Virus record (IMG/VR): IMGVR_UViG_3300046810_000166
Location: 29,689 to 93,688 of that record
Origin: a virus
Reading direction: 5' to 3' (one strand)
DNA: 64,000 nucleotides
The position numbers and the translations under genes were made by a program. Under the pieces are notes generated by a model. That model searched no databases. It was not told the origin of the DNA and worked only from the letters and a program-made list of their open reading frames with translations. Positions 1 to 64,000 of this stretch are shown one piece after another; within the stretch, counting starts at the first letter, position 1, and every line of letters starts with the position of its first letter.

Positions 1-71
1 GGCGGTGACGATTTTGTGGCTCTTGAAGCGTTGCATGCTAGGGGCCTTTGGTGGTGATTATCAAGGCCTCC

Positions 72-87
72 AGCATGTTGTCACGAC
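72..87 (-). promoter_or_regulatory. Late promoter motif
   Basis: GTCGTGAC-aa-CATGCT. Confidence 0.65.
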
Positions 88-410
88 TGCAGGAGCACCA
101 CCAAGGCCCAGCAGACTTTGCAGGCCACGTGCGCCAGCTGGTCATCGTGCAGGGTGATCGAGCCCTCGCACTTGAGGAAGTCGATCCATGCGTGCAGCGC
201 GGCCTCGCACAGGCCCAGCACCACCGAGCCGGTGGCCAGCGCCACGGCGCCGCCATGGATCAGCGCATGCGACGACAGCGCCCACGGCCAGAACTGCGCG
301 CCGATCGCCGTGTGGCGGCTCTTGCCCTCGGCGAGGAAAGGCCCCTGCAGCGGGTAGTCGGCCAGCGCGTGGCCCACCAGCATCCAGAACAGCGCGGTCA
401 GGGCGATCAT
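81..410 (-). CDS. DUF3307-like membrane protein
   Basis: GHALADYPLQ...HALIHG...LHAWIDFLKC...DQLAH pattern with hydrophobic helices. Confidence 0.75.
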   Translation of the reverse strand: MIALTALFWMLVGHALADYPLQGPFLAEGKSRHTAIGAQFWPWALSSHALIHGGAVALATGSVVLGLCEAALHAWIDFLKCEGSITLHDDQLAHVACKVCWALVVLLQS

Positions 411-619
411 GGCGCACCCTCGGCGTCGGCCCGCATGATTTCCGCCTGCAGGTAGTTGGCAAGGTCTAGCGCCTCCTCCAGCGCGTGCTGCAGCAGCTGG
501 CGCCGCGTGAGGGTGGTGCCGGCCAGCGCCACGCCATACTTGACCATGCCGACCCGCGAGCGCTGCAGGAGCAGCTGGCGATTGGCCTCTACAACTGCGT
601 CAGGGGCAATCTCGCTCAT
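407..619 (-). CDS. Conserved phage protein (MazG-like all-alpha fold possible)
   Basis: Real start MSEIAPD at 619; R-S-x-VG-x-x-KYG...LQHALEEALDLANYL motif; ATGA-coupled to neighbours. Confidence 0.6.
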   Translation of the reverse strand: MSEIAPDAVVEANRQLLLQRSRVGMVKYGVALAGTTLTRRQLLQHALEEALDLANYLQAEIMRADAEGAP

Positions 620-1008
620 GGGCGCACCAGCAGGTAGAGATCCCATTCGGCCGGGTCGCCAGCAAGGCCGGCGCGCGACGGGTGCGGATCGTGCAGAATC
701 TGGCCATTCCGGCCCACCACGGCATGGTGCCCGGCCGGGTCGCGCGGCGATGGCCCGCTGATGATGTGGTGGATGGCGTCCTCGGCCCACACGATCCGGC
801 CGCGCATCATCACGAAGGCATAGCCGCGTGCGCGGCAGAACTCGGCCACCATCAGCCAGAAGTTGCCATTTCCCTCGGCATCGAGCTGGGCGAAGTGCGG
901 CACCTCGGCGATCGGCAGGTCCAGCACCGAGGCGAGGCACGCGCGCATGCAGTCGCCTTGCTGGCCCTGCTCGGGCAGGTGCATGAACTCCTGATCAGTC
1001 GGCGTCAT
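616..1008 (-). CDS. Hypothetical phage protein (GDCxRAC...HAVV...HDPHP)
   Basis: ORF in a coupled operon; Cys/His/Asp pattern suggests a papain-like fold. Confidence 0.6.
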   Translation of the reverse strand: MTPTDQEFMHLPEQGQQGDCMRACLASVLDLPIAEVPHFAQLDAEGNGNFWLMVAEFCRARGYAFVMMRGRIVWAEDAIHHIISGPSPRDPAGHHAVVGRNGQILHDPHPSRAGLAGDPAEWDLYLLVRP

Positions 1009-1267
1009 GCATCACCGCGTAGTAGTGGATGACCTGCGCGCCGTAGGAGCTCACCACGTGGCCCAAGTACAGGGCGACACCTGCCGGCACCGGGCCGCCG
1101 GGCAGCACCACGTGAACGGTGTACTCGACATAGCGAAGGGTCGGCATCGCCTCGATGTGGGCCTCATGGTTGCCCATCACGTCGACCACGGCGCGCGGCT
1201 GCAGGCCGATCGGGGCGTGGAATTTGTTGCCGCTTGCCAGCGGGATCATCAGCATTACATTGGCCAT
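995..1267 (-). CDS. Hypothetical protein
   Basis: ORF with coding-like bias overlapping the next gene. Confidence 0.55.
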   Translation of the reverse strand: MANVMLMIPLASGNKFHAPIGLQPRAVVDVMGNHEAHIEAMPTLRYVEYTVHVVLPGGPVPAGVALYLGHVVSSYGAQVIHYYAVMHDAD

Positions 1268-1385
1268 TCTATTCTGTCCAGTTAGGGTCTATACCTTGAC
1301 ACTTATGTGTCCGAGAAAACGTTTTGCTGCCCTATTCGTACGCTATCGAGCGTCCAGCTGGACGCCCGGCTACGGTAGAGCCTAT

Positions 1386-1736
1386 TCAGGCGGCGGCCCG
1401 GTTGGCCCGGTCGATCGCCTGCAGGAAGGCCGGCCAGTCCGGGCGCCGGTATTCCCAAAAGCGCGCATAGGTCGGGTGCAGCACGGTGAACGCGCGCGCC
1501 AGATCCGGGGCATGGTGGTCGTTGATCTTGAGCGAACACTGGCCAGCCTCGCGGTGGCGGGTGTAGTGGCGCAGCTCCTCCACGATCGTGCGCGAGCTGA
1601 ACCGCTTCCAGCCCTTCTCGATCAGGCGCAGGGACTGCTGCTCGAAGGCCTCGTAGATCGACCCGTTCAGGGCCAGCCAGTCGAGGAAGCCGGGACGGAA
1701 GAAGGCCGCATAGGGCGTCAGGGCGGTGATGTTCAC
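1386..1736 (-). CDS. Hypothetical phage protein
   Basis: GTG start at 1736 overlapping the upstream stop; FSSRTIVEELR...KINDH motif seen in phage proteins. Confidence 0.6.
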   Translation of the reverse strand: MNITALTPYAAFFRPGFLDWLALNGSIYEAFEQQSLRLIEKGWKRFSSRTIVEELRHYTRHREAGQCSLKINDHHAPDLARAFTVLHPTYARFWEYRRPDWPAFLQAIDRANRAAA

Positions 1737-1987
1737 AGCACTGGCTCCTCGGGCAGGTAGCCGACCAGCAGCGCGCGCAGGCGGCCCCATGGGTGCTGCT
1801 CGCCGAAGTTCGGGCAGTCCGCCACGTGCTGGATCTGGTGGCCATCCTGCGTGATCGGCAGGCCGCGACCGCAGACCCGGCACACCATGCTGTGGCCACG
1901 GAAGTCGAACAAGCCGCGCAGCTGCATCAGGGCGTCGGCGGTGGGCTTCTCCAGTGGCTTGTCGTGAAATACGGCGGTGATTGTCAT
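1733..1987 (-). CDS. Hypothetical Zn-binding protein
   Basis: CxxC...H...C; coupled to the MTase stop. Confidence 0.55.
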   Translation of the reverse strand: MTITAVFHDKPLEKPTADALMQLRGLFDFRGHSMVCRVCGRGLPITQDGHQIQHVADCPNFGEQHPWGRLRALLVGYLPEEPVL

Positions 1988-3177
1988 AGCAAACTCATCT
2001 GAGGGGTGGCTGGGACCGCATCAGCGGGCGCTGGCGGCGTTTTCTGGATGCGGATGGGCGCAGACACCGGCGCGGGTGCGATCGCCGCCTGCGGGGCCGC
2101 CTTGGCCTCTGCAGCAGCAATCCGGCGCCGGGAGATCCCGGTGAACTCGGGCGACAGGTCAAAGCCGATGAAGCGGCAGCCCTCCATGCGGGCGCCACGG
2201 CCGGTCGAGCCAGAGCCCATGAACACGTCCAGCACCACGCCGCCCGGCGGGCAGACCAGCCGGACCAGATAGCGCATCAGCTCGGTGGGCTTGACGGTCG
2301 GGTGCGGGTTGCCGTTCCGGGCGCTCCAGTCGGCAGTCTCGCAATGACGCATGGTGGCGTCCTTGGCGACCACTGGCGCATCGCCGCTTTCCACGCCATC
2401 GTTGCGATCGGCGCGCGACGGCTTCGGGCAGTAGAAGAAACGGGCCGCGTCGCCGGGGAACAGCGCTTCGACCTCGGGCGAGCCGTCATGCAGCAGGTTG
2501 GCGGGCCAGCGGCCGACCGCCTCGGTGCCGGGCACGTCCGCGCCCATCTTGAAGCCGCCAGCCTGCGCCGGGCCGGTCGCGGTGTCCGGGTTGCGGGCAT
2601 TGCCGGCGGGCGGGTTGTAGCGCACCTCATCGCCCACGCGGCAGCCGTCGATGTTCAGGGCGCCCACGCCATGCTGCAGCAGGTTCTGCGCCACGGTACC
2701 GGCCAGCGGCTTGCGGGCCACGGCGATCGGCTCATGGGATGGTTTCAGGCAGGTGCCCCAGCCGGCCCAGCGCTCGGCGTCCTCGCCCTGCAGGTCGTAC
2801 TTGGCCACGTTCCGGCTCTTGGGCATGCCGCTGCCGTACAGCCACAGCGCCTGATCGCGGATCTCGAAGCCGGCGTCCTCGATCGCGCAGGTCATCCGGT
2901 GGTAGGTGCGCGAGCCAGAGAACGCCAGCAGGTGGCCGCCCGGCTTGAGCACGCGCAGGCACTCGGCCCACAGCTCCACGTCGAAGGCGATGCCGGACTT
3001 GTCCCAGCCACGGCCCATGAACCCCAGCTCGTAGGGCGGGTCCGTCACGATCGCGTCGATGCAGGCATCCGGCAGCAGGCGCAGCATGGACTTGGAATCG
3101 CCACACTCGGCCGCGAAGCCAGCCCGGCCCAGCAGAACGTCGATCATGCGCTGCTGATTCAGGTGCACCAGCTCCAT
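1984..3177 (-). CDS. DNA methyltransferase (N6-A/N4-C, beta class)
   Basis: TDPPY catalytic motif, RVLKPGG, HPTVKP, VLDVFMGSGSTG SAM-binding motif. Confidence 0.92.
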   Translation of the reverse strand: MELVHLNQQRMIDVLLGRAGFAAECGDSKSMLRLLPDACIDAIVTDPPYELGFMGRGWDKSGIAFDVELWAECLRVLKPGGHLLAFSGSRTYHRMTCAIEDAGFEIRDQALWLYGSGMPKSRNVAKYDLQGEDAERWAGWGTCLKPSHEPIAVARKPLAGTVAQNLLQHGVGALNIDGCRVGDEVRYNPPAGNARNPDTATGPAQAGGFKMGADVPGTEAVGRWPANLLHDGSPEVEALFPGDAARFFYCPKPSRADRNDGVESGDAPVVAKDATMRHCETADWSARNGNPHPTVKPTELMRYLVRLVCPPGGVVLDVFMGSGSTGRGARMEGCRFIGFDLSPEFTGISRRRIAAAEAKAAPQAAIAPAPVSAPIRIQKTPPAPADAVPATPQMSLL

Positions 3178-3767
3178 CAGCCGCGCTCCAGCACAACGAC
3201 CGTCTTTTCCTCGTTCTCGGGCTTGTCGAGGCCCCACGCCTTGCGTTCGGCGGTCTGGACGATGGACAGCGCCTCGGCGAGGATCTTGGCGCGCTTGCCC
3301 ATGGCGAAGCCCTTTTCGTGGTCCTGCTCGCGCAGCGCCTCATACACGCGGATGCGCACCGAGTTCATTTCGTCGCGGTGGCGGGTCAGCACCTCGGCGC
3401 GGCGGCTGATGGCCAGCTGCTCGGCTGCTTGCTCGGGCGTCAGCCCGGTCAGGTCGGGCGGGGAAGGGTCCGCGTTTTTGAACGGGGCGCCGTCAACGCC
3501 CGGCGCTTGGCCGGACTCGTTTGCAGCAAAAGTTGCCAAGCGTAAGCCATCACGAACACCTGCACGATCAGCGGCCTGATGCGCCTTGTTGACCACCTTG
3601 TCGAGGTCCATGCGCTTGAGCCACTTCTGCTCCTTTGCTTTCTTTGCAACAGCCTGCTTTGAGATTCCGAGCGGACCACCCACATCGGCGTAGGAGACTT
3701 TCGGATCGCTCTCCCACATCGCGCGGGCGCTTTCCCATTGTTCGGGAGTGATGGGCGTGCGTGCCAT
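3177..3767 (-). CDS. Putative terminase small subunit (N-terminal HTH)
   Basis: W..AR..WE...SY......ISKQAV.KKA....W HTH and ERKAWGLD C-terminus; preceded by the late promoter motif at 3803. Confidence 0.55.
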   Translation of the reverse strand: MARTPITPEQWESARAMWESDPKVSYADVGGPLGISKQAVAKKAKEQKWLKRMDLDKVVNKAHQAADRAGVRDGLRLATFAANESGQAPGVDGAPFKNADPSPPDLTGLTPEQAAEQLAISRRAEVLTRHRDEMNSVRIRVYEALREQDHEKGFAMGKRAKILAEALSIVQTAERKAWGLDKPENEEKTVVVLERG

Positions 3768-3794
3768 GGTGCTGACTTTCAATAAGATGCAGTC

Positions 3795-3810
3795 AGCATG
3801 GCGTCACGAC
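3795..3810 (-). promoter_or_regulatory. Late promoter motif
   Basis: GTCGTGAC-gc-CATGCT upstream of the terminase-small-like gene. Confidence 0.7.
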
Positions 3811-3921
3811 TTGTTGACGGGGCAGGAGTCAACGGTTGACGTTGACGGCGGCGACAACCGACAACGAGCGGGCAAAAGAAAAGCCGCTACAGGAGCGGCT
3901 GATAGGCGAGGTATAAAGGGG

Positions 3922-4203
3922 TCAAGCGGGAGGATCGGCCGGCTTGGGCGTCGAGGTGGACTTGCCACAGAAGGGGCAGTAGGAGGCAACCACAGGCATT
4001 TCCTTTCCCTTCTCGCTGGTGAAGCCCTTCCCGGTGCCACGGATGCGGAACGGGATGTTGATGACGAGCTTGAGGCCCATATCGTCGGTCAGCTGGAAGC
4101 CGGTCGCCGCGCAGGTGACCTTGATGTTCTCGCCGGCCTTCTCCTTCACGAATGGAACCTCGGCCAGCTCGCCCTCGATGCGCTTGATGCATTCACAGTT
4201 CAT
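3922..4203 (-). CDS. Hypothetical Zn-ribbon phage protein
   Basis: MNCEC...YCPFCG. Confidence 0.6.
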   Translation of the reverse strand: MNCECIKRIEGELAEVPFVKEKAGENIKVTCAATGFQLTDDMGLKLVINIPFRIRGTGKGFTSEKGKEMPVVASYCPFCGKSTSTPKPADPPA

Positions 4204-4529
4204 TCGATCCTCCCAGCAGCATCCACGGCGGTGCGCATGCGATCGAGGGCCGGGATCAGCACGCTATCCTTCCATGCCACGTTGATCAGATTGTCGGACG
4301 CAGCCAGCAGCTCCTTGTTGGCGTTCAGGATCGTCAGGGCATGCTCGATCGGGCCGGCCACCCACGTGCGCATGTACAGCCTTACCTGCTCCTTCACGAA
4401 GGCGTCGACCTCGTCACGGTTGTGCAGGGTGATCTCCGGGTGGTGGATGCCGCCAAAGCCAGCGCTCTCCATCCGGGCAGATTTCAGGGCGTCCTCCAGC
4501 AGTTCAGCGATCTTGGTAATGGACTTCAT
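4200..4529 (-). CDS. Hypothetical protein
   Basis: AGGAG RBS upstream of ATG 4529. Confidence 0.55.
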   Translation of the reverse strand: MKSITKIAELLEDALKSARMESAGFGGIHHPEITLHNRDEVDAFVKEQVRLYMRTWVAGPIEHALTILNANKELLAASDNLINVAWKDSVLIPALDRMRTAVDAAGRIE

Positions 4530-4615
4530 ACGGGTGTTTCTCCTTATGGGTGCGGACTCTGCCTCTATTGCGGGCGAGCCCATGTGGTGGTTTACGGGAC
4601 TTGCCAAGGGTAAAG

Positions 4616-4804
4616 CTATTCAGGCTTCGGGCCCCGGATCTCATGGAAAACCATCGTGCGGCCCGCCAGTTCTTCCTCGGGGATGCCCATCGCCTCGGCT
4701 ATCTGGCGCTTGAGTTTCGCGCCCGCCACGAACTGGCGGCCAGTCAGCAAGAACGGCGGGTCGCTGGGCGTATCATCGGACGGCGGCAGTTTATCGGTGG
4801 CCAC
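4616..4804 (-). CDS. Hypothetical protein
   Basis: Short ORF in operon. Confidence 0.45.
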   Translation of the reverse strand: MATDKLPPSDDTPSDPPFLLTGRQFVAGAKLKRQIAEAMGIPEEELAGRTMVFHEIRGPKPE

Positions 4805-4807
4805 GGC

Positions 4808-5104
4808 TCAGCCTCCCACCTTGTCCAGCGCTGCCTTGGCGCGCTCAACGTCCGCCATCCGGGCGCCGGCGCGCAGTTCATCCATGCGCTCGGCGATCAT
4901 GTAGCGGTTCAGGTGCTGGTCGATGATGGTTTCCTCGGCGTCGATCACGTGCCGGTCCTTCGTCATGGTCCGGGCGGCCGCTGCGATCGCGATCCCGGCG
5001 CACAGCAGGCCCTTGAGCATGCCGAACTCCTCGGGCAGGCCACGCCAGCCGTCAATAATCGCGCGGGTGCGCTCCTCGGCCGTCATCAGCGGTTTCTTCT
5101 TCAT
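4808..5104 (-). CDS. Hypothetical protein
   Basis: AAGGA RBS; coding bias. Confidence 0.55.
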   Translation of the reverse strand: MKKKPLMTAEERTRAIIDGWRGLPEEFGMLKGLLCAGIAIAAAARTMTKDRHVIDAEETIIDQHLNRYMIAERMDELRAGARMADVERAKAALDKVGG

Positions 5105-5116
5105 GGTGTTTCCTTG

Positions 5117-5395
5117 TCAGAATGGAATGATGTCGTTCATGCCCGCGTAGATCGGGTCCACCACCTTCGGGCGGGCCTTGAACTCGGCCAGCTCGCGGGC
5201 CAGCAGCTCCACACCTTCCGGCTCGCGCTCCAGCTCGCGCAACAGGTCGTTGTAGTGGATGGTCAGGCGGCACTCAGCACAGTAAATATCACCCACCTGA
5301 TAGCTGCAGGTGCAGGCGACGCCCTCGCGGCGCTTGATGATGGCGCGCACGCTGATGATGTGGTCGACCACGGAATAGGTCGTGTTCTGGTCCAT
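5117..5395 (-). CDS. Hypothetical Cys-rich protein ending in DIIPF
   Basis: CxC...CxxC; C-terminus resembles the SSB acidic tip. Confidence 0.55.
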   Translation of the reverse strand: MDQNTTYSVVDHIISVRAIIKRREGVACTCSYQVGDIYCAECRLTIHYNDLLRELEREPEGVELLARELAEFKARPKVVDPIYAGMNDIIPF

Positions 5396-5397
5396 GC

Positions 5398-5787
5398 TCA
5401 GCCGCCGATGTAGGCGTCAGCGATCGCGCGCACCAGCTCGCCACGTGCAAGCGGCGGGTTGCTGATCCAGCCACGCATGACGGTGACGCTGTAGCCGCGC
5501 AGCATATGCGCCACGCGAGTGCGGAAGATCGCGCGGTCTTGGGCGATGCTCAGGTCCAGCCCTTCGGCCTTCGGGGCGAGGAAGGACAGGTCGGACTCGG
5601 TGCACAGCATGTCGATCGCGCGCTTGGCCACCTTCCCCATATCCTCGGGCTTGTCGTGCTTGACGGCCATGGCCAGCTCGGTCAGGGTGGTTTCCAGATC
5701 GGTGTAGCTCGGCAGGCCCGCACCCTTGGCCAGTTCGTTCATTTTCAGGATCGCGCTGACTTGCTTGAGGCTGGCATTCGGTTTCAT
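5398..5787 (-). CDS. Hypothetical protein
   Basis: GGGGA RBS before ATG 5787. Confidence 0.55.
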   Translation of the reverse strand: MKPNASLKQVSAILKMNELAKGAGLPSYTDLETTLTELAMAVKHDKPEDMGKVAKRAIDMLCTESDLSFLAPKAEGLDLSIAQDRAIFRTRVAHMLRGYSVTVMRGWISNPPLARGELVRAIADAYIGG

Positions 5788-5800
5788 TGGATTCCCCTGA

Positions 5801-5920
5801 TTAGCGAGCAGCGACGAAGGCCAGCGGCACACCGATGATCAGCGCGGCGTAGACCACAGCCGCCCAAGCCACCACCTTGCCCTCGTTTTCTTCGATGTAC
5901 TCAATGATTGCGTTGAACAC
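5801..5920 (-). CDS. Small single-TM membrane protein
   Basis: GGGAG RBS then GTG 5920; first gene after the operator-promoter. Confidence 0.5.
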   Translation of the reverse strand: MFNAIIEYIEENEGKVVAWAAVVYAALIIGVPLAFVAAR

Positions 5921-5956
5921 TTTGATCTCCCGTCTGCGTTGTGTTTCGATGGAAGA

Positions 5957-5985
5957 ATCATATAACGCATTGCGGTAATATGCAA
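5957..5985 (-). promoter_or_regulatory. Sigma70 promoter with operator in spacer
   Basis: TTGCAT-17bp-TATGAT; ACGCATTGCGG at 5965-5975. Confidence 0.8.
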
Positions 5986-6010
5986 GCACTTTTCATATGA
6001 ATTTCAGGCG

Positions 6011-6038
6011 AAAAAAAGGGCCGCTGTTTAGGCGGCCC
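6011..6038 (-). terminator. Rho-independent terminator
   Basis: GGGCCGC-ctaaaca-GCGGCCC followed by T7 on the minus strand. Confidence 0.8.
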
Positions 6039-6185
6039 GAACGGGTAGTGTGTTTACGATCACGAAGCTAAGCAGGCTCCGTGCAGAGGACCACCGGCAC
6101 CGGGGCGGAATGCCCTATGCCACGATTCGCGGTGCCCTGCGGGAGGCATTCTGCCTCAGTTCACCGGACTTGCCAAGGATTAAGT

Positions 6186-6353
6186 TTACTTTCCCTCAAC
6201 ATCCACGCGATCGGCTACCTTCATCCAGAACAGCTCCACCTCCAGTTCAAGTACGCGGCTCTGCAGCGCGGCCTTGTCCTTGGCGTGCTGGGCCAGCTGC
6301 TTGGCCAGCTCCAGCGGCGTGAGGGTTTGGATGAGGTGATCTACAAGGCTCAT
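6186..6353 (-). CDS. Small coiled-coil hypothetical protein
   Basis: MSLVDHLIQ... with strong codon bias, downstream of the RNA array. Confidence 0.5.
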   Translation of the reverse strand: MSLVDHLIQTLTPLELAKQLAQHAKDKAALQSRVLELEVELFWMKVADRVDVEGK

Positions 6354-6399
6354 GTACGAATAGGATGGGCAAATACATCGGTTCCGACAGCTTCGCACG

Positions 6400-8930
6400 G
6401 TTTCGCGGCCGCGTACTCCCTGACCTGTCAGCCGGATTACGGTTCACCCACTCGGCTGGATTCTGACCGGGCCTCGACCTTCCTTTCTGCTTGTGGCGCG
6501 AACCTACAGCGGCAGCTGATTCGGTCTATCTGTAGCCAGTCTCCAGCCGAATGGGGCCTCTTTCGAGGCTCCACCGGGGCATGTTGCCTTTACGCGGAAC
6601 TGTTCATGCCCTTCCCCGCGCACAGGCGTGTCGACCCGCCTGCTAGTGATGCCGGGCTATTTTCACCGGCTACGTGTTCGCGCGATCTGATCGCGTCGAT
6701 CTTGACGGCTCGACCAATGCCGAGCGGCTACGATCATGCGGCATCACATAAAGAACGGCTGAGGACGATTCAGCAGCATCCAACCATTCACATCCCCTCA
6801 CAAGGGCGGGAGAGCGTAGGAACTTAATCTACGGGTTCACCGGGTTGGTCGTATAGCTTGGCCCATCTACTTTGTTTCGCACCAGCGTGGTTTTCCGGTC
6901 CCGCGCCTTAGCTACTGATTTCAATTGCCCGTTCTTTATGTGATGGCCGGGCCGTAACCCCCGGCGTTGACTCCCTGCCCTTCTCGGGTTTTCAGGCATC
7001 ACAGCCCTGCATCCTGTTCCGCGTGGCCGGAGTCGAACCGGGCTACCATCACGCTGGGACCGCGCCGCGCTTGCAAACGCATTGCGGTGTTCGGCCGAAC
7101 TTACAAGACGCAGGGCTGTGATGGCCGACTTGCAAGGCCGGCTTTAGCTAGGGGGCCGCAGATCAAAGACTAGAACTTTCCAATCTAGGCTTAGTCACCC
7201 CCTCATCACACAGCTTGACCCTTCGCCGATCGTCACCGGCACGATTGAGGCAGGGACTCGAACCCCGCAATGCCGCCCTTCTGGAGCGCCGCTGTACCAC
7301 TTCGCGTTCTCAATCTAAAGACCAAGCTGTGTGACGGCCGGGTCGCAACCCCGGCGTGAGCTGTCGATGCATGACGCCCATATAGCGTTATCGACAAGAA
7401 CTACTCTGTCATGCATCCGCCACACTGCGGTGGCCGGGGCGCAACTCCCGGCTGAGCTGTAGAGGTGCCGGCAATCTATTGGCGAGATTCCGTGACACAA
7501 ACAACAAAATGGCACCTCACACCACACTGCTGGAAGCTGGAGGCAGTCCCGTCATCGCCGGTCAATCCCGACAAATCCAACTCCCAGCAGTGTGGTGGCT
7601 CGCCCTGCCCGAGCCGGCCGGGCGTTGGCACCCGGCGTCGTTCGATGATCCCACCCGCTCGTCGCGGTCCCTTTTTGGAGTGCCTTGCGGCGCCACCGGG
7701 ATACTGGCGGCTTCTCATTACCACACACATGCACCCGGCCTGCTGTCACAGCCGAATGACGCCTCACAGGCCGCCAGCGAGCAAACCGGCATTCAAGCGC
7801 GACCATCAGCAAGGTGCATGTGTCTGGTGCCGGGTTCTTTCCCCCCGGCGTAAGTCAGGCCAGTAGCTTGCCAGAGCGCCCTTCTCACACCGCGCAACGT
7901 CCATAGCCGCCTCGTTGACGAGGTTCCTCACCTCGATTCCCTGCCGCGCGCGTCACATGCCGGTGACTGTTGAAGCCTTGTGTTCATGCCGCTACTTTTC
8001 CGGCTGGCCACCCACTATTGATCATGCATCATCGTAGGTTCGGCTCCTTGGTAGACATTTACTATGACCGTCTTGAAGGGGCAAAGCCATCCAGTCATCC
8101 ATCACCACTGCTGTTCGGTGCCGCTATTTCCCGGCTGCCAGCCTTATTTCCACCGACTCATGACGCCTCGGCGTGCGTCGCAATATCCCGTCCGGCTTGG
8201 GTCCGAGGCCTATCTACTTACTCCTCGACATTGCACCGTGTTGTTCCGGCTCTCGCCGGCACGTGTAGAGCAACCATCCTTCGTGGTTTCCCACATGGAT
8301 GGAACTGGTTGACCCAGCGCGGCGCTGTCGGGCCCCTACTTTACCTGCGCAGAGATCCATGTTGACCGCTACCGCTTGGCAGTCCCATCCATGTGAGGCC
8401 TCTTGCGAAGCTGCACACGCCCGTCTAATGGCACACTCGGGTCCGCCTAATCGCTTGTTTCCATCGACGCACTGGTCAGGTCGGCCCCCTGAAACATGCC
8501 GCCTGAGCCTAGCCGCCGCCGTTGTAGCCGCGATGCTTTGCTGGTCACCCCTGCCTTTCGTGACAGGAACACGGTTGATGAATCGTGGCGCCACGGTTCC
8601 CGCGTGCTTACATTTACACCACTGACCAGCTGATAAGCCGACTTCCTTCCACGCCCGAGGCTATAGTGCTCGGTGCCTTTCCAGATGATGGCTTGTCAGC
8701 TGGGACTGTTGCCAGTCCAAGCCTAGATCACTCGAAGTCCATGCCTGAATGGGGCATGAAAGTTGGAGCCGATCTGGATGTGTCTTTCATCACCCCCCTG
8801 CAGCACAGGGCCATCGTATGGTGAATAAGCTACGGCCTTGTCGGTGCCCATCCGCACCTACGGCCTGTTCTGCCCTGATAAGCACCTTTGCGCTTATCGG
8901 GACATGCTGCTTTGCTGCTGAACTTCAATG
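6400..8930 (-). ncRNA. Putative polycistronic structured ncRNA array (stem-enclosed cargo modules separated by GCCG..CGGC hairpins)
   Basis: No credible ORF; at least 8 long inverted-repeat stems whose mismatches are mostly G-U pairs on the minus strand; about 9 repeated GCCG..CGGC hairpins; flanked by promoter 8937-8965 and terminator 6011-6038. Confidence 0.7.
7243..7315 (-). tRNA. tRNA-like element (non-canonical anticodon arm, no encoded CCA)
   Basis: Acceptor GATTGAG/CTCAATC, D-arm CGC-GAAGTGGTACA-GCG, T-arm GCGGGG-TTCGAGT-CCCTGC; anticodon arm CGCTC-CAGAA-GGGCG has a 5-nt loop. Confidence 0.55.
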
Positions 8931-8936
8931 GAATTC

Positions 8937-8965
8937 ATCATAGCGGCATTACGCATTGCGTGCAA
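8937..8965 (-). promoter_or_regulatory. Sigma70 promoter with operator, facing into the non-coding array
   Basis: TTGCAC-17bp-TATGAT; ACGCATTGCGT at 8951-8961 overlaps -35 and spacer. Confidence 0.8.
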
Positions 8966-9198
8966 GTCCTTTGTTCAACTTTTTTTGCGGCAATGCATCA
9001 GATGCCGCTCGACCTGCGCCTGCAGCTGGCGCAGCCGCTCGCCCTGCTCCCGTACCTTGTCCATATCCGTCCTCGCAAATAGGTGCCGGGCCCGAAGGCC
9101 CGGCGGGTGGCGCCATCCGCCTATGCCTGCAGCGCTTCCCGTTAAAGCGGTGCAGGCAACGTCGCAACTAGGCGACGCTGGCGCCAGCGGTGAACCAC

Positions 9199-9501
9199 CT
9201 ATGCAATCTGTGCGGTCTTCTCGGCCTCGAACTTGGCCTTGAGCGGGGCGGATGCGCTGATGCGGATGCGCACGGCCTCGGGGATGATGCAGGCTTCCAT
9301 GGTGCGCAGGTTACGGCCCGGACGCGCGGCGCACTGCTTGGCGGCGATGTTGGCCAGCCCCGGAACGCGCACGGCGCCATCGGCGGCCAGCTGGCGCGCG
9401 GCCACGACGCCAATGGCGTCAATCGCGGCCTCGGCCTGCACCGTCGACACATTGGCCTGCTTGGCGACCGCCGCGATGAATTCGTCCTTGTTCATTGCCA
9501 T
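9199..9501 (-). CDS. HU-family DNA-binding protein
   Basis: MNKDEFIAAVA...V.VPGL......AARPGRNLRT.E...IP....RIS.S..LK pattern. Confidence 0.88.
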   Translation of the reverse strand: MAMNKDEFIAAVAKQANVSTVQAEAAIDAIGVVAARQLAADGAVRVPGLANIAAKQCAARPGRNLRTMEACIIPEAVRIRISASAPLKAKFEAEKTAQIA

Positions 9502-9534
9502 TTGGCACTGCTCCCTGTTGATCTGATGGGAGGC

Positions 9535-9550
9535 AGTCTGTTGTCACGAC
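9535..9550 (-). promoter_or_regulatory. Late promoter motif
   Basis: GTCGTGAC-aa-CAGACT upstream of HU. Confidence 0.65.
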
Positions 9551-9569
9551 TTGATAATCACCAGCTTTA

Positions 9570-9968
9570 TCAAAGCTCCCGCGTGCCGACCGGCTTGGCC
9601 CTGCCTTCCGCGCGCCGCTCGACCGCCGGGCGCTCGCGCACCAGCACCTCCTGCGGCAGCGTCGGCGACACGTTCGGGTTACGGAAGCATTCGAGCACGT
9701 GGCCGATCGTGCCGCACGTGGCGCCGCAGCAGCACACGTCAACGATCTCGCCGAAGGAGTGGGCGCCGCACTCGGCGCACCTAGCCTCGATGGTCTTGCC
9801 GCGCGCACGGCGCACCAGCACCCGACCGAGGCAGTGCTGGCAGGCGTGGTCGACCAGATCCCAGCCGCCGGCGCCGGTATCGCGGCGGACCTTCTTGGGC
9901 GCCGGGATCGCGGGCGCCGGGGTGTCGCCGAACAGGTTCAGCTGCAGCAGCTGGGTCAGGACGCTCAC
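9570..9968 (-). CDS. Cys-rich hypothetical protein
   Basis: HACxxCxGRVL...RCAECG...CCCG; GTG coupled to the upstream stop. Confidence 0.6.
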   Translation of the reverse strand: MSVLTQLLQLNLFGDTPAPAIPAPKKVRRDTGAGGWDLVDHACQHCLGRVLVRRARGKTIEARCAECGAHSFGEIVDVCCCGATCGTIGHVLECFRNPNVSPTLPQEVLVRERPAVERRAEGRAKPVGTREL

Positions 9969-10531
9969 AGAACTGCCTCCACCCGCTGGATCGAACGGGC
10001 CGAGCTCCACGCGACCACCTTGGGGCCGGACTTGCGGCGCAGCATGGTCAGCACCGCCTCCAGCCGGTCGCGCACCGGGTGGTCGAAGCGCTCGATCGTC
10101 ATCTGGCCATCGGTGACGCACCCAATCTGGACATCATGCAGCAGCTTGCTCCACTTCTTGGGGCGGGCGCCCTTGGCGTTGCGGCCCTTCCTGACCTCGC
10201 TCTCGCGGTTGTAGCAGCTCACGCAGATCGTGTGGTCGCGCACCAGCCGCTTGCGGCCCAGCCCCACCTCGCTGCCGCGCCGGCAGCGCACGCACACCTG
10301 ACGATAGGTGAGGGCCTGCAGGGACTGCAGCTGCTGCGGTGGCGCCGCCGGGTGGGCGTGCTGCTGGCCCACCACGCAGCCAATGCAGCCCTCCAGCCGG
10401 CCACTGGTGCGCACCGACTCGGGCGCCGCCGCGTAGTTCTTGGCGCAGGACGCCGGCGACATGGTGCCGTAGCGCTGGCAGGCGAAAAACTTCCCCTCGA
10501 AACCGTCGACCTTGAAGTAGATGTCCTGCAT
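9965..10531 (-). CDS. Cys-rich (multi Zn-finger) hypothetical protein
   Basis: Several CxxC pairs. Confidence 0.6.
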   Translation of the reverse strand: MQDIYFKVDGFEGKFFACQRYGTMSPASCAKNYAAAPESVRTSGRLEGCIGCVVGQQHAHPAAPPQQLQSLQALTYRQVCVRCRRGSEVGLGRKRLVRDHTICVSCYNRESEVRKGRNAKGARPKKWSKLLHDVQIGCVTDGQMTIERFDHPVRDRLEAVLTMLRRKSGPKVVAWSSARSIQRVEAVL

Positions 10532-10538
10532 GATGGCC

Positions 10539-11006
10539 TTATGTGTACTGCAACAGTTGATTGACGACCGCGTCGACCTCCTCGGGCGAGCGGTAGTTGG
10601 CCTGCTTCATGACCCGCTCCCACACCACGTCGAGGACGTTGCGGTAGACCTTCTGGAACTCGTATTCGCCGCAGTTGGCAAAGGCGATCGAGCGCGCCTT
10701 GTGGGTGAACGTGCCGTCCAGATTCCACACCACGTCGCAATGGCCGGCGAGGATCAGCACGCGCTCGCGGAAGCTCTCGAAGTCCTTGGCCGGGATGATG
10801 CCGTCGACCGGCTCGCCGGCCGGCACCCACAGCTCGAACGCGGTGCGGATCAGCTTGAGGCATTTGCGGTGGAAACCGGGGTTGCGCACCTTGGTCACGT
10901 CGACCTTGATGCCGGCGCCGGGCTTGAGGCTGGCCACGTAGGCCTCGGCATCCTCGCCGACCGGGCGCAGCCAGCCGCCGGGCACCTTCTCGAACAGCAC
11001 CTGCAT
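10539..11006 (-). CDS. DUF1367/NinB-like protein
   Basis: RNPGFHRK...FE.W...KDFESFR..V.ILAGH...RSIAFAN..E.EF..VY. Confidence 0.8.
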   Translation of the reverse strand: MQVLFEKVPGGWLRPVGEDAEAYVASLKPGAGIKVDVTKVRNPGFHRKCLKLIRTAFELWVPAGEPVDGIIPAKDFESFRERVLILAGHCDVVWNLDGTFTHKARSIAFANCGEYEFQKVYRNVLDVVWERVMKQANYRSPEEVDAVVNQLLQYT

Positions 11007-11212
11007 CAGTGGGCCTCCGCTTTCGAGTACAGGAAGCAGCCGCTGGCCGCCGGGCGGTAGTCCAGCGCCACGCCGAGCACTTCCATGGCCTCGTCCTCGT
11101 CGCATTCCAGCTCGGCGGCAAGATAGGCGGGGTCGATGTGCTCGCGGCCGGCCGACAGCATGGCGACGGCGCGCGCGACGGCCCAGTGCGGCCAGAGAGA
11201 GGTGGCGGACAT
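11006..11212 (-). CDS. Hypothetical protein
   Basis: TGATG-coupled ORF. Confidence 0.5.
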   Translation of the reverse strand: MSATSLWPHWAVARAVAMLSAGREHIDPAYLAAELECDEDEAMEVLGVALDYRPAASGCFLYSKAEAH

Positions 11213-11727
11213 CAGAACTCCTCCCGCTTCCAGCCGCCGCCGTTCTTCTTCGACTGCTTGGTCATCTTCACCATCACGAACACCGGCAGCACCTCGGCGC
11301 ACAGCTTGATCTTCATTTGCCCCTTGTCCGTCACGTATTCGCCCTTGGTTTCGTGGATCTCCAGCACCATGTCGCTGCGCAGGACCAGAAAGTCGATGCG
11401 GTAGAAGGTGTCGTCGGCCAGCCGCACGTTGAACGGGTGCGCCTTCCACCACAGGATCTCGCCGGCCGCGCGCTTCTGTTCGAGGATGTCGGCCCACTCC
11501 TGCTCGGTCTTGTTCAGCTTCTTGGCCGGGGCGCGGCCGATCGCCTGAAAGCGCTGCAGGCCGCCCTGCGGGCCGCTGCTGATCGCGACATCGGTGATCG
11601 TGACGCCGGCCGGGTTCGGGCCCGCCACGGTCAGCAGGGCAGCGGCCGACTCCCTGCCCGCCCTCACCTTGGCCTGATGGGCGTCTACTGCCTCCTGCGA
11701 CAGGCGAATCGCGCCACCCTTACCCAT
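11212..11727 (-). CDS. DUF1064-like PD-(D/E)XK endonuclease
   Basis: NKTE...RLAD.TFY.IDF.V.....EIHETKG...K.KLCAE. Confidence 0.75.
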   Translation of the reverse strand: MGKGGAIRLSQEAVDAHQAKVRAGRESAAALLTVAGPNPAGVTITDVAISSGPQGGLQRFQAIGRAPAKKLNKTEQEWADILEQKRAAGEILWWKAHPFNVRLADDTFYRIDFLVLRSDMVLEIHETKGEYVTDKGQMKIKLCAEVLPVFVMVKMTKQSKKNGGGWKREEF

Positions 11728-12040
11728 TGGCCTGCCCCTTGTCGAGTTCTTCCTTAGCCATGACCTTGAGCGCTTCCAGATCCGCCGGCAGCCAGCCATC
11801 GCGCATGGCGCGGCGGTAGGCGATCTGGCGCGCATCCTTCGTCATCCGGCCCATGCGCATCGCGATCGAGCGCAGCACCGCCGTGCGCAGTTCCGCAGGC
11901 CCCGCCGACAGGGCGGCCATGCGCGCGGCCGCGATCATCTTGGATACACGGCGCGCGATGCAGCAGGGGCGCGTGGCATGCGTGCGGCCGGAATCGGCCA
12001 CGCACCAGTCACACCACTCGATGACGGCGAACTCGCTCAC
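11720..12040 (-). CDS. Hypothetical protein
   Basis: Coupled ORF. Confidence 0.5.
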   Translation of the reverse strand: MSEFAVIEWCDWCVADSGRTHATRPCCIARRVSKMIAAARMAALSAGPAELRTAVLRSIAMRMGRMTKDARQIAYRRAMRDGWLPADLEALKVMAKEELDKGQANG

Positions 12041-12291
12041 AGCGTCTTGATCCCCATCCAGCCGCGCAGCTGCGACACCGGCACCTTGGTCGTTTCATGC
12101 ATGCGCAGCAGCAGGCCGGCGGTCACCGGGGCCTTCTGGTGCCGCACCTTGGAGAGGATCGCGTGGTCGACCCGCAGAACGCGCGCCAGCGCGGCCACGT
12201 TTTTCAGCTGCAGCGCGCTCACCAGCGAATCCACCAGCGCCACCGGGTTGTAACCCGGCTCATCGTCATACTTTTGAAGTAGTGCCACCAA
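12037..12291 (-). CDS. Small XRE/HTH protein of a type common in Oxalobacteraceae
   Basis: L.LKN.AALAR.L.V....SK.RH...PV...LL.RMHE.....LR..MG. Confidence 0.75.
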   Translation of the reverse strand: MVALLQKYDDEPGYNPVALVDSLVSALQLKNVAALARVLRVDHAILSKVRHQKAPVTAGLLLRMHETTKVPVSQLRGWMGIKTL

Positions 12292-13060
12292 CGATCCCTT
12301 TCATTTTTCCAAGTTCGGCCGCGATGCTGGCCCCCATGCTCTTGAAGCCCTCGCCGCTCGGGTCCGGCGCCCTGTAAATCTTCTTGCGCCATGGGCCGTC
12401 GCCGGCCTGCATGAACACGCGGTCGCGCCACTGCATCCACTGCTCGCCGTCGATCCGCTGCAGGCCCAGCTCGGCGCCCTTGCGGTCAATCGCGGCCGAG
12501 GATTCCCACCATGCGCCAGCCTGCTGGCCGGGCGAGGCCACCGGCGGCACGGCCGGCTCGCGGCGGCACCAGTTGCGCCACGTGGACTCCCATTCCATTT
12601 TGCTGGCGGACTGGCCGCTGGCCGACAGCCAGTGGTCCTTGAAGCGCTTGGCCACCTCCACCACCCACGCGGTGGTCCACGCCGGGAACTCCTTGATCGC
12701 CCACGCACACCACTCGTCGGGCAGGGTCCAGTCGATCGGCAGGCGGGTACCGCGCTTGCGCACCACCTTGGCGCCATCCTCGGGCGCCTTGGCCGGCGTC
12801 GGGGCGCCGCCCATCCATTCAGGGGAAATGCAGAAGGTGGGCAGGCCTTCCATCTGGCGCAGCCATTCATCGTCGGCCAGCTGGCGCAGCTGCTTGCGCA
12901 CGGTGGCCTCGGCCTGCCGGGTTTTCTTGGCCAGCCGCTCGATATCGATGGCGATGTACTCGCCGGCATCGTTGGCGATATCGGCCAGCGCCAGCGCCAG
13001 CAGCATCGGGCCGCCCTCGGGGAAGCGGGCCCACACCACGGCGGTCGCGCGCGCGCTCAC
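12266..13060 (-). CDS. Phage replication-type protein (N-terminal wHTH, DnaT-like C-terminal domain)
   Basis: LLALALADIANDAG...I.RLA.KT...TVR.QL..L; RGTRLP.DW...F.DHW......K..W..TWRNW. Confidence 0.7.
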   Translation of the reverse strand: MSARATAVVWARFPEGGPMLLALALADIANDAGEYIAIDIERLAKKTRQAEATVRKQLRQLADDEWLRQMEGLPTFCISPEWMGGAPTPAKAPEDGAKVVRKRGTRLPIDWTLPDEWCAWAIKEFPAWTTAWVVEVAKRFKDHWLSASGQSASKMEWESTWRNWCRREPAVPPVASPGQQAGAWWESSAAIDRKGAELGLQRIDGEQWMQWRDRVFMQAGDGPWRKKIYRAPDPSGEGFKSMGASIAAELGKMKGIVGGTTSKV

Positions 13061-13461
13061 TTGCCACTCCCCTGCGCCATGCGCTGCAGGCTGGACAGCC
13101 CGGTCACCGGGATCTTCTTGGACTTGGCGGGGCGCTTCTCGGCGCGCGGGGCGTCGGTCTTGCCATCCCACAGGCCGAGCCGGATCAGGATGGACTGCGA
13201 GCGCGCCATGGCGACGGCGAACGCACGCTCGACCATGGCCAGCGTCAGCCCGGCCGGGCGCGAGTACTGGCGGTCATAGACCATGTGGCAGTAGTAGCAG
13301 GCGTAGCAGCCATTGTGGTCGAACGCCTTGAGGGCGCCGCCCTTGCCATGCTGGTGGCTGTTCGAGTGCGCCCACACGGTTTTTTCCGGGTCGCCGCAGC
13401 ACACGCCCGGCAGTTTCAGCTCGCACTCGCGGCCGCGTGCGGAATCAGTAATGCGGCTCAT
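13057..13461 (-). CDS. DUF1364-family nuclease-like protein
   Basis: SARGRECELKLPGVC...TVWAH...GKG..K..D...YAC..CH..YD. Confidence 0.85.
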   Translation of the reverse strand: MSRITDSARGRECELKLPGVCCGDPEKTVWAHSNSHQHGKGGALKAFDHNGCYACYYCHMVYDRQYSRPAGLTLAMVERAFAVAMARSQSILIRLGLWDGKTDAPRAEKRPAKSKKIPVTGLSSLQRMAQGSGK

Positions 13462-13707
13462 TTGGCGGCCCCGGCGTCATGCTTCTCAGCAGCAACTTTC
13501 CAGCTGTAAATCTTGTGCAACACTTGCTCCTGAAAATCACCGGGTTTTGCTCTGCTGAATAATTTATATCCAGCAGTAAATGAACTACAATTGTGTCAAA
13601 GCAAGTTCTGTCAGTCAATGCCTACAAAAACTATTTTTCCAGATCAATACGGAAAGCCAACAAGGAAGGTTTTTTCCTGTATATCAGGGGAAATTTCTAC
13701 GAATCTA

Positions 13708-13736
13708 TTGACGCAATGCGTTATGGCAGGTAATAT
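13708..13736 (+). promoter_or_regulatory. Sigma70 promoter with operator (recombination operon)
   Basis: TTGACG-17bp-TAATAT; ACGCAATGCGT at 13711-13721. Confidence 0.8.
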
Positions 13737-13845
13737 ACGACTCACTGGAATCAGCTTCACAGGCAGGACGGGAGAAGCCGGTAAAACACCTCGGTGCATA
13801 GCGCCGGCCTCCCGATAACAACAACGTCAACAATCGGGAGTTTTT

Positions 13846-13974
13846 ATGGATCGCACCTACCAGATCAACGAATTCAGCGTGACCCGCACCACGCGCCGCC
13901 GCCAGCGTATCGGTGGCACCATCCTCAAGGCCATCGTCCTGATCGCCGCCGTCGCCTTCGTGGTGTGGAAATGA
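13846..13974 (+). CDS. 42-aa single-TM peptide (not in ORF track)
   Basis: GGGAG RBS; MDRTYQINEF...KAIVLIAAVAFVVWK; stop overlaps the next ATG. Confidence 0.55.
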   Translation: MDRTYQINEFSVTRTTRRRQRIGGTILKAIVLIAAVAFVVWK

Positions 13975-14264
13975 TCGTCGCCCCTGCCTACCCTCGCATC
14001 CGCCGCGCCGGCCGTGTGCGCCGCGTCTTCCTGTCGCTGCACCGTGCGCGCCTGATCTGGAATATCACCGGCGCCGGCATCGAGCTGGCATCCCTGCAGC
14101 GCATCATCGACAACGATGTGACCGTGATCTACACCTACCCGCACCTGCGCCCGAAGCTGCTGCCGACGATCGACGCCCGCTACATCGAGCGCGAAGCGAT
14201 CGAGAAGGATCTGGCCAAGTGGAACCGCACCCTCAAGGTGATCGAGCAGGAGCTGCACCAGTGA
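13971..14264 (+). CDS. Hypothetical protein
   Basis: ATGA/GTGA-coupled on both sides. Confidence 0.55.
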   Translation: MIVAPAYPRIRRAGRVRRVFLSLHRARLIWNITGAGIELASLQRIIDNDVTVIYTYPHLRPKLLPTIDARYIEREAIEKDLAKWNRTLKVIEQELHQ

Positions 14265-15082
14265 ACCGAGTTGTGACCATCCGCGCCTCGTCTTGGGGCG
14301 CTTTGTTTGACTGCGCCTACAAGTGGGAAGGCGAGCACCTGCTGGGCATGCGCCGGCCGTCCGGCCTGCGCGCATCGCTCGGCACCGCGATCCACGCCGG
14401 CACCGCCGCCTTCGACCAAGCCCGCATCGACGGCAAACCAATCCGCATTGACGACGCCGGCGAGTACTTCGTGGACGCGCTACTGAACCCGACCGACGAG
14501 GTCGACTACAAGAGCGACACCACGATCACCCTGAGCGAAGCGGAAACCATCGGCCTCGCGCTGGTGGCCAAGTACTGCCATGAGATCAGCCCGCGCTTCA
14601 CGTTCACCTCGGTGGAAATGAAGCTGGAGCCGTACGAGATCGACTGCGGCAACGGCATCACGATCCGCCTGACCGGCTCCATGGACCGCGCCCGCACCGC
14701 CTACGCTGGCCAGATGCTGCCGGGCGGCCTCGAAGTCATCCCCGACATCAAGACCGGCGCCCGCATCATCGAGAACGGCGAGGTGGCCTTGAAGGGCAAG
14801 GGCGCGCAGCTGGGCGCCTACCAGCTGATGCACGAAAACACCACCGGGCGCCTGACCGGCGGCGGCCAGATCATCGGCCTGCAGACCACCAAGCAGGCCA
14901 TCGTCGCCGTGTCGCGCCTTGTCGACGGCAAGCGTGTGATGATCGGCACCGAGAACGAAAAAGGCTTGATCGAAATGGCGGCGATCATGCTGCAATCCGG
15001 GTTCTTCCCGCCTAACCCCCAATCCCAGCTGTGCAGCGAGAAGTTCTGCGCCCGCTGGTCCACCTGCATTTACCACGACTAG
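14261..15082 (+). CDS. PD-(D/E)XK exonuclease (RecE/Cas4-like)
   Basis: GTAIH, TGSMD, DIKTG, QLGAY, C-terminal Cys cluster; adjacent to RecT. Confidence 0.82.
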   Translation: MNRVVTIRASSWGALFDCAYKWEGEHLLGMRRPSGLRASLGTAIHAGTAAFDQARIDGKPIRIDDAGEYFVDALLNPTDEVDYKSDTTITLSEAETIGLALVAKYCHEISPRFTFTSVEMKLEPYEIDCGNGITIRLTGSMDRARTAYAGQMLPGGLEVIPDIKTGARIIENGEVALKGKGAQLGAYQLMHENTTGRLTGGGQIIGLQTTKQAIVAVSRLVDGKRVMIGTENEKGLIEMAAIMLQSGFFPPNPQSQLCSEKFCARWSTCIYHD

Positions 15083-15093
15083 GAGATCCACCC

Positions 15094-16302
15094 ATGACCA
15101 CCAACCTCGCAGCCCTGAAATCCCAGCAAGGCGCCGTCACCGATATGTCCAAGATGAAGCCGAAGGAGCAGATCGCCCACCTGCTGACCACCAAGCGCGC
15201 CGAAATCGAGAAGATGCTGCCGAAGCACCTGAACGCCGAGCGCCTGCTGAAAGTGGCGCAGATCGCCGCCACCACCACCCCGGCCCTGCTCAAGTGCGAC
15301 GTGCCCAGCCTGATCGGCGCGATCGGCCAGTGCGCGCAGATGGGTCTGGAGCCGAACACGGTGCTGGGCCACGCCTACCTCGTCCCGTTCAAGGTCAAGC
15401 GCAAGCGCGATCTTGGCAACGGCCGCTCGGCCGATGAGTGGGTCGACTCGGTGCAGGTGGTGGTCGGCTACAAGGGCCTGATCGACCTCGCCCGCCGCTC
15501 GGGCCAGATCATCAGCCTGACCGCGCACGAAGTCTGCAAAGACGACCACTTCGAGCTGGTGTATGGCCTCGATGAAAAGCTGAACCACAAGCCCCGCATG
15601 GACGGCCCGCGCGGCGAGATCATCGGCTTCTACGCGATCGCCAAGTTCAAGGATGGCGGCCACGCCTTCGAGTTCATGAGCCGCTATCAGGTCGAGCAGA
15701 TCATGGAAGGCACGCAGTCCAAGGGCAAATACGGTCCATGGAAGGACCACTTCCCCGAAATGGGCCGCAAGACCGTGATCCGCCGCTTGGCCAAGTACCT
15801 GCCGCTGTCGATCGAGTTCCAGACCGCCGTGGCGCTGGACGATGCCGCCAGCAGCGACCGCGACCAGAAGCTGGACAACAACGTGTTGGACGGCGACTTC
15901 TCGTTCGTCAACGACGCCGACGCGAGCGCCGATGGCGCCATGCTGGGCGCGCCGGAAGGCCCGGATGACGCCGCCTTCGAGGCGCAGGTGCGCGAGGTCG
16001 AGCAGGCCGCCGGCGCCACCGCAGCCGCTCCGGCCACCACCCAGCAGGCCACGCAGCACATGGACGAGCGCAGCCCGGCAGACAAGCTCAAGCACCGCCT
16101 GTCGACCCTGACCGACCCCGACATGCTCGATATCGAGGCCGACCTGATCAACGATGTCACCGATGATCCGGGCGTGCGCGCCGACCTGCGCAACACCTAC
16201 AACGCGCGCCGCGCAGCCCTGACCGAAGCCCAGCAGTCCACCCAGCAGCAGGCCCCGGCAGCACGCCCGGCCCGCCAGCGCGGCGGCATGCAAGTCGAAT
16301 AA
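15094..16302 (+). CDS. recT: RecT-family single-strand annealing protein
   Basis: AQMGLEPN..LGHAYLVPF, GYKGLIDLARRSGQI, GPW...F.EM.RKTVIRRL.KYLP. Confidence 0.93.
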   Translation: MTTNLAALKSQQGAVTDMSKMKPKEQIAHLLTTKRAEIEKMLPKHLNAERLLKVAQIAATTTPALLKCDVPSLIGAIGQCAQMGLEPNTVLGHAYLVPFKVKRKRDLGNGRSADEWVDSVQVVVGYKGLIDLARRSGQIISLTAHEVCKDDHFELVYGLDEKLNHKPRMDGPRGEIIGFYAIAKFKDGGHAFEFMSRYQVEQIMEGTQSKGKYGPWKDHFPEMGRKTVIRRLAKYLPLSIEFQTAVALDDAASSDRDQKLDNNVLDGDFSFVNDADASADGAMLGAPEGPDDAAFEAQVREVEQAAGATAAAPATTQQATQHMDERSPADKLKHRLSTLTDPDMLDIEADLINDVTDDPGVRADLRNTYNARRAALTEAQQSTQQQAPAARPARQRGGMQVE

Positions 16303-16364
16303 GCATCACTGGAAGGGCGGCGGAAATGCCGCCCCACTTAATACCCTTTTAATTGGAAAATAAT

Positions 16365-18155
16365 ATGAAGATCACTCAAATCCGCGTCCGCAACGTCCTC
16401 GGCGCCCGCGACATCAGCGTCCAGACCGGCCCGGTGAATCTGTTCTGCGGCCTCAATGGCCAAGGCAAGAGCTCGATTCAGGAAGCCGTGCGCCTTGCCC
16501 TGCAGGGGGAAACCGTGCGCGTCGGCCTCAAGAAGGACTACCCGCTGATGGTGACCGATGGCGCCAAGGAAGGCTTCGTCAAGCTGACGGCCGATGGCGC
16601 GGGCTATGAGTACCGCCTGCCGGCCGGTGAGCACATCACCCCGGACGGCTGGACCGAAAACCTGCAGGTCAAGTGCGTGCTGGACGCCCAGCGCTTCACC
16701 GCCATGAGCGCCGACGATCGCCGCGCGTTCCTGACCATCCTGACCAAGGCCAAGCCGAACAAGGAGAAGATCAAGGAGCTGATGCTGGAAGCCGGTATCG
16801 ATGAGCACCGCATTGAACTGGCCATCCCGATGCTCACGTCCGGCTTCCCGGCCGCCTGCGAGATCGCCAAGCAGAAGGCCACGCAAGCCAAGGGCGCATG
16901 GAAGGAAGTGGCCGGCGGCGTGTGGGGCGCCAAGAAAGGCGAGGAGTGGACCGCGCCGGAAGTCGAGGCCCCGGCACAGGCCGATATCGATCTGGCCGCC
17001 AGCACCGTGGCCCAGCTCGAACAGGACCATGAGCAGCTGCAGCAGGCCCTCGGCGTCGCGATCGAGAAGGTCAACGCCAGCAGCCAGCAAAGCGCCAAGA
17101 TCGAGGCCGCCAAGGCCAACGCCGCCAAGCTGCCGCGCCTGCGCGAGAAGCTGACGCGCGACGAGGAGGATCTGGCCGGCTACGAGGTCGAACTGGAGAA
17201 GCTGCAGAATCTGGCCGGCACCGCGCCGCGCGAGGGCATGGTGCACGACATGGCGCGCTTCATCGACCGCGTGGTGCCCGAGGTGTCGGCCCTGTCGAAA
17301 GAGCAGGCCGCCGCGATCGCCACCGAGCAGGCCAAGCTGCTGGCCGCCTACACCCGCGAGTTCGGCCCGATCGGCGCCGCCGGCGACCCGGAAGCGCTGG
17401 CCAAGATCCCGGCGATCCAGAAAAGCGTCGATCTGATGCGCACCTGCGTGGCCAACGACAAGCGCGACATCGCCGCCGCCGAGCAGGCCGAGGCCAATCT
17501 GGCGGTGCTGGGCGGGCTGGAGGAAGTGGCCGGCAACCTGATCGAGGATGCCAAGCGGGACGTGGCCGAGGCCAAGCGCCAGCTGGACGAGGCGCGCGCC
17601 GACCACGCCGGCCTGCTGGAGCTGCAGAAGGCCGCCACCGAACGCGACGCCAAGACCGCCAAGGCCAAGACCCACCACCTCGATGTGGTCGGCTGGCTGG
17701 CCGTGGCCGAGCAGTTCGCCCCGGATGGTCTGCCGAGCCAGATCCTGTCCAAGGCCCTGCAGCCGATCAACAACCTGCTGCGCGAGTACGCCACCAGCAC
17801 CGAATGGTTCCAAGTGTCGATCCGCCCGGACATGGAGATCCTTGCCAACAACCGCCCGCTGACCCTGCTGTCGGAATCGGAGACTTGGCTGGTGAACGCG
17901 CACATCGCCGCCGCGATCGCCGAACTGTCGGGCATCAAGATGCTGGTGCTGGACCGCTTCGACGTGCTCGACGTGACCCACCGCGCGCCGCTGCTGTACT
18001 GGCTCGATGACATGGCCTACACCGACCGCATCGACACCGCGCTGGTGTTCGGCACCCTCAAGGAAGCGCCGAAGGGCCTGCCCGACATGATCCGCAGCTT
18101 CTGGATCGAGGCCGGCGAGCTGGCTGGCGAGCAGTCGATCGCCAAGGCGGCATAA
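16365..18155 (+). CDS. SMC/SbcC-like coiled-coil ATPase
   Basis: Walker A GLNGQGKSS, long coiled coil, LSESE signature, LVLDRFD Walker B. Confidence 0.82.
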   Translation: MKITQIRVRNVLGARDISVQTGPVNLFCGLNGQGKSSIQEAVRLALQGETVRVGLKKDYPLMVTDGAKEGFVKLTADGAGYEYRLPAGEHITPDGWTENLQVKCVLDAQRFTAMSADDRRAFLTILTKAKPNKEKIKELMLEAGIDEHRIELAIPMLTSGFPAACEIAKQKATQAKGAWKEVAGGVWGAKKGEEWTAPEVEAPAQADIDLAASTVAQLEQDHEQLQQALGVAIEKVNASSQQSAKIEAAKANAAKLPRLREKLTRDEEDLAGYEVELEKLQNLAGTAPREGMVHDMARFIDRVVPEVSALSKEQAAAIATEQAKLLAAYTREFGPIGAAGDPEALAKIPAIQKSVDLMRTCVANDKRDIAAAEQAEANLAVLGGLEEVAGNLIEDAKRDVAEAKRQLDEARADHAGLLELQKAATERDAKTAKAKTHHLDVVGWLAVAEQFAPDGLPSQILSKALQPINNLLREYATSTEWFQVSIRPDMEILANNRPLTLLSESETWLVNAHIAAAIAELSGIKMLVLDRFDVLDVTHRAPLLYWLDDMAYTDRIDTALVFGTLKEAPKGLPDMIRSFWIEAGELAGEQSIAKAA

Positions 18156-18221
18156 GCCCCACGCGGCCGGTTCGCCGGCCGCATCTTCCCCTGTATTTCA
18201 TAGCAAGTTCATACGAATATC

Positions 18222-18611
18222 ATGCCAAATTACACCCGCCGCCCGTTCACCCCGACGCGCTTGGCCCTGCAGACCTCGCTGTCGGCGCGCCGCGTGAGCG
18301 ACACCATCAAGCTGGCCGCCCGCCTGCAGGAAGATCCCGACCGCGAGAAGCGCCTGCAGCAGCAGCTGTGCATCGCCTGCCACTACTTCCACCGCATCGC
18401 CGGGCAAGCCTTCACCGACCAGCCGTGCGCCTGCTGCGCCAAGCCCCAGCGGTTCAGCAGCACCGCGACCGATGACCTCTGCCAGCCCTGCGCCGAGAAG
18501 AACAAGCTGTGCAAGCGCTGCTCGGGCGACATCGACATGCGCACCGGCCGCCGCACGTGGCCAGATGGCCCCACCGCCCCGAACGAGGTGCCCGCATGCC
18601 CCGCAGCCTGA
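18222..18611 (+). CDS. Cys-rich hypothetical protein
   Basis: Four CxxC pairs. Confidence 0.6.
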   Translation: MPNYTRRPFTPTRLALQTSLSARRVSDTIKLAARLQEDPDREKRLQQQLCIACHYFHRIAGQAFTDQPCACCAKPQRFSSTATDDLCQPCAEKNKLCKRCSGDIDMRTGRRTWPDGPTAPNEVPACPAA

Positions 18612-18907
18612 ATCGTTGCACCTTCATCGGCCGCCTCGCCAACAACCCGACGCCGGGCACCGCGCCGGATGGCGTGGCCGCCACCACGATGTTCATCCTT
18701 GCAGTGCCGGACTCTGACACGCAATCGACCCTGATCCCGGTCACCGCGATCGGCCGCGTGGCGGACGTGTGCAACCGCATCCTGCGCGAGGACACCGAGG
18801 TTTATATCGAGGGCAAATACCACACGCGCCGCTCGCAGATCGGCGACGTGCTCACCATCATCACCGAGGTGCAGCTGGAAAACATGCAGCTCCTCGGCAA
18901 GAAATAA
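18596..18907 (+). CDS. Short SSB/PriB-like OB-fold protein lacking an acidic tail
   Basis: SLNRCTFIGRL..P...VYIEGK.HTR...TEV..ENMQLLG. Confidence 0.75.
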   Translation: MPRSLNRCTFIGRLANNPTPGTAPDGVAATTMFILAVPDSDTQSTLIPVTAIGRVADVCNRILREDTEVYIEGKYHTRRSQIGDVLTIITEVQLENMQLLGKK

Positions 18908-18926
18908 CGTTACGCATCACGGAAAT

Positions 18927-19523
18927 ATGGGCAAGAAATCACGCATGAAAGCCGAGCGCCGCACCAACGGCCCGGAAGCAAAGAAACCCTCGATCGGCCA
19001 GATCATGAAGGCCGCCGAGGACGCCCGCATCATGGGCATCTACCACGAACTGCAGGACGCCATCGCGCACAAGCGCAAGGTCGAACTGAATGACGAGCTG
19101 TTTTCGCACCCCGAGAACGCCCACCGGATCGACAAGACGTTCCAGCCGCTGGAGGTCTGGCTGGACGAGCAGGTGCGCACTGGTGAGGCCGACGCGCTGC
19201 CGGATGGCACCGTGATCATCCAGCCGGACGGCGAACAGGGCGCCTACTACCCGGTGCATGAAGCGTTCCTTGCCATGGCCGAAACCTATGAACTGATCGC
19301 CTCCGACCGCAAGATCCCCGACCAGACCGATGGCGTGCGCAAGCTGGGCAATCGCCTGAAAGCCCATATGCCGATCGACCTGCCGGCCGTCACCGCCGCG
19401 CGCGAGTCGCTTAACTGGATGAGGTCGGTTACTATGCAGCTTTCGCCGAACACTTATCACCCCTATCTTGAGCTTATTTCCATGCGGGATGATTTGCGCA
19501 AATGGGGCCTGATCGCGGAATAG
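18927..19523 (+). CDS. Hypothetical protein
   Basis: 198-aa ORF with coding bias. Confidence 0.65.
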   Translation: MGKKSRMKAERRTNGPEAKKPSIGQIMKAAEDARIMGIYHELQDAIAHKRKVELNDELFSHPENAHRIDKTFQPLEVWLDEQVRTGEADALPDGTVIIQPDGEQGAYYPVHEAFLAMAETYELIASDRKIPDQTDGVRKLGNRLKAHMPIDLPAVTAARESLNWMRSVTMQLSPNTYHPYLELISMRDDLRKWGLIAE

Positions 19524-19643
19524 GTGGTGATTTTCAGAAAGATATATTCCCGCTGGATAGTTTTCAGGCTAGAATCCCCCGGTACTCATGTGTAAGAACT
19601 TGCCGACAGAGGCTGTTATGAAATAAGCAATAATACAGGCAAT

Positions 19644-19675
19644 AAAAAAGCCAGCGGTTCCAGCCGCTGGCTTTT
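19644..19675. terminator. Bidirectional terminator-like hairpin upstream of rep
   Basis: AAAAAAGCCAGCGG-ttccag-CCGCTGGCTTTT. Confidence 0.65.
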
Positions 19676-19792
19676 GTATTCCGTCGCTAGGCAGCAACAT
19701 CGAATCACTAGACAGGCTCGATGTTATGTGTATGTGACGGACGTGTCAACTCCTGCGCGCTTTATTTTTGATGCGCGCTTTAAGGTGTCGCT

Positions 19793-20836
19793 TTGACAAC
19801 ACATATCCCGTCATTATCAGAACTGATCGAGCCATACCAGCACTACCCGAAGGCCATCCAGAAGGCCCTGCTGCTGGTCGAATCGCATCCCTCCCTCACC
19901 CTCGTCCTGACCCGGTCCTATCGCCGCGTGCTGCGCATTCTCGTCAGCCGCGTGCCCAAGGCCAACGGCTGCGCCCCGATCGAGCAGGTGGCCGCTGACT
20001 GGCTGGCCAAGATGGCCGAGGTCAGCACCAAGACCGTCGAACGTGCGCTCAAGGCCCTGACCCAGCTCGGCCTGATCAAGGTGGGCGACCGCCGCGATGA
20101 CACCGGCCTGTTCGTGCGCCCGACCTACCAGCTCACCCCGGAACTGGCCAACCTGCTGCAGCTACCGGCAAAAAGTTTCTCGCGCCATAAGACAATTCTG
20201 TCTGATGACCTAATAGTAGAACTGGACTTTAAGAAAGATCACCCGGAGATTCATGAGAAAAAACCGGAAACCAGAAAACCCATCGAGCTGCCGCCTGATC
20301 TGGCCGAAGCCGGCGAACAGCTGGAAATCAGCCCCAAGGGCATCGCTGCGCTGCGTGGCGAAGCATGCCGCGCTGGCTACAACTTGGCTCACATCGTGGC
20401 CTGCGCACGTCAGCACATGCTCAAGGTCGGCGCCAAGGGAAACCGCGCCTACCGCTACCTGCAGACCATGATCGCCAAGCCCGAGGTCGACTATGCCGGC
20501 AGGGCCGCGCAGGAGGGCCGTGAGGCCGAGCAGCGCGATTACGAGCACCGCGCCATCACCGCAGCCAAGAAACTCGCTGGACGGGCCTACGCGGGCCATG
20601 ACGGCCTCACCTACCGCTTCCTGAGCGATGGCCGGGTAGAGCAGCTGGACGGCGGCCTGATGCTCGGCTACGTGTCGGTCGACCAGATCGAACAGCTGGT
20701 GGACCGCATCGGCATGGGCATGGGCATGACCGAGGGCGCGATCGTGCCGCCGCCAGCGCCGCCAGTACCGGCCGCCAGCGCCAAGCAGCATCTGGCCTCG
20801 ATGTTGAGCATGCTCAAGCTGCGCCGCCCTATCTGA
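19793..20836 (+). CDS. Plasmid/phage replication initiator (wHTH; Burkholderiales plasmid-Rep-like)
   Basis: WLAKMAEVSTKTVERALKALTQLGLI wHTH; TTG start; AT-rich internal tract; C-terminal AY.YL...DYA domain. Confidence 0.7.
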   Translation: MTTHIPSLSELIEPYQHYPKAIQKALLLVESHPSLTLVLTRSYRRVLRILVSRVPKANGCAPIEQVAADWLAKMAEVSTKTVERALKALTQLGLIKVGDRRDDTGLFVRPTYQLTPELANLLQLPAKSFSRHKTILSDDLIVELDFKKDHPEIHEKKPETRKPIELPPDLAEAGEQLEISPKGIAALRGEACRAGYNLAHIVACARQHMLKVGAKGNRAYRYLQTMIAKPEVDYAGRAAQEGREAEQRDYEHRAITAAKKLAGRAYAGHDGLTYRFLSDGRVEQLDGGLMLGYVSVDQIEQLVDRIGMGMGMTEGAIVPPPAPPVPAASAKQHLASMLSMLKLRRPI

Positions 20837-20900
20837 ACACATAGGGCGCAAGCTTTCCGGTGATAATCAAGGCATAATGCCGTTTTTACCGGAGGATGCC

Positions 20901-21143
20901 ATGCCCGAACGAATCTTGCGCTGGGAGAGCCCGCAATCGCAACGCTACTACGCCGCCCGCGTCCAGCAGGATCTGCTGGGCGACTGGATTCTGGCCTGCG
21001 CATGGGGCGGCCTGCACAACGGGAACGGCAATATGCAATCGCTGCCGATCCCCGACAAGAAGATGGCCGACGCCTTTGTGCAGGCCGTGCACGACAGACG
21101 GGTCAAGCACCACTACCAGCTGGTCAGCGATCGCACCGTCTAG
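20901..21143 (+). CDS. WGR-domain protein
   Basis: RYY...QDLLGDW.L...WGG motif. Confidence 0.75.
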   Translation: MPERILRWESPQSQRYYAARVQQDLLGDWILACAWGGLHNGNGNMQSLPIPDKKMADAFVQAVHDRRVKHHYQLVSDRTV

Positions 21144-21172
21144 GGAATTTGCCAAGGGTAATGAAAAAGTCC

Positions 21173-21201
21173 TTGCAACACTAACGCATTGCGTATATAG
21201 T
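21173..21201 (+). promoter_or_regulatory. Sigma70 promoter with operator
   Basis: TTGCAA-17bp-TATAGT; ACGCATTGCGT at 21184-21194. Confidence 0.85.
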
Positions 21202-21226
21202 CCTCCCATCGACAACGGAGGACTAC

Positions 21227-21499
21227 ATGAACACCATCACCGCTGCAACCCTGATCGAAGCCACCGCCCTGCTGCTGGAAGTCGCCAGCGGCGAAGCCGA
21301 AACCTGCGCGCGCAAGCCGCTGGTCCGCATCGGCAGCCTGCTGCGCAAGGCCGCTGAGCAGGGCACCGAGAGCATGGCCAAGCTGGCCACCGCCGGCCAA
21401 TTCATGATCGACTACGCCCAAGGCCTCGCATTGTTCGGCGACGCCAACAAGGCCATGGCCGACATCGCCGAATTCGCCGCCGGCGTGGCTGTAGCGTGA
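21227..21499 (+). CDS. Hypothetical protein
   Basis: GGAGG RBS directly after the promoter. Confidence 0.65.
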   Translation: MNTITAATLIEATALLLEVASGEAETCARKPLVRIGSLLRKAAEQGTESMAKLATAGQFMIDYAQGLALFGDANKAMADIAEFAAGVAVA

Positions 21500-22128
21500 G
21501 CGGGGCGGCCGTGGAAACGATCAAGCCCACTATCCCGGTCGCGGTCATCGCGACCGAGCACGCCGAGGCGCTGGCGTGGATCATCGCCAACGATGGCAAG
21601 AGCACCTTTGCCACCAGCCTGCACACCCGCCTCAAGTCGCTCAAGAACCTGACCGATGGCCAGCTGGGCGCGGTCCAGAAAATCCTGACCAAGGGCGCTG
21701 CCCCGGCGCCAGTGCCGGCCGAGGTGAGTGCCAGCGGCATGGCCGCCGTGCAGACTGCGTTCGACTCGGCGATCGGCTCGGGCATCAAGCGACCCAAGCT
21801 GCGCCTTGCCACCTTCCTGCTCTCCCCGGCGAAAGCTGGCGGGAACAACACCGGCGCAATCTATGCGAATGACGCCGAGCAGCTGGACGCCGACCACAAG
21901 CCGCTCTATCTCGGCAAGATCATGGCGGGAAAGTTCATCGCCTCGAAGGCTTGCATGCCCGACCGTCGCGAGGCACTGCTGGAAGCCTGCGCCGACCCGC
22001 TCAAGGAGGCGATCGCCTACGGGCGCCGCACCGGCTCCTGCGCGTGCTGCGGCCGTGAGCTGACCGATTCCGCGTCGATCGAGCAGGGCATCGGCCCCAT
22101 CTGCCTGAGCAAGTGGTTCGGCGGCTGA
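21496..22128 (+). CDS. DUF6011-like Zn-finger protein
   Basis: C-terminal CxxCGRELTD..SI..GIGPIC. Confidence 0.75.
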   Translation: MSGAAVETIKPTIPVAVIATEHAEALAWIIANDGKSTFATSLHTRLKSLKNLTDGQLGAVQKILTKGAAPAPVPAEVSASGMAAVQTAFDSAIGSGIKRPKLRLATFLLSPAKAGGNNTGAIYANDAEQLDADHKPLYLGKIMAGKFIASKACMPDRREALLEACADPLKEAIAYGRRTGSCACCGRELTDSASIEQGIGPICLSKWFGG

Positions 22129-22165
22129 AAATAATATTAAAACAACGTGAATTTCATAGGAAACC

Positions 22166-22390
22166 ATGGCATCCATGACCTTTAAGCCGCGCTTCAACAT
22201 CGAGCTCGACAGCCCCGAAATGCGCCTCGTCATCCTCGCCCTGACCGGCCGGATCGACTTCAAGCACGAAAACGGGAAGGATCAGGCCGCAGCGATCGAG
22301 CTGGGCAACCAGCTGTTCCAGATGCGCGCCCATGAAACCAGCCACTGCGCCAAGGTTCACCAGCAGAAGCCCGAGGCCCCGGCCCCATGA
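22166..22390 (+). CDS. Hypothetical protein
   Basis: AGGA RBS. Confidence 0.5.
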   Translation: MASMTFKPRFNIELDSPEMRLVILALTGRIDFKHENGKDQAAAIELGNQLFQMRAHETSHCAKVHQQKPEAPAP

Positions 22391-22875
22391 ATAACCTGAC
22401 CCACTTGTCGGCCGCCATGTCGCTGTCGGGCACCGTGCCCGGCACCGGCACGTGCTTTCACCGCTCCGCTGCCCTGATGCTGGATCTGCCGGCCGATGCC
22501 GTCATGGTGTTTGGCGTGCTCCGGGCGGCGACGCCCGAGGAGATCGAAAAGATGCCGAACGCCTCCCCGGTGCCCTTCATCCACTCATGGGTCGAGTTCC
22601 GGGGCATGCTGCTGGCGCCCACCACCATGGAACGCACCGGCGGCGAGCTGCGGCCCATGCCACTGGAAGACTACTACACCGTCAACGCCATCACCCGCAC
22701 GTGGCGCCTGACATCGACGCCATTCCAGCAGGTGGCGCGCCGCTTCAAGCTGTCGGCCGCGTTCAAGCACGGCTCCGCGCGGGCCGGCAAGGGCGAGATC
22801 ATCGACGCCCTGCTGCAGGCCGCCGGCGTGCGCTACAAGCTGAGCGAGCGCCGCACCGTGCTGCCAGTCGATTAA
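22387..22875 (+). CDS. Hypothetical protein (transglutaminase/papain-like C..H-W-E pattern)
   Basis: GTCF...HSWVE. Confidence 0.55.
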   Translation: MNNLTHLSAAMSLSGTVPGTGTCFHRSAALMLDLPADAVMVFGVLRAATPEEIEKMPNASPVPFIHSWVEFRGMLLAPTTMERTGGELRPMPLEDYYTVNAITRTWRLTSTPFQQVARRFKLSAAFKHGSARAGKGEIIDALLQAAGVRYKLSERRTVLPVD

Positions 22876-22903
22876 ATTCACATGAAAATCATGTGAAAAT
22901 CAC

Positions 22904-22932
22904 TTGCACAGCTAACGCATTGCGTATATTAT
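22904..22932 (+). promoter_or_regulatory. Sigma70 promoter with operator
   Basis: TTGCAC-17bp-TATTAT; ACGCATTGCGT at 22915-22925. Confidence 0.85.
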
Positions 22933-22968
22933 CCCTTCATCGCAACCAACTTTGAAGGGATCACCACC

Positions 22969-23712
22969 ATGGCCGCCACCCACACCGGACACTGCCAAAT
23001 CTGCGGACGACAGCACAAGGTCACCGGCACCCGCATCGCCAAGCACGGCTTCACCATCCGCTTCGGCTGGCAGGAAGGTGCCTGCTTCGGCTCGGGCGGC
23101 AAGCCGTACGAGCTGTCCAACGACCTGCTGCTGCGTGCGATCGAGTCGGCCAAGCGCTACATCGCCGACACGAACGTCAAGATCCGGGGCGTCAAGGCGC
23201 GCCCGGTGGACGAGGAAGGCTATGTCAAGGCGCGCGTGGCCGAGCAGCGCTACAGCCCGGACACCTACTATACCGAGGTCAAGATCACCGAGGTGGACGG
23301 CAAGATCGAGGCCCGCACCCGCAGCGACCGCCGCGTGTTCCTGCAGGACGCGCCGCGCCACAAGGAGGAGCTGGCCAAGGTCATCGAGATCGTGAGCGGC
23401 AAATATGTGGCCTACCTGCAGCACACCGTCAAGGAAACCCAAGCCGCGATCCCGCACATGCAGGAGCGTCATGACAGCTGGAAGTTGGCCGAACTGACCC
23501 CGATCAGCGCCGAGGAAGCCGCCGCCAGCGCGCCCAAGGTCCACTATCAGGTCAAGCGCTACGGCTACACCACGACCGCCTGCAGCGCCTCGGCGACGGC
23601 CTCCCAGCGCAACGCCTCGCGCATCAAGACAACCGACGCCAGCAAGGTGACCTGCGCCGCCTGCGCCAAGGAAGCGGCGCGCCTCGCGGCGAAGGCGGCC
23701 GCCGCAACTTAA
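22969..23712 (+). CDS. Hypothetical early protein with Zn-finger-like ends
   Basis: GHCQICG...HG.....G.C.GS N-terminus; VTCxxC C-terminus. Confidence 0.65.
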   Translation: MAATHTGHCQICGRQHKVTGTRIAKHGFTIRFGWQEGACFGSGGKPYELSNDLLLRAIESAKRYIADTNVKIRGVKARPVDEEGYVKARVAEQRYSPDTYYTEVKITEVDGKIEARTRSDRRVFLQDAPRHKEELAKVIEIVSGKYVAYLQHTVKETQAAIPHMQERHDSWKLAELTPISAEEAAASAPKVHYQVKRYGYTTTACSASATASQRNASRIKTTDASKVTCAACAKEAARLAAKAAAAT

Positions 23713-23738
23713 TCGGAATTTACGAGGAAAATCAGATG

Positions 23739-23760
23739 AAGCCCGCCGTGCGCGGGCTTT
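23739..23760. terminator. Hairpin between convergent early and late genes
   Basis: AAGCCCG-ccgtgcg-CGGGCTT. Confidence 0.55.
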
Positions 23761-24223
23761 ACTTTTTGCGGGCTTCCTCGCGCACGTCCAGCAGCTGCTT
23801 CTCCATCTGGTCGATGCGCTGCTGCTGCACGGCGTTGATCTCGGTGTTCTTGCCGACCTGCGCGAAGATCCAGCCGCCGGCGGCGAACACGATGGCCGAG
23901 AACACGCCGCAGAACCAGACCGCGACGCGCAGCCCGGCGGTAGCCTTGGACTCCAGCGCGGACGCCTGCTTCGACACGGCGTCGATGCTGGTGGTCAGCG
24001 CCTTGGTCGAGGCCTTGTGGCCCTCGTTGCACGCGGCGGTCTGCTCGCGCGTATCCTGCAGTTTCTCGTCCATGTGGCGGACGTTCATCTGTAACTCAGT
24101 CAGGTTCCGATCAATCGGCCCCATCAGGCGCTGAATGGCGCTCTCAATGCGCTGCACGCTTTCAGATACGGATTCCATTTTCCCTTCGAGCCGGGCAAGG
24201 CGCTGAACTCCGTCATCGGTCAT
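23759..24223 (-). CDS. Coiled-coil single-TM protein (lysis accessory / holin-like)
   Basis: Heptad repeats plus one TM helix; own late-type promoter at 24308. Confidence 0.55.
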   Translation of the reverse strand: MTDDGVQRLARLEGKMESVSESVQRIESAIQRLMGPIDRNLTELQMNVRHMDEKLQDTREQTAACNEGHKASTKALTTSIDAVSKQASALESKATAGLRVAVWFCGVFSAIVFAAGGWIFAQVGKNTEINAVQQQRIDQMEKQLLDVREEARKK

Positions 24224-24299
24224 GGGGAGCCCCTGCGCGTGTGGTAATTGGTGGTGAAGTGCATCTTGGCATCCCCGGTAGTATTAAGCGATGCCTCCC

Positions 24300-24315
24300 A
24301 CGTTACCGTCACGAA
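24300..24315 (-). promoter_or_regulatory. Late promoter motif (variant)
   Basis: TTCGTGAC-gg-TAACGT. Confidence 0.55.
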
Positions 24316-24332
24316 TCAGTATCGGAACAGTC

Positions 24333-24896
24333 CTACAAGAGCAGGGGCGGCGCGACTACGTGGCGGATGCTCCACAGCGTGGTTTCGGTGATGAAGCCGC
24401 AGTCAGAGAGCACATCCGAGCCGGCCGCCGTGATGGTGCCGGCGCAGCCCTCGTAGCAGCTCCATTTCGATGGGTCTTGCCAGTCGCGATCCGGGGCGAA
24501 GCCCATGCCGAACGCGCCCTTGAAATCGTAGTTGTTGTTCAGCAGGTACAGCGGGATCTCCAGCACCTTGCGCAGCCAGCCCGGCACCCACGCCTTGAAC
24601 TGCGGCACATAGGCGCACTTCTGGCCGCGATACCAGTCCAGCCCGGCCTTGGCGTCCCGCACCGGGTAGTAGGCCTCGCGCACGATGCGCGCGCCCTTGA
24701 TGGCCACGGCCAGCGGCACCTCGCGCACGCCGTAGATCATGTTCGCCTCGATCGCACTGTCGCCGTCGACCACGATGCCGTGCGAGGACTTCTGGAACGA
24801 GAGTTTGCTGGGCCCGACCATCCAGCGGATGAGCCAGCTCAGCGGGTTCCATAGCCGGGCCGTGTAGATAACGCGAATGTACTGCTGACGTGGCAT
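24333..24896 (-). CDS. Permuted papain-like amidase (YiiX/YebB, NlpC/P60)
   Basis: SH-G-I near the N-terminus, YDF.G, W-S-C-Y-E catalytic Cys near the C-terminus. Confidence 0.7.
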   Translation of the reverse strand: MPRQQYIRVIYTARLWNPLSWLIRWMVGPSKLSFQKSSHGIVVDGDSAIEANMIYGVREVPLAVAIKGARIVREAYYPVRDAKAGLDWYRGQKCAYVPQFKAWVPGWLRKVLEIPLYLLNNNYDFKGAFGMGFAPDRDWQDPSKWSCYEGCAGTITAAGSDVLSDCGFITETTLWSIRHVVAPPLLL

Positions 24897-24934
24897 GACT
24901 CCTCCGAAAAGAAAATGGCGGCATTGCTGCCGCC

Positions 24935-24950
24935 ATCATGTCGTCACGAC
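24935..24950 (-). promoter_or_regulatory. Late promoter motif
   Basis: GTCGTGAC-ga-CATGAT. Confidence 0.7.
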
Positions 24951-24960
24951 ATCCTGAACG

Positions 24961-25563
24961 TTATGGAATGTAGACTGCCGCGATCTGGCTAAGGATGTCG
25001 GTGGTCCGGCCCTGCGCCTCGCTGGGCGTCGCGGCCCGCTCCACCTCGTATTTGCGCATGCGCAGGTCGGCCAGCTGGCCCAGCGCCGCACGGATTGCGT
25101 CGGCCTGCTTCACGGTGAGCTGGGCCGCCTCGTACGGGTCCAGCTGGGCAGCCTTGGCGAATCCGGCGATACGCGGCGGCACCTGCAAGGTCTTGCCGGC
25201 GGCCGGGTTGGCGCTGTAGTCGTTCACATACGCGCGGGCCTGCGCCTCGCGATCCTGATACTCGACAACGAACCGCTGCGGCGGCGCGCAGCGCTCGGCC
25301 ACGGCATTGTCGATCAGGTCGATCATCTGCTTCTTCATGACCTCATCGCAGGCCGCGATCGACTCGGCAGAAATGCCGGCTTTTTTAAGGCGATTCGGCG
25401 TCAGGAAGCCGTAGCCCGGCACCCCGAACTGGCCAAGATCCGCAAGGTGTTCATCCGGCATTGCATCGAGGCCGGTGATCCGGTTGGCAAACGTGCTGGG
25501 CTTGGGCATCACGGAAATTGCGGCCTTCGCATTCAGGTCGCACAGGTAGTAAAACTGCGTCAT
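24961..25563 (-). CDS. Putative tail fibre assembly/associated protein
   Basis: ID.A...R...EY..RE.QA.AY...L..LR..K pattern; follows the fibre genes. Confidence 0.6.
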   Translation of the reverse strand: MTQFYYLCDLNAKAAISVMPKPSTFANRITGLDAMPDEHLADLGQFGVPGYGFLTPNRLKKAGISAESIAACDEVMKKQMIDLIDNAVAERCAPPQRFVVEYQDREAQARAYVNDYSANPAAGKTLQVPPRIAGFAKAAQLDPYEAAQLTVKQADAIRAALGQLADLRMRKYEVERAATPSEAQGRTTDILSQIAAVYIP

Positions 25564-26282
25564 GGTGTTCCCCTCATTTCATAGCGTTTTTTGCGGTGGT
25601 GGACCTTCCGGTAGTATCCCTTGACGCGCGAGGGCATCTGGAACGTGAAGCGGTCCTTGGCGTCCTGATCCCCATTGCCGCACGTTGCCTCGAACGTGTG
25701 CTGGTGGAAGGGGATCACTTGCAGCAGCGGGGTGCCGGCCGGGATCGTGAACTCGCACTCCTTGAGCACCGAAAACATCAGGTTCAACGTGTGGAAGGTT
25801 TCATAGTCGACCGCGCCCGGATAGACGTAAATCTTGTCCAGAAAGTCCGAGTGCATCAGGGCCGGGACCACGTAGCAGGACACGCCGGGCGCGGTTTGCA
25901 CGGACCATGGGCCGGGCAGCTTGAATGCGCGCCGCTGCACCGAGTCCTCGATCGGCGCCAGTCCGTCGATGATCGAAAAGTCCATCGGCAGGGCGCTCAG
26001 GCCCGGCAAGGACGCAAGACTGCCGTCCAGCTGGATCACGACCCCTGCCCGGTTCGCCTTGATGTGGATATCGCACCACGCCGGCACGATGTAGCCGGCA
26101 TGCGCGAAGTCGAACATGCCGGGGCACTGCGCCAGATTCACCTTCTTGCTCGCCTCGCGCTGGCGGCGCGCCCATTCGGGGCACACCTTGCGCGCCGGGA
26201 CGATCGGCGCATACAGGTCAGGGCGCCCGATCACGGCCTTGAACTCGATGTCGGGGCGCTTTCTCTTGAAGGGCCAGATCAT
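25560..26282 (-). CDS. dUTPase-like beta-clip protein (DUF6065-like), paralogue 2
   Basis: CPGMFD...GYIVP, GAVD, IPAGTPLLQVIPF. Confidence 0.65.
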   Translation of the reverse strand: MIWPFKRKRPDIEFKAVIGRPDLYAPIVPARKVCPEWARRQREASKKVNLAQCPGMFDFAHAGYIVPAWCDIHIKANRAGVVIQLDGSLASLPGLSALPMDFSIIDGLAPIEDSVQRRAFKLPGPWSVQTAPGVSCYVVPALMHSDFLDKIYVYPGAVDYETFHTLNLMFSVLKECEFTIPAGTPLLQVIPFHQHTFEATCGNGDQDAKDRFTFQMPSRVKGYYRKVHHRKKRYEMRGTP

Positions 26283-26995
26283 TTTTTCACCCGCACATCG
26301 TCGGTGTAATAGCTGCGCCGGGACGCCTGAATGCGCTCGGTCTTGCGCACCTGCTCCACCTCGCGCGGGCTTGCGACGCGCACGACCGGGTCGGCCTTGG
26401 CGTCGGCGCGCCGGATCGGGATCACCGTGACCAGCGGCGTGCCCGCCTTCACCACATCATCGAAGTCGGGCAGGTGCCACACGGCCGGGAAGTTGATGTA
26501 GTTCGGATAGCGGTCGGTGTCGACCAGCGCGCCAAGGCAGGTGAACCGCTCATCGAAGTGGTTCATGGGCGGGATGAACAGCGATGACACGCCGGGTGCG
26601 GTGCGGATCAGCCAGCGGTTATGGAACTTGATCGCCGGGCCCCGGCCGGTCGGGCTGCTGGGCCCGAGCTGGGCCGCGTCATGGAAGCTGGCGGCCGGGC
26701 CAATCGGTGGGTTCGACACCTCCATGAACTGGCCGGTTTCGCTGGTGCGCACGTTGAGGTCAGCGAACAGCGGGATCGTAAAGCCCAAGGCCATGCCGTC
26801 GACCAAGGGCGAGCACTTCTTGGCCCCGAACGACTTGGCGCCGAAGTGATCGCGCCCCTCGATCTTGCGCGGTGCCCGCTTGAACCAGTCAGCCATCTGC
26901 TGGCCAGCCGGCACCGGCTCGGGGATCACGCCGAAATCCTCCTCGGCACACAGGAACTCGATCAGCGGCGTCCTGAAAACGGAAAGCAGCCTCAT
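26279..26995 (-). CDS. dUTPase-like beta-clip protein (DUF6065-like), paralogue 1
   Basis: KKCSPLVDGM..GFTIP, KF.N.W.I.T.PG.S.LF, GALVDTD, VKAGTPLVTVIP. Confidence 0.65.
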   Translation of the reverse strand: MRLLSVFRTPLIEFLCAEEDFGVIPEPVPAGQQMADWFKRAPRKIEGRDHFGAKSFGAKKCSPLVDGMALGFTIPLFADLNVRTSETGQFMEVSNPPIGPAASFHDAAQLGPSSPTGRGPAIKFHNRWLIRTAPGVSSLFIPPMNHFDERFTCLGALVDTDRYPNYINFPAVWHLPDFDDVVKAGTPLVTVIPIRRADAKADPVVRVASPREVEQVRKTERIQASRRSYYTDDVRVKK

Positions 26996-27591
26996 CGAAT
27001 TTTCTCCCCCATCGCCCACGTGACCAGCGTCAGGCGCTGGCCCTTGGTCACTGGCGCGACCATGTGCGGCAGGTGCGAATAGAAGAACAGGATGTCGCCC
27101 TGATTGCCGCGCAGGCGCTCGACCTTGTCCGGGTTGCCATCCACGTTAATCAGGACATCGCCGCCTTCGTACTCGCTCGGGTCGGACAGGAACATGATCA
27201 ACGACAGCTTGCGGAAGCGCGCAGGGTTTGGCGGCGCGTGGTCGATGTCCACATGCCATGTGTAATGCTGACCCTCACGATAGCGCCCGTACTGGAAGCC
27301 GTCAAACTCGTCCAGCGACAGCTGGAACATCTCGAAATTCACCCGCCCGGTGACGCCCGAAATGCGCTCGAAAATCCAAGCGGTATCCGGGTTGTATTCG
27401 ATCCACGTGATGTCGGTGTCGCGCGTGGCCGCATCCTCGGCACTGGCGCCGCCGCTGCCGACGCGCCCCTTGGCGAACTGAAGCAATTCGCCAAGGTCGC
27501 GGATCTTCTGGCACTCCTCGGGCGTGAAGGCGCCGCGCCAACAGGCGAACGGCGTATATTGTGGCATGTAGTAGGAAACGGGAAAGCCCAT
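26992..27591 (-). CDS. 2OG-Fe(II) oxygenase (PKHD/prolyl-hydroxylase-like)
   Basis: WHVD (HxD), RKLS...LS...YEGG, H.V.PVT.G.R.TLV.W. Confidence 0.88.
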   Translation of the reverse strand: MGFPVSYYMPQYTPFACWRGAFTPEECQKIRDLGELLQFAKGRVGSGGASAEDAATRDTDITWIEYNPDTAWIFERISGVTGRVNFEMFQLSLDEFDGFQYGRYREGQHYTWHVDIDHAPPNPARFRKLSLIMFLSDPSEYEGGDVLINVDGNPDKVERLRGNQGDILFFYSHLPHMVAPVTKGQRLTLVTWAMGEKIR

Positions 27592-27596
27592 GTGCT

Positions 27597-28220
27597 TTAC
27601 GAGTTGGTGATGTTGACGTAGCCACCCGAGGGCACGGTTACGGCGGCCGAGGTGGTGCTGGCAGGAATAATCACAGGAACATTCGTGATCGCGGTTGCCG
27701 GGCCGCCGGCACCGCCGGGGAACGTCACCCCTAGGAAGGTCGACGGGCTGCCGGTGGTAGCTGCCACATATGGGTTGTAACCCGTTGCATACGTGGTGCT
27801 GGAATACGAGTAGTTGATGCTCTGATATCGCGTCCCGCTGGCATCGAGCTGGCCCGTGCCGTTGGCGTTGTCGTACGCATACGCGAAAGTGCCGTGGTCG
27901 TATGAGCTGGTCGGCGCCGGCGTAGTCGCCCCCGTACCAGTAGAATTGCTGCTGCCCGGCGAGGAATTCGTCCTATATGAAATATTGCCCGATGGGGATG
28001 GGGCGCCATAACTGGAATACGTGGAAATGTTGTATCTGACGCCGGTCGCGTAGGCATACGAGTTCCCGCCGCTGGCGGCTTTCCCGTCCGCGCCCTTCCC
28101 GCTGACGGTGAACTTGCTTTTGCCGTACGGGACCGGATAGCTGGCGGGCGCATTGTATGGGACCGTGCTTCTGGTTTTGACGAGCGTCTTTTCGCGCCAA
28201 AGTGACATAGAGAGCGGCAT
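27597..28220 (-). CDS. Gly/Ser/Thr/Tyr-rich fibre-associated protein
   Basis: Low-complexity composition; lower GC; directly after the tail fibre. Confidence 0.55.
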   Translation of the reverse strand: MPLSMSLWREKTLVKTRSTVPYNAPASYPVPYGKSKFTVSGKGADGKAASGGNSYAYATGVRYNISTYSSYGAPSPSGNISYRTNSSPGSSNSTGTGATTPAPTSSYDHGTFAYAYDNANGTGQLDASGTRYQSINYSYSSTTYATGYNPYVAATTGSPSTFLGVTFPGGAGGPATAITNVPVIIPASTTSAAVTVPSGGYVNITNS

Positions 28221-28242
28221 GCTTCCTCCTTCCGGTTATCTA

Positions 28243-30099
28243 TCAGCCGCCAGCAGCTTGAATCGCCAAGGAGCCAAACCAAGTCGCGCCGCCGTCCGTG
28301 GTGAAGAACGTCCACACGTCGATCTGGTTTGCTCCGGTGGAGCGTGGTGGAATGGTGTTGCCAGACCATTGCGTCACCGGCCACGTAACCCCGTATCCTG
28401 CCGCGCTGTTCTTCGTGATGACCGTGAACGACTGGACGTTATTGCCCGCGATCGCGTTTGTGAACGAGAAGGTGGTGGTGGCGGAAATCGTTACAAAGAA
28501 CACCGCCGCCGTCCGCAGGTCGAGCGCAATGGCCGCGCCCGAGGCGGTTGCCGTGGCCATGACCTCCACGAAGGCCTTGGACGTTTGGATGCTTGACGTG
28601 ATCGCGTCGGCGATCAGGCCGCCGGTAACGCTTGGCGACGTGAGCGCTGGCGAATTGGTGATGTCCGTGATCAGCGCCAGCATGCCATCCTTATCCGGCA
28701 TGGAGAAAGTGCGCTTGGCCGTACCCGCGTGCGTGATGATGCTGCCGGCCGCACCGGGGATCAGGATCTCGCCGCTGTTGCCGATGGCCACCACGCCATT
28801 CACGGCATTGCGCGCGCTTGCCGCCACCGCATCGGTGATGCCGTAGCCGTTCAGGGTCGTGGGCTTGCCGGTGACGTTCGACCAATCCGGCTTGATGGTG
28901 ATGGCCTGCGCCGCCGTCAGCCGGCCCTGCTGGTCGACCGTGAAGGCGGCGACCGCCGTGGCCGAGCCATACGAACTCGGGGTCACAGCGGTGTTGGCCA
29001 GCGCGATGGCGGGATTGCCGGCGATGCCGTCGCCATTGGCCACCGAGATCCCGGTGCTGGCGGTGATCGAGCGCGCGGCCGCCGTACCATTGCCGGTACG
29101 GGCGAGGAAGCCGCTGGCGGCGATCGCCGCGATCGCGGTCAGGTCGGAATCCAGCGGCTGGGCATCGGTGATGCCGAAGCCGGCGATCGTGGTGGGCTTG
29201 GCCTGCAGGTTGGCCCACGTGGGGTCAGCCAGCGCGGCGGTGCTGGCGGCCGTGATGCGGCCGTTGGCGTCGACGGTCAGCACCGGGATCGCGTTGGTGC
29301 CGCCATAGCTGCCGGCCGCCACGCCGCTGTCGGCCAGCGAGAACGTGGGGTTGCCGGCTACCGCGTCGCCGTTGGTGATCACGATGCCATCGGTGCCCAC
29401 CAGCGTGCGCGCGGCAGCGGTGCCGGCGCCGGTATGCGCCAGCAGGCCGGACGTGGCGATCGCTGCCAGCGCGGTCAGATCGTCGTCCAGCGGTTGCGCA
29501 TCGGTGATGCCGAAGCCGGCGATCGTGGTGGGCTTCTGCTGCAGGTTCGCAAACGTGGGTGCCGGGATTGCCACCTTGCCGGCAGCCGTCAGCCGGCCCT
29601 TGGCGTCGACCGTGAAGGTCGGGATCTCGGTACCAGATCCATACGAGCCGGCCACCACGGCGGTGTCCTTGAGGCTGGCGTTGATGCTGATGTTGGCCGA
29701 GCCGTCGAAATCGGCCTGCCCGGACAGCACGCCGGCCAGCGCGATGGTGCGCGAGCTCTGCAGCTTGCTGGCGGTGTCCACGTTGCCGCTGATCTGGCCG
29801 CTGGTCGAGATCGTGATGGTGTTCGAGGCGTTGTCGAAGGCCAGCGCCACGTTGGCGCCGGCAACGACATTCAGCCGCTCATCGGTGTCGACCTCGATCT
29901 TGGTGATCGTGCCGTCGCCGATGGCGAGCGTGTGCTGGTGGCCGATCATTCCCTGCGCGACCGCCGCGCCATCCAGCGCGACCTGCATATCGGCGTCGAT
30001 CGCCGCCAGCGCCGCGCGCAGGCGCGGGTTGTCATACGCAAGGACGTTGTCCGGGTGCGGCAGCGGATACTGCCGCAGGTTGGTGAGTTGATCGTACAT
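28243..30099 (-). CDS. Tail fibre protein
   Basis: Three G-S-Y-G...TVD..GR.TAA plus KPTT..G.GITDA repeats. Confidence 0.85.
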   Translation of the reverse strand: MYDQLTNLRQYPLPHPDNVLAYDNPRLRAALAAIDADMQVALDGAAVAQGMIGHQHTLAIGDGTITKIEVDTDERLNVVAGANVALAFDNASNTITISTSGQISGNVDTASKLQSSRTIALAGVLSGQADFDGSANISINASLKDTAVVAGSYGSGTEIPTFTVDAKGRLTAAGKVAIPAPTFANLQQKPTTIAGFGITDAQPLDDDLTALAAIATSGLLAHTGAGTAAARTLVGTDGIVITNGDAVAGNPTFSLADSGVAAGSYGGTNAIPVLTVDANGRITAASTAALADPTWANLQAKPTTIAGFGITDAQPLDSDLTAIAAIAASGFLARTGNGTAAARSITASTGISVANGDGIAGNPAIALANTAVTPSSYGSATAVAAFTVDQQGRLTAAQAITIKPDWSNVTGKPTTLNGYGITDAVAASARNAVNGVVAIGNSGEILIPGAAGSIITHAGTAKRTFSMPDKDGMLALITDITNSPALTSPSVTGGLIADAITSSIQTSKAFVEVMATATASGAAIALDLRTAAVFFVTISATTTFSFTNAIAGNNVQSFTVITKNSAAGYGVTWPVTQWSGNTIPPRSTGANQIDVWTFFTTDGGATWFGSLAIQAAGG

Positions 30100-30114
30100 G
30101 AGCCGCCGTCAGGT

Positions 30115-31320
30115 TCAGGTGAGCGAAATGCGCAGGTTGCGCAGGCGCGGACGCGCTGCCGGGGTGCCGTTCAGCACCAGCTTGAAGCGCAGTTTCGCCT
30201 CGGTGACGCCGGTGGCCTTGAACGAGTACTCGTACAGGTTATTGCCCAGCGGGACCGGGGCCACGTCTGCGACCAGCTGCACCCATGCGTCGCCGGCATC
30301 GGCGCCGCTGTACCACGCCGTAAAGCTGGCGCCGGACGGCACGATGCCGTCGATCAGCAGCTTGATGTTGGTGCCGGTGACATCGGCCTGCATCACCGGG
30401 GTGACGTAGTCGGCGGTCGCGGCGACCGCGCCGGCGCCCAGCTGGCTGCCCGGCTGCAGGACTGCGCTGTGCGAGGCCACCGCGTTCAGCGCGGCCTTGA
30501 TGCCCACGTTGCCGCTGATCTTGGCGCCCAGCGAGATCACCTGCCCCGGTGCGGCGTTGTAGACGGTGCCGTCCGGCAGGGTCAGCACGTAGTTGCCGAC
30601 CGCGCCCGGCAGCGGCGAATCGATGATGCCGGCCACCTGCAGTTCGCTGACGTTGGCCACGGCGACGGTGCCGAGGTCGATCAGGCGCGAGGTTTCGGTG
30701 TAGCGCATCGCCAGCAGGCGGAAGGTCAGGTCGCGGTCCTGATGCGGGGTCCACGTCGAGGCGTTCGAGGACGACAGCATGACGCCCACTTGGAAGGGCT
30801 GCACGGTCACCCAGCGCGCCGAGGAGGAGTCGTACTTGCCCAGCTCGGCCACGCCCACCGCCGGCACCGCGTCGTTGGTCAGCACCACGATCGCATACTC
30901 GACGTTCGGCGCCAGCGCCACCGGGGCAGCAAACATGAAGCGGTTCATCGCGTTCGGCGTCATCGCGCTGGCCTGCATGATCGACTCGCCCAGCACCACC
31001 TGCGACGGCACGCCATAGCCGGTTTCGCGCAGCTGCACGCGCACCGGCTTGGTGCCGATCGCGGTCATGAACACGTCCACGCCCGGCACCTGCTCGGGGC
31101 TGTTCAGCGTGAAGGTCTGCGCCAGCGGGTCGTAGCGGTTGATGATGGTGGTGGTCAGCTTCTGCAGCACCGAGTCGGTGATGGTGCCATCGCCGACGAA
31201 CATGGCGCCACCAAGGCTGCCCTGCTCGCCCAGCACGCGCACCTCCTTGCGGCCGGCCGGAACGTTGGCCGGAATCGTGAACTTGCCGGTGATGCGGCCG
31301 TTGTTATCTGCTTTCAACAT
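30115..31320 (-). CDS. Baseplate/tail structural protein (C-terminal partner of DUF4815 protein)
   Basis: GKFTIPANVPAG, DPLAQTF, SSNASTWT..Q..DL.FRL. Confidence 0.75.
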   Translation of the reverse strand: MLKADNNGRITGKFTIPANVPAGRKEVRVLGEQGSLGGAMFVGDGTITDSVLQKLTTTIINRYDPLAQTFTLNSPEQVPGVDVFMTAIGTKPVRVQLRETGYGVPSQVVLGESIMQASAMTPNAMNRFMFAAPVALAPNVEYAIVVLTNDAVPAVGVAELGKYDSSSARWVTVQPFQVGVMLSSSNASTWTPHQDRDLTFRLLAMRYTETSRLIDLGTVAVANVSELQVAGIIDSPLPGAVGNYVLTLPDGTVYNAAPGQVISLGAKISGNVGIKAALNAVASHSAVLQPGSQLGAGAVAATADYVTPVMQADVTGTNIKLLIDGIVPSGASFTAWYSGADAGDAWVQLVADVAPVPLGNNLYEYSFKATGVTEAKLRFKLVLNGTPAARPRLRNLRISLT

Positions 31321-31336
31321 GGTCTATGTGCTCCGC

Positions 31337-33325
31337 TTAGACTGCGACCGGCGCCACCGGGATGCCGTCGAAGGTGATGGTGGAAAGATTCTCGTTCGGC
31401 GAGAAGCCGTCGATGGAGAAGGTCACGTCGATCTGGCGGATGTACTGCGCCGCGCGCGTGGAGCTCGACACCACCTTCGTGGTTGTGGTGGTCCCCAGCA
31501 CCTCCTTGAGCACGCCCGAGCCCTGATACAGCACGGCGGTGGCATCGCTGGTGAACACGCTATGGCTTTCCGTGTAGTGGTCCGCCGGCGGGTTCAGCAC
31601 CAGCGTGGCCGGGATCGGGTCGAAGGCGCTGTAGGGGTTCACGGCCATCGAGCCGGTGCGCGCGGTCTGCTCCAGCACCGGGGTGATGTTGGCGTTCAGC
31701 GCCACCGGGCGCACCACATCGTTGCTCAGGCGAGTGAAGGTGCCAGTGATCGGCAGCACCAGCTCGCCGCCGACGATCGCGGCGGTCTGCGCCACGCCGG
31801 CATCGCGCAGGCTGTCGTTGGTGAAGGGGTCGACAAACAGGCCCTTCTTGGCCGCCGCAGAGCGCGAGTTCGCGTCCGCCGTCAGGCGCTGCTGGGCGAT
31901 CAGATCGGTCAGCACGTCGAGGCGCGCGCCCAGCTGCTCGATGTCGCTCATGGGCACCACGCGCGAGCCATCCTGCTGGATGGTGGTGGTGTCGTCCCAA
32001 TTCTGGTCCACGCGGGCGATCGGCAGGTACAGCGACGGCACCTGCGGCGCCACCGGGTAGAAGTCGGTAGAGGTGCCGGCGATCCACTGGAACGAGCCGT
32101 CCTGCGTGATGCACAGGCGGTCGATGCGCGGCAGCTTGACCTCATACGAGGTCAGGATCAGGGAGCCCGCCACGGCGCCGGCGACGGTGAAGCCGGTGCC
32201 GTCCACATCGGTCGGCGCGACCGTGGTGATGTAGCGGTAGATCGCCTTGTAGCTCGAACCGATGTTCGGCTCGACGCCATCGAGCGACCAGTCGATCTTT
32301 TGGCCGGTCAGCTTGTAGTCGACGCCCACGGTGTAGGTGGTGCCGCCGGTGAAGCCCGACAGGTCCGCATTGGGCGCACCGCCCTGATTGATCGCCACCA
32401 GCTCAACGATCGAGCCGTCCGGCAGCGGATCTTGGGAGCCGAGGAACGAGCCATGGATGATGTCGGCGACCTTCTGCGCGGTGATGCGCACCTGCGTGAT
32501 GCGGTTGACCGGGGTGCGGTCAAAGGTAACGCGCTGCGCAGCCACGCCGGCGGACAGCCACGGCTCGGAGTCGATCAGGCGCAGCTCGGGCGCGGCCGGG
32601 TAAGGCAGGCGGCGCGAGGTCGGCAGCTCGACGGCATAGCCGTTCACGCGGGCCGAGCCCGAGTCGATGCTGTACTGCTGGACGCCGCCGCTGTCGGCCA
32701 GTTTGGTGACTTTCAGGCCCGACACGACATAGTCGCCGCCGGTGGAGTCGCGGTCATAGCGCGCGATCGCCTGCGACACGGAATCCAGCTCGGGCGGGGT
32801 GACCTTGACGCGCATGACGCCATAGTCGGCGGTGTAGACCGGGTAGAACTCGCCGGCTTGGCCATCGCTCGAACCGGCAGCCTGCCAGCCCCACGAAGTG
32901 GCCACCTGCAGGCGGCCGGCGCCCGGCTCCTGATAGTTGCGCACTTCCTGCGCCGGATCGCGCAGCGACGGGTCTTGCAGCTCGGTGACGGTGGTGTCGA
33001 GCAGGTAGATGCCGATGATGACGGTCTTGTCGATCGGGATGGAGAACTGCTTTGCGTCGATGGTGCGCACGGTGCCGCGCAGGTAGACCGAGCCGGCAGC
33101 GCACTGCGCCGCGCCGGTGACCGGGTCGAGCACCAGCTGGCCGTCCTTGATCAGGTCACCATCCTTGAAGATGGCGTCGGCCACGCGCTTGAGGCGATCG
33201 ATCGATGAGGACTGGATCTCGTTGAGCTCGGCGCCCTGCAGGACGTAGCCCGAGCGGAACATCAGGCGCTCGTAGTTCTTCGAGGGGTCGAAGCGGTTGT
33301 AGTAGTGAAGAAGGCTATCGGCCAT
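31337..33325 (-). CDS. DUF4815-like baseplate structural protein
   Basis: YYNRFDPSKNY..MFR.G..LQ.AELNE.Q; EPGA.RL; GLFVDPF. Confidence 0.8.
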   Translation of the reverse strand: MADSLLHYYNRFDPSKNYERLMFRSGYVLQGAELNEIQSSSIDRLKRVADAIFKDGDLIKDGQLVLDPVTGAAQCAAGSVYLRGTVRTIDAKQFSIPIDKTVIIGIYLLDTTVTELQDPSLRDPAQEVRNYQEPGAGRLQVATSWGWQAAGSSDGQAGEFYPVYTADYGVMRVKVTPPELDSVSQAIARYDRDSTGGDYVVSGLKVTKLADSGGVQQYSIDSGSARVNGYAVELPTSRRLPYPAAPELRLIDSEPWLSAGVAAQRVTFDRTPVNRITQVRITAQKVADIIHGSFLGSQDPLPDGSIVELVAINQGGAPNADLSGFTGGTTYTVGVDYKLTGQKIDWSLDGVEPNIGSSYKAIYRYITTVAPTDVDGTGFTVAGAVAGSLILTSYEVKLPRIDRLCITQDGSFQWIAGTSTDFYPVAPQVPSLYLPIARVDQNWDDTTTIQQDGSRVVPMSDIEQLGARLDVLTDLIAQQRLTADANSRSAAAKKGLFVDPFTNDSLRDAGVAQTAAIVGGELVLPITGTFTRLSNDVVRPVALNANITPVLEQTARTGSMAVNPYSAFDPIPATLVLNPPADHYTESHSVFTSDATAVLYQGSGVLKEVLGTTTTTKVVSSSTRAAQYIRQIDVTFSIDGFSPNENLSTITFDGIPVAPVAV

Positions 33326-33332
33326 GGTTTCC

Positions 33333-33815
33333 TCAGAAGGTGACGACGAACTCGAACGACTGGCGCACGGCCGCGTTACGGGTGAATTTCTGGACGCGCT
33401 CCAGCGCCAGCATCTGGCCGGTGTTTTCCAGCTCGGCCAGCGTGAAATACTTCTGCCCCGGCGGCAGGCCTTCCTTGATCACCGTGCCGAGGAATACCGC
33501 GACCTCGCGGATGTCGCTCGCCGAGGCATCGGTGAAATCAAAGTTGAACCGCATATAGAGGTTGTTGGTCGGCGCCTCGCTGATGGAGAAGCGGCCGTTC
33601 GGGACGATGATGTCGCCCGCCGGATCGGGCTTGCAGTACAGGGTCTGCGTCACCTCGCGGCGGCCGATCTCCGACTCAAGGCCCTCGGCCAGCGTCGATT
33701 CCGGCTCGGGCGTGAAATCCCACTCCTCGCGGCCGGTGCCCCATGCCATGTGCAGGGGCATGCTCCTGATGGCCATCGCGACGGCGGCGCGGCCCGAGTT
33801 GGTAAGAATTGCCAT
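33333..33815 (-). CDS. Baseplate / tail-fibre attachment protein
   Basis: AILT.SGR...AWG.G...IRE..VF; synteny. Confidence 0.7.
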   Translation of the reverse strand: MAILTNSGRAAVAMAIRSMPLHMAWGTGREEWDFTPEPESTLAEGLESEIGRREVTQTLYCKPDPAGDIIVPNGRFSISEAPTNNLYMRFNFDFTDASASDIREVAVFLGTVIKEGLPPGQKYFTLAELENTGQMLALERVQKFTRNAAVRQSFEFVVTF

Positions 33816-33839
33816 GTGGTAGAGCTCCTTTTACTGTTG

Positions 33840-33855
33840 AGTATGTAGTCACGAC
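33840..33855 (-). promoter_or_regulatory. Late promoter motif
   Basis: GTCGTGAC-ta-CATACT. Confidence 0.7.
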
Positions 33856-35309
33856 TGCGGCTTGATGCCCTCGCCGGAAGGGGTTTCTTCGCCCCATCCG
33901 GTGGTGGTGTCTTGCGCCCATGGACCGGCGCCAGAGAAGCCCCACAGGCTGACTTCCGGGGCCGGGATCGACAGGGCCGAGTAGTGCACTTCCTCGATCG
34001 CCAGCGAGCCGATTTGCGTGGGCAGGCCCATATCGATCGGCCCGAAGGCCCGGATCTCCTCGATGCCGAAGGTGGCGCGTGCGCCGCTGAAATCCTCGAA
34101 CGACACCGACCCGGCCATCAGGGTGATGATCTCGTTGACCATGCCGAGGTAGATCCGGCCCTCGTAGTCCGACAGGCCGTGTACCGACAGCGTCATGAAG
34201 TCGGGCGGCTGAATCCAGTAGGAGCGCGGCAGCACCGCGTTGATGGCGCCCAGCGGATCGCTATCGGACAGCACCACGTTGGCGCGGCGGATGTTGCGGC
34301 GGGTGGCGTCGAACGAGGACGGGTTGGCCAGCGGGTCGTTGTTGTGCACCGTGATCAGCTGGGCCATCGCGACCTTCCAGTTCACGGCGGACGGCTCGCT
34401 GTCACCGAGGGCGAAGCCGTCGAGGCGGCCGTTCACGTCCGAGAAGGCCTGCAGGCTCATGGTGTGCGTCTGCGCGCTCAGCACCACCGGCTCGATCGTG
34501 GCGTCGACCGACAGGCGCGCATCGAAGCGCGGCGGCGCCACGATGACGCCGGCGGCGCGCGAACGCTCGACCACATTGAGAATTTCGGTCCAGTCCACCT
34601 CCTCGCTGGTGACCGGCTGGATTACGTTGTGGGTCCAGTAGGTGCCATCGGGGATGTGATCGTCGCCGTCGACCTTCGACTGGCTCAGCACGAAGGTGTT
34701 GCGCCATGGCTCATACAGCTCGACCGTGTGGCCGGTGGTGGCCTTGATCGCGTCCTCGATCGCGAGCTTGCTCACGCGCGGGCGCAGGGTTTCGGCGATG
34801 ATGCGCAGCCGGTAGACCTCATCCGGCTCGCCCTCGTTGCGCACCAGCCCGAAGTAGTCGCCCCACACGTCCAGCAGCTCATCGGTGGCGGTGCCGAGGT
34901 ACAGCTGGCGCAGCGCCGTCACCACGTCCTCCTGCGCGTCCTCCAGCACCACCGCGAAGGCGTCCAGCACGGACCACAGCAGCGAATCGTAGGCGCGCAA
35001 GGCGTCGCCGTTCGCGTCCGACTGGCGCGCGCTACCGGCCAGCAGGCTGTCGGCCGCGCGCTGGGCCATATCGAGGTTCAGGTAGACGATCTGGCAGCCA
35101 GCCTCCTCGATCAGGCCGGCCAGCTCGATCATGGTGCGATCGCGCAGCTCGATGGTGACCAGTTCCGCCCCGGCCTCGGTACCGAGCGTCAGCACGCGAT
35201 CGGCGACGCGCCACGTGGCGCGATCCGGGTGCTTGATGCGCAGCGCGATCTGCGCGTTCGGGTTCTTGTCGAAGGCGCTGTAGGTCGACCCGAGCAGGCG
35301 ATCAAGCAT
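33849..35309 (-). CDS. Baseplate wedge protein (gpI-like N-terminal region)
   Basis: LDVWGDYFGL.R..GE.D..YR.RII; follows baseplate J. Confidence 0.7.
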   Translation of the reverse strand: MLDRLLGSTYSAFDKNPNAQIALRIKHPDRATWRVADRVLTLGTEAGAELVTIELRDRTMIELAGLIEEAGCQIVYLNLDMAQRAADSLLAGSARQSDANGDALRAYDSLLWSVLDAFAVVLEDAQEDVVTALRQLYLGTATDELLDVWGDYFGLVRNEGEPDEVYRLRIIAETLRPRVSKLAIEDAIKATTGHTVELYEPWRNTFVLSQSKVDGDDHIPDGTYWTHNVIQPVTSEEVDWTEILNVVERSRAAGVIVAPPRFDARLSVDATIEPVVLSAQTHTMSLQAFSDVNGRLDGFALGDSEPSAVNWKVAMAQLITVHNNDPLANPSSFDATRRNIRRANVVLSDSDPLGAINAVLPRSYWIQPPDFMTLSVHGLSDYEGRIYLGMVNEIITLMAGSVSFEDFSGARATFGIEEIRAFGPIDMGLPTQIGSLAIEEVHYSALSIPAPEVSLWGFSGAGPWAQDTTTGWGEETPSGEGIKPQS

Positions 35310-36405
35310 TGGTCCACTCCACGGTCAGGGCGCCCAGCTTGAGCACTTCGCTGGCGCCGCACAGGATGTTCTCGTTGTTGTCGGCCGATACCTTGAGGAC
35401 GCCGGCCAGCGTCAGCGCCGCGTTGGTGAGCTGGGACACCTGCAGGATCTCGCCGGATGCGATCGCGTCGAACTGCGCGGCCAGCAGGGTGGCGATCTGG
35501 TTCTTCATGGAGGCCGTGCCGGTCAGCCCGGCCATCAGGGTGATGTGCAGCGCCACGTTGACCACGCGCTCGGTCATCGGCAGCACGCGCGCCTCGATGC
35601 CGGCGGCGACGTAGCCCTGCACCGCCGCGCCGTTGGCGTCGCGGTAGCCCTCCACCACGCGCTGCGCGGCCGCCAGCAGGTCATTGGAGGGCACGCCCGA
35701 GGAGCCGTACAGGTAGACATCGACCCGCCCCGGAATCTCGGCCACGCCCACGCGCGACACGTACTCGATCAGCTGGCCGGCGGCATTGGTGATGCGGGCC
35801 TGCTTGACGGCGTAGCGGATCGACTCGCTGGTGCCACGCGACAGGCTGCGGATGAACTCGGCGAAACGCGCCTTGCGCTCGGCCTCGGTCTGGCCATCGT
35901 TGCCGCTGGTGAAGGCCGGGTTGGCGAAGGTCGACCCGCCGGGGAAGGAAAAGCCCTCGGTGCCGGTGATCGCGTCGGCGCCGATGTTGCCCACCGAGCC
36001 CTCGGTGCTGCAGACCACCACCACGTTCGCGCTCATGGCGCCGACCGGCACATCGACGGCGCCGATGCTGGTGAATTTCAGGGCGCCGGCAGCGAAGACA
36101 GTGCCGGCCGGGACCACGAACGGGTCGAGCACCGGGCCGCCGAACTGCACCTGCACGGTGCCGCGCGCGGCGGCCGGGCCGACCAGCTCGAAATCGAAGG
36201 TCTTGTAGATGCTGGTCGGGATCGCATCGAGGGTGCCGGCCAGCATGCGCTGGTACAGCTCCTCCATTTCGATGGCGCCGGCCTCCAGCAGGGTGCGCAC
36301 GGCCGATCCGACATTGAAATCGGTGACCCGGCCCTGCGAGGCCTTCATCTGGTTGATCATGGCCGCCGTAATCGACGCCATGTCCTTGAGCTGGAAGGAC
36401 GACAT
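35302..36405 (-). CDS. Baseplate J/gp47-family protein
   Basis: DFNVGS..RTLLEA, G..GNI...I, G.D.E....RF..FI.SL.RGT. Confidence 0.88.
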   Translation of the reverse strand: MSSFQLKDMASITAAMINQMKASQGRVTDFNVGSAVRTLLEAGAIEMEELYQRMLAGTLDAIPTSIYKTFDFELVGPAAARGTVQVQFGGPVLDPFVVPAGTVFAAGALKFTSIGAVDVPVGAMSANVVVVCSTEGSVGNIGADAITGTEGFSFPGGSTFANPAFTSGNDGQTEAERKARFAEFIRSLSRGTSESIRYAVKQARITNAAGQLIEYVSRVGVAEIPGRVDVYLYGSSGVPSNDLLAAAQRVVEGYRDANGAAVQGYVAAGIEARVLPMTERVVNVALHITLMAGLTGTASMKNQIATLLAAQFDAIASGEILQVSQLTNAALTLAGVLKVSADNNENILCGASEVLKLGALTVEWTNA

Positions 36406-37019
36406 TAAATCACCGTAGAGAAGTTGAGCGGGCGCCCGGAAATGGGCACCACCTTGGCGTCGACGTGCAGCGCGTCACCCACCACCGTGGCCACGCACTC
36501 GGGCACCGTGCCCACGCGCGGGTCTTCCAGCAGCGCGGACCTGACGTACAGCGCTGCCAGCTGGGCCACGGCCGGGCCGAGCTTGCGGCCCTTGAGCTGC
36601 GGCGCGTAGTTGCCGAACTCGGGGTGGTAGGCCAGCTCGCGCTTGGCCACGTCGACGCGGGTTTTCAGGGCCTGCATCAGGTTGTCCATGCCGGCCACCA
36701 GCGCCAGATCGCCGCCGGCGCTCTGCAGCTGGCCGGCGCTGATGCGGATGTCGCGCCCGAACACGCCATCGGGGTCGGCCGACGCGCTCACGAAGGCATT
36801 GGCGGCCGGGATCTTGATCAGGTCACCGGCCACCAGCACGCCCTCGGCGCGCTCGGCCTCGGTCTTGACGATGTATGGCGGGCGCAGGCCGTTCAGGATG
36901 GCCAGATCGGCCCACACGGCAGCGGTGCCCAGCTCGCGCAGCGCGATGCGGCGCAGGTCGTCGCCAAAGCGGACCTCAGACAGCCGGACGCTGGGCGCCT
37001 GTTTTTCAAACGTAGGCAA
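36405..37019 (-). CDS. Baseplate wedge gp25-like protein with LysM-like N-terminus
   Basis: GDDLRRIA..ELG...W..LA.LN.L..P; NL.QAL..R...HPEFG...DPRV; TTG start inferred. Confidence 0.75.
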   Translation of the reverse strand: MPTFEKQAPSVRLSEVRFGDDLRRIALRELGTAAVWADLAILNGLRPPYIVKTEAERAEGVLVAGDLIKIPAANAFVSASADPDGVFGRDIRISAGQLQSAGGDLALVAGMDNLMQALKTRVDVAKRELAYHPEFGNYAPQLKGRKLGPAVAQLAALYVRSALLEDPRVGTVPECVATVVGDALHVDAKVVPISGRPLNFSTVI

Positions 37020-38208
37020 CGGACGCCCCCATGATCTTGGTTTGCGCGGCGCCGGCGATCGCCTTGTCCACGGCATCCGAGGAAATGCTGGCGCCGCCAG
37101 CGATCGCGTTCAGCATGCCGGCCACGTCCACCATCGGCGGCGGCGCCAGCACATCGACGGCGGCCAAGCTGGCCACGGCCGACTCGGCCTGCGCGCTCAT
37201 GGTGACGGGCGAGGCCGAGGCCGGGAACAGCTGCGGGAAGACGTTGGTGTCGGCGAATTCCGAGGCTGGGCGGCCAAACGAGGTCGAGGAGCAGTTCGAG
37301 GCGCCGTACAGGCTCGTATAGTCCGGCAGCATGTCCGGGCCCTTGATCGCATTGCTCAGCAGGCAGTGGGCGTTGTTCAGGGCGGACTTCACCTCCAGAA
37401 TGTCGCGCTTGACCGACAGCGGCAGGCCCTTGATCGAGGCCGCGATGCCCATCACGTTCGTGGACACCTTGGTCAGATCCTGCGTGATCTCCATCACCGG
37501 CTCCAGCGCGCTGTGGACCACGTTGTGGCCGGCGGCGGTCAGCTTGCGCACGCTATCGAGCCCGCTGGCGGTCAGCGCCAGCACGCCGCCCACGCCGGCC
37601 TTGAGCGGGCCCAGCGCGGTGGCCACGCCGCCCTTGAGGTTGGCGGCGAACTGGTTGATCTTGTCGATCGAGCGGTCCAGCGAGGACTTGGCAGCGCCCA
37701 AATTGCGCTTGCTCTCGGCCTGCAGTACCACGTCATCGGCCAGCTTGACCATGGCGATGCGATACTGCGACAGCAGAGGACGCGCGCGGTTGCGGCGCAG
37801 GTCGAACACCTGCGGGGCGACCACCCATGCGAATTCATCCAGCCCATCGGAGAAGATCAGCTTGATGCCATCCGGGTCTTTGCCCTCGGCGGCGACCTCC
37901 GCGCGCAGCTGGTGGAAGCGCTCGAACACGGTTTCATGCAGCTGCAGGAAGTGCTCGAAGCCATCCGGCAGGTTGCCGGCGCCCCAGCCGGTATGCCCCG
38001 AGATCGTGCAGGTGGCCAGCCCGGCGCCGCTGATGTCGGCCCACGCGCCGCCAAGGGTCTGCACCACGGCCATGTTGGACGGCTCCGAACGCGCCAGATC
38101 CTCCGGGCGGATCGCGAGCTGGAAAATGTCGGGCGCATCGCCCCGCACGGTGTCATGCAGGACGAAGGCGATTGGGCGGACGCTGGCGCGCTGGTCGGTC
38201 TTTGGCAT
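37006..38208 (-). CDS. Baseplate hub / tube-initiator-like protein
   Basis: IRPE.L...P....QTLGG.W.D..G.G....ISG.TGW; synteny. Confidence 0.65.
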   Translation of the reverse strand: MPKTDQRASVRPIAFVLHDTVRGDAPDIFQLAIRPEDLARSEPSNMAVVQTLGGAWADISGAGLATCTISGHTGWGAGNLPDGFEHFLQLHETVFERFHQLRAEVAAEGKDPDGIKLIFSDGLDEFAWVVAPQVFDLRRNRARPLLSQYRIAMVKLADDVVLQAESKRNLGAAKSSLDRSIDKINQFAANLKGGVATALGPLKAGVGGVLALTASGLDSVRKLTAAGHNVVHSALEPVMEITQDLTKVSTNVMGIAASIKGLPLSVKRDILEVKSALNNAHCLLSNAIKGPDMLPDYTSLYGASNCSSTSFGRPASEFADTNVFPQLFPASASPVTMSAQAESAVASLAAVDVLAPPPMVDVAGMLNAIAGGASISSDAVDKAIAGAAQTKIMGASVAYV

Positions 38209-38214
38209 GAACCC

Positions 38215-38230
38215 ATGGTGGAGTCACGAC
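38215..38230 (-). promoter_or_regulatory. Late promoter motif (leaderless)
   Basis: GTCGTGAC-tc-CACCAT; ATG at 38208. Confidence 0.7.
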
Positions 38231-38252
38231 CGACCAGCCGGGAAGCCCTTGA

Positions 38253-39074
38253 TCAGCCCGGCGGGCCGGACTTGTCAGTGCCCGCCTTCACCAGCATGTG
38301 CTTATGGCTGATCAGCGAAATGCCGCCGCCGACCACATCGTCATGCGCCGTGACGCCAGCGCCCACATCGACACCTTCGCCCACCGTCAGGCCTCCATCG
38401 ATCGTCACGTTCCCGGTAAAGCGGGAACTCGCCGCATCGACCAGCGCCGATGGCGCCTTGATGCTGGCGGCGCCGCCAGCGTTGACCGTGACCTTGCCTT
38501 CGATGTCTGCCTGCAGGTCGGCCTTGCTGGTGATCGTGATTTTCCCGTCCGGCGCAATGTCAACCGCCGCTACGCCACCGGCCTGTTCGATGTGGATATG
38601 CACCTTCTGGTCGCGGTTCCGGCGCGGGGTGAACTTCCGGTGGTAGTCCTTGCCGGTCAGATCCTCATGCGCCGCGCTGGTGCCGATGCGCACGTAGGCG
38701 CCGGACGGGTGAAACCATTCGGCGTTCGCCTTCCCGTCCACCGTGTGGTAGAAGTCCGAGGGCGTGCGGTCCATCACCCGGTCATGGTCGGCGAACATCA
38801 GCTCGGAATCGGCCGGCTGCAGGAAGCCCTGCACCACCGGCACGCCGTCATAGTAGGCCACGCAGGCGATCAGCGCGCGCTCGCCGGCGGCCGGTACCGC
38901 GAGCGGGTTGGCGCCATTCTGGCCATCAGGGATCGCCTGCCCCACCCTGCCCGAGCTGGTGCTGGCGTGGGCGCCCATGACGCGCACGCCCGGCACGCGC
39001 CGGTTGTCGGCCAAGAACAGCAGGTCGACCTTGTTGGTTTCCGGGTGGTAGGCGGTGACGCGGGCGAGGTTCAT
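38253..39074 (-). CDS. Baseplate spike (gpV/gp45-like)
   Basis: OB-fold N-terminus, beta-helix repeats, terminal SL..HKH..V..G...SGPP iron-binding tip. Confidence 0.85.
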   Translation of the reverse strand: MNLARVTAYHPETNKVDLLFLADNRRVPGVRVMGAHASTSSGRVGQAIPDGQNGANPLAVPAAGERALIACVAYYDGVPVVQGFLQPADSELMFADHDRVMDRTPSDFYHTVDGKANAEWFHPSGAYVRIGTSAAHEDLTGKDYHRKFTPRRNRDQKVHIHIEQAGGVAAVDIAPDGKITITSKADLQADIEGKVTVNAGGAASIKAPSALVDAASSRFTGNVTIDGGLTVGEGVDVGAGVTAHDDVVGGGISLISHKHMLVKAGTDKSGPPG

Positions 39075-40549
39075 GCGGTGCCTTTCATGTTGCGCTCGGA
39101 CTGGTATTGCGCATCCTGACGCTGGGCGCGCGCGGCGAAGCCGGTGCCGCGCTCGAACGACACCGAGGTCTTGAACGGGCCGAAGGGCACGAAGGAATGG
39201 GTGACGGCGGTGACGTAGTGCAGGGATGGATCGCCACCGCCGAAGGCCGCGCGCACGTAGCCGCCCCGGCGCACGCGCTCGTTGCCGGCGATCGTCATCT
39301 GGCCATCCTCCAGCACCGCGTTATCCTTGTTCTGCTCGGCGAGGATGCGGCGGCGCTCGGTCAGCCATGCGATCAGGCGGTCGGTTTCCACCTTCGATTC
39401 CGGCACCTGCAGCGCGTCACCGTACTGGCCGCCCGGCGGCCCGAGGGCGCTGGACACCTCCATCTTGCGGAAGCCGAAGCGCGCCGCGCTGGCGTTCTCG
39501 TATTCCATCAGCGCGTAATCGTCCTTGTTACCGGCGGCCGCCAGCTGGCTGACCTCGATCGTGTCGCGGATCTGCCAGCCGAAGTTGTTGACCCAAAAGT
39601 AATTGGCCACGCCGGCGTCGGTGCGCCCTTCGCTGATGCTCTCGATGTCGACGGCAGGCACGTCCACGATCGAGGCCAGCCAGTCCTCCAGCGCCGCGTC
39701 GGTTTCTTGGATCAGGTGGCCGTGCAGGTCGACAAAGCGGTTCGGCCGGATCACCAGCACCGAGGTGGTGTCGCGGTCGTCCACGAACATTTCGTTGAAG
39801 GCGCCCACGTCGAGGAACTGGCTCAGGAAGCTGCGCACGCTGCCATCGTTGAACAGCGCCACCGACAGCGGCGACACGGTGCCCTCGATCGTCACCTCGG
39901 CCTCCAGCTGGACCAGCACCTGCGCGCCGACGATCACGCCGGTCGAGTTGCGGGTCAGGCGCGCAATGAACGGGTTGATCACCTTGTCCAGCACCAGCTC
40001 GGCGAACTCCTTGGCGCTCATGATCTTGGCGTCGCTCAGGCTGGCATATTTCTCGAAGAATCCCAGCTCGGTCAGGATGTTGTCGCCCACCACCGAGTTG
40101 TTCAGGTAGTAGATGCGGATGATGTCGAGGATCTTGGAAAAGTCGCTGCCGGCCAAGTGCACGCGGCGGTGCGGATGGCCGCCCATGTTCGAGCGCGTGC
40201 GGTCGATCGAGGACACGAAGCCGCGCAGCACCACCGGCAGCCCGCTGTGGCCGTATTCGTGCGGAGAGCGCGCCATGCGGATCTCGATGATGTCGTTGGC
40301 CTCGATCATCGCGTACAGCGTTTCCCCCTCGTCCGGCATCATGCGGTCGACCAGCGTGAGGCTCCACGACCCGGCGCCACCCAGCTGCTGGCGGATGGTG
40401 ACGGGCTCGCCCTCGGCGAGGTAGGGCGTCAGGTCGATCCCGGTGATCTCGCCGTAGCGCGCGGCCACCGGCACGCCGGGCACCAGCTCGGTGCGGCGTG
40501 CGGTCTTGATCAGGCGGACCTCGATCTGCGGGCTGTAGGTGCGGATCAT
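39071..40549 (-). CDS. Baseplate hub protein
   Basis: Position after the tape measure; G...I.GNE.VR.G.Y...YV..V.H.F....T...RG. Confidence 0.7.
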   Translation of the reverse strand: MIRTYSPQIEVRLIKTARRTELVPGVPVAARYGEITGIDLTPYLAEGEPVTIRQQLGGAGSWSLTLVDRMMPDEGETLYAMIEANDIIEIRMARSPHEYGHSGLPVVLRGFVSSIDRTRSNMGGHPHRRVHLAGSDFSKILDIIRIYYLNNSVVGDNILTELGFFEKYASLSDAKIMSAKEFAELVLDKVINPFIARLTRNSTGVIVGAQVLVQLEAEVTIEGTVSPLSVALFNDGSVRSFLSQFLDVGAFNEMFVDDRDTTSVLVIRPNRFVDLHGHLIQETDAALEDWLASIVDVPAVDIESISEGRTDAGVANYFWVNNFGWQIRDTIEVSQLAAAGNKDDYALMEYENASAARFGFRKMEVSSALGPPGGQYGDALQVPESKVETDRLIAWLTERRRILAEQNKDNAVLEDGQMTIAGNERVRRGGYVRAAFGGGDPSLHYVTAVTHSFVPFGPFKTSVSFERGTGFAARAQRQDAQYQSERNMKGTA

Positions 40550-43413
40550 CAGCGCACCCCCGCCGGACGCGGGCCACCACCCACCTGCAGGCGCACAGGA
40601 TCGGCCATGGCGGCGCCGCTCTTGTCGCGCAGGGTGATGCTGACCTCTTGCACCGGCAGCGCGCCAGCGCCCGCCTGCGTGGCCTTGGCGCCGGCCGGCA
40701 GCGGCGTGGCGCCGAATTTCTCGGCCGTGTTGATGGCGCCCAGCAGACTGCCGTTGTAATTCTTGTCAGTGGCATACCCGGATTCACTGACGCGGCGCGC
40801 AAAGTCCGCCTTGGAATCCGCATCCTTGACCCCGAAGAAGCGCCAGCTGTTCATCAGGTCGCCGTAGTCGTTTGCGAACTCGTCGGTGTTCTTGTAGGTG
40901 CGGAATCGCGACGGCACCATGTGCATGGTGCCATCCGGGTACTGCTCGGGCGCGTTGAACACCTTGCCGTTCTTGCCGCCCTTGATATTGCCGAGGTTGT
41001 TGGTGCCCTTGAGCACCTTCTTTCCCCAGCCGGTTTCGAGGCCCCACTGGCCCTGAATCCATTCCGGCTTGATTTTGCCGCCCATCTTCGCCGCCGCGAT
41101 CTCGGCCGCGCGCCGGGTCTTGCGCATGAACTCGGCCGGGTCGCCAGAGAACGATTCCATTTCGGCGGGGAGTGCGCCGGCCGCGACCGGGCCGACATTC
41201 GTGGGGCCGACCTTGTCGCCGGCATCGGCGAGCTGGGCGTTGATCTTGTCGCGATATTCCTGCGTGTAGGCGCCCCGGTTGCCGTTCACCTTGTCGGCCT
41301 CGGCTTTCAGCCGGTTATAGCGCTCGGCGGTATTGTTGCCGATCTTGCCGAGGTCGTCATCGAGCGCAGAGGATGCCTTGGTCGAGTTGCCGAACGTGTC
41401 GTTGTAGTTGGCGCCGAAGCGGTTGGCCAGCGACGTGATCCCTTCGCGGATCGAGTTGGTCAGCGGGATCAGCTTGGTGGCCACGTCGTTCGCCAAGTTC
41501 TCCATGTTGACCATGTTCTTGCGCGACTCGTCGCCGGCGGTCATTTCCATGTTATAGCGGCCGGCCAGCTTCATCAGGGCGTGTTTCAGCTCCTCGTTGC
41601 CCACGCCCGGCGCCGCTTCCGCCTTCTTGAGCTCGCGGTCATCGTCGGACGACAGGCCCTGCGTGCGAAACCATGCCGCCTTGCTCTTGAGCTGGGACGA
41701 GTCGCCGTACTCGATGTCCAGCATGTTGCGCATCGAGGTGCCGTTCAGCTTGGTGGGGTCGACGCCGTATTTGTCCTTGATGCTGAGCATGGTCTGGCTC
41801 AGGTTGCCGCCGTGCAGCGCCACAGTCTGCTGCAGCGCCGCCGCGTGCGAGTCGTTCAGGCCAAACAGGCCCATCATGTTCTTGCGCTGCAGGTCCGAGC
41901 TCATGCCGGACATTTGACCCATGGCGAGGTCGAAGAAGGTGCGATCGCCGCCCTGCTTGGCCAGCTTGTCGTAGCGCGCCTGCGTGGCCGGGTCGGCGGC
42001 CTGATAGGCGGCGCCGTCCTTGCCGAATACGCTGCTGGCCGTGGCGAACATGCCCTTGTCCTGCATGAAGCCCATGTCCACAGCGGTCATGCCCGGCATC
42101 GCCTTCTGCAGGGCGCCCAGCAGGAAATTGCGCTGCGCCTCGCCGCCGCCATGGCGGAACGAGTTGTCGACCGTGCCCAGCATGCTGGCGGCGCCATTCG
42201 GATCGAGGCCGGCCTGTTTCAGGTTGAGCAGGTTGCCCAGCGCGCCGATATAGCCCTCGCTATTGGCCGGGCTCAGCGAGGCGCTGGTGGCCAGCTTGGT
42301 GTAGTTCTCGACGGCGGCCATGACCTCGTCGGCCTTCGAGAACACGCCGGCACGCGCCACTGCCTCGCCGATCAGCATGGCGAAGCGCTTGTTGTCGGCG
42401 TCGCCGCCGCTGACCTTGTTGTGGCGCAGCGCACCGAACAGGCCGGCGCTGGCCTCCGGGTCGATGCCCATGACGCGCGAGAAGTTGCCGGCGGTCATCA
42501 GCTCCTTGCGGAACGCGCTGGAGCCGATGCCGTCCGCCCCCGAGGCGTGCAGGTAGGTGCCGGCCATCTTGGCGCCATCGCCGAAGGACAGGTCGAGATT
42601 CTTGGAGGCAGTGCGCACGGAATCGCGCAGCTGGTCGAAGGTGCTGCTGGTCGCGCCCATCTTGCGCAGCATGTCCGAGTAGGCCACCTGCTCATCCTCG
42701 GCCGAACCGATCTTGGCGCGCGCCGCGCCGATGCCGCGCGCGATCCCATAGGCGCCCACGGCAAGCGCACCGCCACCGAGCAGGCGGGCCATGCCCATGC
42801 GCGAGAACACGCCGCCAGCACCACCACCAGCGGCCGCCTGCGCGGCGATCTGCTGCGCGAGGCCACCGCCGGCGCCGAAGCCGCCCGCCACCGTGCTGGC
42901 AGCGCCACCGAAGGCGCGGCGCATGAAGGCGCCGAAGCCGGGCGAGCCACCACCCGGCAGGGCTACGTCGCCCATGCCCATCTGGCGCATCAGGTCTTGG
43001 AATTGACGCCGGGATGCCGTTTCGTTGTTGGCCATGTTGCGCCAGCCGCCGCCCAGCAGCGAGTCGAAGCTGGTGCCGGCCAAGCGCCGGCGCATCGCTG
43101 GGCTGGCGGTGTTGTCGCGCCAGTAGTCGTAATCCTTGACGCGCTCGCCGGCGTCGTGCGTGGACACCCGGCTGCCCAGCTTGGCCAGCTCGGCCTGCGC
43201 GCGCTTGGCGCGCTCCAGCTGCTCGGCGACCTTCTTGGCTGCCAGCGAGGCCTTGTCCATGCCGTTGCCGAGCTGCGAGCCGACGCCGGTGGCGGCCTGC
43301 TGCAGCTGCTTGGCGCTCTGCGTGACCTTGTTGACGCCGCTGGCCATCGCATCGGTGGCCTGTTGGAAGCCAGAAGGGTCCGCGCTGATGGGGATCTTAA
43401 TTCCGCCGGTCAT
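40549..43413 (-). CDS. Tape measure protein with C-terminal GH73 (FlgJ-like) glucosaminidase
   Basis: Ala/Gly-rich helical body; QW.LETGWG...NNL.NIKG...FR.Y....GYATD..Y. Confidence 0.85.
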   Translation of the reverse strand: MTGGIKIPISADPSGFQQATDAMASGVNKVTQSAKQLQQAATGVGSQLGNGMDKASLAAKKVAEQLERAKRAQAELAKLGSRVSTHDAGERVKDYDYWRDNTASPAMRRRLAGTSFDSLLGGGWRNMANNETASRRQFQDLMRQMGMGDVALPGGGSPGFGAFMRRAFGGAASTVAGGFGAGGGLAQQIAAQAAAGGGAGGVFSRMGMARLLGGGALAVGAYGIARGIGAARAKIGSAEDEQVAYSDMLRKMGATSSTFDQLRDSVRTASKNLDLSFGDGAKMAGTYLHASGADGIGSSAFRKELMTAGNFSRVMGIDPEASAGLFGALRHNKVSGGDADNKRFAMLIGEAVARAGVFSKADEVMAAVENYTKLATSASLSPANSEGYIGALGNLLNLKQAGLDPNGAASMLGTVDNSFRHGGGEAQRNFLLGALQKAMPGMTAVDMGFMQDKGMFATASSVFGKDGAAYQAADPATQARYDKLAKQGGDRTFFDLAMGQMSGMSSDLQRKNMMGLFGLNDSHAAALQQTVALHGGNLSQTMLSIKDKYGVDPTKLNGTSMRNMLDIEYGDSSQLKSKAAWFRTQGLSSDDDRELKKAEAAPGVGNEELKHALMKLAGRYNMEMTAGDESRKNMVNMENLANDVATKLIPLTNSIREGITSLANRFGANYNDTFGNSTKASSALDDDLGKIGNNTAERYNRLKAEADKVNGNRGAYTQEYRDKINAQLADAGDKVGPTNVGPVAAGALPAEMESFSGDPAEFMRKTRRAAEIAAAKMGGKIKPEWIQGQWGLETGWGKKVLKGTNNLGNIKGGKNGKVFNAPEQYPDGTMHMVPSRFRTYKNTDEFANDYGDLMNSWRFFGVKDADSKADFARRVSESGYATDKNYNGSLLGAINTAEKFGATPLPAGAKATQAGAGALPVQEVSITLRDKSGAAMADPVRLQVGGGPRPAGVR

Positions 43414-43725
43414 TGATCACTTCCTCGAATTCATCTTCTGGTTGCGGGGCCGGCTGGCCCTGCTCCTCAACGCCAAACAGCTCATCGATGTTATCCACGT
43501 TCTCATCGAAGTTTTCGTCCACCACCTCGTTCGGCACGCCGTTCTCGGCATAGTGGTGGCTCAGGTAGATCGCGATGACCTGCTCATCGTCCAGCGCGAG
43601 CCAGCGCGGATCAGTCGGCAGCACCCGGTAGTGATTCCGCACCCAAAACTGCATCGTCTTGTGCGTCGCCCGCGCCTGCTGCGACGCCCGCTTGTGCTGC
43701 GCCTGCAGTTCCTTGGGCGACTCGA
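43397..43725 (-). CDS. Tail assembly chaperone frameshift extension (gpT-like)
   Basis: +1 frame opens just before TCCTTTCGA and has strong GC3 bias; directly precedes the tape measure. Confidence 0.65.
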
Positions 43726-44045
43726 AAGGAGTCTAATTTTTCCTTCAAGGCCACATACAGGTTGAAGATCACGGCTTCCTTGTCCGGGTCTTCGCTCAGG
43801 TCCATTTCCTCCAGATCCTCCCAGCCGGGCGGGCAGTCGACCATCAGGGCGTTGTAGCAGCCCACCAGATCGGCATGCGTGCGCATCACGGCGTCCTGCT
43901 CGACCGAGCCGCCATTCGGGCCGAGGATGCGCGCCACGGTGGCGTCGATCCTGATCTGCGCGCCGTAGTGCTTGCGGTTGAAGCGGAAGGTGCCGGCACC
44001 GTCCACCACGATCTCGAAGTTATTCTTCCTTGCGGGGTTTTTCAT
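43611..44045 (-). CDS. Tail assembly chaperone (gpG-like)
   Basis: Position upstream of the tape measure; contains the slippery site. Confidence 0.7.
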   Translation of the reverse strand: MKNPARKNNFEIVVDGAGTFRFNRKHYGAQIRIDATVARILGPNGGSVEQDAVMRTHADLVGCYNALMVDCPPGWEDLEEMDLSEDPDKEAVIFNLYVALKEKLDSFRVAQGTAGAAQAGVAAGAGDAQDDAVLGAESLPGAAD

Positions 44046-44062
44046 AGGATTTTGCAGTGAAG

Positions 44063-44365
44063 TTAATATGAAGAATTGCCACGAATCCGGGCCGCGCGGG
44101 CGCGCTTTTCCCAATCCTCGGCGCATTCCTTGCAGCAGAAAACGTCCTCGTTCTCGACGCCCAGCGGCTCGCCGCAGTCGTTGTGACAGGACAGGCCCAG
44201 CGCCTGCACTTCGGGGTCGTCGCGGCCACGCTGGGATGCGAGCGCACGCGCCTCGGCCAGCGCACGGCGCTTGAACTCGATGGGGCTGATGGGGCGACGC
44301 GCTGCCTCGATGTTGGCGGCGCGTTCGACTTCTTCGTAGAGGGTGGCGCGGTCAGTGTCATCCAT
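44063..44365 (-). CDS. TraR/DksA-like C4 Zn-finger protein
   Basis: MDD.DRA...E N-terminus; CxxxC...FCCxEC..DW. Confidence 0.6.
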   Translation of the reverse strand: MDDTDRATLYEEVERAANIEAARRPISPIEFKRRALAEARALASQRGRDDPEVQALGLSCHNDCGEPLGVENEDVFCCKECAEDWEKRARAARIRGNSSY

Positions 44366-44394
44366 GATGGGATTCCGTTACAACATGGAATCCC

Positions 44395-44410
44395 ATCATG
44401 CCGTCACGAC
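44395..44410 (-). promoter_or_regulatory. Late promoter motif
   Basis: GTCGTGAC-gg-CATGAT. Confidence 0.7.
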
Positions 44411-44955
44411 CGGGGATATTGAAGCAGGTAAATCAGGCGCTCCATGGCGCGCCGTGCGGTCAGGCCGGCCAGCACGCGGCCGCCCGCCTTGTTCCACAGC
44501 CGGAAGGCGTCAGCGGCCGCCTGCAGCTGGCCGCGCGTGGTGAAGCGGCAGACCGAGGAGGCGCCGAACGCGCCCAGCCCGATGTTGTAGGCGAGGCTGG
44601 TGCAGGCGGATGCGCGCTCGGGCTCCAGCTGGTGCAGGGCCGGGCACTTCGCATAGACCTTGGCGAGGAACAGCACCAGCTTGTGCCGCAGGCGCAGCTC
44701 GGCGTAGTCGCGGGTCCACACGTCGCCCTCCTTGACGCCCTCGGTTTCGCCGTAGCCGTTGGTCCACGGCGCCCCGGACAGGTCGCGCAGGTCGGCCGGG
44801 ATCTCGGCCTTGCCGGCCATGTAGGCCCGGATCAGGCCAGCCTTGGCCAGCGCCACGTAGAGCGGCGAGGCCGGGTCCGGGTAGGCGCGCAGCGCCAGCC
44901 CCTCGGACCCCTTGACCGATCCCACCAGCAGCTCGAAGGCTTCGGAGGGCTTCAC
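44404..44955 (-). CDS. Endolysin (GH24 lysozyme)
   Basis: EG..L.AY.D...PWT.GYG.T...S.AYNIG..AF..S...F..WNKAGG.VL.GL..RR..E; GTG start overlapping the holin stop. Confidence 0.9.
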   Translation of the reverse strand: MKPSEAFELLVGSVKGSEGLALRAYPDPASPLYVALAKAGLIRAYMAGKAEIPADLRDLSGAPWTNGYGETEGVKEGDVWTRDYAELRLRHKLVLFLAKVYAKCPALHQLEPERASACTSLAYNIGLGAFGASSVCRFTTRGQLQAAADAFRLWNKAGGRVLAGLTARRAMERLIYLLQYPRS

Positions 44956-45461
44956 TTCTTGCCCTTCTCGAACGTGCGCCCCACGAACCAGAAGCCAAGG
45001 ATGCCCCACAGGATCGCAGCATCATCCGGGCTCCAGCACTGGATGATCGACACCCATGGGTCGGTCGTGCGCAGCGCCACCACGATCATGGCTGTCTTGA
45101 CGATGCCGTAGCAGCCGAGGAAGTAGTAGGTGGTGAGCGGGCGCACCAGCACGTTGAGGGCGTCGACCCACCACACGCCCACCTTCTGCATCTGGTCGTG
45201 CAGGGCCTGCGCGGTGGCGTCCATCGCCTTGAGGGCGAAGTTGATGTCGCCGGTCAGCTGGGCCTCGCTCATGGCGGCGGCGTGCTGCGCGCCGATCTCG
45301 GCGGTGCGATTGGCGCCTTTCAGCTGTTCCAGCTGGACCTGCTTGTCCATCATGGCCAGCTCATGGCTGTTATCGGTTTTCTTGTTGAGGAGCGCCAGCA
45401 GCTCGGGCAGCAGGCGCAGCAGGCCGCCACCGAGGGCGGACAGGATGGAAATCAAGGTCAT
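44952..45461 (-). CDS. Putative holin (3TM-holin-like)
   Basis: VRP..TY...I.GFWF.GR.FEK; TM segments; upstream of the endolysin. Confidence 0.7.
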   Translation of the reverse strand: MTLISILSALGGGLLRLLPELLALLNKKTDNSHELAMMDKQVQLEQLKGANRTAEIGAQHAAAMSEAQLTGDINFALKAMDATAQALHDQMQKVGVWWVDALNVLVRPLTTYYFLGCYGIVKTAMIVVALRTTDPWVSIIQCWSPDDAAILWGILGFWFVGRTFEKGKK

Positions 45462-45512
45462 GGAGGACTCCAGAAAGACACCGCCCCGGCGAACCGGGGC
45501 GGGAGGTTTGAC

Positions 45513-45947
45513 TTACAGGCCGGTGCCGGATACGTCGATCGCCATGAATTGCGCGTTCGAGGTCACGATGCGGTGCGCCACCACCTCGGTGTCGCCGGAC
45601 ACGTAGGTGCAGCCGGTGTACTTGCGCAGCACGTCGCTTTCGTCCTTGCCGTAGGTGGTGATGTCGAACACGCGGCCCTTGAGCACGGCGTCGGCATTCT
45701 CGGCGTAGATGCCCGCGTTGCGGGTCAGCTCCTTGAGCAGCACCATCTTGGACACGCTGACCGAGTGGCGCGCTTGCCCCGGCACGTACTCGACCACGTG
45801 GGCGTCGCCGATGCCGCTGGCGCCTTCGTGGCCGTAGTCGTCGCTGGAGCGCACGCTTTGGACCAGTCCGATATCGATGCCGCCGAACGAAATCACGGTG
45901 CGATTGCCCGAGCGGACCTTGAGGTTAGTTTGCAGGTTTGCAGACAT
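45513..45947 (-). CDS. Tail tube protein
   Basis: 144 aa directly after the sheath; G.VQS...D.G.....IG.....E.VP. Confidence 0.8.
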   Translation of the reverse strand: MSANLQTNLKVRSGNRTVISFGGIDIGLVQSVRSSDDYGHEGASGIGDAHVVEYVPGQARHSVSVSKMVLLKELTRNAGIYAENADAVLKGRVFDITTYGKDESDVLRKYTGCTYVSGDTEVVAHRIVTSNAQFMAIDVSGTGL

Positions 45948-45961
45948 TCTTTACTCCGGTG

Positions 45962-47677
45962 TTATGCCGAGGCCGTGCCGCTGTACGGGACAGCGGAAAC
46001 GGTCTGCAGCACGTAGTTGGCGGGCAGCACGATGCTGGCCTCGTATTGCACCTTGATGGCGGTGCCTTCGATGTAGCCGCGCAGCTTGCGATACGGCGGG
46101 TTGGCTTCGTCGCCGACCAGCACGCCCGGACCCATCGGTTCCGGCACGGCGGCCGCTTTCAACGCGCCCTCGGCACGCGCCAGCGCATCCTGCAGCGCCA
46201 GCGGTCCCAGCTTGCCGCCACGGACGCCGTCGACGGCTTCCTGCACGCTACGGCGCACGAAGTCGGCACCGGCGCCCACGGACACCTCGGTGCGGGTGTA
46301 TTCGTCGCCCGAGGTGTAGGTGGTGATGGACTGGACCACCTTGACGGTGCCGTTGTCGTTCTCCAGCGGCAGCACGCCGGCCTGCAGCAGCAGGTCGGTG
46401 TCGGTCGGCACGGACAGCTCGCGCTCGACACCCTGCACCTTGATCGACTTGCCGGTCAGCGGGGTGCCCGGCGTGACGCCGGCGGCCATGCCAGCCAGCA
46501 GCGCGGCGGTGACGTAGGCCGGGTACAGCGTGAGCTTGTTCTGGCCGTTGTAGTCGTAGATGCCGAGGTGCGCATGGGCGACGCGCTCGGCGTTCAGCAC
46601 GCGCGCGGCGTCCATCGCGACGGTGTCGGCGATGCCGATGTCGCCGCCGGTGAAGGCGCGACGGAAGCGCTTGGTGGTGCCGGACACGAACGCGCAGTGC
46701 GCGCTGGCCATGGCCCACACGGCCGGCAGCGGCGACAGCGGGGCGATCCACTGCACGTCCGCCTTCTTGAGCTCATCGAACGCGGCCTGCCATTCGGCGT
46801 TGGTCACCACGCCATCGGAAGCGCCCGACAGGTAGGTGAAGGCGATGTTGGCTGGGACCGCGCCCGCGCCGACCGCGCGTTCGGCGGTGACGAAGCCTTC
46901 GCCGGCACTGTTCAGCCAGTCGATGCAGGCCTGCAGGTGGGCGGTGACGACCACCAGCGCGCCCTTGGCGTCGGCGTTGGCGGCGAAGTCCAGACCGTTC
47001 AGGGCCGGCTGGGTGCCGCTGCCATCGAGCACGTTGGCGGTGAAGCCCGGCACGGTGTTGATGCGGTCGACCAGCTCCTGCACGGTCGGGAAGTCGTTCA
47101 GGTCCAGCGCGGCGGTGTTGGCGCCATAGGCGAGCGTGACGGCATCGGTGGCCACGGTAACGGTGGCAGTCGCCTCCGCGCCGGCGTAGCGCACCGAAAA
47201 GGCGTTGCGCGCGACGTTGTCGGCGCTGGCGTAGTTGTTGCCCAGCTGGGTGGTCAGCTTCTTGCCGGCGATCGAGCCGGATTCCACCTTGACCTTGATC
47301 TGGTTGTTCGGGCGGCCGTAGTCGGTCGACTTGAGGTTGATCGCGGCGGTGTTGGCGCCATCCTTGAGCACCAGCGCGGCCTGCGTCGCCGGGTTCACGC
47401 GGACGAATGCGAGCTTCGAGGGCACGCCGGTTTCGCTGGACGGATCGAAGGCCTTTTCGATCGCTTTCAGCAGGATGTCGTCGCCCTTGAGGGCGGCGCG
47501 CGCTTCCTCGGCCGAGCCGAAGTAAAGCACGGTGAGCGGCTTGCCGCCATTGGCGCGGCCGATCAGCGCGGCCACGTTGCCGGTGCCGGCGCCACGGTTA
47601 TACATGGCCGAATCATCGATGATCGACGCACTTGCGGGCGTGATCAGCTGGCGGCCGCCAAAAAATACTTTGGACAT
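45962..47677 (-). CDS. Contractile tail sheath protein
   Basis: 571 aa; PLT.K.I...E......D.L...GV..L......VV..ITT C-terminal sheath motif. Confidence 0.88.
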   Translation of the reverse strand: MSKVFFGGRQLITPASASIIDDSAMYNRGAGTGNVAALIGRANGGKPLTVLYFGSAEEARAALKGDDILLKAIEKAFDPSSETGVPSKLAFVRVNPATQAALVLKDGANTAAINLKSTDYGRPNNQIKVKVESGSIAGKKLTTQLGNNYASADNVARNAFSVRYAGAEATATVTVATDAVTLAYGANTAALDLNDFPTVQELVDRINTVPGFTANVLDGSGTQPALNGLDFAANADAKGALVVVTAHLQACIDWLNSAGEGFVTAERAVGAGAVPANIAFTYLSGASDGVVTNAEWQAAFDELKKADVQWIAPLSPLPAVWAMASAHCAFVSGTTKRFRRAFTGGDIGIADTVAMDAARVLNAERVAHAHLGIYDYNGQNKLTLYPAYVTAALLAGMAAGVTPGTPLTGKSIKVQGVERELSVPTDTDLLLQAGVLPLENDNGTVKVVQSITTYTSGDEYTRTEVSVGAGADFVRRSVQEAVDGVRGGKLGPLALQDALARAEGALKAAAVPEPMGPGVLVGDEANPPYRKLRGYIEGTAIKVQYEASIVLPANYVLQTVSAVPYSGTASA

Positions 47678-47686
47678 GGGTTCCCC

Positions 47687-47896
47687 TTATGCCGGGCGGT
47701 TGATGAACTGGTCGAAGCGGGCCGAGTAGGCCGGTGCCGTGTCGACCGTGCGGCCGGCGGCTGCTTCTTCCGAGTGGAAGGCGCCGATCAGCTCGACGCG
47801 GCGGTCGGATGCGGACAGGCGGGTGCAGTACTCGTCCAGCGACAGGGGGATCTCCTCGTCACCTTGGGGCGCTGCCTTGGCGGTTTCTTTTGCCAT
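47687..47896 (-). CDS. Small tail-associated protein
   Basis: GAGG RBS; upstream of the sheath. Confidence 0.55.
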   Translation of the reverse strand: MAKETAKAAPQGDEEIPLSLDEYCTRLSASDRRVELIGAFHSEEAAAGRTVDTAPAYSARFDQFINRPA

Positions 47897-47918
47897 TGCG
47901 TTCCTCTTAAAATCAGGA

Positions 47919-48746
47919 TTAATAAAAATCTGCCTCGGCGTCCCGCACAATCGGGGTCCGGGTTTCCACGGCAGCAGGAGCGACGCAGGTGAGCGTGCAC
48001 GTGGTCTGGTACATCGGGATCTCGTAGGTGTTCACATCGTCTATGTCGGCGAAATTCGGCTCGATCAGCGACAGGCCGGCGCCTTCGAGCACCGGCAGGT
48101 TGATCATCACGATCGCGTTCAGGGCCTTGCGCAGCAGGTTGCGGGCGTCGCCGTTGTTGCTCCAGACGATGATCAGGATCTGCACGCGCGCCAGCCAGCC
48201 CTCATTCGAGGCCACCATAGCGTCGTCACCGATCCCCACTGGCATGTCGCCGGCCAGCTGCTCGCCCACGAAGCGCTCGGCCGGGGCGTTGTTCTGCAGG
48301 TGCACCGACACGAACGGGAAGCTGGCGTTCTCCAGCGTCGGCGTGGCCAGCAGCACCGGGATATGCCCCTGCGGATGGCGCAGCGCGCCGCTCTTGACGA
48401 AGGCGGCGAAGCCGAGGTCCAGCCGCTCGCGCACCAGATCGAGGGCGTCCGGCGACAGGTCCGTGAAGGCGGCCGCCGGCGTCACGCTGCGCGATGGCAT
48501 CGCCACCCACTCGGTGCCGAACAGGTAGAAGGCGCGGTAGAAGTACTCGGTGTCATTGACCAGCGCGGTGGTGTCGATGAACTGGCGCTCCAGACCATCG
48601 AACACCACGTTGGCGCCGGCGTCGTCGGCGGCCGCGATCGTGTCGGCCCGCTTGCGCAGCACGCGGCAGCGCTCTGCCCCATCCGGCGGGGCGAGAAACA
48701 CCTGCACGGCATTACCGGCTGGCAGAGGGGCGAGGTAAGTGATCAT
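47919..48746 (-). CDS. Tail terminator / completion protein
   Basis: Synteny between neck and sheath; FP.VSV.L. Confidence 0.6.
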   Translation of the reverse strand: MITYLAPLPAGNAVQVFLAPPDGAERCRVLRKRADTIAAADDAGANVVFDGLERQFIDTTALVNDTEYFYRAFYLFGTEWVAMPSRSVTPAAAFTDLSPDALDLVRERLDLGFAAFVKSGALRHPQGHIPVLLATPTLENASFPFVSVHLQNNAPAERFVGEQLAGDMPVGIGDDAMVASNEGWLARVQILIIVWSNNGDARNLLRKALNAIVMINLPVLEGAGLSLIEPNFADIDDVNTYEIPMYQTTCTLTCVAPAAVETRTPIVRDAEADFY

Positions 48747-48752
48747 GCTGGC

Positions 48753-48768
48753 AGTGTCGCGTCACGAC
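48753..48768 (-). promoter_or_regulatory. Late promoter motif (leaderless)
   Basis: GTCGTGAC-gc-GACACT; ATG at 48746. Confidence 0.7.
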
Positions 48769-48781
48769 TTGCCAGCGGGGC

Positions 48782-49597
48782 CTATTTGAGGTGGGCGATC
48801 GCCTGCTCGAATACCTTGGGCGCCTCGATCGCCATGGCGTCGCGCACGTTCTTGGCGATGTACAGGCCCGGCTTGGCCGGCACGATCCAGCGGTCGGACT
48901 GCCACTCGCCCATGATGCGGAAGGTGAGGTAGGCGCTGCTCTTGCCCTTGCCGGCGCTGGTCTTGAAGCGCACCATGCCCGCATACAGGTCGGTCGCGTG
49001 GTGCGGCTTGGCCTTTTGGGCGAGGCCTGCCGGCAGCCGCCCTCCCCACTCGTAGGTCTGCTGCGGCACCATCACCGGCTTCTTGGTCTTGAGGCTGATG
49101 GCGCCGGTACCGGACGCGCGCTGCACGGTGCCGGTGATGATCGACGGGTCGAGCCGCTTGGCCTTGGCGTAAACCTCCTTCGGCATCGCCGGCGCCAGCG
49201 CGATGTTGCCGGGCGTGTTGTGCCGGAACGGGATGATCAGGTAGCGCTGGCCGGCATGCTTGCCGTGCTTGGCGATCCGCACCCGGCTGGAGGTGTTGAG
49301 GATCTTTTTCAGGTCGCGCGCCGGGCGCCCGCTCTCGATCGCCTCGGCCTGATCGTAGGACGCCATCACCACGCCCTCGAAGTCACTGGTGAGAATCCAG
49401 TTGATCGAGTCGATATAGGGCTGCTTCTCGCCCTGCCATAACTTGGCCTTGGCCACCGCATCCTTCCAGCGGTAGGCGGTTTCGGCCGCCACCGCCTTCA
49501 CCGCCTGATGGATGGTGGGCAGCACGTAGGCGTTGATCATGCTGCCGGCGCCACCCATCAGGCCGGATAGGTCGATCTTGACGCTGATTTTCTCCAT
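48782..49597 (-). CDS. Neck / tail completion protein
   Basis: IE.G...DLK...YLIIPFRH...Y.TFR.....W..P. Confidence 0.65.
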   Translation of the reverse strand: MEKISVKIDLSGLMGGAGSMINAYVLPTIHQAVKAVAAETAYRWKDAVAKAKLWQGEKQPYIDSINWILTSDFEGVVMASYDQAEAIESGRPARDLKKILNTSSRVRIAKHGKHAGQRYLIIPFRHNTPGNIALAPAMPKEVYAKAKRLDPSIITGTVQRASGTGAISLKTKKPVMVPQQTYEWGGRLPAGLAQKAKPHHATDLYAGMVRFKTSAGKGKSSAYLTFRIMGEWQSDRWIVPAKPGLYIAKNVRDAMAIEAPKVFEQAIAHLK

Positions 49598-50238
49598 CAG
49601 CTGTTGGCCAGCATGTCGAAGCGGCGCAGCACCACCTTGCGCGGCAGGCGCGCGCCGGCGTGGTGCGGGCGGTCCCACGGCGTATCGGGCAGGCAGAAAT
49701 ACTCGGCGCGGCGGCGCCCGGTGATGGCGAAGGTGACGCCATCGGGCACTTCGACGCCGGACCAGTCCAGCGAGCCGTCCGGGTTGATCATCGGCAGCGC
49801 GGCGTCGACCAGCTGGCCGCCCTGCAGGTACAGCACCTTTTCCAGCTCGACCACAGGGAAGTTGATGCGCTCGTTGACGCCCTTGACCACGTTCTGGCTG
49901 AATGGCTCGGTGCGATTCAGGAACAGCACGCGGTCGAATGGGCCGATGTCGTACAGGGGCGAGTCCTCGGGTACCGACACCACGATGTCGCCGCTGGCGT
50001 ACTGGCCGAAGTTCAGCCACTGCTTCTGCACGTTGCCGCCGGCGACGCCGGTGCGCGCGCCCACCTCGCCCTGCCACAGCCTGCCCTTGCCGGCGCAGTG
50101 GTCGCAATACGGGTCAGGCTGGCCCGAGGACGGGCTGACGCAGGGGCAGGCGGACGCCCGGCGCCAGCGCACGTCCTGCCCCATATCGTTGAGCAGGGTG
50201 TTAAATTCGCTTGGCTCGAAGTTCACAGAATCCCCCAT
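49597..50238 (-). CDS. Head closure protein
   Basis: F..L....GQ.V.W.RA..CPC.......CxxCxGxG. Confidence 0.65.
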   Translation of the reverse strand: MGDSVNFEPSEFNTLLNDMGQDVRWRRASACPCVSPSSGQPDPYCDHCAGKGRLWQGEVGARTGVAGGNVQKQWLNFGQYASGDIVVSVPEDSPLYDIGPFDRVLFLNRTEPFSQNVVKGVNERINFPVVELEKVLYLQGGQLVDAALPMINPDGSLDWSGVEVPDGVTFAITGRRRAEYFCLPDTPWDRPHHAGARLPRKVVLRRFDMLANS

Positions 50239-50975
50239 ACCGGGCCTTTGATGCGCTGGGCCAGCACTTCCAGCTCGGCGTCCAGCTCCTCGCGGAATTT
50301 GCCGGCGTCGATGCTCTTGGACTGCGACATGCCATCGGCCGAGATCGAGGCCGACTGCGGCGTGAATTTCAGGTAGCGCAGCATCGCCATGCGGTGAATC
50401 AGGTCCATGATGGCCGGCATGAACTCGCTCTCGGGCGTCAGGCCCGCGCGGTAGCGCACGCGCACCAGCTGCGGCACGTTGCCGCCGCGCGCCATCAGGT
50501 TGGCCGCCACCAGCGACGGCGCCAGCCCGGACGGCGTCGGCTTCGGTGCGAACTGGATCATGCCGGCTTTCAGGTCCGGGTAGATCCAGTCCAGCGGCAC
50601 GTCATAGATCGGCTCGTTGAAGGTCGGGTAGACGAATTTGACCGAGTGCACCTTGATCAAGGGGCGGCGAGCCAGCTTGATGGTGCCCCACTGGAAGCTG
50701 CCCAGCATGGCGCCGTCCAGATCGTAGCCGGGCTCCACCTCCCACTTGACGCCGTCCAGCGCCGCGATCTCGTCCTCGGTCGGCGGCACTACCGGGAACA
50801 CCTCGACCGGCTCCAGCGACACCATCAGGCGAGCCGCCACGTCGACCTCGGCGGCCTGCAGGTTGCGCCAGATCGAGGCGACGCCGGGCGTGACGCCGCC
50901 CATCAGGCCCTTGATCAGCGGCAGGCGCTCTTTTTCCATTTCCTCGATTGCCGAGGCCTTGTCCAGAATACTCAT
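50223..50975 (-). CDS. Head-tail adaptor protein
   Basis: V.YRAG...S.SADG.SQS motif; synteny. Confidence 0.65.
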   Translation of the reverse strand: MSILDKASAIEEMEKERLPLIKGLMGGVTPGVASIWRNLQAAEVDVAARLMVSLEPVEVFPVVPPTEDEIAALDGVKWEVEPGYDLDGAMLGSFQWGTIKLARRPLIKVHSVKFVYPTFNEPIYDVPLDWIYPDLKAGMIQFAPKPTPSGLAPSLVAANLMARGGNVPQLVRVRYRAGLTPESEFMPAIMDLIHRMAMLRYLKFTPQSASISADGMSQSKSIDAGKFREELDAELEVLAQRIKGPVWGIL

Positions 50976-51538
50976 TGATTTTCATCCCTATAGGCGAGGA
51001 ACTTGGGCAGCGTGAGCACCAGATTGATCAGGCGCCCGATGGTGCCGGTGCGGTTGTAGGTGGCGGCCGGGGCGTTCAGCACGGCGTCGGCGATCTCGGT
51101 GGCGCTCGGGCCGGACGTGCCGCCGCCGGCGCCGGTCGCGCTGGTGGTGGCGAAGGCGAGCGCCTTGGTCTGCATGACGAACACGCCCGGCACGCCGATC
51201 ACCTCGGCGCCCACGTTGCCGGTGATGACGTAGTTGCCCGGCTGCGGGAAGCGCAGACGCCAGCCGTTGAGCAGGTCGAGCGCATAGAAGCTGCCGCCGC
51301 CGCCCACGTCGATCGCGCGGAACGTGTGGATCACCGGCACACGCATCCCGAGCGGCGAGGCCTCCAGCACCCGCAGATCCTTGTGGAAGGCCACGATGTC
51401 GGTGATGCTGGCATTGCAGTCGATGATCCGGTTGTCCCAATCCGGCACCAGCTGGAAGGCGGCAGGGCTCATGGCGCTGTCCTCCGCGCCAATCACCTGC
51501 CCATCCCATGCGGGGATCTCGGGAGAGGTCACCTGCAT
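50972..51538 (-). CDS. Putative virion structural protein
   Basis: Late operon; LLNGW motif shared with the next gene. Confidence 0.55.
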   Translation of the reverse strand: MQVTSPEIPAWDGQVIGAEDSAMSPAAFQLVPDWDNRIIDCNASITDIVAFHKDLRVLEASPLGMRVPVIHTFRAIDVGGGGSFYALDLLNGWRLRFPQPGNYVITGNVGAEVIGVPGVFVMQTKALAFATTSATGAGGGTSGPSATEIADAVLNAPAATYNRTGTIGRLINLVLTLPKFLAYRDENQ

Positions 51539-51539
51539 G

Positions 51540-52970
51540 TTACTGGTCGCTGTTGCGGATCACGTTGATGGAGCCGCCGCTGGCGCCGACCGGGAAGGTC
51601 GTTTCAAACGGCTGGATCACCGCATCGTTGTTCCGCACGATCAGGCGCGCAGTGAACGGTGCGTTGTACAGGAAGGACGCCGACTCGCTGGTGGCCTGCG
51701 CCTTCTTGTAGATGAAGGGCACGAAGGCCGCCGTGTTGGCCGCCAGTGCGGTGCCGGTGGCGGCTTTCAGCGTGAACACCTTGCCGGCGCGGCTGCTGTA
51801 GTCGAAAGCGTAGTTGCCCACGCAGATCGTGCCGGCGTCCGGGGTATCGGCCGCCACGGCCTCGTTCACCGTGATTGCGGTGGCGGCGGCCGTGTGCGCA
51901 CCGGCCAGCGTGTACTCGTTCTGCAGGAAGGTGGCGCCGGTGTCGCGGCCGACCACCACCGCATCGCCCACGACAAGGTTGGAAATCTGGATCGAGACAC
52001 GGTTCGGCGGGGTCTGCGGGGTGCCGTCCGAGGCGGTCAGCTGGTAGTTCAGCGATTCGGACGGCAGCACACCGGCGATCTTCCAGCCGCGCGCCAGCAG
52101 CCACTTACCGCCCGAGAAGGAGCCCATCGGCGCCGCATCGTTCGGGGTGTAGTTGGCCAGCGCACGGAAGCGCCAGCCCTCGATGCCGTTGACCATCACC
52201 GCGCTGGTTTCCGAGCAGATCGCTTGGCAGTACTGGTAGGCCTCCTGCAGCGTGCAGCCGTTGGCCAGCGTGATGGTGGCGTCGTAGTTCTTGACGCCGT
52301 TGCCATTGCCGAGATCCAGCGTGGTGGCGCCGAAGCTGATGCTGACCTTGGGCGTGCCGCCGGCGCCCAGCGCCAGCGCGTTGGCCAGCGTCAGGGTGGC
52401 CGCGTTGTCGACGCTGGTGGCCAGTGCCGCCGAGTTCTCGCCGCCGGCGGTGAGGTCCACGTCGAAGGCCGAGAAGGTGTTGCCCCACTGGCGCGAGAAC
52501 ACGGTGACGGCGCCGCCGCTGATGAAGTTGCCGGCGGTCTTGGTCTTGACCATGATCTGGATATGGTCGTTCGGCCAGTACTTGCTCAGCTTGCCGGTGC
52601 CCTGCACCACGTAGATCGAGGAGTTCGGCACGATCGAGCCGATCGACTTGAGGCCCGAATACAGGGTGTTGCCGCTGGCCTGCTTGATCGAGCCCTTGCT
52701 GATGAACTGCGCCACCGAGTCGTCGATGTTGTAGCCGTTGATCAGGTTCAGGCGCGAGGCCACCAGTGGGTCGCGCGGGCCGTCCAGCTTGGACGGATTG
52801 GCCGAGCGGATCGACACCGCATCGTCGCCGCTGGAGGTCAGGTTATCGGCCAGATCCTGCAGGAAGGTATGCAGGTCCAGCACGCTGTAGATGGCCGCCG
52901 AAAACGGCGCCGCCGCGCGGCGGATGTTACCGGCCGCGTCGATTTGAAAGTCACGTGCATCAATAGCCAT
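51540..52970 (-). CDS. Putative virion structural (collar/fibre) protein
   Basis: Beta-rich 476 aa; YSVLDLH.FLQDL.D...LINGYNI. Confidence 0.6.
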   Translation of the reverse strand: MAIDARDFQIDAAGNIRRAAAPFSAAIYSVLDLHTFLQDLADNLTSSGDDAVSIRSANPSKLDGPRDPLVASRLNLINGYNIDDSVAQFISKGSIKQASGNTLYSGLKSIGSIVPNSSIYVVQGTGKLSKYWPNDHIQIMVKTKTAGNFISGGAVTVFSRQWGNTFSAFDVDLTAGGENSAALATSVDNAATLTLANALALGAGGTPKVSISFGATTLDLGNGNGVKNYDATITLANGCTLQEAYQYCQAICSETSAVMVNGIEGWRFRALANYTPNDAAPMGSFSGGKWLLARGWKIAGVLPSESLNYQLTASDGTPQTPPNRVSIQISNLVVGDAVVVGRDTGATFLQNEYTLAGAHTAAATAITVNEAVAADTPDAGTICVGNYAFDYSSRAGKVFTLKAATGTALAANTAAFVPFIYKKAQATSESASFLYNAPFTARLIVRNNDAVIQPFETTFPVGASGGSINVIRNSDQ

Positions 52971-52973
52971 GCG

Positions 52974-53384
52974 TCATTCATCCAGAAGTTGGTTAATAAA
53001 GATCGACTGCGCCCCGACTGTTGCCGTGGTCTGTGTCTCGTAGGGCTGGTAATACGGCGAGGAGCTGCCCTTGCGCGCCTTGATGCGAAGCTCGTTGCGC
53101 GGGCTGCCGGACGGGTACACCGGGATCGTGAGCGTGACGGCGGCGCCGGTCGCGATGTCCGCCACGACCAGCTCGCCGGTGGATATGACCTCCACTTCGT
53201 AGGTCGATCCGGCCACGATGTTGCGCAGGACCAGCGTCATCGTGCCGGTCGAGTCGGTGTCCAGCAGCTCGTTGGCGATCGAGAACAGGCCGCCCGACTC
53301 GGCGCGGCCGCGCACCCCGTCCGGCGGCTCATAGACTGTGCTGGACAGCACTGGAATAAACGGGATGATGGCGAAGTGCGTCAT
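52974..53384 (-). CDS. Putative structural protein (Ig-like)
   Basis: Beta-rich ORF in the late operon. Confidence 0.55.
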   Translation of the reverse strand: MTHFAIIPFIPVLSSTVYEPPDGVRGRAESGGLFSIANELLDTDSTGTMTLVLRNIVAGSTYEVEVISTGELVVADIATGAAVTLTIPVYPSGSPRNELRIKARKGSSSPYYQPYETQTTATVGAQSIFINQLLDE

Positions 53385-53387
53385 GCC

Positions 53388-55421
53388 TTACTCCTGCGTC
53401 AGCAGCGGATATGGGTCGATGAACAGCTGTTGCTCAGCCCTCGCCGCCGGGGTCATAGTCCTGACGGACACGATCACGTCCGAGCCGACCCGGATCGGGA
53501 AGCGAGTCTTGAGCTTCATTTCGTACCTGTTCAGCCAGATCGTGTCGTTGGCGTAGCTCACCCTGATGGCGCTATCGGCAGGGTCAGACGCCAGTTTCGT
53601 CCACGCCGCCGCGTTCGGCGTCAATGCTTGGCCAAAGCCCGGCGCGGCCCAATTGGTTTCCTCATGCGGCGCGCCATCCGCATCCTCGTAGAGCACCGTC
53701 ATTGCCACCTCCGAAGTGGTCCACCCCATCGATTTCTCCATCAACAAGTTGAGGGTGACGGTGTTGGCGCTCGCATTCGTGCGGGTAGCGAAGCGCGGCG
53801 TTTCCAGCGCATAGGACGGCGCTGACGTAGTGGCGGTCACGTTGGGCGCGATCCGGTACGAGTATGGCGTGCCATCACGCAGACGGGCATTCAGCGTCGG
53901 GTACCCGCCGGACGGCCACCACCCCACCAGACCTTGCACACTGTCCACGATGGTTTCCTGCTTGCCGCCCGAGTTGCTGATAATGACGTTGCCTTGGCCG
54001 AACTGGTTATTGAAGCCAACGAGGGCATTGATGGCCGAGCGCCAGTTCGGGCCGGGGTCATTGATGCCATCAGCAAACTTGCAGTTCTGGAAGATGTGCG
54101 TGCCGATCGCCCACGTTGCGCCTGTCGCCATCAGGCGGCTACCCGTTGCAAAGCCCTTGAATTCAGTCCCGGTAAATACGAGTCGAGCCGTGTTGTTGGT
54201 GCTCATGCCGAAGATGGCGTCTTGGGCCTGAATTGCGCCGCGCTGCTCCATAACACCACCGTGAAAGTTCACTCGGTGGACAGTGTTTGAGTTGATGAGA
54301 GCGAAGCGATTGCCGGTCTTGCTGAACGGCCAAGAAAAACGGCAATCATAGAGGTCCGCCGCATGCCATGCCCCCTGATTACCAATGGCCTGCACATTGA
54401 GATACGGAGTGGCATAGCCGAGGCCATACCAATCGAAACAGTCGATACGAGAGCCCGCGCTCATTTGGACGCTCATGGCGCTCGCATAGTCGCCCCCGGA
54501 AGTCAGCTCGAACACGACATTACGCTGCCCGCCCGAGTACCGCGTTCCCTTGTGATAGACATAGGCGCCGCTGTACCAGGCCCATATGGCAGCGCTAGAA
54601 AGGTTTGTTACCGCAATTCTCAGGACCGGCTCCGGGCCATCTTCGGGCCACTCAGTGCCGTCGTCATATACATACGTCACCAAGTTGTTGTACGCCCCCA
54701 GCTCGGGAGCTGAGGTAGAGGTATTCGGGCCGTTTGCCGGGATGCTTTTGTTCGAGCGTACCGAAACAATGTCTCCCGGCTGCACCGGGAAGCCCATCGA
54801 GTTGACGTTCGCCCACAGCCCGTACTGGTAGGCGCCGACACTCTGCGGCCACATGGTAGCGACGGTGAACAGGTAGCCGTAGCAGCCGGACAAGCCCCCC
54901 TTGAACTGCTGGTCGGCCAGCGTGCTGCTGATGTTCGTCACCGCCGAGGTGACGATCATGTTCTTCACGTTGGCCGTGTAATTCAGGTTGACCGAGCCCA
55001 CGCGCGTCATGATCTGGCAGGTGCCGGCCGGCGCCGGGTTGCCGGCGGTCTTGGGGCCGCGTGCGTACACCAGACTGCGCAGCTGCACGTAGGCCGTGGC
55101 GGGAGTTGCCACGATGTTCGGCGTGACATCGACCGGCACCAGCACGGTCGACGCATTGATGGCGGTTGCCAGCGCCTCGGCGGCCGAGTCGGCGTCGGCG
55201 GCGGCGCCCAGCGTGGCGATCGAGGCAAGCGTGGCGCCGAAGATCGTGATGCTGCCACCGGACACGCCGGGCACGGCCGAGAACTTGATCTGCGCCACGG
55301 CGGACGCGGTCGACGCCCCTTTGGCCAAGCCATCGCCATCCTGCGGGATACCCCACTGCGCGGCCGGCGGGATGGCGGCATAGGCGGCATAGATGCCGTG
55401 ATCGACCCAGCGCCTAACCAT
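53388..55421 (-). CDS. Putative receptor-binding / beta-helix fibre protein
   Basis: About 680 aa, beta-rich; middle and C-terminal part has atypical codon usage. Confidence 0.55.
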   Translation of the reverse strand: MVRRWVDHGIYAAYAAIPPAAQWGIPQDGDGLAKGASTASAVAQIKFSAVPGVSGGSITIFGATLASIATLGAAADADSAAEALATAINASTVLVPVDVTPNIVATPATAYVQLRSLVYARGPKTAGNPAPAGTCQIMTRVGSVNLNYTANVKNMIVTSAVTNISSTLADQQFKGGLSGCYGYLFTVATMWPQSVGAYQYGLWANVNSMGFPVQPGDIVSVRSNKSIPANGPNTSTSAPELGAYNNLVTYVYDDGTEWPEDGPEPVLRIAVTNLSSAAIWAWYSGAYVYHKGTRYSGGQRNVVFELTSGGDYASAMSVQMSAGSRIDCFDWYGLGYATPYLNVQAIGNQGAWHAADLYDCRFSWPFSKTGNRFALINSNTVHRVNFHGGVMEQRGAIQAQDAIFGMSTNNTARLVFTGTEFKGFATGSRLMATGATWAIGTHIFQNCKFADGINDPGPNWRSAINALVGFNNQFGQGNVIISNSGGKQETIVDSVQGLVGWWPSGGYPTLNARLRDGTPYSYRIAPNVTATTSAPSYALETPRFATRTNASANTVTLNLLMEKSMGWTTSEVAMTVLYEDADGAPHEETNWAAPGFGQALTPNAAAWTKLASDPADSAIRVSYANDTIWLNRYEMKLKTRFPIRVGSDVIVSVRTMTPAARAEQQLFIDPYPLLTQE

Positions 55422-55878
55422 GACCGCCCTCGCCATTGAAATAAGTGGTGCGCAGCGCGAAGTTCTCGCTCAGCTGCACCGGCGGCTTGAGGACGTTGTA
55501 GGCGACTTGCGCCGTCACCTCGGGCAACAGTGCTTGCAGCGTGGCGACGCCGCGCTTGGCCGGCTCGCCGGCGATATCGATGTACTTGCGCGCGGTCATA
55601 TCCTCGTAGACGGCGGCCACATCGTCATTCGTTTTCTTGGCCTTGAGGATAGCGAGCTTCGCATCCCCGAAGCGGTCCATGAATGGCCCGATGTCGATCA
55701 GGTTCAGCCACTTGGGCACCTCGCTCGACTCGGGGATGACAGGCGTCACCGGCTCGGGCTGCGCCACATGGTCGTGGGTATCGAAGCCGAAGAAACGCAG
55801 GTTCGGGTCGACGGCTACCGCATCGTAGCGGTAGTCCTCAACCCCGGTTTCCTTGTTAATGCAGAGGAAGATAGTCAT
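55414..55878 (-). CDS. Fibre-associated / chaperone-like protein
   Basis: I...F..RF...K..I...YID pattern. Confidence 0.5.
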   Translation of the reverse strand: MTIFLCINKETGVEDYRYDAVAVDPNLRFFGFDTHDHVAQPEPVTPVIPESSEVPKWLNLIDIGPFMDRFGDAKLAILKAKKTNDDVAAVYEDMTARKYIDIAGEPAKRGVATLQALLPEVTAQVAYNVLKPPVQLSENFALRTTYFNGEGGHG

Positions 55879-56284
55879 AGCTTGCTCGTTTGCTCCAGAT
55901 CGATTCAAATTTGTCGGTACCGCCGGCCCACGCGATCACCGGGCCGCCATCGGCATCGATGGAGATCCTGCGGATGCGCCATGCCGGCGCTTCATCCAGC
56001 GCGCCCAGCGCCGCCTCGGCGCGGTAGGCCACGTCATCGGCGGCCACGTCGACGCGGCGCTCGTAAACGACTGGCGCCGGGGCAGTCCCACCGCCGCCGG
56101 GCAGCACCACCTCGATCAGGTCGATCTTGGCCGGCTCCTGCACGATCACCAGCGGCGCATCGGCCGGGCAGACCTCGATCACCAGCTGCACCTCGGTGAT
56201 GTTGACGGCCAGCGCCGATTCGGGGCTGACCGATTCGAGCACCAGCTGGGCGCCGGGCAGAATGCTGACGGCGAGATCGTTCAT
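55856..56284 (-). CDS. Hypothetical structural protein
   Basis: Y.AEA..G......WRI.RI...WA.G...F...W..R....Y. Confidence 0.55.
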   Translation of the reverse strand: MNDLAVSILPGAQLVLESVSPESALAVNITEVQLVIEVCPADAPLVIVQEPAKIDLIEVVLPGGGGTAPAPVVYERRVDVAADDVAYRAEAALGALDEAPAWRIRRISIDADGGPVIAWAGGTDKFESIWSKRASYDYLPLH

Positions 56285-56652
56285 GGCTTGCGGGTCACCG
56301 GGGTGAGCGGGCTGCAGGGGCCGTAGATGATGCGGGTGCCCTGCTCGTCGGCGTCGTACAGCATCAGGTCATACTCACCCGGCAGCGTGAAGCCGCTGGT
56401 GACCTCGGTGCGGAAGATCAGGGTGACGGTGCCGGTGGGCGCGTCGATCTCGATGCCGCCGTTCTCGGTCGACAGCTCCATCAGGACGGCGGGAGACTTG
56501 GCCTCCTCGCGCACCTGCAGCAGTGCTGTGTAGCCGGCCAGCGGCACCGGCTCGCCGCGCATTTTCAGGCGCATCGGCACGCGCTTGATGGCGCCGCGCA
56601 CGATCGTGAGCGGGAACAGGATGGCGTTGTCGGCGGATGGGATCTGGTTCAT
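56281..56652 (-). CDS. BppU-like / adaptor structural protein
   Basis: L.I..G....P..L.GYTA..QVR...LST.NG.I......G...L....YDL. Confidence 0.6.
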   Translation of the reverse strand: MNQIPSADNAILFPLTIVRGAIKRVPMRLKMRGEPVPLAGYTALLQVREEAKSPAVLMELSTENGGIEIDAPTGTVTLIFRTEVTSGFTLPGEYDLMLYDADEQGTRIIYGPCSPLTPVTRKP

Positions 56653-56658
56653 GTCTTG

Positions 56659-56674
56659 ATTTTCGTGTCACGAC
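56659..56674 (-). promoter_or_regulatory. Late promoter motif (leaderless)
   Basis: GTCGTGAC-ac-GAAAAT; ATG at 56652. Confidence 0.7.
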
Positions 56675-56724
56675 ATGAAAAAGGGCGAGCCTTGGCCCGC
56701 CCTTCATCTGGCCCGTTCGGGCGC

Positions 56725-57123
56725 TTACTTCTTGGCTGCTGCGGTCTTCTTGGCGGCCGGCTTTTCGGTCGGCTGTTCGACCGGCTGTTCGACCGGCGGC
56801 TGCTCGGTGGCGGTGCCTTCCGGCTGCTCGCTCACGGCGCCAGTGTCACCAGCTGCGGCGGCTGCATCGGCGCTGCCGGCGTCGGCGGCGACTTCACTGG
56901 CCGGCGGCTGCGCCGGTTGCTCGGGCTGGGCTTTCGCGACGGCGGCCTGCTCGGGCCCCTTGGACTGCTCCAGAATGAAGAAGCCGGGCACGTTGAGGAA
57001 GATATCGAGGGCTTCGCCGCCCACCGGCTGAACGGATACAAGGCGGCCTTCCTCATCGCGCGTGAACTCGACGCCGTTGACGTTGGTGGAAGAATTCGGG
57101 TTGGTATTGACGATGTGGTGCAT
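56725..57123 (-). CDS. Acidic/Pro-Ala-rich protein downstream of capsid
   Basis: GGAG RBS; low-complexity EQP repeats. Confidence 0.6.
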   Translation of the reverse strand: MHHIVNTNPNSSTNVNGVEFTRDEEGRLVSVQPVGGEALDIFLNVPGFFILEQSKGPEQAAVAKAQPEQPAQPPASEVAADAGSADAAAAAGDTGAVSEQPEGTATEQPPVEQPVEQPTEKPAAKKTAAAKK

Positions 57124-57145
57124 GTTGATCTCCAGAGGATGGTCG

Positions 57146-57173
57146 AAAAAAGCGGGACCGAAGCCCCGCCTTT
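57146..57173 (-). terminator. Rho-independent terminator after major capsid gene
   Basis: GCGGG-cttcggt-CCCGC then T6 on the minus strand. Confidence 0.65.
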
Positions 57174-57198
57174 CAGGTCACATCAGGCCGGGGCCCGA

Positions 57199-58656
57199 TT
57201 AAAACGGCTGCCAGACTTGCGAGGCCGGCACGATGTTCTTGATGACCACGTGCTGGCGACGCTTGGTGATGCGCAGGTAACCGCAGATCATTTGCAGCCA
57301 CGGATCGATCGGCGAGTTCACGGCGGCCATCGGGATCTTGATCATCGGCATGTACTGCTTCCAGCTGATGGCGTGGTCCGATGCGCGCATGTTCAGCATG
57401 TACGCGGTGGTCGAGCCCGGAATCTCGCGATTCTTGTCCTCGAACACGGTGGTGGCGCCGGTCTTCGGGATGCGGCACATTTCGCGCATATCCGCCAGAT
57501 CGTTGGTGCCGCCGCGCTTCGAGCGGTAGATCACGTAGCCGGTTTCATCGCCGCCCAGCGAGCCGGTGATGGTCAGCGTAACCTTGCCGCCAGCTGCCAC
57601 GGCTGCCTGCGCGGTGACCACCGGGGTCGACTGGCCCGACTTGTTGATCGAGGTGACGGCGTAGAAGAATTGGCCGGCCTGCGGCGCGGTCCATGCCGAA
57701 TCCGAGCCACCCGAGGCCTGCGCGGCGACAGCGACGCCCTGCGGTGCCATGGTGGCCAGCTTGGCCGCGACCTTGGCGTGGGCCTTGTTGCGCAGCTGGA
57801 AGACCTTCTTCATCTTCTCATCGCGGATGAACACGTCCTGATTGGTCTTGATCACGCCGAAGGCGGTCTTGATCGCCGACACGTGCGCGCCGTAGCTGAT
57901 GTCCTTGCCGCTGCCTTCCAGCACGACACGGAAGGCCGGGTCCAGCTTGTTGTTCAGGTCGGTCTGAGCCGAGCCCGACAGGAACAGGTCGGTCGAGGTG
58001 CCGAAGCTCTCGATGCCCCACACGGTTTCAGCGGCTTGGCTGATCGGTGCGATGTTGTCCAGCGGTGCGCCGGCCATATCGATCACGTGGTCGACCGAAT
58101 CCAGCAGCTCGATCTGGCGCTTGATGCCGTTGAACTCGGTCGGCACGACCGCATCGTTACCCTCGAAGGACAGGTACTCGATGTCCGACAGCAGCTGCAG
58201 CGCGCCGTTGGCGGCTTCGACAGCCTTGGCCGACACGATGTTGTTCTGCGCGTTCAGGACCAGCGACACTTTGCGGTAGGTCGACAGGTATTTCACCTGA
58301 CCGACTTGGCGAGCGTAGTCGCCTTCCGCTTCTTCGGCTTCGCCGGCTTCGGTGTTGGTCGAACCACCCAGCACGCCGCCGATGCCGTACTGCTCGGTCC
58401 ATTCATCGACCGTCGCGGTTGCCGAAGGCTTCGGCAGGCGGTTGAACAGCACGAAGTGGCTGTTGTCCTGAATGGTCGCCTGCATGGTGGTGTCCAGCGA
58501 CTGGATGCGCAGCGCGGCGCCGCCTTCCAGACCGGCGGAATCCGAGCCATAGCCCGCTTCCAGCGCTTTGTTGAGAGCGGTCAGCTCGGTCATGCCAAAC
58601 GCGCCGGTGAGCGTTTCCCCTTCGCCCGCGTTCTTGATGATGTTATCGATACTCAT
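57199..58656 (-). CDS. Major capsid protein
   Basis: KAL.AGYG......G.ALR.QSLD N-terminus, EF.GI, VID..G..L; position after protease and scaffold. Confidence 0.88.
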   Translation of the reverse strand: MSIDNIIKNAGEGETLTGAFGMTELTALNKALEAGYGSDSAGLEGGAALRIQSLDTTMQATIQDNSHFVLFNRLPKPSATATVDEWTEQYGIGGVLGGSTNTEAGEAEEAEGDYARQVGQVKYLSTYRKVSLVLNAQNNIVSAKAVEAANGALQLLSDIEYLSFEGNDAVVPTEFNGIKRQIELLDSVDHVIDMAGAPLDNIAPISQAAETVWGIESFGTSTDLFLSGSAQTDLNNKLDPAFRVVLEGSGKDISYGAHVSAIKTAFGVIKTNQDVFIRDEKMKKVFQLRNKAHAKVAAKLATMAPQGVAVAAQASGGSDSAWTAPQAGQFFYAVTSINKSGQSTPVVTAQAAVAAGGKVTLTITGSLGGDETGYVIYRSKRGGTNDLADMREMCRIPKTGATTVFEDKNREIPGSTTAYMLNMRASDHAISWKQYMPMIKIPMAAVNSPIDPWLQMICGYLRITKRRQHVVIKNIVPASQVWQPF

Positions 58657-58671
58657 TGATTTCCCCGAAGG

Positions 58672-59457
58672 TTAATTGGAAAACACTTTGGCGCGGATGC
58701 TGTCAGGGACAGCCAGACCGCTACCGATTGCAGCCTCGGCCATTGCCACGTCCTGCAGGGACATCTTTCCCTCCTTCTGCAGGGACAGGCACTTGCCGAG
58801 GAATTCTTGAGGCGGCAGACCCTTCTGGTCCGCATCGCCGTTGTTCAGGGACTTCACCATCGGCTCGCCGCCGGTGACGTGGCCCGGATTGGCCACGCTC
58901 TTGCGGCCGGCCGGCTGGTTGCGCAGGGCGTCGATATCCGAGCGCAGGCCGGCGATGGTTTCGCCCTGCGACTGACCCAGCGCCACGGCCTCGCCCAGCG
59001 ACTTGGTCAGGGCTTCGATCTCGCCGCTTTGCTTGCTCAGCAGCATGATGGATTGGCCCAGCAGCTGCTTGACCACGGTTTCGGTACCGTCCAGACGATC
59101 GCCCAGCGCTTTCAGCATTTCGCCGCCGTCGAAGGCTTCGATCTCGTCGCCGTTTTCCAGCGTCAGCGTGATCTTGGCCGGGGCAGCGCCGCCGATGCCG
59201 TCGCCGGCAGCCTGCGACTTGGCCAGCTCGGCAGCTTCTGCGGCAGCAGCTGCAGCGGCCTCCTCGGCTTCCAGCTGCTCGGGCGTCTTGTCGCCGTTGC
59301 CTTCGCCTTCACCTTCGCCAGCGGCGGCAGTGGTGGTCGTGGTCGTGGTCGTAGTGGTCGTGGTGATTGCGCCGTCAGTGCCGTTCTCGGCCGGGGCGCC
59401 CAGACCATGAGCGGCCGCGAGGGTGCCCATGGACTTGATCAAAGCTTCAAAGCTCAT
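58672..59457 (-). CDS. Putative scaffold protein
   Basis: Acidic, low complexity, coiled coil, repeated KS/KA motifs; between protease and capsid. Confidence 0.65.
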   Translation of the reverse strand: MSFEALIKSMGTLAAAHGLGAPAENGTDGAITTTTTTTTTTTTAAAGEGEGEGNGDKTPEQLEAEEAAAAAAAEAAELAKSQAAGDGIGGAAPAKITLTLENGDEIEAFDGGEMLKALGDRLDGTETVVKQLLGQSIMLLSKQSGEIEALTKSLGEAVALGQSQGETIAGLRSDIDALRNQPAGRKSVANPGHVTGGEPMVKSLNNGDADQKGLPPQEFLGKCLSLQKEGKMSLQDVAMAEAAIGSGLAVPDSIRAKVFSN

Positions 59458-60341
59458 TGGCTTTCCTTTGTTAATGCAAATTGCAGGTCGTTGAGGAATC
59501 GCTGCACGTACCGGGCCGCATGGGCCGCCGGGATGGCGAACAGCTTCTGCGCCGCAGCGACGAATCCCTGCTGCGACATATCGGCCACCGATCCCGTCTG
59601 GATCGCGTTGGCGAATTGGTCACGGAAGTCCCAATAGCTCATCAGCTTGGTGTCGAGCGACTGCACGCGCAGGGCGGCGCCGCCGGTGAGCGATGCGGAG
59701 TCGGTGCCGTAGCCGGCCTCCAAGCCCTTCATCATCGCGCCCCAGCTCTTGGCCAGCGGCCCGAACGCGGTGGTGCCCACCGTGCTCAGGTTGTCGTTGA
59801 CCGGCGTCTTGGAAAATCCGATGTTGGTCCAGCGCACGCCGGTGATCACGGCGGTCTTGTTGCCCCTGCCGTCGAGCTCCACCGCCTTGCCGGTCACCGC
59901 GCCGCCCACCGAGGGATACCAGCGCTCGGGCGGGCTGACCTCGGTAAGCGAGGACCAGAACAGGTCCGCCTTCTGCGCGGCGGCGCCGCTGCCGGCCTTG
60001 ATGTGGCCCTTGACGAAGGTGGTCCCGTTCTCGATGCGCACCGCGACCGGCACGCCGATCTCGTAGGCCATGTAGTCGGGGATGCCCCGCTTGGCGCCGA
60101 TCTGCGTGTAGTGGTCAATATCGAGGTTGCCGAACTTGAGGTAGTAGTCGGCCGAGTTGGCCAGCGCCTGCGCCAGCACCTTCTCGCCCTGCTGATCCTT
60201 CGCCTCGTTGCTGGCCTCGATATACACGAAGCGCTCAGCCCCTTCCGTGGCGGGCGTTGCCTTGAGCATCTGGCCGCCCACCGCGAGGTGAACGGGCAGC
60301 GTGTCGAGCAGCAAAATATCGTTGTCGTGGCCGGTGTCCAT
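59454..60341 (-). CDS. Putative prohead protease
   Basis: EAS.E..DQQGE, GN.D.DH, SVGG, PVN motifs. Confidence 0.7.
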   Translation of the reverse strand: MDTGHDNDILLLDTLPVHLAVGGQMLKATPATEGAERFVYIEASNEAKDQQGEKVLAQALANSADYYLKFGNLDIDHYTQIGAKRGIPDYMAYEIGVPVAVRIENGTTFVKGHIKAGSGAAAQKADLFWSSLTEVSPPERWYPSVGGAVTGKAVELDGRGNKTAVITGVRWTNIGFSKTPVNDNLSTVGTTAFGPLAKSWGAMMKGLEAGYGTDSASLTGGAALRVQSLDTKLMSYWDFRDQFANAIQTGSVADMSQQGFVAAAQKLFAIPAAHAARYVQRFLNDLQFALTKESQ

Positions 60342-60348
60342 GAACAAC

Positions 60349-60364
60349 ACCTTATTGTCACGAC
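60349..60364 (-). promoter_or_regulatory. Late promoter motif (leaderless)
   Basis: GTCGTGAC-aa-TAAGGT; ATG at 60341. Confidence 0.7.
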
Positions 60365-60453
60365 TTTTTCCGCGCGAAAATTTGCACAAAAAAAAGCCCA
60401 CCGGGTGAGGGCGGGCCGAAATCGGGTGGAACCCGATGGACAAGTTCAGCGTA

Positions 60454-61023
60454 TCACTGTCGGGGCCGCCAGAATAGGGTCAGGGACTTGATCATTCCGG
60501 GGTGGGTACGGGTCCGTTTGACCTTGCGCACGAATTCGGCCACCGGCATGGCCACGATGCCGCCGAAGAAGCGCGGGTCGTTGTAGTGTTCGAGGTAGGC
60601 GGCCTCGGCGGCATCCTGCGAGGGGAAGTCGATCATGACCTTGTCCTCGTCGTAGGCGCTCCAGTCATTGCGGCGCATCTGGCGCACGATGTAGACCTGC
60701 TCGGCGTCGGCATAGGGCCCGATGTACACGTCGACCGGGTCGCCATCGGCGCCGCAGGTGGCCTCGATCTCGCCATACGCATAGCGGAACTCGGTGCGCC
60801 ATGGCGCGCCGCCTTCATCCACGCCCTCGCGTACGGTGCCCACCGGGTTCTCGATGTTCACCTGCAGGCCCTGCCAGTCCATGCGCGGCTTGTAGTAGTC
60901 GCCGGTCTTGGCCAGCTCGGGCGGCGGCTGGCTCCACTTCGGGTCGGTGGTGGCTTCGAGCGCGCGCTTGGCCGAGTCGAGCAGCAGCTGCTGCGGGATG
61001 GCCTTGAGGAGCAGGATGGTCAT
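60454..61023 (-). CDS. Inorganic-pyrophosphatase-like (InPase) domain protein
   Basis: IENP.G..R.G......W......YG.I....GADGDPVDVYIGP...DEDKVM..F. Confidence 0.75.
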   Translation of the reverse strand: MTILLLKAIPQQLLLDSAKRALEATTDPKWSQPPPELAKTGDYYKPRMDWQGLQVNIENPVGTVREGVDEGGAPWRTEFRYAYGEIEATCGADGDPVDVYIGPYADAEQVYIVRQMRRNDWSAYDEDKVMIDFPSQDAAEAAYLEHYNDPRFFGGIVAMPVAEFVRKVKRTRTHPGMIKSLTLFWRPRQ

Positions 61024-62219
61024 GACTGTGCCTTGTTGCCCTTGGTGGGCGAGGTGCGGTGCTTGTGGAAGTGCTGGTCGAGCCACTTCTGGAAGTCGGG
61101 GTCGTCGTGCGGGCCGGCCTCGGGCAGCGTGTCCCACGTGCCCCGGCAGTGCGGGTGCACGGTACCGGCCGGAATCCACCACATTTCGGACGGCATGCGC
61201 TCGACCAGCTCATTCCCCACGCGCTTGCGGCCGGCGCTGGAGCGGCCGATGTTGTTCTTGCCCGGCCAGACCTGCGTGTCGCCGTCCTTGTCCGGGGCGT
61301 CCGCCGGCACCACTTCCATGGTGACGCCGTCGATGCGCTTGCAGAAGGGGCAGGCGCCCTTGTACTGCTCGATGCGCTTGACGCGCGAGCCGGGCGTCAG
61401 GGAGGCCAGAAAGCCCTGATTGGCGTTCTCCCCGGCCTCGGTGAGGGCGATGCGGCGCCAGTCGCGGTTCAGGGCGGCGAATTCATCGAACAGCTTCTGC
61501 TGCAGGTTTTCGCGGCTGGCCACCGGGTCGCCCTGCGCCTTGTCGAACGTGTGCTGCAGGATGACTTTCTTGACCCGCTGGCGCGCCGACGCGGTCAGCG
61601 CCACCACCTGCTCCATGCACCGGGCCTGCCCGAATTCCATGATGGCGTCCAGCTTGGTGAACTTGAACGCCTGCTGCGCGGCCGCGACCGTGACCGGCAG
61701 GGCCGCCACGACCGGGTCGAGCTCGGGCACGGTCGGCGCCTGCCCGTTCATCACCGCCTGCACCCGGCCGAGGATCGAGGCGCGCACCGCGAACCACTCG
61801 GCCTCGGTGCGCAGCACGGCCTCGGGCATGTAGGAGTGCAGCAGGTAGTCGACCACCAGTGACCAGTCCGAGAACGTGAACGCCTCCACCGGCAGGCTGG
61901 TGAGGTACAGGTGCGCCAGCGCCGACTCCTCGGCCGTCCAGTTCTCCACGAAGCCGGGCTTGGCCACGTGCTTGGCGGCCGGGTCGTGCATCTTGCCATC
62001 GGCCCACGCCATCAGGCCATGCTGCACGTGCTGCAGCATGGTCAGGCCGCGCGCGGTGAACAGCTCGATGATGCGGGCGATGAACGGGCTCTGGTGCGGC
62101 TCCCAAATGTCATGCGCGTCGCCATCCTCGCCCGAAATGGCCTTGGCCAGCCCTTCCAGCGCGTGGTCCGTGCAGCAGGCCGACAGGCCGCCGAGGTCGA
62201 CCAGCAGCGGCGTGCTCAT
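61020..62219 (-). CDS. Head morphogenesis (MuF/gp7-like) protein
   Basis: RDWRRIA.TE...CPFC...HPHCRG.W. Confidence 0.75.
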   Translation of the reverse strand: MSTPLLVDLGGLSACCTDHALEGLAKAISGEDGDAHDIWEPHQSPFIARIIELFTARGLTMLQHVQHGLMAWADGKMHDPAAKHVAKPGFVENWTAEESALAHLYLTSLPVEAFTFSDWSLVVDYLLHSYMPEAVLRTEAEWFAVRASILGRVQAVMNGQAPTVPELDPVVAALPVTVAAAQQAFKFTKLDAIMEFGQARCMEQVVALTASARQRVKKVILQHTFDKAQGDPVASRENLQQKLFDEFAALNRDWRRIALTEAGENANQGFLASLTPGSRVKRIEQYKGACPFCKRIDGVTMEVVPADAPDKDGDTQVWPGKNNIGRSSAGRKRVGNELVERMPSEMWWIPAGTVHPHCRGTWDTLPEAGPHDDPDFQKWLDQHFHKHRTSPTKGNKAQS

Positions 62220-62443
62220 CGAACGATCCTTACCTCGGACTCGGTTTCGATCCAGACCCGCGCGCCACAGCTCAGCGGCTTCTCGGGCGAGTGCACGATC
62301 TTCGAGGGCCCAAGGATCTCGACTTCGTGCGCGTACTGGTTCGACTGGTAGGTCTTGACCGTGATGGTCGGATCATGCGCCTCGGGCGGCTTGCGCAGGT
62401 TGGCGCGGATCACATGCTGGTTGACGTGGATGATGGTTTTCAC
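62216..62443 (-). CDS. Conserved phage hypothetical protein
   Basis: IHVNQH.IR.N....P.ITVK...LSCGARVWIET. Confidence 0.7.
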   Translation of the reverse strand: MKTIIHVNQHVIRANLRKPPEAHDPTITVKTYQSNQYAHEVEILGPSKIVHSPEKPLSCGARVWIETESEVRIVR

Positions 62444-62805
62444 TTCTTCCCTTCCTTCTTCTTGCCCGGCTGGTGGCCGGTGACTTCGTGCCAGTGCACC
62501 CGGTGCTCGCGCCCGGTGTCGTCCTTCACGGTGGGGCCGTGCTCGCCGGCGGCGATCACTTCGCCCGAGCCGGCGAAGGCGCCGGCGTTGAAGGCCACGG
62601 TGTCGCCCTCGCCCACGTTGTGCTTGCCGAATTCGCCGCCGGCGGCGCACTGCTTGAGCAGCGCCAGCAGGCCCACGAAATTCGGGCTGGCCAGATCCAC
62701 CTGCTTCGGGTCCGGCTTGGAGGTAGGTTTGGCTGACGGCGCGGCCTTGGCGGCCGGCTTCTTCTTGTCGCCGGGCTTGGGCAGCGCCTTGAACAGCATC
62801 TTCAT
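62440..62805 (-). CDS. Hypothetical head-region protein (SH3-like C-terminus)
   Basis: Coupled to the portal stop; MKMLFKA start. Confidence 0.55.
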   Translation of the reverse strand: MKMLFKALPKPGDKKKPAAKAAPSAKPTSKPDPKQVDLASPNFVGLLALLKQCAAGGEFGKHNVGEGDTVAFNAGAFAGSGEVIAAGEHGPTVKDDTGREHRVHWHEVTGHQPGKKKEGKK

Positions 62806-64000
62806 GGCATCAGATCCTTGGGCTGGTAGATCGGGAGGTTGAACGACTTGCCGAAGTCGAAGTCGCCGCCGGTTTCGGTGGGCGGGGCGCTGGTGACGGG
62901 CTCCTTGCCCTTCTTGGCGGCGCCTGCAGGCTTGTCCTCGCCGCCCTTGGGGCCATCCTCGCCATCCTCGCCCTCGGCGCCCTGCTGGGCCTCCTGCGGC
63001 GTCAGCACGCCCTGCTCCTGCAGGCTGGCCATGTACACCTGCATCAGGGCCGGGTTGACCGGGGCCTTGCCGATAATCGGGTCTTCGTGCTCGGGCTGGC
63101 CGTCGCGCGCGCGCATTTCGTTGACCGTCATGGTCAGCTTGCTGCGTTCGTGGCGCTTGTCCAGATCCTCGGGGTCCAGCCCGGTGAAGCGGAACACCAG
63201 ATCGGGCGAGAATTCGCCGACGATGAAGTCCGTGATCAGGTTCTGGAAGTAGGTCAGCAGCGGACGCAGGCCCGAGTCCTTCGACGCGGTCAGCTTCTCC
63301 TCGGTGTCCGAGCCGGCCAGCGGGCTGGTGTTGCCGCCGCTGAACGAGTCGAAATTGATCTCGGCCGGGCTGATGCCGTAGATGGCGCAGATCAGCGAAG
63401 TGAGGAAGGTCATCCACTTGCTGAAATACATTTCATTAAATTCAACGTCGAACTTCTCGAAGCTGGCCTTGGAGTGCTCGTCCGGCGAGGTCATGATCGG
63501 CAGCGTCCACGCATTGTTCACGCCGCGCACCATGGCGTTCCAGTAGCGGCGGAAGGCGGCCAGATCCTTGTCGTCGTACTTGCCGACGAGGTGGAGCATG
63601 CCCTTCGGGATCGCGTTGGAGTCGAAGCCCTTGATGTTGTACGTCATGGCGTTCAGGTAGCCAGTGACGGTCTTGACCAGCAGCTCGACCTCGGAATGGC
63701 CATAGCCGGCCACCAGCACGTTCGAGCGCGGGTTGCGCGGCTCATAGATCAGGTCATCGTGGGTGTAGGGCGTGCAGATCCGGCCCTGCACCACCTGCAG
63801 CGCGAAGATATCCGGGTTGCCTTGGTAGCCCTTGTCGGTGCACAGGCGGACGGTGGCGCCGTCGACGGCGTAGAAGCCAGACACGCCCAGCCCCTTGTCC
63901 TTTTTCCACTCCAGCTCGATCGCGGCCGAGTCCATCGACAGCGAGTCGCGGGTCAGCTTGCCCATGAACTGCGAGAAGGCGTCGCGGCCCAGCTTCTTGC
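62802..64000 (-). CDS. Portal protein (5' end outside window)
   Basis: F..VDGAT.R, GYG.SE.E, F....IPKG.L, ICA.YGI.P.EI; frame is open to the window edge. Confidence 0.9.
   Translation of the reverse strand, partial: KKLGRDAFSQFMGKLTRDSLSMDSAAIELEWKKDKGLGVSGFYAVDGATVRLCTDKGYQGNPDIFALQVVQGRICTPYTHDDLIYEPRNPRSNVLVAGYGHSEVELLVKTVTGYLNAMTYNIKGFDSNAIPKGMLHLVGKYDDKDLAAFRRYWNAMVRGVNNAWTLPIMTSPDEHSKASFEKFDVEFNEMYFSKWMTFLTSLICAIYGISPAEINFDSFSGGNTSPLAGSDTEEKLTASKDSGLRPLLTYFQNLITDFIVGEFSPDLVFRFTGLDPEDLDKRHERSKLTMTVNEMRARDGQPEHEDPIIGKAPVNPALMQVYMASLQEQGVLTPQEAQQGAEGEDGEDGPKGGEDKPAGAAKKGKEPVTSAPPTETGGDFDFGKSFNLPIYQPKDLMP

Follow-up and report, generated by a model that had tools for sequence, protein, structure and literature searches.

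What does a phage encode in 2.5 kb of DNA that holds no credible gene? The tract in question lies at positions 6400-8930 of a 64,000-nucleotide window (positions 29,689 to 93,688 of IMG/VR record IMGVR_UViG_3300046810_000166), taken from the complete 93,688-bp genome of an uncultured soil phage; window coordinates are used for the array. The sequencing runs containing this phage, DNA runs all of them, come from the source rhizosphere metagenome and, at low depth, from a second rhizosphere metagenome. The original prediction held that the tract carries no credible open reading frame (ORF), and its composition agrees. Positional GC spread is 0.01-0.11 over 6300-8850, compared with 0.35-0.48 in the flanking genes, and no ORF with gene-like GC3 occurs between 5832 and 9199. 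Searches of 20 flanking proteins against Pfam and PHROGs returned no RNA-related function. A second large gap in the phage genome (genome positions 23368-24911) contains no long stems.

The tract is built from long inverted repeats. All nine pairs listed in the original prediction are present at, or within a few bases of, their predicted positions, and a tenth is found at 8627-8643/8686-8702. Five of the six uninterrupted minus-strand stems of at least 17 bp in the whole 93,688-bp genome fall inside a 1.7-kb part of the tract (6742-8397). Minus-strand folds reached z-scores of -4.5 to -7.0 in 6 of 8 units, with -3.76 for cassette C, the one that holds a tRNA mimic. For 6 of the 8 units folded on both strands, the minus strand was better in both minimum free energy (MFE) and z-score, and in four units its MFE was 13-19 kcal/mol lower than that of the plus strand; the minus-strand folds of cassettes D and D2 were no better than the plus. 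When every aligned arm position is counted, the minus strand has 12 G-U wobbles and the plus strand 6. In the stem cores the split is 11 to 1 (one-sided binomial ~0.003), and in the stem of cassette H the wobble pair falls on the plus strand. Both counts agree with the earlier reading of the arm mismatches as the mark of a minus-strand RNA. Given that all but one of the 12 core wobbles form G-U pairs on the minus strand, selection probably acts on RNA from that strand, and the pattern supports interpreting the tract as a structured minus-strand RNA rather than as DNA palindromes.

Each of the ten long stems has a small hairpin of 5-8 bp placed 0-1 nt ahead (5') of it, an arrangement shared by about 8% of the genome's other stems of 13 bp or more. 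At least six stem sequences are represented among these abutting hairpins. It is doubtful that tRNA-processing enzymes would recognize them, as their loops are GNRA or other types, never T-loops, and CCA follows the hairpin in only 2/10. The long stems have related beginnings, as had been proposed (CAUCACA twice, CGUCACA, CACCACA, ACCAGACA and CUCACAU), and their arms differ beyond the shared 7 nt. The suggested duplication of units can be seen in cassettes D2 and D, which have the linker ACAGCUCA(C)GCCGGG in common. In the fold, every strong helix is local, none overlaps another and long-range pairing is absent; the 5' third of the tract (8930-7860) is structured but has few long perfect stems. 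The array is modular in the way first envisaged, each stem enclosing a different cargo, one of which is the tRNA mimic.

Read 5' to 3' along the minus strand, the array is preceded by a leader (8719-8930) that has no coding signal and that local folding predicts to be structured, with small hairpins such as that at 8875-8899. Cassette H (8627-8718; z = -5.31) pairs a GCAA-tetraloop hairpin (8703-8718) with a closing helix (8686-8702/8627-8643) around ~42 nt. Cassette G (8290-8411) has a hairpin at 8398-8411 and an 18-bp closing helix (8380-8397/8290-8307) enclosing 72 nt; its fold scores z = -4.51 on the minus strand and -1.24 on the plus strand. The interior of cassette F (7720-7849; z = -5.43) is one long irregular hairpin, held by a closing helix at 7813-7828/7720-7735 that follows the hairpin at 7829-7849. 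Two hairpins (7617-7636 and 7597-7615) precede the 22-bp closing helix (7576-7597/7520-7541) of cassette E (7520-7636; z = -6.96), which encloses 34 nt. Directly abutting cassette E is D2 (7462-7518), an 8-11 bp stem with a 40-nt A/U-rich loop and a weak z-score (-2.33). Cassette D (7366-7452), with hairpins at 7433-7452 and 7417-7433 and a 10-bp stem (7408-7417/7366-7375), is weak too (z = -1.59).

Cassette C (7204-7355; z = -3.76) consists of a hairpin (7337-7355), a 20-bp closing helix (7317-7336/7204-7223) and a cargo made up of the tRNA mimic (7243-7314) and an inner hairpin (7225-7240). In cassette B (6997-7142; z = -5.61), a hairpin at 7124-7142 and a 21-bp closing helix (7103-7123/6997-7017) accompany a cargo that includes a T-arm-like minihelix, CCGGUUCGACUCCGG. 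Cassette A (6742-6965) has a hairpin at 6946-6965 and a perfect 17-bp closing helix (6929-6945/6742-6758) around a branched cargo of 170 nt. Last comes cassette Z (6447-6569; z = -5.58), with a GAAA-tetraloop hairpin (6556-6569), a closing helix at 6537-6555/6447-6465 and 71 nt enclosed.

The tract appears to be transcribed as a unit of its own. The predicted minus-strand promoter, TTGCAC-17-TATGAT at 8937-8965, has the proposed sequence and operator, but its description as near-consensus does not hold for the -35 box, which matches consensus at 3/6 positions; for that reason a promoter scan made no call. The promoter is nevertheless credible because the palindromic operator ACGCAATGCGT lies at 8951-8961, overlapping the -35 box and spacer, and because this motif is enriched in the window, with 6 sites against 0.36 expected. 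Five of the 6 sit within promoters of similar build, and an operator-like site (7077-7087) lies inside the cargo of cassette B. At the other end, the terminator expected around 6011-6038 was confirmed as a minus-strand intrinsic terminator at 6018-6038, GGGCCGC-loop-GCGGCCC followed by U7, with 7 G-C pairs. The original prediction placed its ORF-free tract between promoter and terminator. The array itself is indeed without genes, but between array and terminator, downstream in the same putative transcription unit, lies a possible 55-codon minus-strand ORF (6186-6353) with coding-like GC by codon position (0.73/0.27/0.77); it has no Shine-Dalgarno sequence and no Pfam match. The next operon has a separate operator-bearing promoter at 5990-5960. 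These elements support the array being a single transcription unit of ~2.9 kb, running from an operator-bearing promoter to a terminator.

The tRNA mimic invites comparison with known RNA families. The element at 7243-7314 forms a full cloverleaf with a canonical T-loop and a defective anticodon arm, and its full-length alignment to RF00005 scores 15.8 bits, where the cut-off is 29. Mismatches occur in both the D-stem and the anticodon stem, the anticodon loop has 5 nt (or 7 nt without U33), and CCA is absent; the cargo of cassette C fails as a tRNA. ARAGORN at default settings called 0 genes, and RF00005 had no match in the genome at E up to 10. At relaxed settings, ARAGORN proposed tRNA-like cargo in cassettes G, C and B, which was rejected as the same settings gave 166 calls genome-wide and ~2 per shuffled 3 kb. 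A relaxed call of a permuted tmRNA at 8383-8004 (tag APNSSGDG) was likewise discarded as being at noise level. Standard and permuted tmRNA models (RF00023, RF01849-51, RF04321) found nothing at E up to 10, whether run on the whole tract or on just 7960-8420, while the same methods recover the tmRNA of Bordetella phage PHB04 at 104.5 bits.

The wider Rfam search gave no family at gathering scores over the whole window and only noise at E up to 10 for the tract and two sub-regions, in line with the first impression that no described family could be recognized; GOLLD, ROOL and the other Rfam families were without a match even at E up to 10. Several more specific identities were considered and set aside. 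Antisense RNA of the C4/c4-like kind (RF01695 and related) has no Rfam match here, and its longest complement to the downstream leaders is 9-10 nt, the chance level; complementarity to the phage genome or downstream leaders does not exceed chance in general, and no antisense target was found in the phage. A CRISPR array (direct repeats of 24-40 nt with unique spacers between them) or repeat mimics are not indicated, there being no direct-repeat family in 6000-9000 and the hairpins being alike in structure and not in fixed sequence. Integron attC arrays and MITEs were rejected on the lack of ORFs between the palindromes, of copies elsewhere and of duplications at the arm ends. A CsrA/RsmA sponge would call for enriched GGA motifs, and there is no such enrichment.

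Homologues of the array are absent from the phage, plasmid and IMG/VR collections searched. The tract gave no blastn match in the phage and plasmid collections, and a search of IMG/VR for the hairpin-plus-stem DNA pattern returned 36 loci, 0 with an adjoining long stem. Neighbouring genes were of little help: the HU-like protein and a 144-aa protein found nothing in IMG/VR, a 188-aa protein found nothing in JGI metagenomes, and the 144-aa protein had one 61% match in a set of 5.8 billion proteins, on a 1.8-kb contig. The 72 RecT loci are mosaic and without an array. Among the closest IMG/VR relatives, one (G001, 81% capsid identity) ends before the array region and another (G002) has coding DNA there; at the syntenic position, phages Dolphis and Mecenats66 lack any comparable island. 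Searches of the literature found no description of such RNA cassette arrays. The sole blastn match between arrays is a 26-nt minus-strand block, GGACCCAAGCCGGACGGGAUAUUGCG (8179-8204), in common with the PHB04 island at 45409-45433 (92% identity over 26 nt, E 0.003). Within IMG/VR this block occurs in PHB04 itself and otherwise as chance matches in coding DNA, with no other non-coding setting, and its two-sequence consensus fold is uninformative.

At the level of layout the array has company. A hairpin followed by a closing stem adjoins tRNA or tmRNA genes in PHB04, in Aeromonas phage ST4 and in phage P1. In P1 the comparable region is the ban operon leader (NC_005856.1 68668-70232), which includes Pban with C1 operators, a dicF-like region, tRNA-Asn, tRNA-Thr and a stretch annotated plp/upl. 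As in the array, a sigma-70 promoter under repressor control serves a transcribed strand on which more than 1 kb is free of credible genes, and long stems follow one another, each with an interior of its own. One of the leader's stems starts on the tRNA-Thr CCA end and has a T-arm inside it, another comes after a GCCGG...CCGGC hairpin, and the stem bases are related (CACAACAGG in P1; CAUCACAG and CACCACAC in the array). P1 differs in having three real tRNAs and only four or five stems, which are bulged, and its leader continues into tciA-C and ban, whereas the array lacks real tRNAs, runs to ~ten cassettes whose helices are longer and cleaner, and has a terminator of its own.

PHB04 belongs to the same clade as the array phage (46% identity in the major capsid protein), and its non-coding island of ~2.6 kb (NC_047861.1 45077-47782) contains hairpin-plus-long-stem units in addition to the 26-nt block. 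The excised spacer of its tmRNA, of the type represented by RF04321 (the intervening segment of permuted tmRNA genes), forms a long helix from the CCA end onward and therefore shares with the array the topology of a T-arm hairpin followed by a closing helix. Unlike the array phage, which is without tRNAs, tmRNA or RtcB, PHB04 encodes tRNA-Met, tRNA-Asn, tRNA-Pro, a permuted two-piece tmRNA (104.5 bits; tag ANDDYIRAAA) and, ~3 kb upstream of the island, RtcB. In ST4 a hairpin and an 18-20 bp stem lie ~440 nt upstream of three tRNAs. The class outlined by these examples comprises a long closing helix around variable cargo, placed directly 3' of a tRNA or tmRNA acceptor end or minihelix, within a non-coding operon; in the array all ten stems begin 0-1 nt after a hairpin. 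The array thus appears to be no isolated oddity, its layout recurring beside real stable-RNA genes. By its layout it probably belongs, as a version without tRNAs, to a wider class of stable-RNA cassettes that phages carry unannotated, characterized by shared architecture and a short, loose stem-base motif, the likeness to the P1/ST4 type CACAACAGGUAAGGG being confined to the first 6-8 nt (CAYCACAG versus CACAACAGG).

Other systems resemble single aspects of the array. Helices of about two turns are classic RNase III substrates, as in rRNA leader-trailer stems and T7 early sites, and an RNase III step makes DicF in the Qin dicBF operon. In 16S/23S rRNA, T7 and DicF, such helices bracket stable RNA in a polycistronic precursor much as the 17-22 bp near-perfect helices predicted here would. 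At those established sites cleavage leaves a clamped stub, the T7 sites are irregular single hairpins between mRNAs and the rRNA stems bracket known RNAs; the array differs from all of them by the hairpin that abuts each stem. Phage T4 species 1 and 2 RNAs and the T5 stable RNAs are small, stable RNAs of unknown function that lie within tRNA clusters and are co-transcribed and processed with tRNA-type precursors. They are few and sit among real tRNAs.

YrlA-type Y RNAs of bacteria and phages are bound by Ro60/Rsr (Chen et al., 2014; PMC4201824). Their similarity lies in a long stem of the RNA ends that encloses a tRNA-like module, in the cutting of several RNAs from one precursor and in their presence in phages (PMC4201824). 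YrlA, however, runs from a T-arm through a closed acceptor-like stem to a D-arm, carries the motif GNCGAAN0-1G and is encoded next to rsr, whereas the array mimic has its cloverleaf in normal order. At gathering scores the array matches no Rfam family, and even at E up to 10 no Y RNA family appears. As for a Ro60 partner, PF05731 and PF11443 are absent from the complete 93.7-kb phage genome (the PF11443 search had no positive control), and RtcB, TROVE and DUF2828 proteins are not encoded in it.

With moderate confidence, the tract is best explained as an early polycistronic precursor whose closing helices serve as RNase III-type processing and stabilizing sites that release small structured RNAs. 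On this model, a repressor-controlled early non-coding operon would be read from the minus strand, beginning at ~8930 and stopping at the 6018 terminator, and encode about ten stem-closed RNA cassettes. Each would comprise a short G+C-rich hairpin, a gap of 0-1 nt and a closing helix of 10-22 bp with a semi-conserved base (CAYCACA paired with UGUGRUG), holding a different structured cargo of 34-170 nt, in one case a sealed, non-decoding tRNA mimic. Host RNase III would presumably cut the near-perfect 17-22 bp helices, and the minihelix-like hairpins alongside may be targets of RNase P or RNase E. Dicing of the 2.9-kb precursor would then yield a set of small RNAs that are probably stable, as their ends would stay clamped in the helix stub. 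The structures, their strand, the modular layout and its recurrence in related phages are features of the DNA itself; transcription, cleavage and stability of the cassette RNAs are what we infer from them. For the cargo, tRNA-shaped decoys or protein-binding scaffolds are the leading guesses.

The alternatives read the same features differently. The tract could be a long structured 5' UTR acting in cis, tuning stability, termination/antitermination or timing of the 55-codon ORF or, by read-through, of the next operon. The coding-like ORF between array and terminator in the same unit would fit this, as would the operator-like site within cassette B and the position of the comparable P1 cassettes in the ban operon leader, and the lambda N leader offers a parallel. 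This possibility is nonetheless an unlikely one: 2.5 kb and ten cassettes are far beyond any known leader's need for a 55-codon ORF that has neither a Shine-Dalgarno sequence nor a known family, the next operon is set apart from the unit by the strong terminator and by an operator-bearing promoter of its own (5990-5960), and a complete tRNA-shaped cargo is hard to explain as a leader structure. Large phage RNAs such as GOLLD, ROOL and OLE occur near tRNA genes, and all or large parts of the tract might act whole as one ornate non-coding RNA in their manner. The 5' third (8930-7860), structured and poor in long perfect stems, carries the sole block in common with PHB04 and suits this idea best. 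Yet the Rfam searches at E up to 10, the strictly local and non-overlapping strong helices and the expectation that perfect 17-22 bp helices would be cut by RNase III make it rather improbable.

A decaying remnant of a PHB04-type tRNA-tmRNA island, with no present function, is still harder to credit. It would account for the real tRNAs and tmRNA in comparable islands of relatives, where the array phage has no more than T-arm fragments and a tRNA look-alike below threshold, but drift would not keep perfect 17-bp or 20-22 bp helices, nor place 11/12 core wobbles on one strand, and the hairpin-plus-stem layout in 10/10 units, the operator-bearing promoter and the strong terminator have all been kept. 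Least probable are repeats that act as DNA, whether MITE-like elements, integron attC-like sites, or cruciform or origin structures. The arms do open with a shared heptamer, like terminal inverted repeats, and G-T wobbles would stabilize single-stranded DNA hairpins as well. Against them stand the divergence of the arms past 7 nt and the absence of direct repeats or iterons, of target-site duplications at arm ends, of copies elsewhere in the genome or the collections searched and of ORF cassettes between the palindromes; promoter, terminator and tRNA cloverleaf all point to RNA.

A bolder form of the precursor model makes the array a self-contained battery of early trans-acting RNAs, with helix and hairpin as a universal handle for release and stabilization and with cargo RNAs that would act as decoys or sponges against host defences that target tRNA or sense RNA. 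This is a doubtful proposal; were it true, the array would be the RNA counterpart of an anti-defence gene island, its cassettes swapped between phages. More speculative again is ligation of the juxtaposed ends by an RtcB-type ligase, which would give circular RNAs; PHB04 encodes RtcB, whereas the array phage does not.

Phage tRNA clusters are usually taken to aid codon usage, and the DNA that separates the tRNAs is overlooked or wrongly annotated as small proteins, as with the P1 plp/upl genes and PHB04 gp047. The array has the cassette architecture without any real tRNA and yet keeps promoter, terminator and signs of RNA-level selection, which argues that the cassettes may be what such operons exist for, rather than by-products of tRNA genes. 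If helix and hairpin form a general release-and-stabilize handle, a large hidden set of phage small RNAs could be found through it, and the handle would lend itself to multiplexed RNA expression. With the same layout present under Pban, P1 makes the question accessible in a standard laboratory system. A related arrangement occurs in Pseudomonas phage Touem01, where tRNA-like elements scoring 20.5 and 23.9 bits are sealed by extended acceptor stems.

The non-coding tract and its stems are real. When genes are mapped across the genome by GC3, a single outstanding gap is left at window positions 5832-9199 (3,367 bp), which is also the largest. The spread of G+C among codon positions is 0.01-0.11 over 6300-8850 compared with 0.35-0.48 in neighbouring genes, in agreement with the original prediction that the tract holds no credible ORF. 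All nine of the inverted repeats it described were found, and a tenth lies at 8627-8643/8686-8702. With G-U pairs allowed, the 93.7-kb genome contains six uninterrupted minus-strand helices of at least 17 bp, five of which fall within 6742-8397. The sixth (39545-39683, minus strand, 19 bp, one G-U) is located within a structural gene. Against dinucleotide shuffles, minus-strand folds gave z-scores of -4.5 to -7.0 in six of the eight units folded together, and cassette C (7204-7355), folded separately, gave -3.76.

The array occupies about 6400-8930 on the minus strand and consists of cassettes, each a short hairpin followed by a long helix that closes around a cargo. A small 5-8 bp hairpin sits 0-1 nt ahead of each long stem in all ten cases; only ~8% of the remaining genomic stems of 13 bp or longer have a comparable neighbour. 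Six of these hairpins fit the pattern GCCGG(G/C)-loop-(G/C)YCGGC, and three carry GNRA tetraloops. Their stems draw on at least six different sequences; therefore the structure recurs without a fixed sequence. The related stem starts that had been reported correspond to a semi-conserved first 7 nt of the closing helices (CAUCACA twice, CGUCACA, CACCACA, ACCAGACA and CUCACAU), past which each helix is unique. The cargoes, of 34-170 nt, show no relation to one another. The linker ACAGCUCA(C)GCCGGG, common to cassettes D2 and D, is a trace of tandem duplication, which bears out the proposed duplication of one unit.

The cargo of cassette C (7243-7314) is a 72-nt cloverleaf with a perfect 7-bp acceptor stem, a D-loop containing GG, and a canonical GGGGUUCGAGUCCCU T-arm. 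Its defects are mismatches in the D and anticodon stems, an absent CCA, and an anticodon loop of 5 nt (or 7 nt without U33). It aligns with the tRNA model from end to end but scores only 15.8 bits (cut-off 29), and its acceptor end is sealed by the 20-bp enclosing helix. The cargo is a tRNA mimic and no tRNA; with its sealed shape, it may bind or decoy proteins that recognise tRNA. The cargo of cassette B (6997-7142) includes a T-arm-like minihelix.

The transcription unit ends, as predicted, at a strong intrinsic terminator (6038-6018, minus strand) with seven G-C pairs and U7. The promoter, TTGCAC-17-TATGAT (8965-8937, minus strand), also exists, but its description as near-consensus was too strong: the -35 box is weak (3/6), and for this reason a promoter scan did not call it. 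It is overlapped by an 11-nt palindrome, ACGCAATGCGT (8951-8961). The operator motif ACGCAWTGCGK (that is, ACGCAWTGCG(T/G)) occurs six times in the window, where 0.36 occurrences would be expected. Five sites (5965-5975, 8951-8961, 13711-13721, 21184-21194 and 22915-22925) lie in sigma-70-type promoters with 17-nt spacers, and the sixth (7077-7087) falls within cassette B and is not part of a promoter. Since five of the six sites sit in similarly built promoters, repressor control of the array promoter may fairly be inferred. The five operator-bearing promoters look like a single-repressor early regulon. Between the promoter and an HU-like gene, the minus strand holds a possible 29-codon ORF (8973-9062; MDKVREQGERLRQLQAQVERHLMHCRKKS, read by eye), preceded by the hairpin GCCGGGCCUUCGGGCCCGGC at 9085-9104.

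The original prediction had not recognised the array as a described family, and Rfam matched none, with zero families at gathering scores and nothing meaningful at E values up to 10. ARAGORN found no genes at default settings. Relaxed settings proposed extra tRNA-like cargo and a permuted tmRNA, which were discarded because these settings produced 166 calls genome-wide and roughly two whenever the array was shuffled. A CRISPR array or iteron set is excluded by the absence of direct repeats, a MITE set by the absence of further copies and target-site duplications, an integron array because the palindromes enclose no ORF cassettes, and a CsrA sponge because GGA motifs are not enriched. The suggestion that the products are antisense regulators found no support: complementarity to the phage's own genes and leaders is at chance level and gives no evidence of a C4-like role. 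RtcB, Ro60 (TROVE) and DUF2828 proteins were sought among the phage-encoded proteins, and none was found.

The virus record is complete (93,688 bp, with direct terminal repeats; the window is its bases 29689-93688) and represents a myovirus, as its sheath, baseplate, portal and major head proteins indicate. The capsid protein shares 58% identity with its counterpart in Pseudomonas phage Touem01, 55% with that in Morganella phage Mecenats66, and 46% with those in Bordetella phage PHB04 and Pseudomonas phage Dolphis; Aeromonas phage ST4 was also matched. The array lies in the early region, between the HU-like gene (9199-9501) and small minus-strand genes without assigned function. Sequencing runs containing the array sequence were rhizosphere metagenomes only. 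The second-largest gene-free gap of the phage (genome positions 23368-24911; 1.5 kb, ~4.8-6.3 kb before the window start) yielded no long stems.

No sequence homologue of the array was found in any collection searched, and the nearest IMG/VR relative is a fragment ending before the region. The same kind of island does occur within the phage clade, which puts the hairpin-plus-helix plan beside tRNA and tmRNA genes. In PHB04, a 2.7-kb non-coding tract (NC_047861.1, 45077-47782) encodes tRNA-Met, tRNA-Asn, tRNA-Pro and a circularly permuted tmRNA (RF04321, 104.5 bits; tag ANDDYIRAAA) over 45118-46432, all unannotated in RefSeq over the stretch examined, together with several hairpin-plus-long-stem units (45975-46075, 46356-46441). 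In this tmRNA gene, the acceptor strand and CCA come immediately after the T-arm hairpin and continue into a 13-bp extension, by which the excised spacer is closed. This order of a hairpin and then a closing helix is also the topology of the array cassettes. A 26-nt block is common to the array and the PHB04 island (92% identity, E 0.003). The island also contains the annotated 37-codon 'gp047', and 3 kb upstream PHB04 encodes an RtcB ligase. The tmRNA recurs at 84-87% identity in the Achromobacter N4-like phages Axy11 and JWDelta. In ST4, a hairpin abuts an 18-20 bp helix starting ACCAACAGGAAAG, ~440 nt upstream of three tRNAs. In Touem01 (PP179325.1), an unannotated gap of 945 nt (13271-14216) has a terminator of its own and contains two sub-threshold tRNA-like elements (13581-13654, 20.5 bits; 13951-14049, 23.9 bits to tRNA-Sec), both sealed by extended acceptor stems. 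A further T-arm, the third in this gap, is at 14071. Touem01 (63651) and Dolphis (40299) have one T-arm-like 17-mer, AGAGGTTCGAATCCTTT, in identical form; in Touem01 it adjoins the integrase gene, so it probably represents an attP core that copies part of a host tRNA gene.

A comparable layout is found in the ban leader of phage P1 (NC_005856.1). Downstream of the C1-controlled Pban (68668-68696) are an annotated dicF-like region, tRNA-Asn, tRNA-Thr and four long stems: 69064-69145; 69502-69595, which begins on the tRNA-Thr CCA end and encloses a T-arm; 69736-69817, preceded by the hairpin GCCGGAACCGUAACCGGC; and 70005-70086. The P1 stem base CACAACAGGUAAGGG resembles the ST4 stem, and its likeness to the array's CAYCACAG is looser. 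P1 and the array thus share the cassette architecture, as judged from layout and a short stem-base resemblance.

The non-coding unit comprises ten modular RNA structures that are strand-specific and all follow one strict plan of hairpin and helix. Early transcription from the operator-bearing promoter would yield a single precursor of ~2.9 kb, whose near-perfect 17-22 bp helices would be cut by host RNase III, an enzyme that also acts on the DicF precursor and on the leader-trailer stems of rRNA. Each cargo would be freed with a helix stub shielding both ends. The abutting hairpins may punctuate the precursor like minihelices, for RNase P or RNase E to act on, or may stabilise the 3' end of the product before them; this step is weak because their loops are not T-loops and CCA follows only two of them. 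That the array is an early precursor cut at its closing helices into protected cargo RNAs is held with about even confidence.

The predicted bias towards minus-strand G-U wobbles persists both over all aligned arm positions (12 on the minus strand, 6 on the plus) and within stem cores (11 vs 1). Folding favours the minus strand by 13-19 kcal/mol in four units, and of the eight units whose z-scores were compared between strands, six do better on the minus strand. These features and the tRNA cloverleaf on that strand make RNA the sensible reading, with single-stranded DNA hairpins as the formal alternative; elements acting at the DNA level are extremely improbable. A purely cis-acting leader is unlikely, if still credible. 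Within the transcription unit, between array and terminator, a 55-codon ORF (6186-6353, minus strand) encodes a coiled-coil-like peptide with coding-like GC by codon position (0.73/0.27/0.77); neither a Shine-Dalgarno site nor a family match was found for it. One large ornate RNA is improbable. Decay of a tRNA-tmRNA island of the kind seen in PHB04 is very unlikely. To this class of cassettes the array adds an example with no real tRNA, the largest clean helix set, and its own apparently regulated promoter and terminator, which argues that the cassettes have a function of their own.

No description of such cassette arrays was found in Rfam or the literature searched. Among described elements, the nearest include the processing stems of RNase III, the intervening segments of tmRNA genes, Y RNAs, and the T4 and T5 stable RNAs, for which we know of no explanation. 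As the array's phage is uncultured, P1 is the practical experimental system. Over P1 68691-70240, the ban strand is filled by long-stem RNA cassettes opposite the annotated plp and upl, and these two protein annotations may be spurious.

Follow-up and report, generated by a model that had tools for sequence, protein, structure and literature searches.

Long gene-free stretches beside phage tRNA genes usually go unannotated. The T4 tRNA region, with its species 1 and 2 RNAs, is a phage polycistronic RNA-gene unit processed by host nucleases, and in E. coli the malE-malF REP and the 5'-terminal stem-loop of ompA act as intercistronic stabilisers against exonucleases or RNase E entry. The ban operon of phage P1 has an untranslated leader (NC_005856, about 68.7-70.2 kb) that contains C1 operators, a 'dicF-like region', tRNA-Asn and tRNA-Thr. 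In T4-type phages, PeSL cassettes consisting of an early promoter and a stem-loop flank protein ORFs (PMC2839356, PMC4122927). In the array analysed here, one gene-free stretch proves to be organised and conserved: RNA modules follow one another in a chain and meet at defined junction elements.

An array of long-stem RNA modules

The window, a stretch of 64,000 nucleotides from an uncultured phage with a 93.7-kb genome, holds a non-coding unit of about 2.9 kb on the minus strand. The array is a chain of long-stem modules, one of which has a tRNA-like core, and its main features are as follows (window coordinates).

8937..8965, minus strand: candidate sigma-70-type promoter read from the sequence (TTGCAC, 17 nt, TATGAT), with a ACGCATTGCG palindrome in the spacer
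6447..8703, minus strand: chain of eight long-stem modules, from repeat calls, folds and compensatory changes relative to the related phages L013 and L017
7242..7315, minus strand: tRNA-like cloverleaf within long stem 7343-7197, with a 7-bp acceptor stem and GG in the D loop
6018..6038, minus strand: intrinsic terminator closing the array unit, seven G-C pairs followed by UUUUUUU

The two related phages were found only through alignment of NinB-like proteins, which in the closer relatives are 81%, 77% and 72% identical; flanking proteins used as single queries retrieved no close relatives. Both L013 and L017 carry homologous arrays that also include a real tRNA-Met, and the fronts of these arrays have the promoter layout of the window (TTGCGC-17-TAAGAT in L013 and TTGTAC-17-TATGAT in L017). 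The candidate promoter at 8965-8937 is missing from a simple promoter scan because its -35 hexamer has only three of six matches. The terminator at 6038-6018 is the sole one listed on the minus strand by the terminator scan.

The eight long stems lie at 8703-8626, 8397-8290, 7828-7720, 7597-7520, 7343-7197, 7128-6992, 6945-6742 and 6555-6447; these coordinates are those of an ungapped repeat call, so that stems 8703-8626, 7343-7197 and 7128-6992 overlap the hairpins that abut them. Comparison with L013 and L017 reveals compensatory changes in the long stems. G.U pairs in these stems number eight on the minus reading versus two on the plus reading, and the array folds with -1275 kcal/mol on the minus strand versus -1118 kcal/mol on the plus strand.

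The tRNA-like cloverleaf has, in addition, GGUUCGAGUCC as its T arm and an 'anticodon' loop of 5 nt. It was not called by ARAGORN and had no Rfam match, and its homologue in L017 has changed acceptor bases that still pair, together with a different loop. A tRNA search found no intact tRNA in the array of the window, the window matched no curated RNA family in Rfam 15, and blastn of the array region against cultured phages returned no similarity. The 3' strand of one long stem could also pair with the 5' strand of the next, giving a tRNA-like three-way junction around the hairpin; this alternative pairing follows from the common CAUCACA/UGUGAUG ends and is therefore no evidence. In bacterial Y RNA, the tRNA-like domain bears its long Ro-binding stem on the anticodon side, and a Ro60 (TROVE) gene lies nearby. 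A Y RNA (YrlA)/Ro60 system was rejected for the array, where the tRNA-like core is attached to the long stem by its acceptor side, and the genome has no TROVE match.

Hairpins at the module boundaries

A family of short hairpins with GCCGGG..CCCGGC stems, together with a weaker sub-type 2 (AGCCGG..AAAUAGC..GGCA), punctuates the array and its upstream edge.

9085..9104, minus strand: further family member, GCCGGGCC-UUCG-GGCCCGGC-ACC; 22.3 bits with the covariance model
8120..8135, minus strand: weak sub-type 2 element, AGCCGGGAAAUAGCGGCA; 4 bp, -5.8 kcal/mol
7988..8004, minus strand: weak sub-type 2 element, AGCCGGAAAAGUAGCGGCA; -4.9 kcal/mol
7824..7896, minus strand: most conserved block of the array, ending in type (a) hairpin UGACUUAC-GCCGGGGGGAAAGAACCCGGC-ACC (7849-7829)
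7617..7636, minus strand: hairpin GCCGGGUG-CCAA-CGCCCGGC; 8 bp including one U.G, -15.1 kcal/mol, z -3.6
7433..7452, minus strand: type (b) hairpin, AGCUCA-GCCGGG-AGUUGCGC-CCCGGC-CACCGCA; repeat families D1-D3
7337..7355, minus strand: type (b) hairpin, AGCUCAC-GCCGGG-GUUGCGA-CCCGGC; abuts long stem 7343-7197
7225..7240, minus strand: further family member, GCCGGU-GACG-AUCGGC; 2 nt past the 3' end of the tRNA-like element
7124..7142, minus strand: type (b) hairpin, AGCUAAA-GCCGGC-CUUGCAA-GUCGGC; abuts long stem 7128-6992, gap 0
6946..6965, minus strand: type (b) hairpin, GAGUCAAC-GCCGGG-GGUUACGG-CCCGGC; abuts long stem 6945-6742
6651..6670, minus strand: sub-type 2 element, AGCCGGUGAAAAUAGCCCGGCAUCAC; one pair is broken in the L013 homologue (14225-14244)

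A preliminary description of this DNA had listed nine of these elements; all nine are present and fold on the minus strand as it described, and two family members (9104-9085 and 7240-7225) had been missed. Six of the nine are strong (7849-7829, 7636-7617, 7452-7433, 7355-7337, 7142-7124 and 6965-6946), with G+C stems of 6-8 bp and energies of -8.1 to -15.1 kcal/mol. The three elements of sub-type 2 (8135-8120, 8004-7988 and 6670-6651), likewise present as described, fold weakly (4-5 bp, -4.9 to -7.2 kcal/mol), and as one pair is broken in the L013 counterpart of 6670-6651, sub-type 2 could represent a sequence motif and not a hairpin.

The strong type is far more frequent than in dinucleotide-shuffled sequence, a comparison that the preliminary description had named as one possible refutation. 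The pattern GCCGGG-N4-12-CCCGGC occurs five times in 6400-8960, against a mean of 0.01 in shuffles, none of 1,000 of which reached five; its density there is 1.95 per kb, as against 0.033 per kb elsewhere in the genome (about 59-fold). The looser GCCGG-N5-13-CCGGC was observed six times in the same interval against 0.12 in shuffles. We scanned the whole genome (E<0.01) with a covariance model built from the hairpin and its flanks. All matches lie within 6940-9116 of the window and on the minus strand; these are the training copies, and the informative part of the scan is that none was found elsewhere in the genome. The block at 7824..7896 gave the best match of the genome, at 46.9 bits.

Scores for the same palindromes were 21-47 bits on the minus strand versus 8-13 bits on the plus strand. 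The hairpin stems contain three G.U pairs and no A.C, and G.U is possible in the RNA sense only; one of these wobble pairs lies in 7142-7124 and can form on the minus strand only. The better minus-strand fold, the G.U bias, the covariance scores and the framing by a promoter-like site and a terminator together are why we read the array as minus-strand RNA.

The stems are almost invariant (GCCGGG/CCCGGC) and show no covariation. The loops of the six strong hairpins (GUUGCGA, CUUGCAA, AGUUGCGC, GGUUACGG, GGGAAAGAA and CCAA) vary, and loop lengths within the array run from 4 to 11 nt. A tRNA T arm pairs 5 bp around a 7-nt UUCRANY loop that includes U54 and A58; the six loop sequences do not fit this consensus, and the T-loop-like character that had been ascribed to them is dropped. 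On the 5' side lies a short linker (..YNAC) that is unpaired in local folds, and on the 3' side a conserved ACC or CAUCAC; the upstream flank is better conserved than the downstream side. C/A-rich sequence follows all nine hairpins and a U tract none of them, so that we rejected intrinsic terminators as an explanation. A simple scan found no promoter-like site beside the hairpins.

The 5' strand of every long stem (eight of eight) is abutted by some short hairpin. The GCCGGG class does so with a gap of 0-1 nt at four or five stems, and the abutments first reported at 6945/6946, 7123/7124, 7336/7337 and 7828/7829 hold (gap 0-1 nt). The general claim that the hairpin directly precedes a long stem stands at these four places and fails at 7636-7617, on the 3' side of which a second hairpin (7615-7598) intervenes before the long stem. 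Hairpins of other sequence occupy the remaining junctions.

8703..8718, minus strand: other-class hairpin GGACUG-GCAA-CAGUCC, abuts long stem 8703-8626
8398..8411, minus strand: hairpin GCUUC-GCAA-GAGGC, abuts long stem 8397-8290, gap 0
7598..7615, minus strand: hairpin GGCUCG-GGCAGGG-CGAGCC, abuts long stem 7597-7520
6556..6569, minus strand: hairpin GCCUC-GAAA-GAGGC, abuts long stem 6555-6447, gap 0

In L017, compensatory changes preserve the pairing of two stem-abutting hairpins. The homologue of 8718-8703 is CGGUUG-GCAA-CAGCCG, its pairs kept through two double changes, and that of 7615-7598 is GGCUUG..CGAGCC; at the site of 8411-8398, L017 has GGCUGC-GAAA-GCGGCC, likewise with gap 0. The GCCGGG type is thus one among several classes of boundary hairpin.

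Related arrays and unrelated carriers

The block at 7824..7896 is 89% identical to L013 and 93% to L017. This type (a) hairpin with its upstream block is followed by a different module in each phage: tRNA-Met in L013, where the hairpin lies 9 nt ahead of the genuine tRNA, a short module in L017 and a long stem in the window. Indels of module size (about 130 and 260 nt) between the phages have as their edges hairpin copies or CAYCACAC; the weak element 8135-8120 is one border of a module of about 130 nt that is absent from L017. Elsewhere in L017, the homologue of 7636-7617 (at 5040) retains the stem and has another loop, a type (a)-like hairpin at 4571-4593 aligns with 8004-7988, tandem duplicated copies with partial flank occur at 4724 and 4828, and a tRNA-like module has a GCCGG-CGCAA-CCGGC hairpin where its anticodon arm would be. 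Enrichment of the hairpin family in L013 is only weak. These comparisons bear out the proposal that the hairpins are conserved elements of unit boundaries: the GCCGGG..CCCGGC elements are real, enriched, strand-specific, conserved, placed at boundaries 0-1 nt before stems, and border indels.

The family extends beyond the array. Hairpin 9104-9085 precedes the array promoter by a short distance and belongs to the 5' untranslated region of a conserved ORF of 29 codons (9064-8975); in L013 a GCCGGG hairpin (12251) precedes the homologous small ORF. Two unrelated contigs (L143 and L145) have the same flank and hairpin as 6965-6946. A first hairpin pattern scan returned solitary hairpins only, which are probably unrelated. 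The type (a) motif, (G)UGACUU(A)C-GCCGGG-NGGAGAG(C)AA-CCCGGC-ACC, was found in about 25 unrelated viral contigs, about once per contig, and in two Gemmata MAG contigs; its 5' flank is conserved over 8 nt across unrelated phages. By eye, it lies 19-37 nt 5' of a start codon in about ten carrier loci, and its orientation is that of neighbouring genes identified by PHROG in six of six cases. In other phages (L138 and L139) the stem-loop of the array hairpins, with a U tract, serves as a plain terminator.

The type (a) motif matched no Rfam family, was not found among cultured phages, and its sequence was not found in the literature searched. Searched with Rfam, the related and carrier loci gave matches to tRNA models alone, and at true tRNAs alone. 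No neighbour protein within about 7 kb is common to 22 carrier loci, or to the carriers and this genome, and a partner protein encoded beside the motif was accordingly rejected; so was a link to tRNA, which is absent near the motif at most carrier loci. The occurrence of the same stem in the 5' untranslated region of a small ORF, and of type (a) in many unrelated contigs that have no common neighbour protein, argues for the general-purpose nature of the hairpin. Strand-specific and distributed among unrelated uncultured phages, the type (a) motif is a candidate for a new RNA element acting in cis on phage gene expression.

Interpretation and comparison with known systems

Our interpretation, held tentatively and at somewhat less than an even chance, is that the hairpins are passive structural punctuation, serving as RNA boundary caps or insulators of a processed modular array and as recombination junctions. 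Host nucleases would cut the precursor (in the linker by an RNase E-type cut, at the tRNA-like modules by RNase P, and within the long stems perhaps by RNase III) and leave the G+C hairpin as a terminal stem-loop, which would block exonucleases and 5'-end-dependent entry of RNase E. Stacking of the hairpin on the long stem would keep neighbouring modules from mispairing, and at the DNA level the repeated junction (hairpin and CAYCACA) would be a site of module gain, loss and exchange. The cuts, the nucleases and the protective effect are parts that we infer within this passive-cap interpretation. Classical RNase E sites are A+U-rich; the linkers are not, which counts against RNase E-type cutting. 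The main RNase E signature is a U two nucleotides downstream of the cut (PMC5222698), and the linkers carry a U able to take this position. The weak enrichment of the family in L013 also speaks against the passive cap. The near-invariance of the stems is explained no worse by a specific recognition factor, or by recent duplication, than by a passive cap, and the conserved 8-nt 5' flank of type (a) in unrelated phages likewise points to something sequence-specific.

Such recognition could come from a protein dedicated to dicing or packaging the array, with the hairpin and its conserved flanks as its specific binding or cutting site; candidates would be an endoribonuclease, Cas6/Csy4-like or of another kind, an operator binder resembling a coat protein, or a host factor. 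The invariant stem, the conserved flanks (UGACUUAC, AGCUCAC and GAGUCAAC on the 5' side, ACC or CAUCAC on the 3' side), the fixed position at the foot of long stems and the recurrence of the same motif of about 30 nt in about 25 unrelated contigs all suit this proposal. We nevertheless regard it as unlikely, given that no protein within about 7 kb of the motif is common to the 22 carrier loci, that loop length and sequence vary within one array, that other long stems are abutted by hairpins of quite different sequence and that the genome encodes no TROVE/Ro protein. In a more elaborate and improbable version, the hairpin with its flanks (..YNAC-GCCGGG..CCCGGC-CAYCACA/ACC) would be the recognition site of a dedicated system that cuts the precursor into small RNAs and would also be the attachment point for RNA cassettes, (G)UGACUU(A)C-GCCGGGUGGAGAGCAACCCGGC-ACC being its solitary form in other phages; if true, non-coding RNA cargo would be handled by a logic like that of integrons or CRISPR. 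The hairpins might instead act mainly as DNA, as repeated palindromic junctions, possibly small selfish palindromes, for cassette recombination, with no need of an RNA function of their own. Module indels bounded by hairpin copies, the tandem copies in L017 and identical flank-plus-hairpin units in unrelated genomes without common genes are all expected on these terms, and the PeSL cassettes provide a precedent of regulatory stem-loops mediating modular shuffling (PMC2839356). Against this stand the strand asymmetry, the hairpins always being on the transcribed strand (six of six beside identified genes, and all array copies), the G.U pairs formed in the RNA sense only and the compensatory changes that keep hairpins of other sequence paired at the same junctions, indicating selection on the RNA fold; a mainly DNA-level role is distinctly unlikely.

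A former tRNA cluster could also have left T or anticodon arms of decayed genes behind as these hairpins. The tRNA-like cloverleaf and T-arm-like motifs of the array, the real tRNAs of its relatives, the L017 hairpin at an anticodon-arm position, the anticodon-loop pattern Y/N-U-NNN-R-N of CUUGCAA and GUUGCGA and the ability of the strand 3' of the hairpin to pair with the preceding UGUGAUG in acceptor-stem fashion would agree with such an origin. We give it little credence, as the stems have 6-8 bp and not 5, the loops lack U54/A58 of the T loop and spread over 4-9 nt, neither ARAGORN nor Rfam reports a tRNA at any hairpin, and these hairpins are also found among ordinary protein genes, remote from any tRNA. 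Action on transcription elongation (put/nut-like antitermination, pausing or attenuation, aiding RNA polymerase across the long untranslated unit) appears very improbable. In a lambda nut site, boxA (YGCUCUUA) is followed by a stem of 5 bp capped by a GNRA-like loop of 5 nt, and an operon has one or two such sites. An untranslated transcript of 2.9 kb has to be protected from Rho, the preceding AGCUCA(C) is faintly boxA-like, the loops of sub-type 2 and type (a) are purine-rich like boxB, and the stem-loop of L138 and L139 with its U tract is a plain terminator. However, the unit has at least nine copies, unlike nut or put, none of them with a U tract 3' of the stem; the loops are not of the 5-nt GNRA-like boxB kind; AGCUCAC, AGCUAAA and UGACUUAC match boxA only in part, the consensus being absent; and the array is so densely structured that Rho loading is already disfavoured. 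We found nothing specific in favour of the put-like antiterminator suggested in the preliminary description, and lambda-type nut sites were rejected.

Other candidates were also set aside. GAUGAG-like strings near the conserved block recall hammerhead or other ribozymes, but there is neither a GAAA core nor an Rfam match. The UGA in the type (a) flank, considered as a selenocysteine signal, is out of frame with identified upstream genes, and loop indels of 1-2 nt speak against coding. A CsrA/RsmA sponge would use GGA in the loops, which is present in one array hairpin only.

If the hairpins are processing or stability signals, one promoter would yield many small structured RNAs, including tRNA look-alikes, and the hairpins would offer a sequence handle for finding such arrays. 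A CRISPR-repeat-like role had been proposed; like CRISPR repeats, the hairpins are palindromic elements between dissimilar inserts in one transcript, but the comparison fails on regular spacing and repeat identity, as the spacing is irregular (96, 184, 213 and 391 nt), copies are 66-81% alike and loop lengths differ, from 4 to 9 nt. REP and other stabiliser hairpins resemble the array hairpins in being short, G+C-rich, free of a U tract and located between the units of a single transcript. Their setting differs: they are found between protein genes or as hundreds of copies in the host, whereas the array hairpins separate non-coding modules, have conserved flanks and stack directly on long stems, and any stabilising effect here is putative. 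As in PeSL cassettes, a repeated stem-loop flanks exchangeable modules and marks breakpoints of insertion, deletion or replacement; unlike them, the array hairpins have no adjoining promoter-like site in a simple scan, and the exchangeable units here are RNA modules. The array is related to the tRNA gene clusters of phages, and its own relatives carry tRNA-Met, but most of its modules are long-stem RNAs or tRNA look-alikes that lack a usable anticodon loop. The P1 ban leader has no sequence similarity to the array, its hairpins are not of the GCCGGG type, and it has tRNAs where the window array has no intact one; the roles of the P1 elements are likewise putative. It shares with the array a repressor-type operator in the promoter, a heavily folded, gene-free transcript of 1.5-3 kb in which tRNAs are mixed with long stems and, in a single MFE fold, one short hairpin 1 nt 5' of a long stem.

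The array and its transcription unit

The source record is a complete viral genome of 93.7 kb (G+C ~65%) with direct terminal repeats, of which the window takes bases 29689–93688; the virus is myovirus-like and encodes a tail sheath, a major head protein and baseplate proteins. No ORF with coding-like codon-position composition was found in ~6400–8960, the stretch that holds the hairpins. Genes on both sides of it lie on the minus strand, and those upstream of the array serve replication and recombination (a NinB-like protein, a resolvase and a replication initiator).

Features of the array and its borders (window coordinates)
8975–9064, minus: conserved 29-codon ORF (MDKVREQGERL...), directly upstream of the array promoter; counterpart at ~12290–12375 in L013, a locus of a related phage
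8965–8937, minus: promoter-like site TTGCAC-17-TATGAT; two related phages have this layout ahead of their homologous arrays
8948–8960: palindrome ACGCATTGCG, within the array promoter's spacer
7315–7242, minus: tRNA-like cloverleaf inside a long stem; homologue at 5078–5171 in L017, a locus of the other related phage
7074–7088: third copy of palindrome ACGCATTGCG, inside module 7128–6992, without a promoter
6186–6353, minus: 55-codon ORF with coiled-coil-like sequence, after the last module and ahead of the terminator, within the array's transcription unit
6038–6018, minus: strong terminator, closing the ~2.9-kb unit opened by the promoter-like site at 8965–8937
5962–5976: palindrome ACGCATTGCG, in the spacer of the next downstream promoter (~5985–5950)

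A simple scan passed over the promoter-like site on account of its weak −35 hexamer. This hexamer lies 9 nt downstream of the stop codon of the 29-codon ORF. The palindrome is probably a repressor operator, and the 55-codon ORF has no PHROG match.

Hairpins at the module boundaries

All nine GCCG..CGGC hairpins claimed in the preliminary description (6651–8135) were found at their positions, and two further family members, at 9104–9085 and 7240–7225, had been overlooked. Six of the nine have G+C stems of 6–8 bp (−8 to −15 kcal/mol); the other three, which follow AGCCGG..AAAUAGC..GGCA, are weak (−5 to −7 kcal/mol). Their loops, which had been described as T-loop-like, do not match that form. 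In 6400–8960 there are five instances of GCCGGG-N4-12-CCCGGC, compared with a mean of 0.01 in 1,000 dinucleotide shuffles, and the density of this pattern is 59 times lower in the rest of the genome. A covariance model built from hairpin plus flanks gave no match with E < 0.01 outside 6940–9116 across the whole genome.

The hairpins and stems belong to the minus-strand transcript and are features of the RNA. The same model scores far higher on the minus than on the plus strand for identical palindromes, and the array folds at −1275 kcal/mol on the minus strand versus −1118 kcal/mol on the plus strand. Non-Watson–Crick positions in the eight long stems read as eight G·U pairs on the minus strand versus two on the plus, and the hairpin stems add three G·U pairs and no A·C. 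In the relatives, double changes in the long stems leave pairing intact; the stems of the GCCGGG hairpins show no covariation in comparison with L013 and L017.

The four abutments originally reported between hairpins and long stems are correct, and a short hairpin in fact abuts the 5′ strand of all eight long stems, with a gap of 0–1 nt. The GCCGGG hairpin is the commonest abutting form in this phage, and its GCCGG..CCGGC pattern is only mildly enriched in L013. Abutting hairpins of other classes are GGACUG-GCAA-CAGUCC, GCUUC-GCAA-GAGGC, GGCUCG..CGAGCC and GCCUC-GAAA-GAGGC, two of which keep pairing in L017 with changed bases (CGGUUG-GCAA-CAGCCG and GGCUGC-GAAA-GCGGCC). What is conserved is therefore an architecture: an unpaired linker, then a short, stable hairpin that stacks on the base of a long stem. 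Some junction hairpins carry GCAA tetraloops (8703–8718, 8398–8411), complementary over 4–5 nt to the UUGC of type (b) hairpin loops (7124–7142, 7337–7355, 7433–7452), so that loop–loop contacts between modules are conceivable.

Related arrays and their tRNA modules

Single flanking proteins used as queries found no relatives; alignment of NinB-like proteins led to two loci: L013, on a viral contig of 72 kb, and L017, on a metagenome contig of 5 kb. In each, the syntenic position is taken up by a stretch that lacks genes and is densely folded, with patchy, collinear similarity to the window's array (65–93%). A genuine tRNA-Met (61 bits) is present in both, which makes the unit a relative of phage tRNA clusters, one whose modules are for the most part not tRNAs. 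L013 holds a second, odd tRNA.

Nowhere is the array better conserved than in a ~70-nt block at 7896–7824 (89% identity with L013, 93% with L017), ending in the hairpin UGACUUAC-GCCGGGGGGAAAGAACCCGGC. What follows it differs: a long stem in the window, the tRNA-Met 9 nt on in L013, and, in L017, a short module plus another copy of the hairpin. At two places the window and L017 differ by the size of a module, and these differences have hairpin copies or the shared CAYCACAC stem start at their borders.

The cloverleaf at 7315–7242 has a 7-bp acceptor stem, a D-loop GG, a canonical T arm and A8, with an 'anticodon' loop of 5 nt and no CCA. In its L017 homologue the acceptor bases are changed and still pair, and the 'anticodon' loop is different (6 nt). 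The cloverleaf looks like a tRNA mimic unable to decode. ARAGORN also called tRNAs with four-base anticodons (gcac, tcag; 8-nt anticodon loops) at L013 14566–14639 and, in a further contig, L047 2295–2372 (38 and 49 bits with the Rfam tRNA model), which could be quadruplet-decoding or disabled. Its sole call in the whole genome was an over-long (92-nt) tRNA-Gly(tcc) candidate outside the window (genome C1 11257–11348). In L084 (721–820 and 895–950), an uncultured phage contig, a long stem encloses a CCGG-UUCGACU-CCGG T-arm-like core resembling window 7128–6992, and GUGACUUGC, which varies the flank motif, is also present; together these suggest a wider family of such RNA arrays.

Role and reach of the hairpin

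The proposal that the hairpins are boundary signals is partly supported. They are RNA-level, strand-specific and conserved, and they stand at module boundaries and indel borders; the suggested put-like antiterminator lacks a defining feature of nut/put sites. We propose that host nucleases would cut the array precursor, leaving the hairpins as terminal stem-loops that would block exonucleases and 5′-end-dependent RNase E entry. The hairpins may also shield the folding of adjacent modules from one another, as the stem ends of these modules (CAUCACA/UGUGAUG) could cross-pair without them. In Salmonella, RNase E cuts are chiefly marked by a U two nucleotides downstream (PMC5222698); the unpaired linkers, which are not A+U-rich, hold a U that could fall at this position. 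The invariant stem and conserved flanks make a sequence-specific reader of the hairpins, whether protein or nuclease, a serious rival to this protective role. Another rival, in which the hairpins act purely at the DNA level as junctions for recombination, would accord with the indels and has a precedent in the stem-loops of the PeSL cassettes of T4-type phages (PMC2839356), but is at odds with the strand asymmetry and the compensatory changes.

Exact-pattern scans placed the ~33-nt type (a) motif, the class of hairpin 7849–7829, (G)UGACUU(A)C-GCCGGG-N-GGAGAG(C)AA-CCCGGC-ACC, in ~25 further viral contigs, usually once each (for example L103, L107, L113, L118, L121 and L122), and in two Gemmata MAG contigs (L091 and L095). 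It is not coding sequence, because its loops carry indels of 1–2 nt. The motif sits between ordinary genes (ParB/methyltransferase, RecT, sliding clamp, DNA polymerase, primase, head/portal), shares the orientation of identified neighbouring genes in six of six cases, and, in ~10 loci inspected by eye, lies 19–37 nt ahead of a start codon that has a ribosome-binding site. Its carriers have no neighbour gene in common, and tRNAs are mostly absent nearby. It matched no Rfam family, and was found neither in 50,697 cultured phage records nor as text in the literature searched. Type (b)-like hairpins also occur singly elsewhere, two with an identical GAGUCAAC flank; some are followed by a U tract, which makes them plain terminators. 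Immediately upstream of the array, the GCCGGG-type hairpin at 9104–9085 lies in the 5′ untranslated region of the conserved 29-codon ORF. The hairpin is thus a general-purpose transcript element, one that the array uses repeatedly.

Among known systems, the CRISPR-repeat-like role initially suggested lacks a defining feature of CRISPR; terminator and T-arm readings of the array hairpins, and a Y-RNA reading, were set aside on the same kind of ground. The nearest annotated analogue of the array is found in phage P1, in the ban operon leader, where a repressor operator is followed by ~1.5 kb of gene-free, folded RNA that includes tRNAs and a 'dicF-like region'; the two are alike in architecture and unrelated in sequence.
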